From: a virus
Lineage: Duplodnaviria; Caudoviricetes
Direction: 5' to 3' (one strand)
Virus record (IMG/VR): IMGVR_UViG_3300045187_000085
Coordinates: 1-43,400 of that record
Length of the DNA stretch: 43,400 nucleotides
A program made the position numbers and the translations under genes. Below are positions 1-43,400 of this stretch, piece after piece. The notes under the pieces are model-generated. The model was not told the DNA's origin, ran no database searches, and saw only the letters and a list, made by a program, of their open reading frames with translations. How positions within the stretch are numbered: the stretch's first letter is position 1; the number at the start of each line of letters is the position of its first letter.

Positions 1-216
1 GATATACCCGCGTTCCATGACGAGGATCGGCTTATCGAACCCAGCCTCGCGCAGCCGGCGCCCTACCCGCCATCCCCAGATCACAGCAAGGTCTGCGCCG
101 GCCTCTGGCATGTTCGAGAACGTCGATGTGTGAACGCCATGGCGCTGGAAACCGTGGAGCATTGCGCTTGCATGCCCGCTCATTCCGCGCGGCGAGTGAT
201 AAACGGCTGCCCTCAT
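1..216 (-). CDS. Partial CDS (runs off the window); resembles the N-terminus of capsule polysaccharide synthesis/glycosyltransferase-like phage proteins
   Basis: Not in ORF track. ATG at 216 overlaps the upstream stop (ATGA); translates MRAAVYHSPRGMSGHASAMLHGFQRHGV...DLAVIWGWR...PILVMERGYI with no stop. Confidence 0.6.
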   Translation of the reverse strand, partial: MRAAVYHSPRGMSGHASAMLHGFQRHGVHTSTFSNMPEAGADLAVIWGWRVGRRLREAGFDKPILVMERGYI

Positions 217-785
217 TTGAAGATGACACCGATGCCCATCGTTGAACCTTCGCCGACAAGCTCGACGTGCTCGTGCTCAACCTTCAGTTCTGCCCAGAGG
301 TGCGGCACCTCGACAGCATTGCCGTGGACCTTTTCGGCCTCGCCATGCCCCACGATGTCGTGGAACGCGATCAGCGGGGCGAACCGGGCATAGTTCTCCC
401 AATCCGCCTTGACGCCGGCATAGCGATGATCGCCGTCGATCAGCGCCGCGTCGTATGGCCCCTCGACCATGACAAGCTGACGGATGCCGGCCGACCTGCT
501 GTCGCCGAAGATGCAGCGGGCATCGTAACCGCGGCCGCGCAGGTCAGCGCAGGCTGCCTCCAGATGCTTCCGGCTTTTGTCTGTGCCCCACATCCCGCCC
601 GGAAGATCGACGGCGACGCCCTTCGACCCCTCCGGCAGCGCCATCATGATCTCGAAGAACGTGTCGCCGTGCCGGGCGCCGATCTCCAGATACCGCGTCA
701 CCTGCCGGGCGCGAAGAAGGTCGATGAACGAGCGCAACTCGAACTCGTTCTGGCTGGCCCGGCGGCCGGATCGTGTCTCAAGCAA
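213..785 (-). CDS. Class I SAM-dependent methyltransferase (Methyltransf_24-like)
   Basis: YLEIGARHGDT motif I, AVD, LIDGDHRYAGVKADW and IAFHDI motifs. Confidence 0.85.
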   Translation of the reverse strand: MLETRSGRRASQNEFELRSFIDLLRARQVTRYLEIGARHGDTFFEIMMALPEGSKGVAVDLPGGMWGTDKSRKHLEAACADLRGRGYDARCIFGDSRSAGIRQLVMVEGPYDAALIDGDHRYAGVKADWENYARFAPLIAFHDIVGHGEAEKVHGNAVEVPHLWAELKVEHEHVELVGEGSTMGIGVIFK

Positions 786-1389
786 GATGTTGCTCCAGAT
801 TGCAGGCTGGCAGCCATGTGATCGTCGAGGTCGGCGAAGCGTTCAGAACCTCCACGCCCAGCCCGCCCAGCGCGTCGGTCAGGGTGCGGAAGTGCCGTCG
901 CCACGTTTCAGTATCGGAGCACATATCCATCCGGCCTTGGTGGAGGCCGAACCAGTGATCCCGCGCGCCGCCGTCCGAGAAGTCCATTCCCACGATGATG
1001 ATCGTCTTCGCACCCAACTGCGCCGCGACATGCACCGCCTGATAGCCCGAGTTCGAACCGTGGCGAACATTGCCGGGCACCGGGTCGAAACCGTCGGGGC
1101 CGGTATCGTTGAGGTTCTGGACGTCGTACCGCCCGAGAGGGTTCCTCGATATCTTGATGCGCCGGAACGCCGAGAGACCGTGGTGGTGATCCCACCATTT
1201 GGCGTCCGACGACAAAAGTATATCTGCGAACCAGCACGGATAGACTGCATCCGAAACGGCGATCACGCGGCACCGGCCGAGCGCATGTGCGATGCCAATC
1301 GTGCGAACCTGCGCCAGCGTCAGCGACGGCCCGCCAGCGACGACAACCGCAGTCTCGCCCTCCCATACCCTTCCCGGTGCGAACAGCAT
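778..1389 (-). CDS. Maf/MptE-like (DUF115-type) nucleotide-sugar transferase-like protein
   Basis: VVVAGGPSL, VIAVSD, NSGYQAVHVAAQLGAKTIIIVGMDF, HWFG, VLNASP motifs. Confidence 0.7.
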   Translation of the reverse strand: MLFAPGRVWEGETAVVVAGGPSLTLAQVRTIGIAHALGRCRVIAVSDAVYPCWFADILLSSDAKWWDHHHGLSAFRRIKISRNPLGRYDVQNLNDTGPDGFDPVPGNVRHGSNSGYQAVHVAAQLGAKTIIIVGMDFSDGGARDHWFGLHQGRMDMCSDTETWRRHFRTLTDALGGLGVEVLNASPTSTITWLPACNLEQHLA

Positions 1390-1391
1390 GG

Positions 1392-1796
1392 CTACTGCGG
1401 AACGTTCGGGTCCAGATCGCCGTAGCGCAGCGGGTTGAGGTTGGCCTGGATCATCACGTCGTCCATGCCGTCGAGATTGGGCATCACCGCAAGGATGTCG
1501 AAGACCAGCGAATCCGCGCGGATGCCGTGTGGCCCGTAGTCGTGGGTGTCGTTGAAGACGATGCGTTGCGTCTCGTTGATGCCCTCAAGCTCAAGGAAAT
1601 CGCCGCGCAGGGTGTGCGACACGACACTCTGAAGCTCGTCGCCTTTGAACACCTCTCTCCCGCGATTGGGCTGGATGCTCATCCAGACCTGCCGATATTC
1701 CGCCCATGTCACGATGTCGTTCAGCGGGCCGGGGATCGTGACCTTGTGCTGGATCAGGACGAGGTTGGGCGCCTTGCTGGACGGAAACATCACCAC
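1392..1796 (-). CDS. Head closure / head-tail adaptor (SPP1 gp16-like)
   Basis: Position after connector; VWMSIQPNRGREVF and FDILAVMP motifs. Confidence 0.7.
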   Translation of the reverse strand: MVMFPSSKAPNLVLIQHKVTIPGPLNDIVTWAEYRQVWMSIQPNRGREVFKGDELQSVVSHTLRGDFLELEGINETQRIVFNDTHDYGPHGIRADSLVFDILAVMPNLDGMDDVMIQANLNPLRYGDLDPNVPQ

Positions 1797-2371
1797 CCAC
1801 CGTTCAGATCAGTGCCGTTCGGGACGCGAAGCTCCTTCGTAAGCTGGTCCACCCCGAATGAAATCTTCTTCTCGACCTGCATTATCCGGGGTTCTTGATA
1901 GGTCGCGGCGCGCGACTCGACCCACGATGCTGCCAGCAGGTATGACGCTTGACGAAGCGCGGCCGGAACTTTCTCGGGATCATCTGCCCCGACGACGTAT
2001 TCGATCTCCATCGTGCCGGCTTGCTCGACCAACCCGGTGTCGATCGTCGGGAGCATCCGGTCGATGCGGACACGATCGTCAGGATCAGAAAGAACCTGCT
2101 CAGTTCCGCCTGTGACAGCATATTTGACCGACGTGATCGACTTCAGCGGCGGGCGAGGAAGCTGGACGGACGGGAGGATGCGGCGCAGACGCAGCACATA
2201 GGTCTGCTCCATGAGCGAGAGGTTCGTCCGCTTCTCGACATACTCATCGGCCGCGCGAATCCAGAACTCGATCAGATCGTCCTCCGACCCGTGCCTGATC
2301 CGTTTCCCCGCCTTCACGAGGTCGACGCTGATCGAGGTCTTTGTGGCCGGCGTTTTCAGCGTCAGATCCAT
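1790..2371 (-). CDS. Head-tail connector protein (HK97 gp6-like)
   Basis: EDDLIEFWIRAADEYVEKRT, LPRPPLKSITSVKY, VPAALRQA motifs; position after capsid. Confidence 0.85.
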   Translation of the reverse strand: MDLTLKTPATKTSISVDLVKAGKRIRHGSEDDLIEFWIRAADEYVEKRTNLSLMEQTYVLRLRRILPSVQLPRPPLKSITSVKYAVTGGTEQVLSDPDDRVRIDRMLPTIDTGLVEQAGTMEIEYVVGADDPEKVPAALRQASYLLAASWVESRAATYQEPRIMQVEKKISFGVDQLTKELRVPNGTDLNGGW

Positions 2372-2427
2372 TTCGACCTCGATCCAGATAGTCGCCCTGT
2401 CGGATCATGCGATCCGAATAGCGTGCG

Positions 2428-2892
2428 TTACGCCCCGGCATCGGCCTGCGGAGCCTCTGCCTCGCCATCGGCCGGCGCAGTCGCGGCTTCGAGAGCCTTT
2501 TCGATCTCAGCGGCCAGACGCGCGGCACCCCAGCGGGAGTCGGCGTCCTTGCCGGTCAACTCCTTGAACTCGGCGCGGAGGCTGTCGGTGGCCGAGCCGG
2601 GAAGAACCCGTTGATCGTCGGGAAGGCTGCCGCCCTTCTTGCCGTCGCTGTCGTGATCGAGCGGATCACGCTGCGGCGTGAACTTGCGGGAGGTCATTTC
2701 CGGGCCTCCCTGCGCCCCGGCATCGGCCTGCGGAGCGGTCTGGCCGGGCAGCACAGCCATACCCTTCTTCACGAGCGCCTTGGCGATCTCGGGAAGGAAG
2801 CCGGCCTTTTCGCCCGCGACATTCGAGCCGTAAGGCTGCGCAAGCGTCACGACGACCACGCCATTCTTGTTCGGAGCGAACGGGTTGCTCAT
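2428..2892 (-). CDS. Capsid-adjacent hypothetical protein with small C-terminal helical domain
   Basis: Directly downstream of MCP with RBS; LRAEFKELTGKDADSRWGAARLAAEI helix-extension-helix-like segment. Confidence 0.7.
   Translation of the reverse strand: MSNPFAPNKNGVVVVTLAQPYGSNVAGEKAGFLPEIAKALVKKGMAVLPGQTAPQADAGAQGGPEMTSRKFTPQRDPLDHDSDGKKGGSLPDDQRVLPGSATDSLRAEFKELTGKDADSRWGAARLAAEIEKALEAATAPADGEAEAPQADAGA
2431..2736. repeat. Exact 24-bp direct repeat (cgccccggcatcggcctgcggagc) at 2431-2454 and 2713-2736
   Basis: Read directly; both copies encode APQADAGA. Confidence 0.9.
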
Positions 2893-2958
2893 GTTCTTCG
2901 TCCTTGTTTCGGGGAGAGGCGGGCGGCACGGATGCCGCCCGCTGTCATCTCGTCAGGC

Positions 2959-4275
2959 TCAGGCCGGCGGATTGTCGTACCAGTCGAGGCCGGTGATGTT
3001 CACCACGGCGCCGGGATGACGGACATCCGCGTCGTGGTGCATGATCGCGCGAACCAGCGTAACGTTGCGCTGGAAGGCCGAGTACATCACGCCGCCGACC
3101 TTGTAGGACGCCTCTTCGGAGACGCGGAAGGACAGCCCGGTCGCCTCACCGAACAGCACATGGCTGAAGTCGATGAGGTGGATGTCGGTTTCGTCGCCGC
3201 CGGTGCCGAGGTTCGCCGGCATCATCGTAGTCTCGTAGACCGGCTTGCTGCGCAGGCGCGGGCCGCTGCCTTCACCGGGGCCGTAGTTGACCTCGGGATA
3301 GACACGGTTTCCGTTGCCGTCGCGGAGGCCGGAGAGCCAGATGCGGGTGCGCGGGTGCATGATCCATGCGGCGCGACGTCCGTGAATCTTGCGATTGCGC
3401 ATTTCGGTCTCAGCCTTGGCCAGGGTGGCCTCGACGCGCTGGATCGTCTCGATCGGCGTACCGCCAACGCCCCAGCCCGCGAAGGACGGAACGCCAGCGA
3501 TGCGGGTGATGCCGAGCGGACGGTTGGACTGGCCGTCGCCACGAAGCAGGGCAAGGTCCATGTTCTCGCCCAGCGCACCGCGGATGTCGTCCTCAATGAA
3601 CGACTGCATGTCGCCGACCGACCACGAGAGCAGTTCGTTCGATGCAGGCACGAGAACCGACAGGCGCTTGGCCTGGAGGTTCACATCCCGGAACGTCTGC
3701 TGCTCGACGCCGATGTCCGACGCTTCCGCCCCGTAGCCACCGACCACGCCGCTGTCGCCGGCGGGAATGGTGAAGTTGCCATTGGGCAGACGGATGCGGC
3801 GAGGATTGCCAGCCAGGAATGCCGAGTCTTCCCGGAGGATTTCGATGATCTCGCTGGCGAGCGGCGTCGGAACGGCGTAGCCGCCGTCGGCCGGAGTGGT
3901 CGACACCAGCTCCTTGACGAAAGTGCCATAGCCGTTCTTCTCCAACTCCTCGTGGGGAGTGGAGCGGTTCTGGTGAGCCTTGATGATCGACGTCAGCGCG
4001 AGGCCCAGCTTTTCGACCGGCTTGAGCTTGCGCTCGACGGCCGCCGGAACGGTGCTGGTTTCGGTCTCATCGACAGGCTGCGCCGCCGCCTTCACCGCAT
4101 TCTCGGCGCGCTCGGCCAGCGCGATCTTGGCATTGATGCCATCGATCTCGTCCAGCGCCTTCTGGAGCGCGTCGGTGTCTTCCTGCGTAGCGCCGTCGGC
4201 GAACGCCTTGGTCTGGAGGTCGCTCAGGCCCTTGGTCTTATCCGCGAGAGCCTTGCGAAGTTCGGCGAGAGTCAT
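2959..4275 (-). CDS. Major capsid protein, HK97 fold with N-terminal delta domain
   Basis: Coiled-coil N-terminus, DGGYAVPTPLASEII, LLRGDGQSNRPLGI, LRDGNG, AFQRNVTLVRAIMHHD. Confidence 0.95.
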   Translation of the reverse strand: MTLAELRKALADKTKGLSDLQTKAFADGATQEDTDALQKALDEIDGINAKIALAERAENAVKAAAQPVDETETSTVPAAVERKLKPVEKLGLALTSIIKAHQNRSTPHEELEKNGYGTFVKELVSTTPADGGYAVPTPLASEIIEILREDSAFLAGNPRRIRLPNGNFTIPAGDSGVVGGYGAEASDIGVEQQTFRDVNLQAKRLSVLVPASNELLSWSVGDMQSFIEDDIRGALGENMDLALLRGDGQSNRPLGITRIAGVPSFAGWGVGGTPIETIQRVEATLAKAETEMRNRKIHGRRAAWIMHPRTRIWLSGLRDGNGNRVYPEVNYGPGEGSGPRLRSKPVYETTMMPANLGTGGDETDIHLIDFSHVLFGEATGLSFRVSEEASYKVGGVMYSAFQRNVTLVRAIMHHDADVRHPGAVVNITGLDWYDNPPA

Positions 4276-4295
4276 ATCTCGGTCCTTTCTTCATG

Positions 4296-4320
4296 AAAAA
4301 ACCCGCCTCAGTGGGCGGGT
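4296..4320 (-). terminator. Intrinsic terminator-like hairpin between protease and capsid genes
   Basis: ACCCGCC-6nt-GGCGGGT followed by a U-tract on the minus strand. Confidence 0.5.
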
Positions 4321-4365
4321 CGGATGGTGATCCTCGCGGATCGTGGATCGGGTCGCCCCGATGGC

Positions 4366-5400
4366 TTACGCGGCCTCGACGGCCGCGATCTTGGCAAGAC
4401 GCTCTTTCAGCGCCTTCTGGACTTCGGGGTCGGCAGGGACCGGAGCGGGTTCCGGCTCGGGCTCGGACGCCTTAAACAGGCCGCGGATGCCCTCGACGAG
4501 CTTCGTCAGCGCACCCTTCCGCTCGGGCTCGTTGATCTCCTGCACCTTCGGCTCGAAATCCTTCAGGAACTCCTCGACGTTGAGTTCCAGTTCCTGCACG
4601 ACAGGATCGACCTCGGGCTCGGCCGGCTCGGCGGATAGCTCGACAGTGCCGGCGACGACGGCATCAGCCGCCTTCTCCATGCGCTCGGCAATCTTTTCCA
4701 GACGGTCGAGCGACTTCTCGTCGAGTTCGATTTTCGTGGTGAGGATGGAGGTCTTGTCGCCGGTGGCGTCCTTGTGCGCGGCCTCAAGTTCCGAGCGCGG
4801 GACGATCAGGCCGGCCGCCGTTCGGGTATAGGTGTCCAGCACCTCTTCGAGGAAATCCTTGGCGAGCATGTTGCCCTCCTTGATCGACCGCGCCAATGCC
4901 GCAGGATTGCTGGGAACAGCAACGATCGAGCATTCGTACATTTCCCATTCGAGGATGTCGTAGGCCCAGGTCGGCTCGCCCTTGTCGTCGAGCTTCCGCT
5001 CCAGCTTCGTCGGCATGAAGCCGATCGAGGCCGCGCGCAGAATGCCCTGCTCCAGAAGGCCGTAGGCCATGTCGATATGCGGCGCCGTGCCCTCGGCGGC
5101 GAGTGTCGCCCTGCCCTCGATCCGCTTCGGCTTCTTCTGGACATCAGACCAGTTGCCGAGGATGAGATCGCTGCGATGGTTGAGCAGGCAGATCGGGTTG
5201 CTTTCGAACCGGGTCAGATCGGCGCCCTTGGCGCGAACCGTGTCACCGTAGCTGTCGGTGGTCTCGTCGGTCATGACGAAAACAGCCGACCGCGTGCCGC
5301 CGTCGAAAGATTTCGGCATTTTGGCAGCGCGGTAGACGATGCCGTCGTTCACGCTCAGCGAGCGCTTCGACAAGTACTCGTCGATCGAGATATTCAGCAT
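4366..5400 (-). CDS. HK97-family prohead protease with long C-terminal extension
   Basis: LLNHRSD, ASIGF, ECSIVAVPSNPAA motifs; between portal and MCP. Confidence 0.9.
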   Translation of the reverse strand: MLNISIDEYLSKRSLSVNDGIVYRAAKMPKSFDGGTRSAVFVMTDETTDSYGDTVRAKGADLTRFESNPICLLNHRSDLILGNWSDVQKKPKRIEGRATLAAEGTAPHIDMAYGLLEQGILRAASIGFMPTKLERKLDDKGEPTWAYDILEWEMYECSIVAVPSNPAALARSIKEGNMLAKDFLEEVLDTYTRTAAGLIVPRSELEAAHKDATGDKTSILTTKIELDEKSLDRLEKIAERMEKAADAVVAGTVELSAEPAEPEVDPVVQELELNVEEFLKDFEPKVQEINEPERKGALTKLVEGIRGLFKASEPEPEPAPVPADPEVQKALKERLAKIAAVEAA

Positions 5401-5410
5401 CGCTGCCTCC

Positions 5411-6781
5411 TCAGTTCTTTACGAGAGAGAGGACCGGCGCCTTGGCCTTGTCCTTGTCGTCGGTCTTCTCGGTATCCTCTTCGCCGGGCGCATTGCCGCC
5501 GGCTTTCAGGATCACCTCGTTGTTGGTGTCGGTCATCACGAAGTTGCCGCTGAATAGGTAAACCTCACCGGCATCGCCGATCGTATTGAAGCCCAGCTCG
5601 TCGAGCGCCTGGTTCTTCGTTATGAGCCCGGTCTTCCACTGGTCGTTGATGACCTTCTGGCGCTGCTCAGGATCGGCGGCATATGCCTGATCCTTGTCGA
5701 ACATGATGAAATACTCATCCTGCTCGTCCTCGGTCAGCAGGACCGGATGCAGCGCCTCGGTAATCGCATCGAAGATCGGGACCAACGAATCCGTGACATA
5801 GGCCCGCTCATAGGGCGTCACGTTGTCGTATTTGACACCGTCGAACAGGTAGACCTTGTGCGGCGGGACACCGTAGTAGCGGCAAACGTCGGTAAAGACC
5901 GCGTTGTTCGCCTTCAGAAACTCGGCATCGGCGGCCGTCTGGCTCATCTTCTCGACCTTGGGCGACTGGCCGCTGATGCCCTGCCCTTCAAGGATGAACG
6001 GGACGCCCTTCTCGCGCGCCTTCTTGGCTTGCGCCTGCAAGTCCTTATTGAGCCGCTGCCACTGTTCGTCGGTCAGGCCGTCAGGGAACGTCAGCGCCAG
6101 GATCGGCATGCCGCCGTTGCTGAACAGATCGCTCTGGAACTTCTGCATGTTCGAGATGAGGTCGAACGCGCCCTTGGCAACAGCACTTGTCGCGATCGGG
6201 TCGATCCCGTTCATCGAGCGCAGACGGATATGCGCCATCTGGTCGTCGAGAAGGCCGCCGGCCGCCCAGCCATACTGAGCCTGCGCGTGCTGGCCGTTGG
6301 CAGTGACATCGTAGACGTAACGTCGCTGCTTGGGCTCGACGCGCACCGACACGTCGGTATGCGGGATGCCCTGAATCTCCATCAACTCGCCAGTGCGCTT
6401 GCGGCGCGCGGCCACGTAATACTGCGACGCCGTCACGAGATGTGCCGTCGCAATCCGCAGGAACTCCTTCACACCATAGTAGCGACTGGTTCGGCCGGCG
6501 AGCATTGCTGCGACGCGGTGCTCATTCGGCTCGACGATCTCGGCGCCACCATTCTTGCGGCGATAGAGATATGCCGGTGTCTTCGCTACGTCTCTCGAAA
6601 GGACATCGATGCACTTCAGACTGATCGCGAGCCGCAGCATCGCCGAGCGCGAGCCCGCAGCGACGTAGCCCATGCTGAAGAGATCGCCCATGTTGGTCGT
6701 GGTCCAGAGGTGGCTGTCATCGGCGCCGAACGCGCGGACGGCCACCGGAGCACGCTCAGTTATGTCCTTGGTTTCGGTCAT
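5411..6781 (-). CDS. Portal protein (HK97 family)
   Basis: CIDVLSRDVAKTP, FSNGGMP, DVCRYYGVPPHKV; start placed at ATG 6781, which overlaps the HNH stop (ATGA). Confidence 0.93.
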   Translation of the reverse strand: MTETKDITERAPVAVRAFGADDSHLWTTTNMGDLFSMGYVAAGSRSAMLRLAISLKCIDVLSRDVAKTPAYLYRRKNGGAEIVEPNEHRVAAMLAGRTSRYYGVKEFLRIATAHLVTASQYYVAARRKRTGELMEIQGIPHTDVSVRVEPKQRRYVYDVTANGQHAQAQYGWAAGGLLDDQMAHIRLRSMNGIDPIATSAVAKGAFDLISNMQKFQSDLFSNGGMPILALTFPDGLTDEQWQRLNKDLQAQAKKAREKGVPFILEGQGISGQSPKVEKMSQTAADAEFLKANNAVFTDVCRYYGVPPHKVYLFDGVKYDNVTPYERAYVTDSLVPIFDAITEALHPVLLTEDEQDEYFIMFDKDQAYAADPEQRQKVINDQWKTGLITKNQALDELGFNTIGDAGEVYLFSGNFVMTDTNNEVILKAGGNAPGEEDTEKTDDKDKAKAPVLSLVKN

Positions 6782-7584
6782 AGCAGGTGCGTCCGTTTGG
6801 CGTGCTTCTGGATGTTTTTGATCTTTTCGAGCGGGCGAAGATTGGTAAGAGCCCAAGCCGCCTTGAACTCGGGATCATCGAAGCCGGTGTAGGAAAAGCT
6901 GGCGAGCGGAACGATGTGGTCGAGATGCCAGAACGTGCCGAAGTTCTGCCAAGTCATCCCCCTCGTAAACTGGCGCTCGATGTGCCGGCAAAGATCCTGC
7001 TTTGTGTATCCGAATGCGGTCTGCCAGCTTTCGTTCTTGTAGCCGATGGCGGCGGCATCACCATCTCTTCCAGATCGGAGTCTGAGCGCTTCTCGGACCC
7101 GGTTTCCCACCGAATGAGCAAACCGCTGCTCCGGGCTCCGCTTCTCGCGCGATCGTCGAGAAATTTCTCTGGTTTTGTCACGATTAGCGGCCCGCCACGC
7201 GCGCTCCAACTTCTTCTCGTGATCACCATAACGCTCTCGGCGCTCCGCATTGATGCGGTCACGATTCCGGCTCAGATACCGACGTTTGGATTGCGCGCGT
7301 TTTTCTGGATCGCGGTGATAGGCAATTCTGGCCTTCCGCGCGTGGCATTCGCGACAATAGGATTCCAGTCCATCGGGTCGTCCGTTCTTTGGGCTGAAGA
7401 ACTCGATCGTTCTTGGGTTCTCTGTGTCGCATTGTGAACACGATTTATCCCCACGGAGCTGATAGCTCCTTCGAGGCGTTGGATCGCCGTACTTGCGCCA
7501 GTTTTTCCAGTGCGCGCCACACCACCCACGCCCCTTCGCGGGCTTGCTACAACCATCAAATTTGCATACTGATTTGTCAGCCAC
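6778..7584 (-). CDS. Free-standing HNH homing endonuclease-like protein
   Basis: N-terminal Cys/His clusters (CKFDGC...WCGAH, CSQC, CREC); C-terminal WHLDHIVPL...TNLRPLEKIKNIQK; lower GC. Confidence 0.85.
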   Translation of the reverse strand: MADKSVCKFDGCSKPAKGRGWCGAHWKNWRKYGDPTPRRSYQLRGDKSCSQCDTENPRTIEFFSPKNGRPDGLESYCRECHARKARIAYHRDPEKRAQSKRRYLSRNRDRINAERRERYGDHEKKLERAWRAANRDKTREISRRSREKRSPEQRFAHSVGNRVREALRLRSGRDGDAAAIGYKNESWQTAFGYTKQDLCRHIERQFTRGMTWQNFGTFWHLDHIVPLASFSYTGFDDPEFKAAWALTNLRPLEKIKNIQKHAKRTHLL

Positions 7585-7648
7585 TCAACACCTCATCCGT
7601 GTTGGCTTGGTTAGGGCCGACGCGGTGTTACCAGCACCAAATCGGCCC
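7579..7648 (-). promoter_or_regulatory. Two-hairpin leader of the HNH gene; second hairpin sequesters SD and start codon
   Basis: GGGCCGA..GGTG-loop-CACC..TCGGCCC, then AGCC-AACAC-loop-GTGTT..GGCT spanning GAGGTG and the start region. Confidence 0.6.
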
Positions 7649-7676
7649 GCTTAAATTACCCTATCCTACTGACTTT

Positions 7677-9512
7677 TCAATCAATATCGACCATGCGCAA
7701 GCCTCTTTCCGCCATGGGATTCGGCCGCTTGGTTTTCAGAGGATCGACCTGCTCGAGATAACAAGCGTGCGCCATGCACATCCCGTCAAAGCCGTCGATC
7801 TTCATGTTGCTGTGCTCGGAGACCTTCTTCGGCAGGATCAGTTCCGCCGTGTTCTGTCCGCCGATCGTGTTCTCGACATTCCAGGCCAGCACCGGGTTGC
7901 CGTTGTGGGCCAGCCCCTTTGTCTTCCCGACCGCGCGGGCCGTGATGTCCTTGCATGGCTCGGAGTAGTTCGGCGCGTTCTTGCGGAACGCCACCACCGG
8001 CTTCCCCTGCTTCGTGAGGCTGCCCATAAGGGCGTTGGCCTCGCGGTCGTCGATCGCGATGAGTTCGACCTCGGCAATGTCGCAAAGGTCAATTAAGTCC
8101 TTCTCGATCTCGACGTAGGTGTGGAACGAGCCCGGCGTGAACGTCAGAAAGCCCTGCTCGTGCCAATGCTCGTAGATGTCGCGGACCTCATCGTCCTCGC
8201 GCCATGGCCCATGCTCGGGCACATAATGCTTGGCGAAGAACGCCACCCTACCATCTGGTAGCTCGAACTCGGCCACCCAGCAGACCATGTCGTTGCGGGT
8301 GGCAAGATCGACGCCAACCCAGCACTTTTCGCCCGCGAACTGGAAAAGCTTCAGCTTCTCGTCCTTGCAGGCATCCCATTGGTCGCGGCCGATCAGCCGG
8401 CTTTCACCAAGGCCCCAGACATTGAACCGCGTCCGCAGCGTCTCGTTCTTGTTTCGCGGATTGGTGTAGATCTCCTCGACTTCCTGGAGCACCTTCCGCT
8501 TCGGTGTCGAGATGCCGAAATTCGGGTTCGCCTTGCGGATCACGCGCTCGCTGCGCCAGTTCCCGAAATCCGTCGGGTCGATCGTCCAGATCGCGGCGAA
8601 AAGCTCCGGCCGTAACCGCTTGCCTTCCAGAACCTCGATCGCGATGTTGCGCTCATCCCAGCCGACGCCGAAAGCGTTGTAGCCCGCCGACCCGATCTTG
8701 AGAAACAGGCTCTCTGGGCGAGCACCTTGCGACGACTTCATCACATTGTAGATCGCCGCCGGCAGCGAGTGGAACTCGTCCGCGACAACCACTTTGGGGT
8801 CGTGGCCGTCCTGCTTTTTCCCAGACGATGACAGGATCGTCGCGTAGCTTTCGGTCTCGGCGACGTCTATCCGCTCCGTCAGGCACCGGATGCCGTAATG
8901 CTCCTTCAGCGGCGGGTTATATTCTACCATCTTGGACATCGGCTCCAGCACCTTCTGCGCCAGCGCCGCCGTCGGAGCGATGATGTAGAGATCGTCGCCA
9001 ATGTGGGCGTTTGGACCAAGCTCGTAGAGCGAGAGACCGGCAGCGAGAAGGGATTTTCCCTGCTTGCGAGTAATCTCCAAGATTGCATCGGTGACGACGC
9101 GGTCGCCGGTATCCGACCAGCGGAAGCCGTAGATCGCGATGATGACCCAGATTTGCCAGGCTTCAAGCCGGATCGGCGTCTTCGCCAGTACGCCCTTCAC
9201 ATGGACCTGCGTCTCGATGAACGCGCACGGCTCGATGGCGTGTTCGTCGGACCAGTAGATGTCGCCGTTGCCCTTCTTGGCCTCGGCGTACATCCGCAGG
9301 AATCGCTGGGCCGCGAGGATAAGAAGGCGGCAGGCCGGGATCTTCTCGTCCGCGATCAGTTCGGCATAGGCAACGCCAATGGCGACGTAGTCGGGATACT
9401 CCTTCCCTTCGATCTTAACCGTGGCGCCGCTGTCGAGTTCGTCTCGCGAACCCGAATGCTGCGTAAGGATTGCCACCTTTCCCTTCCTGCCCGACGATCG
9501 TTTGCTCCGCAT
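7677..9512 (-). CDS. terL: Terminase large subunit (true start may be GTG at about 9476)
   Basis: Walker A ITRKQGKS, Walker B VVADEFH, nuclease GVDLATRND and KIDG motifs. Confidence 0.96.
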   Translation of the reverse strand: MRSKRSSGRKGKVAILTQHSGSRDELDSGATVKIEGKEYPDYVAIGVAYAELIADEKIPACRLLILAAQRFLRMYAEAKKGNGDIYWSDEHAIEPCAFIETQVHVKGVLAKTPIRLEAWQIWVIIAIYGFRWSDTGDRVVTDAILEITRKQGKSLLAAGLSLYELGPNAHIGDDLYIIAPTAALAQKVLEPMSKMVEYNPPLKEHYGIRCLTERIDVAETESYATILSSSGKKQDGHDPKVVVADEFHSLPAAIYNVMKSSQGARPESLFLKIGSAGYNAFGVGWDERNIAIEVLEGKRLRPELFAAIWTIDPTDFGNWRSERVIRKANPNFGISTPKRKVLQEVEEIYTNPRNKNETLRTRFNVWGLGESRLIGRDQWDACKDEKLKLFQFAGEKCWVGVDLATRNDMVCWVAEFELPDGRVAFFAKHYVPEHGPWREDDEVRDIYEHWHEQGFLTFTPGSFHTYVEIEKDLIDLCDIAEVELIAIDDREANALMGSLTKQGKPVVAFRKNAPNYSEPCKDITARAVGKTKGLAHNGNPVLAWNVENTIGGQNTAELILPKKVSEHSNMKIDGFDGMCMAHACYLEQVDPLKTKRPNPMAERGLRMVDID

Positions 9513-9810
9513 CGAGGCGTTCCAACTTCATCATGGCCGCGCGCTTCGCTTCCATCGCTTGCCGTGTCGGGCGCTTCCCCTTGCCGATGGCGTAGGCAAT
9601 GTCGTCTGTCGCGATGGCAAGCATCTCGACGTATTCGCGGGTTTTCAGCGTGAGGAGACCGGACTTGATGAGCGTCCGGCACCATTCGTCGTAGACCTTG
9701 CGGCCGGCGGCCAAGAGCGGGATGTTCGGTTCCGGCAACTCCTTGAACGAGGTCAGGAAATGGACCTCTCCGGCGCTACTCGGCGTCTGCTGCTGTTCCT
9801 TGGTCTTCAT
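9415..9810 (-). CDS. terS: Terminase small subunit (putative)
   Basis: Position between HNH and terL; size; helical with C-terminal NPYAAF. Confidence 0.7.
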   Translation of the reverse strand: MKTKEQQQTPSSAGEVHFLTSFKELPEPNIPLLAAGRKVYDEWCRTLIKSGLLTLKTREYVEMLAIATDDIAYAIGKGKRPTRQAMEAKRAAMMKLERLDAEQTIVGQEGKGGNPYAAFGFARRTRQRRHG

Positions 9811-10243
9811 CGAACAGCTCCGCCAGCGGCCCGCGCTTCAGGATGGCGAACTGCGATGGTCTTGTCTCCGGATGCCGGCACCATTGCGGGAGAAGGCTGA
9901 TCGCGCCAATCTTGCGGGCGTATCCCTCCATCTTGGCTTTCCATCCCTTGTGATGCACCCGGCAGAGCGCCTGAAGATTAGTCCATTCCAGCCGCAGATC
10001 GGGCTCGTCCTGCACGGGAACGATGTGGTCGACATCATCGGCCAGGCAGAGATAACCGCGCCGCCGGCACTCCTCGCACTGCCGCTTCACGCTCTGCATG
10101 TAGGCGTGGCGCAGCTTCTCCCAATCGGCGTCGTATCCCCTGCTCTGCCGGCTGCCGCGGTACTTTTCGCCCTTCCTGACACGTTCGCCGTCTTTGGCGC
10201 CGAGCTTCGGGGCGGTCTGGCGGCGAAAGGACGGGATAGTCAT
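9776..10243 (-). CDS. Packaging-associated HNH endonuclease (HK97 gp74-like)
   Basis: SRGYDADWEKLR, CEEC, VDHIVP, NLQALCRVHH; adjacent to terS. Confidence 0.9.
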   Translation of the reverse strand: MTIPSFRRQTAPKLGAKDGERVRKGEKYRGSRQSRGYDADWEKLRHAYMQSVKRQCEECRRRGYLCLADDVDHIVPVQDEPDLRLEWTNLQALCRVHHKGWKAKMEGYARKIGAISLLPQWCRHPETRPSQFAILKRGPLAELFDEDQGTAADAE

Positions 10244-10290
10244 TGACTACTGCCGCATCAAAGTGTTCGTTCGCTTAAAGGGGGTGGTGC

Positions 10291-10821
10291 ATGCCAAGCT
10301 TAAAAGATTTCGTCGAAGCGATGAGCACGTCGTGGCCTGTGGCGCTCGCGATCTTTCTAGGGTCTTCAGCAACACTCATCGGCGAGGCGTATGGGATTGA
10401 ATATCTCGCCACACTTCCAAACTGGCTTCTGGGGACCGCCTTTCTTCTTGCAGTGTTCTCTGGCGCCGTACTCGCAGTGTCCCTGCTCAGGTCGGTCCTT
10501 AGCCAAATTGCGCGCCCGTTCCGAATTAGACGCATACGGAAATGGAAGGCGCAACATATCGAGAAACTTCAGCGTATGCCGACTCAAGAAATCCACGTTC
10601 TGGCATGGGTGGCCGCTCAGAACACTCAGGTCTTCCTAGCACCGCTCAACGACGCAGCCCTCGAACCCTTGATTGCCAAGGGATATGTGGAGATCGTACC
10701 TGGCCACCATTCAGTCCTCGATTGGCCCCACCGAATACCCGATCATGTCTGGGACTTCATGATCAATGAGGTGGCTGGTTGGCCTAACAAAGATCAGATA
10801 GTTCGACCCTTCCGCTATTAG
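10291..10821 (+). CDS. Superinfection exclusion B (SieB)-like membrane protein, moron
   Basis: Two N-terminal TM segments, then KLQRMPTQEIHVLAW...LEPLIAKGYV pattern; antisense to late operon, lower GC. Confidence 0.65.
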   Translation: MPSLKDFVEAMSTSWPVALAIFLGSSATLIGEAYGIEYLATLPNWLLGTAFLLAVFSGAVLAVSLLRSVLSQIARPFRIRRIRKWKAQHIEKLQRMPTQEIHVLAWVAAQNTQVFLAPLNDAALEPLIAKGYVEIVPGHHSVLDWPHRIPDHVWDFMINEVAGWPNKDQIVRPFRY

Positions 10822-11090
10822 ATAGTCAACTGCCCGAAAATCTCCTCGCCGAGCCCGCGCTTTACGGCAACCGCCTCAGCATCCTTCAGCGACGCCGCGA
10901 TGATATTCCCGCCGAGCGTCTTGCCGCCGGCCTTGAACTTCGTCCCGAACACCACTCCGCGCTCGGCCAGCAGTTTCACCTGCACAGGCGTCATGCCGTC
11001 GATCTCGTCGATGACGATGCCGTTCTCAGCCTTGGCGGAGCGAAATCGGAACATCTGAAAATCTCCGGCGCCGCCGCTTGCCCCAGCCAC
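10818..11090 (-). CDS. Hypothetical protein (start uncertain)
   Basis: ORF with phage-like codon usage downstream of the putative late promoter. Confidence 0.6.
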   Translation of the reverse strand: MAGASGGAGDFQMFRFRSAKAENGIVIDEIDGMTPVQVKLLAERGVVFGTKFKAGGKTLGGNIIAASLKDAEAVAVKRGLGEEIFGQLTI

Positions 11091-11241
11091 AATGAACCGC
11101 CGAAGCGGCCGCCCCGCGCTGAAGCGGTTCCTAGCCGTGAGCGAACAGCCTTTGGTGCCCTGTCAGCCGGTATCGCAGGGAGGAGAACGCGGGACGATGT
11201 GGATTGTTGGGGTCCGGGCGCGCAAGCCCATCACGCCGCAG

Positions 11242-11269
11242 AGGATGCGCAGAAAATCCTGATTGTCAA
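11242..11269 (-). promoter_or_regulatory. Putative sigma70-type promoter reading toward packaging/head genes
   Basis: TTGACA-16nt-CATCCT on minus strand. Confidence 0.45.
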
Positions 11270-11464
11270 CTGAGATTGATGGATGCCGCCGAAGTCATCA
11301 GCATCAATGATTGTTAAGTATTTGATTTATTTTATACATTTATCGTTCACAGTCGCTATGAACGATACTGAGAATACTTTCAGGCAATGTGAACGATCAC
11401 TGCCTCTTGCAACGCTTCAGAATCAGGGGCCATACATCGAACGGGGAAATACCGGGAGGGCGCC

Positions 11465-12688
11465 ATGGCAAACGAGCCAATCATCGACGTGGATCTGGGG
11501 CAGCACAACGGAACGTTGAAATTCTTTTCAACCCAAGAAATCCACGATTTCACACAAAATGAGCAGAATTTTTGGTCTTGGCTTAATTCAAGCCCTGTAA
11601 ATCGACAAATCAAGCAGCCCTGGAATGTTATCTCTCAACATATTTCGCAGATCCAAAACCAACTTCCCGGCTTTGGGGATGGATCCGATGAGGGTAATCG
11701 CGGGTTGATGCAAGACCATCTCCGTCGAGCCTTCCAGAACACGAGGATACCATTGTCTACGTCGCCGGTCGGCGAATTTGTATCGCAATTAAAGGACGAG
11801 TCCCCAACGGTAGCTGCCGCCGCACTCGCTTCATGGATGAACACCGGCGGCCTCGACATTGGTAACTTCGAACACACCAAGGGCGTCATGCTAATGGCGG
11901 CGTTCGATGCAGGGATCAGCAGAAAGACGCCCGCCGCGGTGAAGCGATCGCTGGAAGGGATCCAGAAGCAACTCCAGACAGCGAAGGCGAAGACAGAGAA
12001 GGAAACCAGAGATCAGCGCGACGTCTTCAAGAATGAATTGACCCGCCAGCGGAAATCCGTTGCCAGATCCCTTCGACAAGGGAGACGATTGCTGACTGCC
12101 TTCCGGTCTTCCAAGGATGCACAAGTCAACCAGTCCCTTTCACACCTCGGCGAGCAGGCGATGGCATCGATTGCCAGCATCCAGGAAACCGAGAATCTGT
12201 ATCGCGAGCACATGCGACTGAAAGGGCCGGTTGAGTATTGGTCGCAGAAGGCCGAGGCTCACCGCACGAAAACACTAACCTACCGCAATTTCTTGGTAGG
12301 TTTCTCAGTATTGGCGAGCCTTGCCCTCGTGGGGAGTCTCTATTGGATCGCAGGCCATGCAATCGAGATTGCGACGACTGACAAGCCGCCAGCAGTCTAC
12401 CTAGTCCTCGTCACGCTGGGCGTGGTGCTCACCACAATCGTTTTCTGGGCCGCACGCATCCTGACGCGTTTGTTCCTGAGCGAACACCATCTCGCAATCG
12501 ATGCTGAGGAACGGTCGATAATGGCCCAGACATACCTAGCGCTCACGGCGGAAGGTCAGGCAACAGAGCAGGAACGGGCCATCGTTCTCGGGTCGCTCTT
12601 CCGCCCGACGGCGGACGGGATTGTGAAGGATGACGCGGCACCGGATTTATCGCCGGCCGCCCTGCTGTCACGGCTTGGAGCGCGATAG
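11465..12688 (+). CDS. DUF6161-like coiled-coil and two-TM membrane protein, moron
   Basis: C-terminal HLAIDAEERSIMAQTYLAL...ERAIVLGSLFRPTADGIVKDD; AT-rich upstream region; lower GC. Confidence 0.7.
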   Translation: MANEPIIDVDLGQHNGTLKFFSTQEIHDFTQNEQNFWSWLNSSPVNRQIKQPWNVISQHISQIQNQLPGFGDGSDEGNRGLMQDHLRRAFQNTRIPLSTSPVGEFVSQLKDESPTVAAAALASWMNTGGLDIGNFEHTKGVMLMAAFDAGISRKTPAAVKRSLEGIQKQLQTAKAKTEKETRDQRDVFKNELTRQRKSVARSLRQGRRLLTAFRSSKDAQVNQSLSHLGEQAMASIASIQETENLYREHMRLKGPVEYWSQKAEAHRTKTLTYRNFLVGFSVLASLALVGSLYWIAGHAIEIATTDKPPAVYLVLVTLGVVLTTIVFWAARILTRLFLSEHHLAIDAEERSIMAQTYLALTAEGQATEQERAIVLGSLFRPTADGIVKDDAAPDLSPAALLSRLGAR

Positions 12689-12940
12689 ATATCGCCCCTT
12701 CTCTTCGACCAGCGCGCCGAACTCAGCAAAGGACATTCCCGAGAAGGCGAGGACCATCGCTATCCGCTCCGTAGAGGGCCAGCGGCAGCGCCCATCCTTG
12801 ACTCGCTTCGAGGGGTTGAACGCGGTCGAGTCGCCACCGCTCAGGATCGACAGGCGCGATGTTGAAACGCCCTGCCGAGCCGCGATCTCGTCTATCGCCG
12901 CCCAGATTGCGGCGTGGTTCCGTTGTAGATCGTCGTTCAT
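12668..12940 (-). CDS. Stand-alone HTH regulator resembling the N-terminal domain of alphaproteobacterial HTH-S24 repressors
   Basis: IWAAIDEIAARQGVSTSRLS...TAFNPSKR...RWPSTERIA; ATGA-coupled start at 12940. Confidence 0.75.
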   Translation of the reverse strand: MNDDLQRNHAAIWAAIDEIAARQGVSTSRLSILSGGDSTAFNPSKRVKDGRCRWPSTERIAMVLAFSGMSFAEFGALVEEKGRYLSRSKP

Positions 12941-13626
12941 CGCCCCTCCCCGATCTGGTCGATATTGCCCAAGATCGGACGGAAGGTATAGGCGGCGACC
13001 CACGGGTTTGCCTCCCAGCCATGGCCGCGCGCCGCATTGAGGCTGTCCCACAGCGCTTCAAATTCGGATAGTGCTGTTCTCGTGTCGTCGCACGCAGTGC
13101 CGGCTGAGCCGGTCCAAGGCTGCACTGCTCCTTCGGCCAGCGCATCCGCCTCGCTGATTTCCCGCAACCGCTGTACGCGGACATCGGTGACGATCAGGGT
13201 GATGCGGCTTGCCCAGCGGGGCAGGAACATCGCCGGGCGGAGTTTGCCCTTCAGGCCGATCTCGGCATAGCTCCGGGCGGTGGCGGCATGTTCGATATCT
13301 GCATCGCGCGGGATGTCTCTCGGCGGCGTCCTATCGAGGCTGCGGGCCGCATGCCATGCCTCGCGGACATAGAGGCGGTCGCCGACGGCATACGGTGCTT
13401 TCCAATCGCCGGTCGCGAACTGATAGGCCGGCCTGTCGGTGTGGACCACCCATACCCAGCCACGCCCCCCACGTTTCTCGACGCGGACAGGCTCATGATG
13501 CTGCGCAAGTTTCGGTTGCGGATTGATGACCCGCCGCGTCTGCGTCTTGCCGGTGCCGGGCTGCTCGATCTCGCGCAGGATAGCGCGGACCATTGGGGCG
13601 GAGAAAAGGATGGGAAGATCACGCAT
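12937..13626 (-). CDS. Conserved phage protein (ASCH-like family)
   Basis: PILFSAPMVRAIL..KTQTRR, GDRLYVREAW, PRWASRITL..VRVQRL..ISEADALAEG, NPWV. Confidence 0.8.
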   Translation of the reverse strand: MRDLPILFSAPMVRAILREIEQPGTGKTQTRRVINPQPKLAQHHEPVRVEKRGGRGWVWVVHTDRPAYQFATGDWKAPYAVGDRLYVREAWHAARSLDRTPPRDIPRDADIEHAATARSYAEIGLKGKLRPAMFLPRWASRITLIVTDVRVQRLREISEADALAEGAVQPWTGSAGTACDDTRTALSEFEALWDSLNAARGHGWEANPWVAAYTFRPILGNIDQIGEGR

Positions 13627-13840
13627 TGCCCGCCACCTCCCCGATTTCGTCGTCATCATCGTCACCGTCATCAACGTCGTAATGATCGTCGATGAAATCC
13701 GCGAGTTGCAGCGCGCCTCCGGCCGGGACCGGGCAGATGCATATCAGCAGGCCGTTCAGATCGAACGCTCGCAGCCAGAGCGTGCCCTGCGTGTCGACCG
13801 TGTAGGCGATGGCGCCGGCTACCAGTGGTGTGCGGATCAT
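13619..13840 (-). CDS. Hypothetical protein with acidic C-terminus
   Basis: ATGA-coupled start at 13840; MIRTPLVAG...DDDDDEIGEVAGNA. Confidence 0.6.
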   Translation of the reverse strand: MIRTPLVAGAIAYTVDTQGTLWLRAFDLNGLLICICPVPAGGALQLADFIDDHYDVDDGDDDDDEIGEVAGNA

Positions 13841-13977
13841 GCCGGCTCCTTCAGGACTTTGATCTTGCTGATGATGCCCGTGCGGCGCTCCTTGGCGATC
13901 TCGCGCGCCTGGGCCGGTGTCTCGGCATCGACGTCGAGCGTGGTGCCATCGGTGTAGTGCAGTCTGAATTGCGTCAA
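13837..13977 (-). CDS. Small hypothetical protein (46 aa)
   Basis: Not in ORF track; TTG start and stop both overlap neighbours; MTQFRLHYTDGTTLDVDAETPAQAREIAKERR. Confidence 0.6.
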   Translation of the reverse strand: MTQFRLHYTDGTTLDVDAETPAQAREIAKERRTGIISKIKVLKEPA

Positions 13978-14420
13978 AGCAGGTCCTCCAGATCAAGCTG
14001 GCCTCCGCGGTTTCTGCGCGTGCGAGCAGCGTTTCGTGCGTGATGTTTGGCGTCGAGGCGCAGGTGATGGCGCTGGCAGAGGTGCGCCAGGTTGCTATCC
14101 TCGTTGCGGGTTTCGTCGTGATCGAGGTGCGCGACGGTGAGAACAATCTTCAGCACCTTCTGCGCGCCGAACTCCGACGTGCAGCGCATCTGCCCCATGC
14201 GAAGCCCTGTTTCAGCATCAAATACCTCACAGGTCTCCAGCACCATGTATGCGTCTCGGCCGCGATAGGTGCCGCGGGCGATCATCGTCATATGCGGGGC
14301 GCCGCAGGTCTCGCATTTCCAGCCCGAGCGCTCGCCGATCCTCTTGCGGATCGCGCGCCACTCCGGCGATTTGATCGAGCCGCCGGGATAGAGGTGCTGA
14401 CGTTCGGGCCGGATCGGCAC
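13974..14420 (-). CDS. HNH-fold phage protein
   Basis: CETCG, LTVAHLDHD..N...NLAHLCQRHHLRLD. Confidence 0.8.
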   Translation of the reverse strand: MPIRPERQHLYPGGSIKSPEWRAIRKRIGERSGWKCETCGAPHMTMIARGTYRGRDAYMVLETCEVFDAETGLRMGQMRCTSEFGAQKVLKIVLTVAHLDHDETRNEDSNLAHLCQRHHLRLDAKHHARNAARTRRNRGGQLDLEDLL

Positions 14421-14587
14421 TACGTCCTCGCCGCAAAACCAGTGAGCCGTCCGAGCGCCCGCAGGATGTTGCAGGTCTGGGCTTCGTCGAACGTCGTGAA
14501 CACCGAACCTTCGCCGCTTCTGATGACTGCTCGTCCTTTGATGATCTCGCCTGTGAGGCGGCTGTGAAGTTCAGACTGGTCAGCCAT
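14420..14587 (-). CDS. Small hypothetical protein (55 aa)
   Basis: Not in ORF track; fills the gap with 1-nt overlaps at both ends; [18 protein letters not shown]. Confidence 0.55.
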   Translation of the reverse strand: MADQSELHSRLTGEIIKGRAVIRSGEGSVFTTFDEAQTCNILRALGRLTGFAART

Positions 14588-14967
14588 CACGCCTCCTCGT
14601 CGCTGCCGACCTTGCCGTCGAGCGGCGCGGGCGGAGGTTCGACAGGATCAGGATCGGCGGCCTTCTGGACGAGGACCGTCACCTCTTTCGCCGGCCAGAT
14701 CAGGTATGTTCCATCGTCGGCCTTCACCCAGAGCTTGTCGGCGTCGCTGGCGATAACTTTGGCTTCAGCGCCGTTCGTCCAGCGGACACGCTCGCCGACG
14801 TCGATCCGTGGCGCGATGAGCGTGACGTGCTCAAGCTTCACCCAGAGCGCGGAGTGGTGGCCTTCGACATCGACAAACACGCGGCCGCTGTCTTCATCAG
14901 GCCGGCAGTCGTGGCGGACCTTGCCGGTCAGGCCGACGACATCGCCGGTGCGGAGGAGCGCGGTCAT
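14587..14967 (-). CDS. Hypothetical protein (tandem SH3/KOW-like segments)
   Basis: Coupled in operon; [10 protein letters not shown] and VGERVRW segments. Confidence 0.65.
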
Positions 14968-15209
14968 GACACCCTCCCGCGCACGATCTTGATGGCGTCG
15001 CCGACGGTGATCGCTGCGTCGGCCTCATCGTCGGGAATCTCGATCCCGAACTCCTCCTCCAGCGCCATGACAACGCAGACGGTATCGAGGCTGTCCGCAT
15101 CGAGGTCGTCGATGATGGACGCGGTGTCGACTACCTTGTCGGGCTCCACGCAGAGCGTGTCGGCGATACGGGACCGAACCCGCTTCGCGATATCGTCCTT
15201 CTCAGTCAT
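14964..15209 (-). CDS. acpP: Acyl carrier protein
   Basis: [28 protein letters not shown]...TVGDAI with the phosphopantetheine DSL serine; GGAG before ATG 15209. Confidence 0.9.
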
Positions 15210-15369
15210 TTCAGGCTTCTCCATTGGGGTTGAGGGTTAGGCGGCGCGACTTTTCATGCATCGCAATCCATGCGGTCTTGAAACTGCCGGCGGGCGACAT
15301 CAGATCAAAGCAAGCCGCAGTGAACTGGCGGCTTAACCGTTGGAATCGTTTGTCAAACGAGAGGGAGCT

Positions 15370-15669
15370 ATGAATACCGGAGACTTCGCGAAGCCCGTCT
15401 ACCTGAAGGACGGAAAGTACCTGATCCGCGAGATTTCCAATGTCATCGACGCGATCGAGTTCCTTGAGGAATGGCCCGAAAAGAGCCGGGACGTCCTCCA
15501 CGAGGCGGCGCTTCGAACCTGCATCATGGCCCATGACGGCCTGAAGCCGATCAAGGTCGCGCGAGACGCCATCCGGGCTTTCGGTAAGAAGAAGGGCATC
15601 CTTGAGAAGGAACCTGCGGTGAAGCCGTGGATGATCAAGCCCACGTCTGGCGGCCAAGCTACAGCGTAG
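15370..15669 (+). CDS. DUF982 family protein (moron)
   Basis: FAKPVYL..REISNVIDAIEFLEEWP...AALRTC...ARDAIRAF; RBS gagggag. Confidence 0.8.
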   Translation: MNTGDFAKPVYLKDGKYLIREISNVIDAIEFLEEWPEKSRDVLHEAALRTCIMAHDGLKPIKVARDAIRAFGKKKGILEKEPAVKPWMIKPTSGGQATA

Positions 15670-15695
15670 TGTTTTGACGGCGCTGGGGTGGTCGA

Positions 15696-16379
15696 TCATG
15701 CGGCCATCTCCAGCGCATATCCGCCCCATTGCTCGGCGGCCGCAGCCATCATGCCGGGGAAGGATCGACTGCGAAGACGCGCTCGCTCAGGACCGGGCGT
15801 CATTCGGTGAACCCGGTTCCACCGCTTCCACTCGTCGCCGCCGCGCTCCGGCTCCGAAAGCAGATTGGTCGCAACCAGCGGACGAAGCCCGCGCAAGTAC
15901 CAGCCCGTCGCTTTGTATTCGGGATGGCCGAACCAGAACGGCTGCACCATTTGGGGCTTAGGAAGATCGGCCGGCATCCGTGCCCGCGCCAGATCGTTCA
16001 TCTCCGGGTTTTCGATGGCGACACGCTCGATCGGCGCTTTCCAGCAAGCTGTGAAGATCGAGACGCCTTCCTCAAACTCGGCCTTCATGCTTTCCCATGT
16101 GCGCCCGGCCGGAAGCTTCTTCGGAGGCGTCCAGTTGCCCGGCCCGCTCATCCAGCGCCGGCCAGACCTGCAAAGGCGTGTGCAAGGCGGGTGAAGCACT
16201 GCGAGCAGATCCCAGCCGTCGTTCAGGATGCCGTCGCGGACGTCGCAGATGATGTGCCGGTTGCTGCCATCCTCGGCCGGGAGAATGTCGCAGGACCAGA
16301 CGTCGTGGCCGAGATCGGCGAAGGCGCGGCGCGCGATGCCGGATGTTTCGCAGGCGATGAGAACTCGGAGGGCGCTCAT
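15696..16379 (-). CDS. C5-cytosine DNA methyltransferase-like protein (short phage type)
   Basis: VLIACETSG, HPPC catalytic motif, IENP, QPFWFGH..KATG, RSRSFPG..AEQWG. Confidence 0.8.
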   Translation of the reverse strand: MSALRVLIACETSGIARRAFADLGHDVWSCDILPAEDGSNRHIICDVRDGILNDGWDLLAVLHPPCTRLCRSGRRWMSGPGNWTPPKKLPAGRTWESMKAEFEEGVSIFTACWKAPIERVAIENPEMNDLARARMPADLPKPQMVQPFWFGHPEYKATGWYLRGLRPLVATNLLSEPERGGDEWKRWNRVHRMTPGPERARLRSRSFPGMMAAAAEQWGGYALEMAA

Positions 16380-16906
16380 GCCGCACCGCTCGGTGTCGAT
16401 AGTGCTGACACAACATCCCAGCCGCGGCGAATGCGGCTCCTGACCGCGCTGCGATCGATGCCGAAATGCCGGCACCACCCGGTCATCGTCTTCGTGACGC
16501 CGTCGATCGTGATCTTGCGGCAGATGCCGTGATTCTCGTTCTGCTCCTGCGGCGTAGCCCAGCGGACGTTCCCCACCTCGTAGTGGCCGTTCGTATCAAT
16601 GCGATCGAGTGTGTGTTCCGGCGTTGGCGCGAAACCGATGTCGTCGAAGAACTCCTCGAAGCTCTTGAAGCGGAACTTGATGCCCCGGCCGCCGTACCAC
16701 TTGTAGGAGTGCTCCTTCTTCGAGGTGCAGCGCGCACGGGCTGAATAGTAGGCGCGGTACTCTTTGGTGCCGGCCATATGGTGCGTCACCTTGCTGTTCC
16801 GCTTCGGATCGGCGCGACCGTTTCGTCGGCGCTTGGGCCGCCTGCCGTATTTCACGTCGAGGAGCCGCGTGTCGGTCATAGCGAGAACGCGAAGATGCCC
16901 AGCCAT
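16376..16906 (-). CDS. HNH endonuclease with C-terminal DNA-binding domain
   Basis: YGGRGI, TLDRIDTNGHYEVGNVRWAT..EQNEN; ITIDGVTKTMTGW. Confidence 0.85.
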   Translation of the reverse strand: MAGHLRVLAMTDTRLLDVKYGRRPKRRRNGRADPKRNSKVTHHMAGTKEYRAYYSARARCTSKKEHSYKWYGGRGIKFRFKSFEEFFDDIGFAPTPEHTLDRIDTNGHYEVGNVRWATPQEQNENHGICRKITIDGVTKTMTGWCRHFGIDRSAVRSRIRRGWDVVSALSTPSGAA

Positions 16907-17145
16907 CACGCCACCTCCCAAGGGAAGACCGCCTCGCCCTGCCTCGGGTAGAGAACCCGACACGCCAATCGGATCGCTGGAGGAGCCCCTTCGCGCTGGT
17001 AATTGCTGACCGATGCCTTGCTGATCCCCAGCGCCTTCGCAGCCGCGGCGCCGGTGTATCCCATGAGTTCGAGCCACGCCTTGAACTCGGTCGCAGACAT
17101 GTCGCGGCCCCCGTTCACGACACTCGATTTCACTCGCTGGTTCAT
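16906..17145 (-). CDS. Small XRE-type HTH regulator
   Basis: MSATEFKAWLELMGYTGAAAAKALGISKASVSNY. Confidence 0.75.
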   Translation of the reverse strand: MNQRVKSSVVNGGRDMSATEFKAWLELMGYTGAAAAKALGISKASVSNYQREGAPPAIRLACRVLYPRQGEAVFPWEVA

Positions 17146-17196
17146 TTGCGGAATGTTCTCTCGCTATAGGGCATTTTCGTTCATCTGCTGAACACA

Positions 17197-17236
17197 CGTA
17201 TACGCATTGCACACGAATATCAATACGTGTCGTAGC
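17197..17236 (-). promoter_or_regulatory. Putative leftward promoter with adjacent degenerate operator
   Basis: TTGATA...TATACG on minus strand; AATAC-GTGTC-GTAGC at 17222-17236. Confidence 0.4.
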
Positions 17237-17479
17237 GATAATCTCAACGATGCCCCCGCACCCACCCCGCCGACCAGAAGGGTGTTTTCTGGATTGGAGA
17301 ATAAATCTCTCGCCGCGCCGGTCCTGAGCTAACTGCCTGTTTTTTAACCGCGAATGGGGTAGGGGTTCATCATAGAGGGTCTGATGGTCGAGCTGCTGGC
17401 GTCACTTGGCACGCGGCTTGCTTTCGCGTGCGCCCGTGCTGTTATCGGCCTTGCTGGCGGCAACTTTTCTTCATCAATT

Positions 17480-17494
17480 AATACATTTCGTATT
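17480..17494. promoter_or_regulatory. Operator-like palindrome AATAC-ATTTC-GTATT overlapping a putative rightward -35 (TTGCAT)
   Basis: Same consensus as the sites in the cro/cI and PL regions. Confidence 0.6.
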
Positions 17495-17631
17495 GCATCA
17501 TCCGGCGAGTCGTGCTTCTATTCGTTCAGGCAATGGTGCCGACGGGGACTGAGCAAGGCGAGTGTGCCGACGGTCTCTGAACTACCCAGGCAGACAGGCA
17601 ATTGTGCCTACCGATAGAGGAACCCCAATTC

Positions 17632-17871
17632 ATGCAGCCCGCAGCTTTCGCTACCTACTTCGACACCTGGGCCGGCCCTATCACCGCCGCGCTGGTTCCA
17701 TTCCGCACGAAGCGCAAGGGCGTGACGGTCACGCGCTACCGCTGGCAGGCCGCCAATGGGCAGGCCGTGGGCGGCTTCGCCTCGCCCTTCATGACCGTTG
17801 AGGGGGCGCTGCGCGCCATCGAGCGTCACGCCTGCTTTGCGGGCGGCGTGAAGGCGGAGGCGCAGGCATGA
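17632..17871 (+). CDS. Hypothetical protein
   Basis: SD gagg upstream; first gene of the plus-strand island. Confidence 0.65.
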   Translation: MQPAAFATYFDTWAGPITAALVPFRTKRKGVTVTRYRWQAANGQAVGGFASPFMTVEGALRAIERHACFAGGVKAEAQA

Positions 17872-18014
17872 CCATGCGTGTCACCGTCACCGTTCACAAC
17901 GCCGGCCCGCATACCATTTGGGCAAAGCTGGCCGCACTGCTTGGCCGTGAGCCGACCAATGCAGAAGCGGCGGAGGAAGTCCGGCGCATCCTGCGCGAAG
18001 CAAGGGAGGGATGA
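17868..18014 (+). CDS. Small hypothetical protein (48 aa)
   Basis: Not in ORF track; ATGA overlaps at both ends; TIWAKLAALLGREPTNAEAAEEVRRIL. Confidence 0.65.
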   Translation: MTMRVTVTVHNAGPHTIWAKLAALLGREPTNAEAAEEVRRILREAREG

Positions 18015-18259
18015 ACATGTTGCAAGTCTGGGCCTATCCCGACCGCGCCGACGTGACGCGCTATGGCGTGTTCGCCCGGTTCAGCGACTTCGGCGGCACC
18101 GACGTCAGCTATTACTTTCACCGCCTCGGCGATGACGGGCGCATCATCGAATACGAGAACGGCGGGCGCTGCCTCGACGTGGTGTCCGGCGCGCGCCTCA
18201 AGACCGCCAAGCGCGTCGGCGCCATCGCCCCCGGCGACGCCTTCACCACCCCCGCCTAG
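18011..18259 (+). CDS. Hypothetical protein
   Basis: ATGA-coupled, good codon usage. Confidence 0.7.
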   Translation: MNMLQVWAYPDRADVTRYGVFARFSDFGGTDVSYYFHRLGDDGRIIEYENGGRCLDVVSGARLKTAKRVGAIAPGDAFTTPA

Positions 18260-18347
18260 CGCCTTGCGTAACCGGCGCGCGCCGCCGGTTATCTGGCCGC
18301 TAGACCGCCAAAGGGCAATCGTGCCCGCCTATCGAAGGAGTCGACCT

Positions 18348-18476
18348 ATGAAGACCGATATTCACGCCACCCGCCGCGACACGTTCGCCAACCGGCCGGA
18401 AGGCCGAGTCCGTCGCGATGAACGCCGCAACGCGCGCACCGCAAAGCAGGCTTTCGCCTTTATGGCGTCGGTGTAG
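18348..18476 (+). CDS. Small basic protein (42 aa)
   Basis: aaggag SD after a hairpin motif; MKTDIHATRRDTF. Confidence 0.55.
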   Translation: MKTDIHATRRDTFANRPEGRVRRDERRNARTAKQAFAFMASV

Positions 18477-18489
18477 GGAGGTGAGCAAT

Positions 18490-18795
18490 ATGGCTTGGGA
18501 AATCGAATCCCGAGGCATCAAGGATGAGATGCTGAAAGAACCTGGCCCGAATGGCCGCTGGCTGTTCCGTATTCAGGAAATGCCCGGCCTTGGCCGCGAC
18601 GCCGTGCCTATCCGGCATACCATCATGGCCGCGCCCGACATGCTGGCGGCGCTGAAGCAGGCCGAGTCCGACCAAATGGCATATGTCGACCGGCTCTATC
18701 GCGACGGGCCTCGCATGGCCGGGAGCCTTGCGGAAGCGCGCGCACGCCTTGCGGCAACTCGTGCCGCCATCGCGAAAGCCGAGGGCGCGGCCTAA
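18490..18795 (+). CDS. Hypothetical phage protein with AAPD(M/L)LAAL...RAAIAKAEG motif
   Basis: ggaggtg SD; motif common in small phage proteins. Confidence 0.7.
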   Translation: MAWEIESRGIKDEMLKEPGPNGRWLFRIQEMPGLGRDAVPIRHTIMAAPDMLAALKQAESDQMAYVDRLYRDGPRMAGSLAEARARLAATRAAIAKAEGAA

Positions 18796-18879
18796 CCCGC
18801 CGCGCCTGCCCCTACCCCTGAAACCGCTCTGCCCGCGCTTCAAGCGCCACGGCGAAGCTATGCCCGAAAGGTCAAAACG

Positions 18880-20217
18880 ATGATTTCTTACACCGCCACC
18901 TATTCGCCCGAAGACAACAAATTGCGCCTTTATGCGTCGTCGCGCCTTGATGCCGAGACTTACCAGCGCGTCAAGGCCGCCGGCTTCGTATGGGCTCCCA
19001 AGCAAGAGCTATTCGTTGCGCCGAAATGGACGCCTGGCCGGGAGGATTTTCTTGTTGAGTTGGCCGGCGAAATCGAGCCGGAAGAGATGACGCTTGCCGA
19101 GCGAGCGCAGGCCAAGGCTGAACGCCTCGACAATCTCGCCCACAAGCGCCACCGGGAGGCCAACGCCTTTCAGCGAGCCGCGCAACAGCTTTCCGAAGGG
19201 TTCAGCGGCGGGCAGCCGATTCTCGTCGGCCATCACTCCGAGCGCAAGGCGATGAAGACGAAAGAGCGCATGGACGCTGCGCAGGAAAAGGCAATCAAGG
19301 CCGCGAAACTGGCTGATTACTGGCTCTATCGCGCCGATGGTGTTGAAGCCCATGCGAACTATAAGAATGATCCGCGCACCCGCGCCCGGCGCATTAAGAC
19401 GTTGCTGGCCGAGCTGCGCGACCTGCAAGGCAATCTCAACAACTGCCATGCCGCGCTAGCGTTTTGGGGTCGTGTCACCGATGACGAGACAATCATCAAA
19501 GCCGCAAGTTATGGCAAGTTCACCAAGTTCGGCGACCACGGCGCACTGGAACGCGGCGAGAAGACGCCGCAAGGTCTACGCGCTGAACGGATCGAAGCTT
19601 ATCAGCGCGCCCTTGATTCCGGATATTATGAACGCTGGATTTCCCATATTCTGAATCGCCTTTCGTATGAGCGCGAATTGCTCGGCAACGTGCCGCGCCA
19701 CGAAGGCGAGTTGCGGGAAACAGCGATTCAGATGTTCGCCCGCGAGCATGGCGCGGAGAAGCCGAAGGCGACGGCAACAGATTTCGGCTTTGTGCTGGAA
19801 TCGCCCGTCCCGCTTCCCGCTCATATCGGCCAAGGCAAGACGCTGGAACTTTCGCCGGACGAATGGCGCGATCTCATGCGGGATTGCGGCTATTCCATCC
19901 CTGACGTGAAGCGCAACGAAAAGGTGGCGATCGTCAACGTCAAGGCCGGCGCCATCATGGTCAACCGTTTCGGCAAGCAACAGGCAATTCCCGTTGTCGA
20001 GATGACCAAGGCCGAATACGGCAAGATTTACGCCGAGCAACGCGGCACCTTCACAAGCGCAGACGGCACGTTCCGCGTGAAGGTCTGCCCGAATCCGAGA
20101 ACTGACGTTCCCCGCTATATGGCGGGATGGTGCGCGGTTTTCCTCACGGATTCGAAGGTTCACCCGACGCCGGATAGCGATTGCATTCTGGCTGAAATGC
20201 CGGAGGCCGCAGCATGA
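18880..20217 (+). CDS. DUF3560 domain protein
   Basis: ATYSPEDNKLRLY, GFVWAPKQELFVAPKWTPGRED, GQPILVGHHSERKA motifs. Confidence 0.85.
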   Translation: MISYTATYSPEDNKLRLYASSRLDAETYQRVKAAGFVWAPKQELFVAPKWTPGREDFLVELAGEIEPEEMTLAERAQAKAERLDNLAHKRHREANAFQRAAQQLSEGFSGGQPILVGHHSERKAMKTKERMDAAQEKAIKAAKLADYWLYRADGVEAHANYKNDPRTRARRIKTLLAELRDLQGNLNNCHAALAFWGRVTDDETIIKAASYGKFTKFGDHGALERGEKTPQGLRAERIEAYQRALDSGYYERWISHILNRLSYERELLGNVPRHEGELRETAIQMFAREHGAEKPKATATDFGFVLESPVPLPAHIGQGKTLELSPDEWRDLMRDCGYSIPDVKRNEKVAIVNVKAGAIMVNRFGKQQAIPVVEMTKAEYGKIYAEQRGTFTSADGTFRVKVCPNPRTDVPRYMAGWCAVFLTDSKVHPTPDSDCILAEMPEAAA

Positions 20218-20819
20218 GCCGCCCCGCGCATTTCAACCGGCCCGACAAGCCCTTGTTTCTGGACAGGCAGCGCCGTGAACGCTTCGGCGATCTGGAGAAG
20301 GTCGAGCTTGTCGAGCCCGTCATGGTCGACCGCGCCACGGAATGCCACGTCACGCCCGGCGACGTCGCGGCCCGCATGGTTGACTATCTCGGCCCGCAAG
20401 GCGACTGGTTGACCTTGGAGCCTAGCGCCGGGACCGGGCAGCTTTCCCGCGCGCTGTTGGCGGCCGGGCATAGCCGATACGAGCTTGTCCAGGTCGAGCG
20501 CCACATAAAGCTTGCGGCCGGGCTTCACGGCTTCGGATCGGTCGTCAATCGCTGCTTTCTGGAATGGGCCGGCGAAGTCGTGGGAAAGGTGGAGTTCCCG
20601 CGGGTCATCATGAACCCGCCATTTAGCGACGTGCGAAAGCATGTCGCGGCGGCGCTATCCCTAATGGGGCGGGGCGGGCACGCCGAGCCGGCGACTCTCG
20701 TCGCCTTGGTGCCGATCACGTTTCAGCACGACGACGCGGAGACGCTGGAAACCCTCCCGCCTGACACGTTCGCAACGGCGAAAGTCCACACCAAGATAAT
20801 CCGGATCGAACGCCGATGA
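20214..20819 (+). CDS. Amino (N6-adenine-type) methyltransferase
   Basis: TP..VAARMV, LEPSAGTG (motif I), IMNPPF (motif IV). Confidence 0.85.
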   Translation: MSRPAHFNRPDKPLFLDRQRRERFGDLEKVELVEPVMVDRATECHVTPGDVAARMVDYLGPQGDWLTLEPSAGTGQLSRALLAAGHSRYELVQVERHIKLAAGLHGFGSVVNRCFLEWAGEVVGKVEFPRVIMNPPFSDVRKHVAAALSLMGRGGHAEPATLVALVPITFQHDDAETLETLPPDTFATAKVHTKIIRIERR

Positions 20820-20959
20820 TCCGCGCCATTCTCTCCGAGCTCGCCGCGGCGAGCTGGCGCGACTGGCTCGCCTGCTTGGCCGAGTTCGCCGGAATGGCCG
20901 TCATTGTCGCGTCAATCGCCCTGATCTGCGTCGGGCTCGCGCCCGATCTGAACCCATAG
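20816..20959 (+). CDS. Small membrane protein (47 aa)
   Basis: Not in ORF track; ATGA-coupled; hydrophobic AGMAVIVASIALICVGLA. Confidence 0.55.
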   Translation: MIRAILSELAAASWRDWLACLAEFAGMAVIVASIALICVGLAPDLNP

Positions 20960-20973
20960 GAGGATTCAGACCA

Positions 20974-21180
20974 ATGTCATTCTCATTCAAAACACAACAG
21001 GCGGTTGTGCCCTATCGCCTGTGGCTTGGCGCTGGCGGCGTTCGCTACCTGCTGCACGGCCAATCGACGCCCGGACACAATAACGGCGTTCCGGTCAAAT
21101 CTGTATCGGAAGCCAAAAGGATTGCGGCCGCTTGGCGTGAAAGCGGTATCCGCGCGCCTTATGATCCGCTCGACGCCTAG
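20974..21180 (+). CDS. Hypothetical protein
   Basis: aggagg SD. Confidence 0.65.
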   Translation: MSFSFKTQQAVVPYRLWLGAGGVRYLLHGQSTPGHNNGVPVKSVSEAKRIAAAWRESGIRAPYDPLDA

Positions 21181-21273
21181 CAGGATTCCAGCCTTCACGG
21201 CCGCCGTTGGTGGCCGTGCGGGGTGCAATCGCACCGCCTGGCAATCGTGCCAACCAACAGAAGGAGTCCAACC

Positions 21274-21690
21274 ATGACGGCAGTTTTCAAGGATTCGGAC
21301 GGCGACTTTCTGCCCGTGCCGCGCGCCCGCTCTATGGCCGCGATTAAGCGCGCCAGCATGACGGCAACACGCGCCCGCCTGAAATCGAGGTCCATATCGG
21401 CCAAGGAACACGCCGCCCTGCGCGCCTATCAGTACGCATTGGCAATGACCGGCAACGAATGCCCGCACTCGATTTCGCTGCGTCGTGAGGCTATTCGCTG
21501 CGTGACATTCGACCTAAATTCCGAAGGCCGCAGCGTCCCGCGCAATGTCTATCTAGGAGGCGCGATTCCGTTCGAGATTCCGAATTGGGATTTCGTGCCG
21601 GAGGAGCCGCGCTTGATTGTGGATCGCCCCGCGTATCGCGCGCCGTCGCATTTCTATTCATCCGCCTCAGCTTTGCAGATGGCCGCCTAG
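21274..21690 (+). CDS. Hypothetical protein
   Basis: aaggag SD after a hairpin motif; start MTAVFKD. Confidence 0.7.
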   Translation: MTAVFKDSDGDFLPVPRARSMAAIKRASMTATRARLKSRSISAKEHAALRAYQYALAMTGNECPHSISLRREAIRCVTFDLNSEGRSVPRNVYLGGAIPFEIPNWDFVPEEPRLIVDRPAYRAPSHFYSSASALQMAA

Positions 21691-21793
21691 CAGCCTCACC
21701 AGCGGGCGCGGGCTGATCTGCGCCCCCCTACACCAGAAACAACGCCAGCGCCCGCCACAGGCCGCGCTTGGCTGAACAGGAAAGGATTCCGAG

Positions 21794-22198
21794 ATGAAGA
21801 CCTATTCTGTCCTGATCGCATGGAACGACAGCGACGACGAAGAAGGCGATTACGGGGCGACTGTGCGCGCCGCCGACCGTGACGAAGCCGAGTCCAAGGT
21901 TCGCGTATTGATGGCCGTTGACGATCAATTCGCAGACGACGGGCCGCGCGAGTATGGCCGCCTGCTCGATTGCACGGAAGGCGCAATGTGGAAGGCTGCC
22001 GATCTGGAGGCCGCATTGCGCGACATGCGCGTCGCCTATGGCCGCCTGCATGACTTCCTGTCCGACGCCATCGAAGGCGGAAGGCTCAAGGAAAGCGACC
22101 TGCCCGACGATTATCTGGCGATCGTCACCCAACTGGAAACCTGCGCCGCTGCCGATCACAAGGCGAAAGCGATCATCGCTGAAATCGACGCGCTCTAA
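21794..22198 (+). CDS. Acidic hypothetical protein
   Basis: aaagga SD; good codon usage. Confidence 0.75.
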   Translation: MKTYSVLIAWNDSDDEEGDYGATVRAADRDEAESKVRVLMAVDDQFADDGPREYGRLLDCTEGAMWKAADLEAALRDMRVAYGRLHDFLSDAIEGGRLKESDLPDDYLAIVTQLETCAAADHKAKAIIAEIDAL

Positions 22199-22239
22199 CC
22201 GTCATCCGCCAATCGTGGCGACCATAAAGGAGAACCCCA

Positions 22240-22725
22240 ATGACCGAACGCAATTTCGACGCCATCGCCTTTTTGTTCGATCTGGTTCAGCCTATGCTGA
22301 CCGAGTTCGATGATTATCGGATCGACGGCGCGCTGAAGGCCGCCAAGGAGCAGCACGCCGCCGCCCTAACGGATTCAGCGATGTTCGACCTGCTTTGCGA
22401 GAGCTTCGACGCATGGAACGGCGAGGAGGTTTCCGTGAAGGAAGAACACGCCGACCTGATCGAGAAGTCAGAAGCATTCATCAATGCCGCACGGCCACGC
22501 TTCTCCGCACCAATCTGCATGGAAGACCTGATAGAGAAGGATGCCGCCGACCGCGCTGCCGATCCCGTCAAGGCTGCGCTGCTCGACTGCATCGGCGCGC
22601 TGTCGGCCAGCATGGATCAAATTCATCAGATGCGCGGCATGTTTGATGATGCAGACGGCACGATTCAGGACGCGCTAGACGCCGCCGAGGATGCGCAGGC
22701 GAAGGCCCGCGAGGCGCTGGCCTGA
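22240..22725 (+). CDS. Acidic helical hypothetical protein
   Basis: aaggag SD after a hairpin motif. Confidence 0.75.
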   Translation: MTERNFDAIAFLFDLVQPMLTEFDDYRIDGALKAAKEQHAAALTDSAMFDLLCESFDAWNGEEVSVKEEHADLIEKSEAFINAARPRFSAPICMEDLIEKDAADRAADPVKAALLDCIGALSASMDQIHQMRGMFDDADGTIQDALDAAEDAQAKAREALA

Positions 22726-22901
22726 TGCGCGCTGTGCTCAAATATGTTCCAGCCCACGGGTTGCTTGTCACACTTTCCGAAGATGGGAAGCCCGAACGTT
22801 CGCGGCTCATCATCAAAGCTGAGCTTGGGAAGGACGTCGGATTGGCGAAGTCCGCAGCTTTCGCCGCCCTTGCCCTTGCTGGCTATTCGGTGGGCGGCTG
22901 A
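22725..22901 (+). CDS. Small hypothetical protein (58 aa)
   Basis: Not in ORF track; TGATG coupling; MRAVLKYVPAHGLLVTL. Confidence 0.5.
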   Translation: MRAVLKYVPAHGLLVTLSEDGKPERSRLIIKAELGKDVGLAKSAAFAALALAGYSVGG

Positions 22902-22903
22902 CC

Positions 22904-23209
22904 ATGACGCGCATATTCGATATGCTGCGGTCGCCTATGGGGGACCGAATGCGCAGATACCGCTACATCAAGATGACGCCGGCCGAGATTTCGGCAGCGC
23001 TCCAACGCACCGGCCTGACCGTCGGCCAGTTCTCGCGGATCATCGGCGCCAGATACAACGGCCCGGACGATTCCACGGTCCAGAAATGGCTGGATGGCAA
23101 GCAGGATGCCCCGACCTATCTCCCGGCCCTGTTCGCGCTCCTTGCCCTTCCTGGGGGCGTAGAGACGGCACGTGAGGCGGCCGAGCGCTATATCGAGGAG
23201 GATTCCTGA
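22904..23209 (+). CDS. XRE-like HTH protein
   Basis: MTPAEISAALQRTGLTVGQFSRIIG...STVQKWLDG. Confidence 0.7.
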   Translation: MTRIFDMLRSPMGDRMRRYRYIKMTPAEISAALQRTGLTVGQFSRIIGARYNGPDDSTVQKWLDGKQDAPTYLPALFALLALPGGVETAREAAERYIEEDS

Positions 23210-23393
23210 TGGCACGCCCGAAGCTTGGCGCGAGCGAAACCGAGCGGCTGCACGTCAAGATCACCGCTGATGAGGTGCGTGCCATAGAGGATTGGCGATA
23301 CGAGAATCGCGTGCCGTCTCGATCCGAGGCCGTTCGCCGCCTTATCCAGATCGGTCTTGAAACCAGCAAGGGGGAGGATTCCTGATGGCACGC
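23197..23393 (+). repeat. Exact 21-bp direct repeat ggaggattcctgatggcacgc at 23197-23217 and 23373-23393 flanking the RHH gene
   Basis: Read directly. Confidence 0.9.
23209..23385 (+). CDS. Ribbon-helix-helix (CopG/Arc-like) regulator, 58 aa
   Basis: Not in ORF track; MARPKLGASETERLHVKITADEVRAIEDWRYENRVPSRSEAVRRLIQIGL. Confidence 0.8.
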   Translation: MARPKLGASETERLHVKITADEVRAIEDWRYENRVPSRSEAVRRLIQIGLETSKGEDS

Positions 23394-23741
23394 GGCTGGA
23401 AAGGAAACGCGCTCGGACTCCAGAAATGGGAGGTCGAGTGCGCCCACAAGGCCAGGCTCGACGCAACCGAAGCCGTGGCGCACCTGATGCGGCAGGGGAA
23501 GACGTTCAACGACGCAAAAGCCGAGATCGTGAAGCGCGCCCGGTCGGTCTACAAGTTCAGCCGGCCGGAGCTTTACGAGGGATATTTGCGCTGTGTCAGC
23601 GATGTGCAGTTCTCCGACATGCCGCGCGACATCTTCCGCAAGATCGAGGACGATTTCCGGGCGTCGATCGAGAAGCAGCGCGGGAAGCCGTTCAACTGGC
23701 TGGATCGGATTCTCTGGCGCGCGTTCGGAGTGACATTCTGA
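23385..23741 (+). CDS. Hypothetical protein
   Basis: TGATG-coupled; ggagg SD. Confidence 0.7.
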   Translation: MARGWKGNALGLQKWEVECAHKARLDATEAVAHLMRQGKTFNDAKAEIVKRARSVYKFSRPELYEGYLRCVSDVQFSDMPRDIFRKIEDDFRASIEKQRGKPFNWLDRILWRAFGVTF

Positions 23742-24208
23742 TGGGAACCATTGACTGGATTGAAGTTGCCAAAATCGCCCTTCCGTTTTTCGGCGGTTTG
23801 GGCGGTGTGTGGCTCGGATCCTTGCTAACTCTCAGGCGCTTCAAATCGGAGCGCATAATTGAGCGTCAAATCGCGGCAATAGCCGATGTGGGGCAGGCGC
23901 TTTCCGAAATGGACCGGGTGATTTTCATGTGGATTCGAGAACTCACCCGCGAGGCAGAATATCCAAAGGAATATTCCGATGATCTCGAAGCGCGCTACAA
24001 AGCCGCGCGCAGGCAGTTTGAAACGACATCAGCGGTTGCCTCACTTCTACTGCCTAAACATGTAAACGAGGCGTTGGTCGCGATGGACCGACAACTGAAC
24101 GTCGGACGAGGCGTCGACCAGTTCGATAGCTTGTCCGCCGATGGGATCAAGATTCAAGAAACCCTAGACGTGTTGGTTGCGTATAGCCAGAAGCATTTTC
24201 GTGGCTGA
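23741..24208 (+). CDS. N-terminally membrane-anchored protein, moron-like
   Basis: IALPFFGGLGGVWLGSLL TM segment; lower GC; start at ATG 23741. Confidence 0.7.
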   Translation: MGTIDWIEVAKIALPFFGGLGGVWLGSLLTLRRFKSERIIERQIAAIADVGQALSEMDRVIFMWIRELTREAEYPKEYSDDLEARYKAARRQFETTSAVASLLLPKHVNEALVAMDRQLNVGRGVDQFDSLSADGIKIQETLDVLVAYSQKHFRG

Positions 24209-24217
24209 TGGCATGAT

Positions 24218-25012
24218 CTAGCCTGGCGTCTGATCCATCTTGAACGCCAGCGCGGATTCCGTGAGCCTGCGCGCCGTGAACCAGTCGGCCGCCGCCGGCC
24301 ACCGCCGCACGATTTCCTCCTCGGTCATCTCCGCGCGCGGGTGATGCCGATCCAAGCTCCAAGCCGCGAAGTCGAGCGCAAGGCGAATGGATTCCATCAC
24401 GCGCTGCTCATTCTTCGGCTTGAGCCCAAGCCATGGGAATTCGTTACGGCAGATGATCGCTCGCAGAAGCACCATGCAAGCTGGTGGAATATCTCCCTCA
24501 AGCTGCGCCACGATCTCGATGCAGCGGAATTTGCTCACCCCGATATGGCGCGGCCCAAATGATCCGCCCGGCGTCGCCTCGAAGTCCGGGCTGCGCAGCG
24601 GCGTTAGTTCGGCCTTCTCAAATATCTCGGCCAGTCTGGTCGCCGTCGTAATCCGCCCCCTGCCCTCCGCCCATGCGATCTCCATGGCCTTGTCGGTACG
24701 GATTCCCTCTATCCTTGAATTCAGATGGCCTTTGAGCACAAGCCATTGCATCGCGTCAGCGGCGTTGTTGCGGCGGATATCGCGCCGGCCGTCGCCGTAC
24801 CGCTCGATCTCGACAGGGCGGCCGTCGATCACCACCGGCGCGGATTCCGCCTGCGGCTTGCGGCCCTTCTTCACTGCTTTCGGCTTGGGTTCTTCGCGCG
24901 ACAGATGGCGCTCGACCATGGCGTAGAACCTTACCCGCGCCTCGTCGGCAGGGATTCCGCTGACATGGCCGGGCATGGCCGAACAAAGCGATTGCCACGG
25001 GACGCGCATCAC
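24218..25012 (-). CDS. Hypothetical protein at the end of the early operon (possible late-gene activator/antiterminator)
   Basis: ORF solid; function inferred only from the Q-like position. Confidence 0.6.
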   Translation of the reverse strand: MMRVPWQSLCSAMPGHVSGIPADEARVRFYAMVERHLSREEPKPKAVKKGRKPQAESAPVVIDGRPVEIERYGDGRRDIRRNNAADAMQWLVLKGHLNSRIEGIRTDKAMEIAWAEGRGRITTATRLAEIFEKAELTPLRSPDFEATPGGSFGPRHIGVSKFRCIEIVAQLEGDIPPACMVLLRAIICRNEFPWLGLKPKNEQRVMESIRLALDFAAWSLDRHHPRAEMTEEEIVRRWPAAADWFTARRLTESALAFKMDQTPG

Positions 25013-25296
25013 GATTCCTTCGCCACGTAGAATTCATCCGGCAGGCCCGGCTGATTATGGTTGCGGTCGAGCCGATGCGCCTTGAGCCGGTCAAGAAACC
25101 GCTGGCGCACCGCCACGGGCATCTCGGCCTTGCGATAGGGCAACTGGCTCACGACCCAGCGCACGGTGCTGTCGGTCATCGGGACGCTGTAGAGGCGCAT
25201 GACGACGGCGATCCGGGCATGAGAAAGCCCGTGCAGGTGCAACACCTCAATCATAAAGCGATGTCTCGACGTGTATTTCGGAGGGCGTCCGCGCAT
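25009..25296 (-). CDS. HTH-like hypothetical protein
   Basis: RGRPPKY...GLSHARIA; coupled. Confidence 0.6.
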   Translation of the reverse strand: MRGRPPKYTSRHRFMIEVLHLHGLSHARIAVVMRLYSVPMTDSTVRWVVSQLPYRKAEMPVAVRQRFLDRLKAHRLDRNHNQPGLPDEFYVAKES

Positions 25297-25469
25297 CAGG
25301 ATTCCACCTCGGCCCGCTCATGCGTGGTGATCCGATGCCCGCACGCTTTGCAGACGCGGCGACGACGGATGCTGCCGGGCGCGAGCCGCGTTTCGGACGT
25401 GCGAAACTCGCCGTGTCCGCACTTCGGGCAATGCAATCCGTTCTGGGCGGATGTGCCGATGGTACTCAT
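25296..25469 (-). CDS. NrdR-N-like zinc-ribbon protein (57 aa)
   Basis: CPKCGH...TSETR....IRRRRVCKACGHRITTHE; ATG at 25469. Confidence 0.75.
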   Translation of the reverse strand: MSTIGTSAQNGLHCPKCGHGEFRTSETRLAPGSIRRRRVCKACGHRITTHERAEVES

Positions 25470-25837
25470 CCCCGCCTCCGCTTCTTGCGCTCGACCACTA
25501 CCTGCTTGCCGCGCTTGGCGAACACGATCTCGGCCGGCTTGTCGCCGAACACGCGCGCCTTCTCGGCCGCCGCGGATTCCTCCTTCTGCTTCCGCCACTC
25601 CTCGATGCCGAGAATATCCGCCTCGACCTCCTCGACGTGCTCGACGCGGATTCGGTTGTTCAGGATTTCCTTCACCCGATCCTTTGCAACGCGGATGGCT
25701 TCCGTCGCGGATTCGCAGAGCACCGGGCGCTTGTCCTTGAAGACCTGGCGCCACTCATCACCATCGAACAGGCGGTAAAGCGGCCGATACTTGCCGCCGA
25801 TCGCCATCGAGCCGAATTCTGGGAGGAAATCGCGCAT
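25466..25837 (-). CDS. Hypothetical protein
   Basis: Coupled between dnaB and the zinc ribbon gene. Confidence 0.7.
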   Translation of the reverse strand: MRDFLPEFGSMAIGGKYRPLYRLFDGDEWRQVFKDKRPVLCESATEAIRVAKDRVKEILNNRIRVEHVEEVEADILGIEEWRKQKEESAAAEKARVFGDKPAEIVFAKRGKQVVVERKKRRRG

Positions 25838-27297
25838 CAGAAGCCCTCCAAGGATTCTTGCTCAACCGGCGCGCGGTCAGATTTGTAACGGGTTAGGCGG
25901 GCCTCGAAGATGAGCCGCTGGCGGACGTGAGGTGATCCGAACCGAACTTTCACCGCGCCGATCTCTGCGATGTCGACTCCATCGTTCCGCACCGCCGACG
26001 GAAAAGCCTTCTCGATCTTCTTCCAATCCGAGTCGCTACTGGCGATCGCCTTCCTCTCCTCGAGGAATTTCAGGAAGCGATAGAGGTAGAAGATCGCATC
26101 GAACGGCGTCTTCGCAGGATCCCCGCCAAACAGGTCCATCGAGATCGGCCGCGGATTGTCGCGCTTCATGCCGAAGCTGTTGCGCTGGTTGAGCACAAGC
26201 CATGCGGCATCCGTCATTTCGGCTCCGGCCTTCAGGATTTGTCCGATACCCTTGGCCTTGGTGCCCTCGTCAGCCCGACGATCTTCGGGCTTCACCACGC
26301 CGATGTGGTCAACCACCACGAACGGCACCTTGTCGTTGCCGCGCCGTTTCACGAAGGTCCGCGCCAGCCCGACGAGTTGCGGCGCTGATTGATCGGTGCA
26401 TTTGATGACCTCGAACGGGACCGAGCCGATCCAGCGGGCGAAGCTCATGCAAGTCTCGAACTCCTTCTCCGACAGCAGCTTTGCGTCCCGCTGCCGACGA
26501 GCCTCGATCTCGTTCTCCTGCGCCACCATCTGACGGATCACCTGATCCGACGATTGGTCAAAGGAGAGGAAGCAGACCGGATGCCCCTTCTTCAGGGCAT
26601 GCAGGATCAACTGGATTGTAAGGGAGGTCTTGCCCTCGCCCGACGAAGACAGCAGCCCGTAGAGGTTTCCCGCCTCGAAGCATGGTTCCGAAATCACCTC
26701 AGCGATTTCGTCGAGAGCGATAGGCACGCCCCTGACTTCGCCTCGCTGGTAGGACATCGACAGGCTGTCGAGGTAGGACTGCCCGGCGTTCTTGATCGGC
26801 GAGGATTTCAGCGCATCGGCGCGGATCGCAGCCATGCGCTCCTCGATCGGCTCGAACGCCTTCAGCGGATTCTCGCCCGGCGCGAGGTTGAAGTAGGTGT
26901 CGACGCCATCCTGAAGCGCGCCGATTGCTTGCCGCGCGACCCACGCATCGAAAATCGCTGCGGCATAATCCGGCGCATTCACCACCGTCACCGCATGCGT
27001 GCAGAGATGGGCGAGATAGCCAGAAACCGTCGCCTCCTGCCCCTCGATCTTCAGACCTTCGACCTTGGCAGGCAGGCTGTTCTTCAGCGTCACCGGGTTT
27101 GCGCCGCGGCCGTTCGCAAGTGACTGGCCGATCACCTCATAGACGCGCTGGTGCAGCGGTTCGTAGAAGTGCTGCGGTTCCAGCAGACGGTTCACCACAT
27201 CGAAAGCGGCGTTATTCAGGAGGATCGCGCCGAGAAGCGCCTGTTCCGCGGGAACGTTCTCGGGAACGGCACGGACGGATGGATCGTGCGCGTTCAT
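25837..27297 (-). CDS. dnaB: DnaB-like replicative helicase
   Basis: PENVPAEQALLGAILL N-domain, Walker A SSGEGKTS, VVVDHIG, LNQ, KVRFG. Confidence 0.9.
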   Translation of the reverse strand: MNAHDPSVRAVPENVPAEQALLGAILLNNAAFDVVNRLLEPQHFYEPLHQRVYEVIGQSLANGRGANPVTLKNSLPAKVEGLKIEGQEATVSGYLAHLCTHAVTVVNAPDYAAAIFDAWVARQAIGALQDGVDTYFNLAPGENPLKAFEPIEERMAAIRADALKSSPIKNAGQSYLDSLSMSYQRGEVRGVPIALDEIAEVISEPCFEAGNLYGLLSSSGEGKTSLTIQLILHALKKGHPVCFLSFDQSSDQVIRQMVAQENEIEARRQRDAKLLSEKEFETCMSFARWIGSVPFEVIKCTDQSAPQLVGLARTFVKRRGNDKVPFVVVDHIGVVKPEDRRADEGTKAKGIGQILKAGAEMTDAAWLVLNQRNSFGMKRDNPRPISMDLFGGDPAKTPFDAIFYLYRFLKFLEERKAIASSDSDWKKIEKAFPSAVRNDGVDIAEIGAVKVRFGSPHVRQRLIFEARLTRYKSDRAPVEQESLEGF

Positions 27298-27842
27298 GCC
27301 ACCACTCCCGCCGCCATCAGGCGGAACTGGTCGCACTTCTTCGCCGTCCAGTAGGCGATAATGCAGGCGTCGCGAGCGTCTTGGTTGGTGGCGACGATCT
27401 TCAACCGCTCACACATTTGCTTCGCGCGCTCCTTCGACGAGCCCTTGATGTCCTTGTCGATCACCGACAGCCACGACTGCGGCCTCACCTCGACGCAGGG
27501 TATGTTTTGGCCGGTGACGCAGATCTGCGCCGCGCCGGCGAGCCGGTTGAGCTGCATCACCGTGCCGGGATTGATTGTGGAGACTTCCTCCTCCTCGCCG
27601 AACATCGTCTTCGACTTCTTGGTGAAGGTCGGAACGATCGAAAGAGGCGCTTCGATGGCACAGAAATCCGGCCGATGCTCGCGGATCAGCTTTGGCAGCT
27701 TCCTTCGCATGTCGGCCACCTTCTCGAAGGCGTTATCCCCGATGAACTGGAGAGCGCCAGAAAGCATCGACGACGGGTCGCGATCGGCATCCCAAACCGC
27801 ATATCCGCACTTCGTTGCCACGTCCAAGGCGAGGATCTTCAT
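27294..27842 (-). CDS. RuvC-like Holliday junction resolvase
   Basis: MKILALDVATKCGYA, AIEAP, VRPQSW, QDARDA. Confidence 0.8.
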   Translation of the reverse strand: MKILALDVATKCGYAVWDADRDPSSMLSGALQFIGDNAFEKVADMRRKLPKLIREHRPDFCAIEAPLSIVPTFTKKSKTMFGEEEEVSTINPGTVMQLNRLAGAAQICVTGQNIPCVEVRPQSWLSVIDKDIKGSSKERAKQMCERLKIVATNQDARDACIIAYWTAKKCDQFRLMAAGVVA

Positions 27843-28132
27843 GGCTGCCCGCCTCCCCTGACGAGCCGATAGACCTCGCCAGTGCTGACGCCGCCGTCGA
27901 TCGACATCCCGTGTCGGCGGAGGATTCGATCCAGCCGCATCACTTCGTTGCAGAACTCGACGTAGGCGATGACGGGCTGGTCCTTCGGGCTCGGGAACCC
28001 GCACCAGTGGATGATCTTGTCCCGATGGCTCGGGCCGTTATCGCGCAGATATCGGTAGACCCGCAGCGCGCGGCCATAGACGTCGGCGCTGCGGATTCCA
28101 TCCTCTATCGACTTGTTGAGGCCGGCGGTCAT
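27839..28132 (-). CDS. Hypothetical (winged-helix-like) protein
   Basis: Coupled ORF. Confidence 0.65.
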   Translation of the reverse strand: MTAGLNKSIEDGIRSADVYGRALRVYRYLRDNGPSHRDKIIHWCGFPSPKDQPVIAYVEFCNEVMRLDRILRRHGMSIDGGVSTGEVYRLVRGGGQP

Positions 28133-28866
28133 GCGATTGCCCTCGCTCCTGAAAACATATCCGGTCCAGCATGGGCGGCGCGCAGCCGCGCCACGGCCAT
28201 GTCGAAGAACGGTTCGTGGATCTCGATGCCGATGAACTTCCTGCCGAGGCGCATGCAGGCGACTCCGGTGGTGCCACTGCCCATGAAAGGATCGAGCACC
28301 ACCTGTCCCGGCGCCGAGGAGTTGCGGACGTATTCCTCCATCAGGGCGACCGGCTTTTCGGTCGGATGCCCCGCTTCCTTCTCTATGCCGCCGCGGAGAA
28401 GTTGCTTGGAGGACGGATCGTTTATCGTCTTCGCCCGGCCCTTCCAGAGATAGGCCGTGAACTCCAGGTTCTTCATGTACCAGCGGTTCGCCGTCGGCGT
28501 GACCTTGTCCCAGACCAGCACGTTGTGGAGGCCAAACCCGGCATCCGTGGCCGCATTGAGGATCGGCCGAAGGTTCTTGTCGTTCGACATCACGTAGCAG
28601 TCGGCGTCGTCGACGAGGACGTCATGAAGAGCCGCCATCATCTCAGGGAACGGTACAGTCGCCATGATGAGTTGACCGTCGTTTGCATAGTTGTGCGAGG
28701 CGAAGATGCCGGACATGGTCTTCGATGATTTCGAGACGCCGCCGGTGGTGAGCGCATACGGCACGTCGCTGACGACAAGGTCGACCTTCGGCAAACCGGG
28801 CAGGATCGCCATGGCATCACCAAGGAGAAGGCGGCAATCGCCTACGATTTCCTCGCGGACGATCAT
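28129..28866 (-). CDS. Beta-class N6-adenine/N4-cytosine DNA methyltransferase
   Basis: SDVPY (variant motif IV), HPTEKPVALM, VLDPFMGSGTTG (motif I). Confidence 0.9.
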   Translation of the reverse strand: MIVREEIVGDCRLLLGDAMAILPGLPKVDLVVSDVPYALTTGGVSKSSKTMSGIFASHNYANDGQLIMATVPFPEMMAALHDVLVDDADCYVMSNDKNLRPILNAATDAGFGLHNVLVWDKVTPTANRWYMKNLEFTAYLWKGRAKTINDPSSKQLLRGGIEKEAGHPTEKPVALMEEYVRNSSAPGQVVLDPFMGSGTTGVACMRLGRKFIGIEIHEPFFDMAVARLRAAHAGPDMFSGARAIA

Positions 28867-29105
28867 CAAACCGCCCCCATGAACCACAGGAACGCGACGA
28901 TGGCCGCAGCCTCGATCACGACCAGAGACAGGATCGGGCGATACGAGAACGGCCGATCATGCCAACGCAGCGGCTCGTCGCGACCATCAATGCCTGGATC
29001 GTCAGGCTGGCGCGCCGGCCAGTGCGTATCGCCACGCGCCTTCTTCGCGGCCACGGCGGCATAGTAACTGCCGATGCCGTCCTTCTGCGGATCGTACTCG
29101 CTCAT
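28866..29105 (-). CDS. Small protein with C-terminal TM
   Basis: Coupled; hydrophobic C-terminus. Confidence 0.6.
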   Translation of the reverse strand: MSEYDPQKDGIGSYYAAVAAKKARGDTHWPARQPDDPGIDGRDEPLRWHDRPFSYRPILSLVVIEAAAIVAFLWFMGAV

Positions 29106-29200
29106 CGCCCCAGAACCCAGCCGAGAACGAAGGCGAAAGCCACAACGACGAGGATGGCGACGAACTCGCCGTCAGCCGGTTGAGACAGCCACTCCATCAT
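29102..29200 (-). CDS. Small membrane peptide (32 aa)
   Basis: ATGA overlaps at both ends; FVAILVVVAFAFVLGWVLG. Confidence 0.5.
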   Translation of the reverse strand: MMEWLSQPADGEFVAILVVVAFAFVLGWVLGR

Positions 29201-29550
29201 GCCGCCCTCGCGCTTTTCTGGGCGAGGCTCCAGCCGACGCCCCAATGGGTGACTATCTCGATGCCTTGGCGAGCGAGCTTGCGACGCAGCTTGCACAGCC
29301 AAACGTCTATGATCTTTGGATCGGGCTGGGCGGCTATGTGGCCGTAGAGAACCATCATCGCGGATTCGCGCGTCACCAGTTCTCGGGCGGCCATGTGCGC
29401 GTAGAGCCGGCGTTCGCGATCAGTCAGGCCCCACGACAACGGCGCGTTCTTCCCGCCCTCGACAAGCTGCTGCTTCAACTGCCGCACCTGCTCGCGGAGC
29501 GTTTCGTTCTCCACGCGGAGCCTGTGCTTTTCCATGTCTTCGACTGCCAT
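29197..29550 (-). CDS. Stand-alone OmpR/PhoB-type winged-helix domain, CtrA-like, without receiver domain
   Basis: LTDRE...LYG....PDPKIIDVWLCKLRRKL....IVTHWGVGWSL; short N-terminal coiled coil. Confidence 0.8.
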   Translation of the reverse strand: MAVEDMEKHRLRVENETLREQVRQLKQQLVEGGKNAPLSWGLTDRERRLYAHMAARELVTRESAMMVLYGHIAAQPDPKIIDVWLCKLRRKLARQGIEIVTHWGVGWSLAQKSARAA

Positions 29551-29604
29551 GACCCCATCCTTGATAATGGGAGCGCCTGTCGGCCGGCGCGCGCCACGCT
29601 CGGA

Positions 29605-30000
29605 TTACTCGGCCGTCAGGATTTCCAGCGCCGCCTCGCAGGACGACACGATCTTCTGGTCGGCCTCGATGTCGCGCGCGGCCTGCGCTTTGGCCTCGGT
29701 TTCACGCTCGGCAAGATCGGCCAGCGCCGCCTCGTGCCGGGCCTTCTCTTCCTTCCGCGCCGCCGCGATGCTCGCCAGCGTCGCCTTCAGGCCCTTCTTG
29801 GTGTCGGAAATCCGCTGCTTGCGCTTGGTGATCGAGTGCCGGTGCGCCGCCGCGATCCGGTCCTGCTCGTTCTCGGGATCGGGCGCGACGTAGCGCGAGA
29901 CCGTCGGCTTCTTCAGCGCGACCACGTTCATGTCGCGATCCAGTTCGGCGCCAAGGTCGCGCTCCAGATTGCGCAGTGCTTGTGCTGTGCTCATGTTCAA
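29605..30000 (-). CDS. Coiled-coil hypothetical protein
   Basis: Good codon usage; start may be ATG 29994. Confidence 0.7.
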   Translation of the reverse strand: MNMSTAQALRNLERDLGAELDRDMNVVALKKPTVSRYVAPDPENEQDRIAAAHRHSITKRKQRISDTKKGLKATLASIAAARKEEKARHEAALADLAERETEAKAQAARDIEADQKIVSSCEAALEILTAE

Positions 30001-30089
30001 ACTCCCTTGATGGAGATGCCGGCCACGACGATGCGAACTCGGGCGCGCGGCCGGCGCTGGCGGAAAAATCTGGCGAGGCGGACGATCAT

Positions 30090-30632
30090 CTACTTGCTGC
30101 CGATCTCGCCCATCTTCTGAAGCATCTCCCGTCGACCGGGAGGCGGATCGCCCATGATCGAGGCGGTGACGTTTCGGACGGGCTGTGCCCGCGCAGCGGG
30201 GCGCTGTGCTGGCTGCGTGGTCTGCTTCTTATTCGGCGCGGTCTCGTCGGCCCACTTCGGCAGGACGATCTCGATCCAGCCCTCGTCGACGTTTTCCCAT
30301 TGGCACCACAGCGCCGGCTCGGAACGGTTAACGAAAGCGTCCTGGTGCCCCATCTTCAGCGAGAACCAGACACCCTTAGCGGCCTTTTGTTGGGCGATTG
30401 CCACCTGCCCGGCGCTGTTGTTCTTGCGAAGGCGCAGGAGACCGTGATGCTCGCCACTGCCGATCATGATCTCGATCTTGTCTCCGTCGGACCAGCCGAG
30501 CTTCTTCCCGACAGTTTCGCTGATCGAGAACGACATCTGGGCCGGAGACTTCGACGTCTGCCGGAGCGAGACCTTGATCCCGGTGCCGACCGACGCCGGC
30601 TTGATCTCGATATGCGCCTTCGCCCACGCCAT
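30090..30632 (-). CDS. Hypothetical protein (AbrB-like segment)
   Basis: SISETVGKKLGWSDGDKIEI; C-terminal MGDPPPGR. Confidence 0.7.
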   Translation of the reverse strand: MAWAKAHIEIKPASVGTGIKVSLRQTSKSPAQMSFSISETVGKKLGWSDGDKIEIMIGSGEHHGLLRLRKNNSAGQVAIAQQKAAKGVWFSLKMGHQDAFVNRSEPALWCQWENVDEGWIEIVLPKWADETAPNKKQTTQPAQRPAARAQPVRNVTASIMGDPPPGRREMLQKMGEIGSK

Positions 30633-30636
30633 CGGA

Positions 30637-31197
30637 TCAATCCTCGTCCTCGTCGAAGACGTCGTCGTCAGCGTCGGACTTGATGAGTTCGTCGCCGGCG
30701 GGCTCCATGGACAGGATCAGTTCCCGTTCACGGGTCCCATCATGGAAAGCCGAAATCCAAGCCTGACCCTGCTCGCTGTCGACGGCGTAGGGGTTCTGGT
30801 CCATGCCCTGCCCCATAATGCCGACATACCGACCAAGCTCCTTGGCCTTCGCGGTGCTGTCGCGGCTCGGCGTCTCGACCCGGAACATATCGAGCTGCTT
30901 CTTCTCGATCGGCGTGCCCAGGATCATCAGGTACTCGGTGAGCGCCTTGAGGTACGCGACTTTCTCGTCGACCTTGCCGGACTTCTTGATCGCGAGCGCG
31001 TCTTTCGCGGCGGCGAGATGGATGCCCTTTGCCTCGACGTGCTTCAGGGTGTTCCGGTAGTTGCCGTTGGCGGTCTCGAACTCCGCCTTGGCGCGAGCGA
31101 TCTTGCCAAGCTGAAGCGCGACGACCGCGTCCTCGGCCGGGCCGTTCTTCCTCAGTTCGACGACGTTGTCGTCCTTCTTCGCCTGTGCTTTCGCCAT
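30637..31197 (-). CDS. Hypothetical protein; GapR-like helical N-half and Rmf/CrpP-like C-terminal motif
   Basis: RNTLKHVEAKGIHLAAAKDALAIKK...LTEYLMILG; GRYVGIMG..NPY....QAWISAFHDG. Confidence 0.65.
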   Translation of the reverse strand: MAKAQAKKDDNVVELRKNGPAEDAVVALQLGKIARAKAEFETANGNYRNTLKHVEAKGIHLAAAKDALAIKKSGKVDEKVAYLKALTEYLMILGTPIEKKQLDMFRVETPSRDSTAKAKELGRYVGIMGQGMDQNPYAVDSEQGQAWISAFHDGTRERELILSMEPAGDELIKSDADDDVFDEDED

Positions 31198-31216
31198 TGT
31201 TGGCTCTCCTGTTGAG

Positions 31217-31411
31217 TTACGCGACCTCGACGACCATCACGTCGCCGTCGTCGAACTTGATCCGCATCAGTGTCTTGTCCTGTTGGAAGGCCGAGCGGAG
31301 TTGCCCGTCCTCATCCTCGTAGGCACACTGGTCACTGACGCCGACTTCCGTGATGGCCGCGCCTTTCCTGATCTTCCGGATCAGGTCGCGCTTGCCGGAG
31401 ATTTTCGCCAT
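31217..31411 (-). CDS. Hypothetical protein
   Basis: gaggagg SD. Confidence 0.7.
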   Translation of the reverse strand: MAKISGKRDLIRKIRKGAAITEVGVSDQCAYEDEDGQLRSAFQQDKTLMRIKFDDGDVMVVEVA

Positions 31412-31450
31412 TGTTGGCCTCCTCTGGCCGCTGGTTAGGATTTCAGGTGC

Positions 31451-31660
31451 TCACCGCCGCCAGTCGCGCGTGTTCCGCAGCGACAGCCACGGAAGCGCGA
31501 TGGCGAAGATGATGAGAACGAGGGCGATCGGCCCCCAAATCGGCGCGAGAACCCACCACCACGACCAGTCGATGAAGCCGGTGAGCTTGAGCCCGATGAA
31601 AAGGATGGCGAGCAGGCTCAGAAAGACGCTGCCGCCACCGGAGGAATTGGCGTTGCTCAT
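31451..31660 (-). CDS. Small phage membrane protein
   Basis: LFIGLKLTGFIDWSWWWVLAPIW motif, widespread in phages. Confidence 0.8.
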   Translation of the reverse strand: MSNANSSGGGSVFLSLLAILFIGLKLTGFIDWSWWWVLAPIWGPIALVLIIFAIALPWLSLRNTRDWRR

Positions 31661-31663
31661 GGC

Positions 31664-32236
31664 CTACGCCTCCTCTCGCGGCGCAGCCGCCACCACTCCT
31701 CGACCATCCGGGCCAAGGCTCGCATCAACCGCATCGGCATGGTTCCTGATCTGGAGGCGCTGGCGCTCGTACTCGTCAGCCTTGGCCTCGACGCGCTGGC
31801 ACAATTCCTCGTAGGCCAGCATGAACGGGATCATCACGCTTCCCGCGACGGTCTTCATTTCCTTCCAGCGATCCCAGCACCGCTTGGCCTGAGACACCGG
31901 AGCGCCGAGTTCGTCGGCAACGCGCTGGACAGCGGCGCCCATCGTGTCACCACGACCGCGGAATTGCGCCCGCGCAACGCACTCCATCCAGAACACCGTC
32001 CGCTCGGGATCGGTCATTCCCTTCGTGTCACGAAGCGCGCGAAGGTCACGCGCTATGACGGATTCGTCATTCCTTCTGACGGACATGCTCGGCACTCCTC
32101 GATACGGTTCACGCATCGAGGAAGCGCGCCGGTCGCCGGAGCGCCGATCAGGGAAAGGAAGAACAGATGCAGCGCCGACGGAACCGCCAAGCTCAGACCG
32201 GCATGCAACTGGATATGTTTGACACAGGATGCTCAT
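31664..32236 (-). CDS. Hypothetical regulator in CII-like position (start uncertain)
   Basis: Coupled; RGRGDTMGAAVQRVADELGAPVSQAKRCW HTH-like segment. Confidence 0.6.
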   Translation of the reverse strand: MSILCQTYPVACRSELGGSVGAASVLPFPDRRSGDRRASSMREPYRGVPSMSVRRNDESVIARDLRALRDTKGMTDPERTVFWMECVARAQFRGRGDTMGAAVQRVADELGAPVSQAKRCWDRWKEMKTVAGSVMIPFMLAYEELCQRVEAKADEYERQRLQIRNHADAVDASLGPDGRGVVAAAPREEA

Positions 32237-32427
32237 TCCGAGCCCCCGACATGATGGACCGCCGAGAGTTCGCGCCTGATCCTCTGGATTTCGCTCAACT
32301 CATCCGACAGTTCCCGGCCCAGGTCCGTCAGATCCCTGAGCGTGAAAAGCAGGGTGATCATCACGTGACCGCCTCCGATCAGCCACACCGCAGAGATCGA
32401 CCACATGACGATGACTTCGAGGCTCAT
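32233..32427 (-). CDS. Small membrane protein
   Basis: aggagg SD; ATGA overlap. Confidence 0.6.
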   Translation of the reverse strand: MSLEVIVMWSISAVWLIGGGHVMITLLFTLRDLTDLGRELSDELSEIQRIRRELSAVHHVGGSE

Positions 32428-32513
32428 GCCGCGCCTCCTGCTGGACGCCCCTTCGCTCCGGGAGCAGGATTGAGGTGCGAATCCAACCCGCCAGCCGAAG
32501 CGAAGGAGCGAAC

Positions 32514-32840
32514 ATGGAAAGAACGATGGAGGATTTGGAAGTCGACCTCAGGATCGCCAACGCAAGGGCCGAGGTCGCGATCGGGCTCGTGCGAACACTG
32601 GTCCGCGAGCTTTCCGGCATCGTATCGTGGAACGAGGACGACCTGTTCCGGTCCTACCTCGACAGCTTCGATGACGAAGACCCGGCCAGGGACTATGCCT
32701 GCCTCGACTTCGTCCGCTTCCACGGCGGAGATGATGGCGTCAATCCCGGAGAGGCTTACGGCGCAGACCTCCGGCGACGCGAAGTGCTCGACCACAAGAT
32801 CAGGAAGCAGATCAGGCAAGATCGCGCCTCCTCGATTTGA
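32514..32840 (+). CDS. Acidic hypothetical protein, antisense to the early operon
   Basis: aaggag SD before ATG 32514. Confidence 0.6.
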   Translation: MERTMEDLEVDLRIANARAEVAIGLVRTLVRELSGIVSWNEDDLFRSYLDSFDDEDPARDYACLDFVRFHGGDDGVNPGEAYGADLRRREVLDHKIRKQIRQDRASSI

Positions 32841-33171
32841 GGTGGTGCCCCATCCTGAAGGCGTAGCTGGACATTCCGGGTGGGCAGACGCGGCTAATGG
32901 TGCGCGTGAGATTCTGACGCGCACGCGGTTCGCTTCTCCGAAAAAAGTCTCGAAGGAGCCGGGCATGCAGGGTGCGGCTCACCCGACCGCGCAACTCCAC
33001 GTACTCGTTGTAGTCGATGGCGCCGCGCATCCACATCGAGCGCAGAGTCGCGCGCTCCTTCCTCACCGCAGCATAGAGCTTGGCATGCGCGTCCGTGCAG
33101 CGGGCCTCATCTTCCAGCCTCTGGAGGAACCCAGATGTGCGGAGAGCTTGATAGATTGGGTTGCGGATCAT
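32812..33171 (-). CDS. Hypothetical protein
   Basis: ATGA-coupled to cro. Confidence 0.55.
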   Translation of the reverse strand: MIRNPIYQALRTSGFLQRLEDEARCTDAHAKLYAAVRKERATLRSMWMRGAIDYNEYVELRGRVSRTLHARLLRDFFRRSEPRARQNLTRTISRVCPPGMSSYAFRMGHHLKSRRRDLA

Positions 33172-33422
33172 GCCGCGACACCTTCAGCAGCGCGGGCACG
33201 GGACGCTTCGTCCGGCGTCGGGACCGGGATGCCGTTCTCCTGTGCAATGCGGAGGATGTCGTGAGCATCGCGAGCCTTGAGGGCCTGATCCTTCAGCGCC
33301 TCCATCCGAAAGATGCGGACCTGATAGAGGAACAACCGCTTCGCGAACTCGCCCTGCGTTTCCCCGAGCGCTCGCCGGATGCACCAGAGCTGATTGCCGG
33401 TCAAGCTTGGGCCCGCACTCAT
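33168..33422 (-). CDS. cro: Cro-like HTH repressor
   Basis: LTGNQLWCIRRALGETQGEFAKRL; divergent from cI; aggag SD. Confidence 0.75.
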   Translation of the reverse strand: MSAGPSLTGNQLWCIRRALGETQGEFAKRLFLYQVRIFRMEALKDQALKARDAHDILRIAQENGIPVPTPDEASRARAAEGVAA

Positions 33423-33432
33423 GTATTGATCT

Positions 33433-33493
33433 CCTACAAATCGTATTAGACGAATACGCAAAGATTGCGCCCCATGTCAATACCAATCGTATT
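33433..33493. promoter_or_regulatory. OR/PR-like switch region with operator-like sites
   Basis: CCTAC-AAATC-GTATT (33433-33447), AATAC-CAATC-GTATT (33479-33493); minus-strand TTGACA at 33475-33480. Confidence 0.7.
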
Positions 33494-33518
33494 TGAAAAT
33501 ATGCGACGCTCGGCGACC

Positions 33519-34235
33519 ATGAAAAATGACGCGCCGAATCCCGACGAGAACAACCAGCACACCCGTCTTCGAGCCGCCCGTGAGAAGCTGAGGATTTCAG
33601 CCTCGGAAGCCGCACGCTCCATGGGGATGAACATCTCCACCTACACGCATCACGAGAACGGGACGCGGACCTATGGGGAGGAAGAGGCTCGGAAGTACGC
33701 CAGGCGCCTGAAGACCACGCCGGAATATCTTCTGCTTGGCATTACCGGCGGTTCACCAAAGGGAATCGTCAAGGAAATCGACTCTCGGGCCGGCGCTGGC
33801 GGCGGCGGTGTCGTCGATCTCGTGAACGTCACAGATCAGAACGGGAATATAGTTTCGGCCGAGGTCATCAAGGATCACTGGCAGATACCCGAGTCGTTCC
33901 TTCGCGGCGAACTCCGGATGGAGGCGAACCGCGCCCTCATCATCGAGGTCTCCGGTGATTCCGGCTACGATCCGAGCAATCCGAACGCGCCAGGTTCCTT
34001 GATGCCGGGAGACCGGGTGATCGTCGATGCGAGAGATACGAAGCCTTCGCCGCCAGGGCCGTTCCTCGTCTACGACGGCGTCGGGTTCGTCGTGAAGCTT
34101 TGCGAGCCGGTCTTCGGATCTGATCCGCCGCGGATCAGACTGTCGAGCCGCAATCCGACCTATGAACCTTACGACGTGAGTGCTGAAGAAGGGCACATCG
34201 TCGGAAGGGTTCGAGGGCGAATCACGGCGATGTAG
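33519..34235 (+). CDS. cI: CI-like repressor (XRE HTH plus S24 peptidase domain)
   Basis: RLRAAREKLRISASEAARSMGMNISTYTHHENG; AGAGGG cleavage region; VSGDS; VVKL; RLSSRNPTYEP; IVGRV. Confidence 0.92.
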   Translation: MKNDAPNPDENNQHTRLRAAREKLRISASEAARSMGMNISTYTHHENGTRTYGEEEARKYARRLKTTPEYLLLGITGGSPKGIVKEIDSRAGAGGGGVVDLVNVTDQNGNIVSAEVIKDHWQIPESFLRGELRMEANRALIIEVSGDSGYDPSNPNAPGSLMPGDRVIVDARDTKPSPPGPFLVYDGVGFVVKLCEPVFGSDPPRIRLSSRNPTYEPYDVSAEEGHIVGRVRGRITAM

Positions 34236-34243
34236 CCGTAACT

Positions 34244-34255
34244 GGGGGGGGGGGG
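34244..34255 (+). repeat. G12 homopolymer tract
   Basis: Read directly, 6 nt before ATG 34262. Confidence 0.85.
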
Positions 34256-34261
34256 ACTCGC

Positions 34262-34588
34262 ATGACGAGGATAGTGGTCGAGACCAAAGTGAAGTTCACT
34301 GCTGCGGGAGGCATCGGGGCTTTGCTATTCGTCGCTGCGCCCGCCGTTTTGGCGTTCATGGCCCTGGACGATATCCGGTATGGATATGGAAGAATGACAA
34401 GCTTCGCGGCGGCTGGCTACTTCATCTTCGCAGGCATAGCCGCTTCTCTTGGACTCGTGCTTCTTATGATTGGGCGGGAATACACCCACGAGGTGCAAAT
34501 CCTGAAACCTGGTGAGACCGCGCCAAAGGATAATGTCCCACCTTTCGGCGGCACCGAAGCCGAACGACGCAACCTTGGCCTGAAGTGA
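34262..34588 (+). CDS. Two-TM membrane protein downstream of cI
   Basis: Two hydrophobic segments; immunity-region position. Confidence 0.7.
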   Translation: MTRIVVETKVKFTAAGGIGALLFVAAPAVLAFMALDDIRYGYGRMTSFAAAGYFIFAGIAASLGLVLLMIGREYTHEVQILKPGETAPKDNVPPFGGTEAERRNLGLK

Positions 34589-34592
34589 CGCC

Positions 34593-34817
34593 ATGACCCT
34601 CGACCAGCTCGAGACCGCCCTCCATGACATCCGCTGGACGCCAGACATTCTGGCCCGCGCGCTGGAGTGCGACGTCTCGCTCGTTCACGCATGGCTCGAC
34701 GGAAATGCCGAGATCCCCATGAAGGTCGGCGTCTGGATCAAGGTCATCGCCGAGCACCATCAGGCTTTTGAGCAGACCAGGCCGAAGACGGTGAAGGGGA
34801 AGAAGTTTGTCACGTGA
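34593..34817 (+). CDS. Small HTH protein
   Basis: LHDIRWTPDILARALECDVSLVHAWLDGNAEIP. Confidence 0.75.
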   Translation: MTLDQLETALHDIRWTPDILARALECDVSLVHAWLDGNAEIPMKVGVWIKVIAEHHQAFEQTRPKTVKGKKFVT

Positions 34818-34934
34818 AAGGAGAGAAAAATGATGTGCATGGGCGGGGAAAAGGACAGAGAGGACAACGACCCACCTCCTCCTCCGCAGGATTGGGATAG
34901 CCGCAAGAGCGAAGACCAGTACGAGAAGCGCGAT

Positions 34935-35426
34935 TCACGCGAAAAGGGCAACTAGCCCCGCAAGAACCGCCGCCGCTGGCGTCCACATACCGACTTGGAC
35001 AGCGGTATGGAGCGCCGCGGCAGTCTTCTCATTCAGATCACGATTGACATCCTGCTTCTGATGAAGCTCCGAGAGATAGGCGCCAACGGCCTTGTCGATC
35101 GTGACACGCTCATCCATTGCCCATAGCCAGAACTCCGCGCCTCGGCCAGGGAGATTGATCGTCGCCCGAGACATCGCTTTGGTGCAGAAGTAGGCGCCGA
35201 TCGCCAACATCAACGCAGATGTCGACATAGACCAGCGCGAAAACTGAAGAAGTTCATCTGAACGAAAGAACCCGGCCGTAGCTGTCACGGCCGCAGCGAC
35301 GCCGATGGTGACATATATCCGAAACACCGCCATCGCCTTCTGGTCGGTGAAGAGCACAAGGTTGACCAGAGCCTGATGACGCGCCCTTGCGTCGTCCAGT
35401 GCGATTTTGAGATCGTCGGGCTTCAT
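34935..35426 (-). CDS. Three-TM membrane protein, moron-like
   Basis: gagagg SD before MKPDDLK; SLATT-like topology. Confidence 0.7.
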   Translation of the reverse strand: MKPDDLKIALDDARARHQALVNLVLFTDQKAMAVFRIYVTIGVAAAVTATAGFFRSDELLQFSRWSMSTSALMLAIGAYFCTKAMSRATINLPGRGAEFWLWAMDERVTIDKAVGAYLSELHQKQDVNRDLNEKTAAALHTAVQVGMWTPAAAVLAGLVALFA

Positions 35427-35931
35427 GGCTACCTCTCGCGTAGACGCCAAGTTCTGAAACGTCTCAGAATCTTGAACTTTGAATCTTCTATATCAAGAGC
35501 TTGATTCTGAGAGGTCTCAGAACCGCCTCTGTTCTCTATCCCGCAAGGGATAGGGGCTTAGGAAACGGCGCAGTACACCCTTGCACGCCGGAAGCGATCC
35601 GACGCCAAGGGTACTGCATAGAGCCAAGGACAGAGCCTTGAGGTTCCCGTATGCATCCCCGCATCGCGCCATATGACGGCGCATAGCCCCTGCGGATCAT
35701 GGTCCGTTTCTATTGGCCGGGGTGGCCTCACGCGCCGGGTTCGGACTCCCGTGGTGGCATGCGCGCCCTTCTGGTTGTTTATCAACGGCTGACCAGCCAG
35801 CCCAGCGGTTCCCATCTTTCCACCGATTCCCTCCGGGCAGCATCCAAACCGCAAACCCACTCCCGAAGGAAACTGGCCTGAAAATCAACGTTTGGCTTGA
35901 GAAATCGAGTGGGACGCTATATGTTGTGCCC

Positions 35932-36012
35932 ACTGGATATTCCCGGTCGCCAAACCAGTTTCTCATCCAGTCATGCCCCGATCGCTTGCCGGCGATGCGG
36001 GGCTTTCTTTTT
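35932..36012 (+). ncRNA. Candidate about 80-nt antisense RNA with CGCCAA loop
   Basis: TTGAGA-17nt-TATGTT promoter (35897-35925); stem ACTGGAT/ATCCAGT with inner GGT-CGCCAA-ACC; terminator hairpin plus U-tract. Confidence 0.6.
35975..36012 (+). terminator. Intrinsic terminator
   Basis: GCCCCG-ATCGC-loop-GCGAT-GCGGGGC-TTTCTTTTT. Confidence 0.75.
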
Positions 36013-36053
36013 GCGCCCGATCGGCCGCCCTCGTCAAGTATGCGTATCAATTT

Positions 36054-36094
36054 CATACTTTTCGTATTGACACAACAAATACGGCTCGTATTAT
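36054..36094 (+). promoter_or_regulatory. PL/OL-like promoter with two operator-like sites
   Basis: TTGACA (36067-72)-16nt-TATTAT (36089-94); CATAC-TTTTC-GTATT and AATAC-GGCTC-GTATT. Confidence 0.75.
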
Positions 36095-36581
36095 CGCCCT
36101 CGTTCACCCCAGCCACGAAGAAGCGCACCGCGCCGATCTGTCTGGGATCAATCGAGGAGCAAGAGATGCTTTCCGTCAGCACTGGAGGTCGAGATGTAAG
36201 CCGCAGCGCAGAGCGCGCGCCCTTTGGGCTGGATCAGTTCGATCGCCTGGCTGGAGGCGTAATTCCAGCCCCCAATTCTTCAAACCCCGACCCCCGAACC
36301 TTGGCTGGCGCCGACGGCCGCCGGAGCACACCAAGCCTGCTTGCTGTGGGGGCAAAAAGCGATGGCGCTAGTCCGCTGTCGTCGGTCGGGGCCGCTTCCG
36401 AGCGGAACGTGGGTGTCCACGAAAGCAGGCAAGCCGTCCCCTATTCCCATTCGCAGGTTCCGTCCCCCCGGCCTGCGGATAAGCCGGAGGCGGATACTCT
36501 CCTCCCATCCGTCTCCGGCGCCTATTCCCCTTGGCAGGTCCAGCGCCCGCACCTTGAGCCTATGGCGAGGAGGGCGAGCGA

Positions 36582-36815
36582 ATGAGCGTCCGTGTCGTCA
36601 ACGACTTCGTGCCCCATTGGGACAACAACCATGAGGGCTACCGCGCGATCTTCAATGCGGCGCTGACCGGCATCTGCGCGAACCCGAATTTCTTCGGCCC
36701 AATCCTTCAAGGAAGCCCAGAGGCGGCAGTCAATTTCGCCAATGAGGTCACGCTCGCTGCGATCTACGGCGACAAGTACGTGCCGTCCCACGAGCGCGAT
36801 GGAGAAAAATCATGA
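36582..36815 (+). CDS. Hypothetical protein
   Basis: gaggag SD; PL operon. Confidence 0.7.
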   Translation: MSVRVVNDFVPHWDNNHEGYRAIFNAALTGICANPNFFGPILQGSPEAAVNFANEVTLAAIYGDKYVPSHERDGEKS

Positions 36816-37066
36816 ACGCGATGGACATCACGCGCGACGGACTTGTCGCGGCCCTGACGCCTGCGCCGACGCTGGAAGAGCAGCTTGAGCGCGCCGAGCG
36901 CGACCTGGTCTGCGCCCAGATGATCGACTCGACGGCGAGGATGATCGCCGAGACCGAGGAGTGCGAGCGGCGTATCGGCTCGATCAAGCGCCAGATCGCC
37001 GAGCGTGACGAGCGCGAGCATGTCGAGAACGCCGTTGCGGCGCTGGGTGATGACCATGCCCGCTAA
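36812..37066 (+). CDS. Hypothetical coiled-coil protein
   Basis: ATGA-coupled. Confidence 0.7.
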   Translation: MNAMDITRDGLVAALTPAPTLEEQLERAERDLVCAQMIDSTARMIAETEECERRIGSIKRQIAERDEREHVENAVAALGDDHAR

Positions 37067-37253
37067 GCATCAGCCCACGTTCTACCTCACCGAGGAAGCG
37101 GCGCAGAAGCGCATCACGCGCCTCGTCGAGCGGATCGCCAAGGAAGGCCGCGCCAGCGCCGACTACCGTCGCGTTCCGCCCAGCATCCGCAAGATGGTCG
37201 ACGCCCTGATCGACGGCCGCTTGTTCTTCGCAGATCAGATGGAGGCGGCGTAG
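37056..37253 (+). CDS. Hypothetical protein
   Basis: Start MPAKHQPTFY overlapping the upstream gene end. Confidence 0.6.
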   Translation: MPAKHQPTFYLTEEAAQKRITRLVERIAKEGRASADYRRVPPSIRKMVDALIDGRLFFADQMEAA

Positions 37254-37610
37254 ATGGCCTCGCTTCCGAAAATCGATCCAGAGTTCATCGTCATCTGCCA
37301 GTCGGCGTGGTGCAACGAGAGTGGGATCGGCATCCACTACGGCTGGAACGGCGAACGGTTCAACAACCGAAACGACGCCATCAAGCACGGCTGGGAAGTT
37401 CGCGGTTCCGACGACTTCAACATCGCGCAGACCTACGGTGACGACCTCATCTGGTTCGGCTGGATGGACCAGCGCATCGACGAGGATGAGGACACGATGC
37501 GCGAGATCGCGGAAGCGGTTGGACTGACTTTCGATCCCCGCTGGTATCGCCTCGAACTGTCGAGGGCCGATGGGCGAGTGATCGGATTGCGCAGCGAGGC
37601 CCGGCCATGA
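37254..37610 (+). CDS. Hypothetical protein
   Basis: ggagg SD; abuts the previous stop. Confidence 0.7.
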   Translation: MASLPKIDPEFIVICQSAWCNESGIGIHYGWNGERFNNRNDAIKHGWEVRGSDDFNIAQTYGDDLIWFGWMDQRIDEDEDTMREIAEAVGLTFDPRWYRLELSRADGRVIGLRSEARP

Positions 37611-37828
37611 ACCGCCTCATCATCCAGGTCTTCCGCTGCGGCGAATGGCGGAACGTCACCACCATCCCGCTGGAGATCGGCCACAACAGCCGCGACGCCG
37701 AAACCAAGTACGCCCGCGCCTATCGCGAGGCGATGCTGATGCTGTCGCGCTGGCGGGGATATTTCGACGAGCCGCTGCGCATTGCCGAGCCGACGACTAC
37801 CGGTGGGTATGTGGAGGCGCGGCCGTGA
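37607..37828 (+). CDS. Hypothetical protein
   Basis: ATGA-coupled. Confidence 0.65.
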   Translation: MNRLIIQVFRCGEWRNVTTIPLEIGHNSRDAETKYARAYREAMLMLSRWRGYFDEPLRIAEPTTTGGYVEARP

Positions 37829-38100
37829 AGTCCGACCTCCATTGGCCCGACGCTGGCTGCTGCTGGCCCGGCTATCCCGGTGGCTGCGTTTGCCCGCCCG
37901 ACGAAAAGGCCCTCAGGGCTTGGAAGCGTGGCGAGATCATCACTCCTATGAACGCCGACCAGCGCGAGTTCTGCCTAGCTGAAATCGGGCAGGTCGAGGG
38001 CTACACCCGCGCCGACCATGCCGAGGACAACGACGCTGACCTTGCAAGTGCTGTCCTCGATGCGTGGACCGCCTACGCGCGCGACAAGGGGCTGATCTGA
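37825..38100 (+). CDS. Hypothetical protein with Cys-rich N-terminus
   Basis: GTGA-coupled start; GCCWPGYPGGCVCPP. Confidence 0.6.
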   Translation: MKSDLHWPDAGCCWPGYPGGCVCPPDEKALRAWKRGEIITPMNADQREFCLAEIGQVEGYTRADHAEDNDADLASAVLDAWTAYARDKGLI

Positions 38101-38285
38101 TGCCCGACCTCGTCCAAACCGTCGCTCTGGCGATCTATGGCACATGGAGTCGCGAACGCGACCCGGCCCGCATTGAGGCCCGGTTCAAGCGCCTACCCCA
38201 ATCCACCCGAGAGAATTTCGAAGCTGAGGCGCGTGCCGCGATCCGCGTGTGCGAGGCCCATTTCACAGGAGCTTACGCAGCATGA
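38100..38285 (+). CDS. Hypothetical protein
   Basis: TGATG-coupled; FEAEARAAI motif. Confidence 0.6.
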   Translation: MPDLVQTVALAIYGTWSRERDPARIEARFKRLPQSTRENFEAEARAAIRVCEAHFTGAYAA

Positions 38286-39346
38286 CGATGGAGCAGATCG
38301 GCGGCATTGCCGCGAAACTCGTAGACCGCTGGGCTTGGTATCAGGCCGCGCTAAAAGACCCGGCGCAGATCGGCAACACGCTGAAAATCTACGACGGTGA
38401 GCCGCAGCAGGGATACTACCGCGTTCGCCCGAAGGATGGGCAATGGGAACCTGTCGCAATCTTCTACCCAGAGGATTCCGATCAGATCGTCGCCTATCGC
38501 AACGGCAAGGAAGTCCGGGCCGACGATGTCTGGCTGTGGTGCTGCCGGAACCCGATCAGCTTCGACGCCTATGAGAAGGCGATGGCTGGCGGCGGGTTCG
38601 ACGACGAGCCCGAGAAGGCGCCCGGCCTTGGGCACAACTCCGGTGAAGCCGATCCCTTCGACGCCCTGACGATGGAATACCTGGGCGAAAAGGAGATGGC
38701 CGAGGAGTTCCTGAAGAAGCCGGTGAAGACCAAGGCCGACGCCGACCGCGCCGCGATTTGGGCCGACCGGCTGAAGAAGATCGCCTCCAAGGCCGTCGCC
38801 TTCCATAAAGTTGAGAAGCAGCCATTTCTCGACGGTGGCCGCGCCGTTGATGAGAAGTGGCGTGGCCTGAAGGAAGAGCCGGGCACGGTCGTCGACGCGC
38901 TGCGCGCCCACGTCAAACCCTACTTCGCCGAACTGAAGCGGCAGGAGGAGGAGCGCCAGCGCATCGCTCGCGAAAAGGCCGAGCAGGAGCGCCGCGAGGC
39001 CGAGGAGAAGGCGCGCGCCGCCCGTGAGGCAGCGGCCAAGGCCGAGGAAGGCGATCTCGCCGCCGAGAAGGCCCGGCAGGAAGCCGAGGACGCCGCGCGC
39101 CGCGCCAAGGAAGCCGAGAAGGAAGCCGAGGCCCGTAAGGTCTCTGCCGGCCGCACAGGCGCCCGCATGGGGATGAAGACCGAGACGGTCTACGTCGTCA
39201 CCGATTATCTCAAGGCCGCCACCGCCATGCTCGCGCTGGGCAATACCGATCTCAAGACGGAAATCGACCGGCTCGCCAAGCGTCTGATGAAGGCAGGCGT
39301 CCCGCTCGACGGTGTCGAGGCGCGTGACGAGGAGGTGGTCCGGTGA
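38282..39346 (+). CDS. Coiled-coil protein of the recombination module
   Basis: GHNSG motif, EKQPFLDGGRAVD, long E/A/R coiled coil; upstream of recT. Confidence 0.75.
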   Translation: MTMEQIGGIAAKLVDRWAWYQAALKDPAQIGNTLKIYDGEPQQGYYRVRPKDGQWEPVAIFYPEDSDQIVAYRNGKEVRADDVWLWCCRNPISFDAYEKAMAGGGFDDEPEKAPGLGHNSGEADPFDALTMEYLGEKEMAEEFLKKPVKTKADADRAAIWADRLKKIASKAVAFHKVEKQPFLDGGRAVDEKWRGLKEEPGTVVDALRAHVKPYFAELKRQEEERQRIAREKAEQERREAEEKARAAREAAAKAEEGDLAAEKARQEAEDAARRAKEAEKEAEARKVSAGRTGARMGMKTETVYVVTDYLKAATAMLALGNTDLKTEIDRLAKRLMKAGVPLDGVEARDEEVVR

Positions 39347-39537
39347 AGGTCGTCTCCGTCCTCTTTTCCAATTCACAGAACCGCTACGATTACTTGGACC
39401 CGTTCGGCGCGAAGGTTGGCGATGTCGTTGTCGTGCCGACGCGACGTGGCGATGCTGAGGTTGTCGTGGCCGAGGTCAAGGAATCGTCCGACCGCGCCAC
39501 CGTCGAAATCCTTCGCATTGTGGAGAACCCCTTCTGA
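39343..39537 (+). CDS. Small hypothetical protein
   Basis: YDYLD...KVGDVVVVPT; GTGA-coupled. Confidence 0.7.
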   Translation: MKVVSVLFSNSQNRYDYLDPFGAKVGDVVVVPTRRGDAEVVVAEVKESSDRATVEILRIVENPF

Positions 39538-39740
39538 TGGCGAAGTGGGAACGCGGCGGAGTCATCGAAGACGTCGACATGGCGCTCAGCATGATCGCCC
39601 GCGGCGACCCGATCTACGAGCGCCACAAGCTGCAAACCGCCGGATGGACGCAGAGTTGGCCCATCCGCCTCGTCATCAACGCGGTCAATCGCCGCCACCT
39701 TTTCATCGCCCTTCCAACCGACAGGAACCCGCCGCAATGA
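39537..39740 (+). CDS. Small hypothetical protein
   Basis: Coupled at both ends. Confidence 0.6.
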   Translation: MAKWERGGVIEDVDMALSMIARGDPIYERHKLQTAGWTQSWPIRLVINAVNRRHLFIALPTDRNPPQ

Positions 39741-40693
39741 ACGCTGTCACAACGACCGATCACGAAGAAGCCCCTCGCCTTCCGTCGCTCCAGTCGGGCG
39801 GACAAGTCCGCGCCATCGTCCCGCAGGACTTCGACGGTGCATGGCGCATTGCCAATGCCGTCGCCAAGGCCGGAATGGCGCCGAAGGGGCTGGAGACGCC
39901 CGAGAAGGCGATGGTCGCCATCATGCACGGCATGGAGGTCGGCATGACGCCGATGGCCGCGCTCCAGTCGATCGCTGTCGTCAATGGCAGACCGACGATC
40001 TGGGGCGATGGTGCGATCGGCCTCGTCCGCAGTTCGGGCAAGCTGGAGTGGATCAAGGAGACGATCACCGGCGCCGACGACAGCATGGTCGCGACATGCG
40101 AGGTCAAGCGCAAGGGCGACCCCGACCCGGTCAAGGCGACGTTCTCTGTGGCCGACGCCAAGAAGGCTGGGCTCTGGGGCAAGCAGGGGCCGTGGCAGCA
40201 GTATCCGAAGCGCATGCTCGCGATGCGTGCCCGCGCTTTCGTTCTGCGCGACACCTTCGCCGACATTTTGCGTGGCCTCGGCATTGCCGAGGAGGTCAGC
40301 GACTACCAGCCCATGCGCGACGTGACGCCGGCCGCGCCTGTGCCGCCCAAGCCGCCCGTTCCGCCGCAGGTCAGCGACGCGCGCGCCGAGCGCCAGAGCG
40401 AGGATCCCACCGCTCAGTCTGAGCAGCAGAACGACATCATCGACGCCGAGATCGTAGATCCCGACACCGGCGAGGTGACGGACGAGCAGCCGGCGGGCGC
40501 CGACGAGTTCGACGACACCGCCTTCTTCGAGAAGCTTGAAGAGGACATGGCCGTCGCCGCAGACGAAGCCTCGATCGAGGAAGTGTGGACGGAAGCTGAC
40601 CCGATGGCTCGCTTCGAGAACGACGAGACCAGCCAGGCAATCGCGCTCGCCATCAAGAAGCGGGCTCTCAAGCGCGTCGGAGGCAAGAAGTGA
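39737..40693 (+). CDS. recT: RecT/Redbeta-like single-strand annealing protein
   Basis: AIMHGMEVGMTPMAALQSIAVVNGRPTIWGD; ADAKKAGLWGKQGPWQQYPKRML..RAR.F.LRD.F.D.L.G. Confidence 0.85.
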   Translation: MNAVTTTDHEEAPRLPSLQSGGQVRAIVPQDFDGAWRIANAVAKAGMAPKGLETPEKAMVAIMHGMEVGMTPMAALQSIAVVNGRPTIWGDGAIGLVRSSGKLEWIKETITGADDSMVATCEVKRKGDPDPVKATFSVADAKKAGLWGKQGPWQQYPKRMLAMRARAFVLRDTFADILRGLGIAEEVSDYQPMRDVTPAAPVPPKPPVPPQVSDARAERQSEDPTAQSEQQNDIIDAEIVDPDTGEVTDEQPAGADEFDDTAFFEKLEEDMAVAADEASIEEVWTEADPMARFENDETSQAIALAIKKRALKRVGGKK

Positions 40694-41547
40694 GCAGCAA
40701 GTCCGACGCCCCTGCCCTGCGCCTAGTTGTCGAACGTGGGCCGAAGCTGGTGCCGGCATCAGCTTTCGACGCCGAACGGCTGGATACGTTCAAGGTCGGC
40801 CGCGTGCTCCGGTTCACCCCGGTTGAGGAAGCCGACCGCAAGGACATTCGCCGCTGGTGGGCAATCCTGAATCGCGCGGTGAAAGACACCAAGACACCGT
40901 GGCGCACGGCGACGCAGGCCAGCGAGGCGATCAAGCTCGCGCTCGGCATCGTCGAGTACGGCAAGACCGTCGGCGGCCAGTTCATGCAGTGGCCGAAATC
41001 GTTGAAGGAACTCGACGACGAGGAGTTGGCCGAGGCCGTCCGCGACATGGCAGCCCTGCTGCACAGGATGACCGGCGTCGATCCGCTCGAATGGAACAGG
41101 GAATCGGCCGACGTCGGCCAAGATGAGGCAGAACAGCCGGAGCAGTCGGCCCCCGACGATACCGGCTCAGGCAGCAGCGGAGACGAAACGCCCCCCGCCC
41201 AAAACTCCGCTGCTGCCGATCAATCCGCGAGTGCGGCGGACCAAGAGGATGGCGCCGAGCCGGGCGGGGCCAGCGCAGGCGATGACACGCCATCCTCCGA
41301 TCTCGACGGTGTGAAGCGAATGCTCATGGAAGAGTGCGCCGACAACATGCTGCGCGACGCCTTCTCCGAGCCAAAGGATCAGCAAGCAGAGAAAGTCGAC
41401 AAGCTGGAGCGCATCTTCCTTGAGCCGCAGAACCTCGGATCTCACCCGCATTTCGTGAAGCTATGCGCCGAAACCGCACGCCGCATCATCGGCAAGCCAC
41501 AAGAGCGTGGCCGTGCCCGTGAATACTTGATGGGAAAGATCGGCTGA
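40690..41547 (+). CDS. Hypothetical protein (DUF1367/NinB-like N-terminus, acidic linker)
   Basis: LVPASAFDAERL, RRWWAIL, IKLALG, PKSL motifs. Confidence 0.65.
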   Translation: MSSKSDAPALRLVVERGPKLVPASAFDAERLDTFKVGRVLRFTPVEEADRKDIRRWWAILNRAVKDTKTPWRTATQASEAIKLALGIVEYGKTVGGQFMQWPKSLKELDDEELAEAVRDMAALLHRMTGVDPLEWNRESADVGQDEAEQPEQSAPDDTGSGSSGDETPPAQNSAAADQSASAADQEDGAEPGGASAGDDTPSSDLDGVKRMLMEECADNMLRDAFSEPKDQQAEKVDKLERIFLEPQNLGSHPHFVKLCAETARRIIGKPQERGRAREYLMGKIG

Positions 41548-41960
41548 TGGGGGTCATCTCCGAGAAACTGCGCCGCAGCGCCCGAGGCCAGGATTGCACA
41601 TTCGAGATACCGAATGTCTGCAACCATGATCCTGACACGTCGGTCCTTTGCCACGCCCCAAGCGAGGTTAAGGGGATGGGGTCGAAAGGCCACGACTACA
41701 ACGCCGCAATCGGGTGCAGCGACTGTCACCGCGCACTCGACGAACACCGTCTTCCTCGGGAGGACGAGATGTTCTTCTGGCTCCGCGGGCTCCAGCGCAC
41801 ATGGGCTATCTGGGTCGCGAAGGGTTTGATCCTCCTCCCCGTCGATCCTGCCACAGCCAAGAAGCGCCCGAAGAAGCCGTCCTATTGGCCGTCGCGCCAG
41901 ATCCAGTCGCGGAACACCCTGTCACGAAAGAGGAAGGAGCCTCGCGATGACGATGCTTGA
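41547..41960 (+). CDS. DUF1364-like putative nuclease
   Basis: KLRRSARGQDCTFEIPNVCNHDPDTSVLCH...KGMGSKGHD..AAIGCSDCH. Confidence 0.85.
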   Translation: MGVISEKLRRSARGQDCTFEIPNVCNHDPDTSVLCHAPSEVKGMGSKGHDYNAAIGCSDCHRALDEHRLPREDEMFFWLRGLQRTWAIWVAKGLILLPVDPATAKKRPKKPSYWPSRQIQSRNTLSRKRKEPRDDDA

Positions 41961-42825
41961 TCCTCGCGCCCTCGAAGCTCTCAAGAACAATCAGCGCCAG
42001 CTTGACATGGATGGCTGCGAAGTCGGCGTGTCCCGACAGGCGCTAAACGAGGCAATCTCCTACATCGGCCGACTGACCGCCGACCGCGATTTCTGGAAAG
42101 AGCGGTTGCAGGTCGAGACACGCGCCCGGATCGAAGCCGAAGCCCTCTCCCGCACAGGCGCGGTGAAGGTGCCGAGCGGTGAAATTGAGGAAATCGTGTC
42201 TGATCTTGAATACTGGTCCGAGCGCCTAGCAGATATGCGTCAGCCGCAAGGACAATCTTCACTGAAACATGCGGCTTCCATCCTCTCCGCCCTTGAGCCA
42301 GCCGCGCCGGAGCGGAAAACATTGGTTCACGAGCCTATGGTGTGGACGGGGCGCGGCCCCTACGGCATGTCGCCAGCCGCACCGGAAGGCCAGCAGGAGG
42401 CAGCGGCGTGGCAATCGCAAGACCTTATCGAGAGTGTGTCTTACGTCAGCAAGAACTTCGGCCTTGTGCGATACGAAGGGATTGACCGCTACTTCGGCCA
42501 GTCTACGCACAAATTCTCGACCGGGCACGGTGCACGGTATGTTCTGCCGGAGGCGCTAAACGACTTCCTCTCTCCAAAGCCTGTCGCCCGCCCCGCAGCA
42601 CAGGCGGTGACAGACGCCGGAGTTGAGGCTGCTGCTCGTCACATCACCAAATGGCTAGGCTTCGCATGGGATGACCTCCATGACGGCCGCGTGATCGAGA
42701 AGGGCTTACCGATCTTTCTCCACCACAGCCAGTTCGGCTGGCAGTTCCAGGGCCATAAGGGCGACATGATCGACCTCGCCCGCATCGCCCTCAAGGCCGC
42801 GATGGAGGCAGGGCGCCATGAGTGA
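41947..42825 (+). CDS. Mosaic Ead/Ea22-like hypothetical protein
   Basis: Modular segments separated by PAAPE-like linkers. Confidence 0.65.
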   Translation: MTMLDPRALEALKNNQRQLDMDGCEVGVSRQALNEAISYIGRLTADRDFWKERLQVETRARIEAEALSRTGAVKVPSGEIEEIVSDLEYWSERLADMRQPQGQSSLKHAASILSALEPAAPERKTLVHEPMVWTGRGPYGMSPAAPEGQQEAAAWQSQDLIESVSYVSKNFGLVRYEGIDRYFGQSTHKFSTGHGARYVLPEALNDFLSPKPVARPAAQAVTDAGVEAAARHITKWLGFAWDDLHDGRVIEKGLPIFLHHSQFGWQFQGHKGDMIDLARIALKAAMEAGRHE

Positions 42826-43006
42826 CGCACACGACGAATACGCCATGCTTCAGGCGTTCGGAGGCGCATGTTCTCTCGGCATGGACGCGCTGCGATTGTC
42901 CATTGGCCAGCAACCGAAGAAGCACAGCCCGGAAACGATTGCGGCATGGTTCGCCTATCTCGCATCCCGCCAGGCCCTCGCCAAAATCAAGGGAGGGGAG
43001 AGGTGA
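42818..43006 (+). CDS. Hypothetical protein
   Basis: ggagg SD; coupled. Confidence 0.6.
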   Translation: MSDAHDEYAMLQAFGGACSLGMDALRLSIGQQPKKHSPETIAAWFAYLASRQALAKIKGGER

Positions 43007-43221
43007 GCCGATTGAACGACAATGGCGGCGACAGCGCCCGCGTCCGCGTGGTGGCCCATGCGATCCTGCGCGCGTCTTACCCGAATATGAGCGCTGAGCG
43101 GTTCACGGCGTCTTGGAAAATCTCGACGGATGAATGGCGCTGGCAGTTCCTGCACCATGCCCGCGCGGCACTTGAGGCACTGGATAGTCACGACGCCACC
43201 CGCCCCGGAGGCAGGACATGA
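43003..43221 (+). CDS. Hypothetical protein
   Basis: GTGA-coupled start; FLHHARAALEAL. Confidence 0.6.
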   Translation: MSRLNDNGGDSARVRVVAHAILRASYPNMSAERFTASWKISTDEWRWQFLHHARAALEALDSHDATRPGGRT

Positions 43222-43400
43222 GCAGGGCGCTCGCGCTTACTCAGCGACAGGTGAGAGCCTTGTGCGAGGGCGCGAAAAAGGCCGGCTATGCACCAATCGC
43301 CCAGTTTGGCAATGTGCTGGTGCGCCTTGTCCCCGAAGAACACGCTATTCCTGACCAGCCATCACCGCGCGTTGACGATGGGGAGGACTTTGATCTTTGA
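43218..43400 (+). CDS. Small protein, possible excisionase
   Basis: MSRALALTQRQVRALCEGAKKAG; last gene of the PL operon in this window, where xis-int usually lie. Confidence 0.5.
   Translation: MSRALALTQRQVRALCEGAKKAGYAPIAQFGNVLVRLVPEEHAIPDQPSPRVDDGEDFDL

Follow-up and report, generated by a model that had tools for sequence, protein, structure and literature searches.

A conserved non-coding element as a probable RNA-dependent lytic replication origin in temperate phages of Alphaproteobacteria

Between the accessory genes that follow cI and a PL-type promoter at 36067, a provirus from IMG/VR (record IMGVR_UViG_3300045187_000085, estimated to be 54% complete; the whole stretch analysed, positions 1 to 43,400, is called the window) contains a gene-free stretch that proved to be a real, conserved and uncatalogued element. 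This stretch is probably a lytic replication origin of the phage that depends on RNA, the RNA taking over the origin-opening job of a mini-initiator protein. A first-pass annotation of this DNA had proposed an initiator-independent, antisense-controlled RNA origin. Its proposal is supported by the exchange of RNA and initiator at one slot, by their mutual exclusion in 27 of 27 near-complete records, and by the finding of headless initiators together with the RNA. We also lean, with less assurance, towards a wider reading, in which a large group of integrating temperate phages of Alphaproteobacteria split a lambda O-type initiator and repeatedly swapped its DNA-binding half, together with the iterons, for at least four dissimilar RNAs; the RNA would then be a repressor-controlled lytic initiator, handing the origin over to a helicase or to a headless domain.

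Results

Genes around the element

The right early operon of the window ends in a resolvase and a DnaB-like helicase; the window also contains head genes, a CI-like repressor (33465..34235, + strand; phrog_4, E 3e-21) and a left early operon with RecT. The PL-type promoter of this early recombination operon, TTGACA-16-TATTAT (36067..36094, + strand), has 11 of 12 consensus matches and is followed by a RecT-like gene. GC skew turns near 36-37 kb, where gene direction turns as well. Over PL lie two operator-like sites AATAC-N5-CGTATT (36054..36092), predicted repressor sites beside the leftward promoter described below; sites of this type are found at 36054, 36078, 33433, 33479 and 17480, and occur also before cI. 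The site at 17480-17494 precedes a plus-strand block (18400-23200) that has many small genes besides DUF3560 and a methyltransferase and may be another early operon under repressor control. To the left of the element, the accessory membrane-protein gene (34935..35426, − strand; 163 aa, phrog_25606) is variable cargo outside the conserved unit, and unrelated genes take its place in relatives.

The helicase (25837..27336, − strand), the predicted partner of the origin, has no primase domain according to its profile matches: the primase/helicase profile phrog_239 matched over its helicase part alone in 64 of 65 records. Its named relatives come mostly from Mesorhizobium, Nitratireductor, Chelativorans and Phyllobacterium. 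A 123-aa gene (25466..25837, − strand) directly follows it, and most loci of the clade have a 90-125-aa gene there; profile searches returned no named family for it and the Atlas gave no function, and a loader is our guess. No profile match to an initiator or a primase was obtained in the window of this 54% complete record, in agreement with the first-pass annotation, which had recognised neither.

In four sequencing runs labelled as RNA, coverage was even over all 12 kb and extended to genes that should be silent, a pattern that looks like DNA.

A structured core read leftward

The core of the element, which we call type W, covers about 300 nt (35529..35828, − strand). Homologs were collected by a helicase search by alignment (66 loci) and three pattern searches, which gave 14 loci, 12 of them distinct. 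In the alignment, 17 of 46 pairs had two-sided changes and 92.7% of the cells were paired, a value equalled in 0 of 500 shuffles, with the reservations that 7 long-range pairs of the 53 predicted had been dropped beforehand, that the structure comes from the same alignment and that kinship was ignored; slid controls gave 35-49% paired. The long stem pointed out at first pass is real and covarying: the helix at 35570..35617 (− strand) is the last long hairpin of the core (helix 9), with 13 pairs, 5 of them with two-sided changes, and 93% paired. Strand bias favoured the leftward RNA, with 109 G-U and 4 C-A combinations versus 69 and 32. The predicted long leftward RNA (35529..36008, − strand, about 470 nt, with ends deduced from where the promoter lies and where conservation stops) folds with z = −2.6, and 0 of 100 shuffles were as stable.

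The earlier reading that the stretch has no convincing open reading frame held: no ORF of the element is conserved, and it is non-coding by length and codon-position tests, since the length difference from the window breaks the frame in 7 of 11 homologs and third codon positions are no more variable than the others. Type W has no Rfam match, and BLAST of the region against phages and plasmids (72,556 plasmid records) gave no usable match.

Downstream of the core, an AT-richer palindrome cluster had been noticed, and it is there: two 18-bp palindromes (35452-35469 and 35505-35522), both built from TCTGAR/YTCAGA, flank a 65-68% AT tract within 35451..35523, the predicted unwinding and helicase-loading segment. 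TCTGAR/YTCAGA occurs downstream of 13/15 initiator cassettes, 9/17 type G elements (see below) and 5/10 type W elements versus 7% of background windows, for a motif that was picked after inspection and among related sequences; CTCAGA is the top 6-mer among those enriched in both cassette sets.

An optional antisense unit over the 5′ end

The promoter-hairpin-terminator unit claimed by the first-pass annotation is present in all its parts. The promoter scan predicts an antisense-RNA promoter TTGAGA(35897)-17-TATGTT(35925) (35897..35925, + strand), and in 8/8 homologous modules a TTG-led hexamer stands, as read by eye, 16-17 nt before a TA-led hexamer. The predicted small antisense RNA, about 82 nt long (35931..36012, + strand; from fold and conservation), comprises a hairpin with a CGCCAA loop (35948-35953), then an intrinsic terminator with a U-tail running to 36012. 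Its fold has z = −2.9, none of 200 shuffles being as stable, and the two hairpins are kept in all 8 homologous modules.

CGCCAA and UUGGCG are the loops of R1 CopA/CopT and of ColIb-P9 Inc/repZ, and a kissing-loop kinship with these had been put forward. The loop is indeed in the window and in 6/8 homologous modules. It carries little weight: the hexamer alone is uninformative because the window holds 55 copies of it, both strands counted, and 6/8 modules keep it. Unlike CopA/CopT and Inc/repZ, moreover, the element has no rep leader as target, since no conserved ORF follows and the downstream gene is variable cargo.

An opposing promoter had also been suggested. Its −35 element, CTTGACG, does exist on the minus strand (36032..36038), back to back with PL, and its TGAC is invariant in 8/8 modules; the matching −10, CAAAAA (36013-36008), is weak and non-consensus, and a consensus scan made no call. 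A TTG-led hexamer with like spacing was also seen by eye before type W elements that lack the module, before type H elements and before mini-initiator genes.

The 600 bp are not a single module, as was first thought. The first homolog found (G001) has only 35872-36040 in common with the window, with a different sequence to the left. The antisense unit is found ahead of 7 of the 12 distinct type W sequences and also ahead of two type G elements, a different kind of element, which is why we consider the stretch as two separable parts, a leftward structured element and an optional antisense unit lying over its 5′ end. Short patterns were of little use for finding homologs: an exact 15-mer loop search gave 119 loci, of which 1 was a true homolog and the remainder chance or other elements, and a 16-base terminator pattern gave 8 matches, with the same single true homolog.

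Folding of the leftward RNA predicts an alternative long hairpin (35871..35972, − strand), in which the UUUGGC loop region pairs with a downstream GCCAAAC and so hides the antisense target. Its predicted stability exceeds that of the loop-retaining fold by 12 kcal/mol. In prefix folding, the loop hairpin was present at 75-105 nt and lost from 115 nt. A similar hairpin is predicted in 7/8 modules, partly via changed sequence, and in L286 only in part. The complement of the antisense promoter is a possible pairing partner of the loop region in the leftward RNA.

On the other side of the promoters, the PL leader (36095-36585, + strand, about 490 nt) is non-coding and partly conserved in G001 (75-81%); it has two hairpins with CCUCCUCCC-like loops at 36443-36527, matching CcsR1 (E 1.4e-4) and ar14 (E 0.004), both below gathering scores.

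RNA element or mini-initiator in the same slot

In phages sharing the helicase, the slot to the left of PL is filled in one of two ways, by a mini-initiator and its repeat pair or by a structured element that is non-coding. For the survey, 70 records were assembled, 5 short fragments were left out, and the 65 others were searched with four initiator profiles. Thirty-eight were RNA-type (W 7, G 16, H 14, K 1) and 20 initiator-type, with G043, probably two prophages, counted once and with three of the 20 initiators found solely with a custom profile; the slot position of the initiators was read directly for 10 records and deduced from strand and helicase distance for the other 10. Among the remainder, G050 is weakly H-like, five records end before the slot, and G021 has the helicase and neither cassette. 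Its slot (L160:1250-1450), with no winged-helix ORF and no known RNA type, shows short GTGCAC/GTATGCAC repeats and an A-rich tract.

The mini-initiator ORFs encode winged-helix proteins of 100-135 aa (two of about 300 aa); a repeat pair lies downstream of them, as does an AT-rich tract. HTH_36 matched 10 of 14 slot ORFs and PHROG initiator families matched 12 of 14, over their N-terminal part. The iteron-like repeat pair beat all 100 shuffles at 17 of 18 initiator loci, the test window having been placed by hand for two loci. Two profile matches were rejected upon reading, one in G017 (LexA-like N-terminal domain) and one in G033 (an HTH gene of 88 aa that belongs to the left operon and lacks repeats). 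Weak HTH_36 matches below the cut-off were present in five non-initiator records (G009, G018, G022, G027 and G031) and in G060.

Completeness was at least 90% in 27 records. Of these, 18 had the RNA only, 9 the initiator only, and none had both or neither (Fisher p 2e-7, kinship ignored). Exclusion at the level of the slot is expected, because one locus holds one cassette; the weight of the result thus rests on the absence of initiators elsewhere, and profile searches can miss divergent ones. One such case is G069, where an intact type G element goes with a 234-aa O-like protein with a repeat-bearing middle that the phrog_270 and HTH_36 profiles missed. The 65-record set includes 7 type W records, none of which gave an initiator match. 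A DUF1376 search, which found nothing in 69 records, was equally negative in controls and so does not discriminate.

A quick maximum-likelihood tree built from 55 helicases requires 15 changes in the state of the slot, 13 of them being forced by well-supported branches, and states clustered no more strongly than shuffled labels (145/500). The helicases of G045 (RNA) and G052 (initiator) are only 0.002 changes per site apart. The same layout, with no annotated initiator, was found in an annotated Pseudochrobactrum prophage and in the complete phage Yong-M2-251. A tyrosine integrase match was obtained in 29 of the 45 records tested, including the type W records G003, G038, G040 and G057. Matches in plasmids were limited to large replicons, and the one examined was a prophage with the same layout; the plasmid searches found no Rep-less plasmid with these elements.

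Other RNA types in the slot

Types G, H and K, as well as an H-like variant (L141:665-935, L171:3223-3733, L150:201-620 and L189:4900-5450), are non-coding elements occupying the same place and strand as type W in helicase-sharing phages. Rfam gave no match to G, H or K. Type K is known from a single case, and covariation results cover types W and G only. In 17 aligned type G sequences, 22 of 43 pairs had two-sided changes, and G-U pairs favoured one strand, as in type W. Features of type G include a GGGUAGGGG tract, a hairpin GGUGCAACUCC resembling a T-loop, and a covarying direct repeat of 7-9 nt (0 of 10,000 permutations, kinship not controlled); GGGTAGGGG is present in 17/17. Type W has no G-tract, and covariation of a direct repeat was not upheld for it. 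Some type W sequences start with the first hairpin of type G.

Two genomes deposited as Synechococcus phages, OM868082 (L135:5130-5398) and PP438429, have the helicase and a type G element, both of which were elsewhere met in rhizobial prophages; the recorded host may not be the true one.

Headless initiators in phages picked by their RNA

An independent set was chosen through the RNA. A type G pattern gave 43 loci, of which 12, lying in records already used, were dropped; the 31 new loci (30 type G, 1 type W), taken together with 4 loci of type W, correspond to 35 records. A DnaB-like gene was present in 18 of the 35, none of which had an initiator match better than E 7.9e-4. Twelve of the 17 DnaB-less records had instead a stand-alone ORF of 118-139 aa matching only the C-terminal part of initiator profiles (L368-L379, e.g. 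L377:1470-1829), hereafter a headless initiator. These ORFs, one of them in a type W record (G104), match no Pfam HTH and no Pfam family, sit by eye shortly after a resolvase-like ORF, and are preceded by a repeat above shuffles at only 1 of the 12 loci. On phrog_270 the mini-initiators cover roughly positions 20-125 and the matching headless ORFs 170-277; judging from this coverage, mini-initiator and headless ORF appear to be the two halves of one protein. As for the other DnaB-less records, in G070 a full initiator lies in an apparent separate prophage, at a distance of 36 kb from the RNA; G070 and G072 have short ORFs which resemble headless initiators by eye and give no profile match; and three more are fragments.

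Discussion

How the element may work

We propose that the leftward promoter is silent in the lysogen, because it adjoins what we take as CI operators, and fires on induction. The nascent RNA of about 470 nt would expose its UUUGGC loop first and then refold into the long hairpin. The antisense RNA of about 82 nt is predicted to bind only in the interval before refolding, and to misfold or stop leaky transcripts; it would thereby silence leaky transcription in the lysogen, or limit initiation. That the antisense unit is optional would fit CI repression as the main control. Once folded, the RNA may re-anneal to its template near 35530 as an R-loop, exposing the AT-rich TCTGAG segment, where the phage DnaB-like helicase would load. 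In helicase-less relatives, the headless initiator domain would recruit the host helicase. R-loop origins are known in the lytic phage T4. Because nearly identical helicases serve both cassettes, the RNA most likely takes over the opening of the origin, through an R-loop beside the AT-rich segment. Whether the end of the RNA also primes synthesis after cleavage by RNase H, as in ColE1, seems to us about equally likely either way.

The role here would be lytic, since an integrase is found in 29/45 records and the lysogen is predicted to keep the promoter repressed.

Other explanations

The element could be an origin acting as DNA, with transcription merely melting the region or with single-stranded hairpins forming an assembly site for the helicase or primosome. 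By itself, the genome comparison shows no more than a need for this slot as a substitute for an initiator, and single-stranded DNA can also yield hairpin covariation, a point made for plasmid motifs (PMC5737381). Against this, the G-U pairs of types W and G point to one strand, and an antisense unit with its own promoter and terminator, as well as a conserved refolding switch, are sensible only at the RNA level, so that we hold this explanation to be unlikely. Slightly less so is a stand-alone non-coding RNA, involved in immunity, defence or the lysis-lysogeny choice and located at a cargo hotspot, the origin and initiator being unrecognised or replaced by host proteins. The slot does adjoin variable accessory genes, it accommodates four dissimilar RNA types, and in G069 an O-like protein accompanies the RNA element. 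Such an RNA would, however, leave unexplained why 18/18 near-complete RNA-type records are without an initiator versus 9/9 others with one, and why 12 RNA-bearing records keep only the C-terminal domain of the initiator.

The RNA might also be a long leader controlling the membrane gene through antisense binding, in the manner of a type I toxin-antitoxin system or of attenuation. This gene is downstream and on the same strand, and the predicted interval for antisense binding is attenuator-like. Yet the downstream gene is unrelated from phage to phage, even between carriers of the same RNA type, so that the toxin-antitoxin alternative raised at first pass is unsupported; the membrane gene is missing or replaced in the close type W homologs L286, L287 and L292; the product, with 163 aa, is neither a short toxin nor conserved among carriers; and 5 of the 12 type W sequences lack the antisense unit. 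We regard a leader function as very unlikely. The smallest chance is given to an immunity RNA of the P1 c4 or P4 CI type acting on an antirepressor message. The promoter region of the small RNA is complementary to its 5′ half (GTTTGGC/GCCAAAC and AGTGGG/CCCACT), c4 has complementarity of this kind with its target 1, and a GGTCGCCAAACC hairpin is also found in two loci that are c4-like by eye (L001 and L117). In P1 c4 and P4 CI a second target lies before the icd or kil-antirepressor genes. No convincing second target came out of a duplex scan and a motif search in the window (record 54% complete), there is no Rfam C4 match, and the long hairpin of the leftward RNA accounts for the complementarity.

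Comparison with known systems

In ColE1, the primer undergoes alpha-beta refolding, and a G-rich tract and a repeated sequence seed a persistent hybrid. The element resembles ColE1 in that a short, terminated antisense RNA overlaps the 5′ end of a long RNA, with the antisense promoter inside the long RNA (predicted here), in a predicted window of co-transcriptional refolding, and in having no initiator encoded by the element (in a window 54% complete). It differs in that neither Rfam nor plasmid BLAST gave a match to RNA I or RNA II, in that type W has no G-tract, and in that ColE1 encodes no helicase. What finds support in the first-pass proposal is an RNA-based origin under antisense control; a ColE1-type primer working with Pol I and RNase H is less well supported. 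Type W has neither homology to ColE1 nor a G-tract, and the phages keep a helicase of their own or a domain that likely recruits one. Two hairpins are present in 8/8 modules, versus three stem-loops in RNA I of ColE1 (PMC3035462). The predicted refolding switch follows the same logic as in pMB1, where the antisense RNA binds co-transcriptionally and alters how the primer folds (PMC11870631).

The layout seems closest to that of the MRB plasmid origins. MRB origins of Vibrionaceae, of the pB1067 type, are regions of about 500 bp without ORF or iterons, in which a two-hairpin RNA I of about 68 nt is antisense to the 5′ part of an RNA II of about 465 nt; no consensus promoter is reported there for RNA II, and the RNA I unit is common to origins whose remaining sequence differs (PMC3035462). 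The likeness lies in a two-hairpin RNA with a U-tail (about 82 nt here versus about 70) in an ORF-free region of about 500 bp. The differences are several: no homology to the 110-bp RNA I core was found in 72,556 plasmid records or in Rfam, and we deal with an integrating temperate phage of Alphaproteobacteria and not a Vibrionaceae plasmid, with a promoter beside repressor operators, an optional antisense unit, and a phage helicase or headless initiator that is kept.

Some cluster A mycobacteriophages with parABS have non-RepA, RNA-based origins that maintain an extrachromosomal prophage, and lytic growth is reported to be unaltered upon deletion of repA in Miko (PMC7157519). There, as here, a non-coding RNA region would be the origin of a phage whose relatives use a protein initiator; parABS replaces integration in these phages (PMC7157519), whereas here a tyrosine integrase is found in 29/45 records. 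The ARRPOF and PAGEV plasmid motifs, structured RNAs of 220-350 nt tied to Rep-independent replication regions (PMC5737381), differ in being plasmid motifs: types W, G, H and K have no Rfam match and occur in prophages. The element belongs to none of these families, whether ColE1, MRB, the non-RepA mycobacteriophage origins or ARRPOF/PAGEV, the closest precedents being, as it appears from layout and role, the MRB plasmids and the non-RepA mycobacteriophage origins.

Initiators of the lambda O type go with an iteron origin and correspond to PHROG families 270, 391 and 678. The alternative slot cassette resembles them, consisting of the N-terminal winged-helix part followed by repeats and an AT-rich tract. 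In contrast to lambda, the initiator is split here, its DNA-binding half lying left of PL or being replaced by RNA, and delivery of the helicase, by a DnaB-like gene or a C-terminal domain, stays in the right operon.

RNA-initiated replicons have been known from a few plasmid families and from plasmid-like mycobacteriophage prophages. We found no RNA origin in integrating or alphaproteobacterial phages in the open-access literature, and supplements of RNA-motif screens and subscription journals could list such motifs. An RNA origin that serves ordinary integrating phages in their lytic cycle, and that can be swapped for a protein initiator with hardly any change in the helicase, is apparently new. 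If the wider reading is true, RNA and protein initiators are plug-compatible parts of one lytic replicon, and headless initiators are a genomic marker of hidden RNA origins. An RNA origin of this kind would explain the many rhizobial prophages that have a helicase or a truncated initiator and no origin-binding protein. Four RNA folds are new to Rfam, the pairs G045/G052, G011/G010 and G017/G019 are natural swaps for studying origin opening by RNA, and the elements may yield small inducible replicons for rhizobia.

Additional observations

A different conserved non-coding element was noticed in high-GC phage contigs (L004, L039, L068, L070, L075, L087, L096, L104 and L115), with a promoter-like sequence, one or two GGTCGCCAAACC hairpins and further conserved stems. 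In L001 and L117, GGTTTGGCGACC and GGTTCGCCAACC pair in the leader before a gene that by eye is antirepressor-like, a layout which we take to be c4-like. Among the accessory genes of the window, 10291-10821 gave a weak SieB match (E 3e-5), 11465-12688 matched DUF6161 and 14964-15224 an acyl carrier protein. Finally, a run of 12 G at 34244-34255, directly before a 108-aa membrane ORF at 34262, could allow phase variation.
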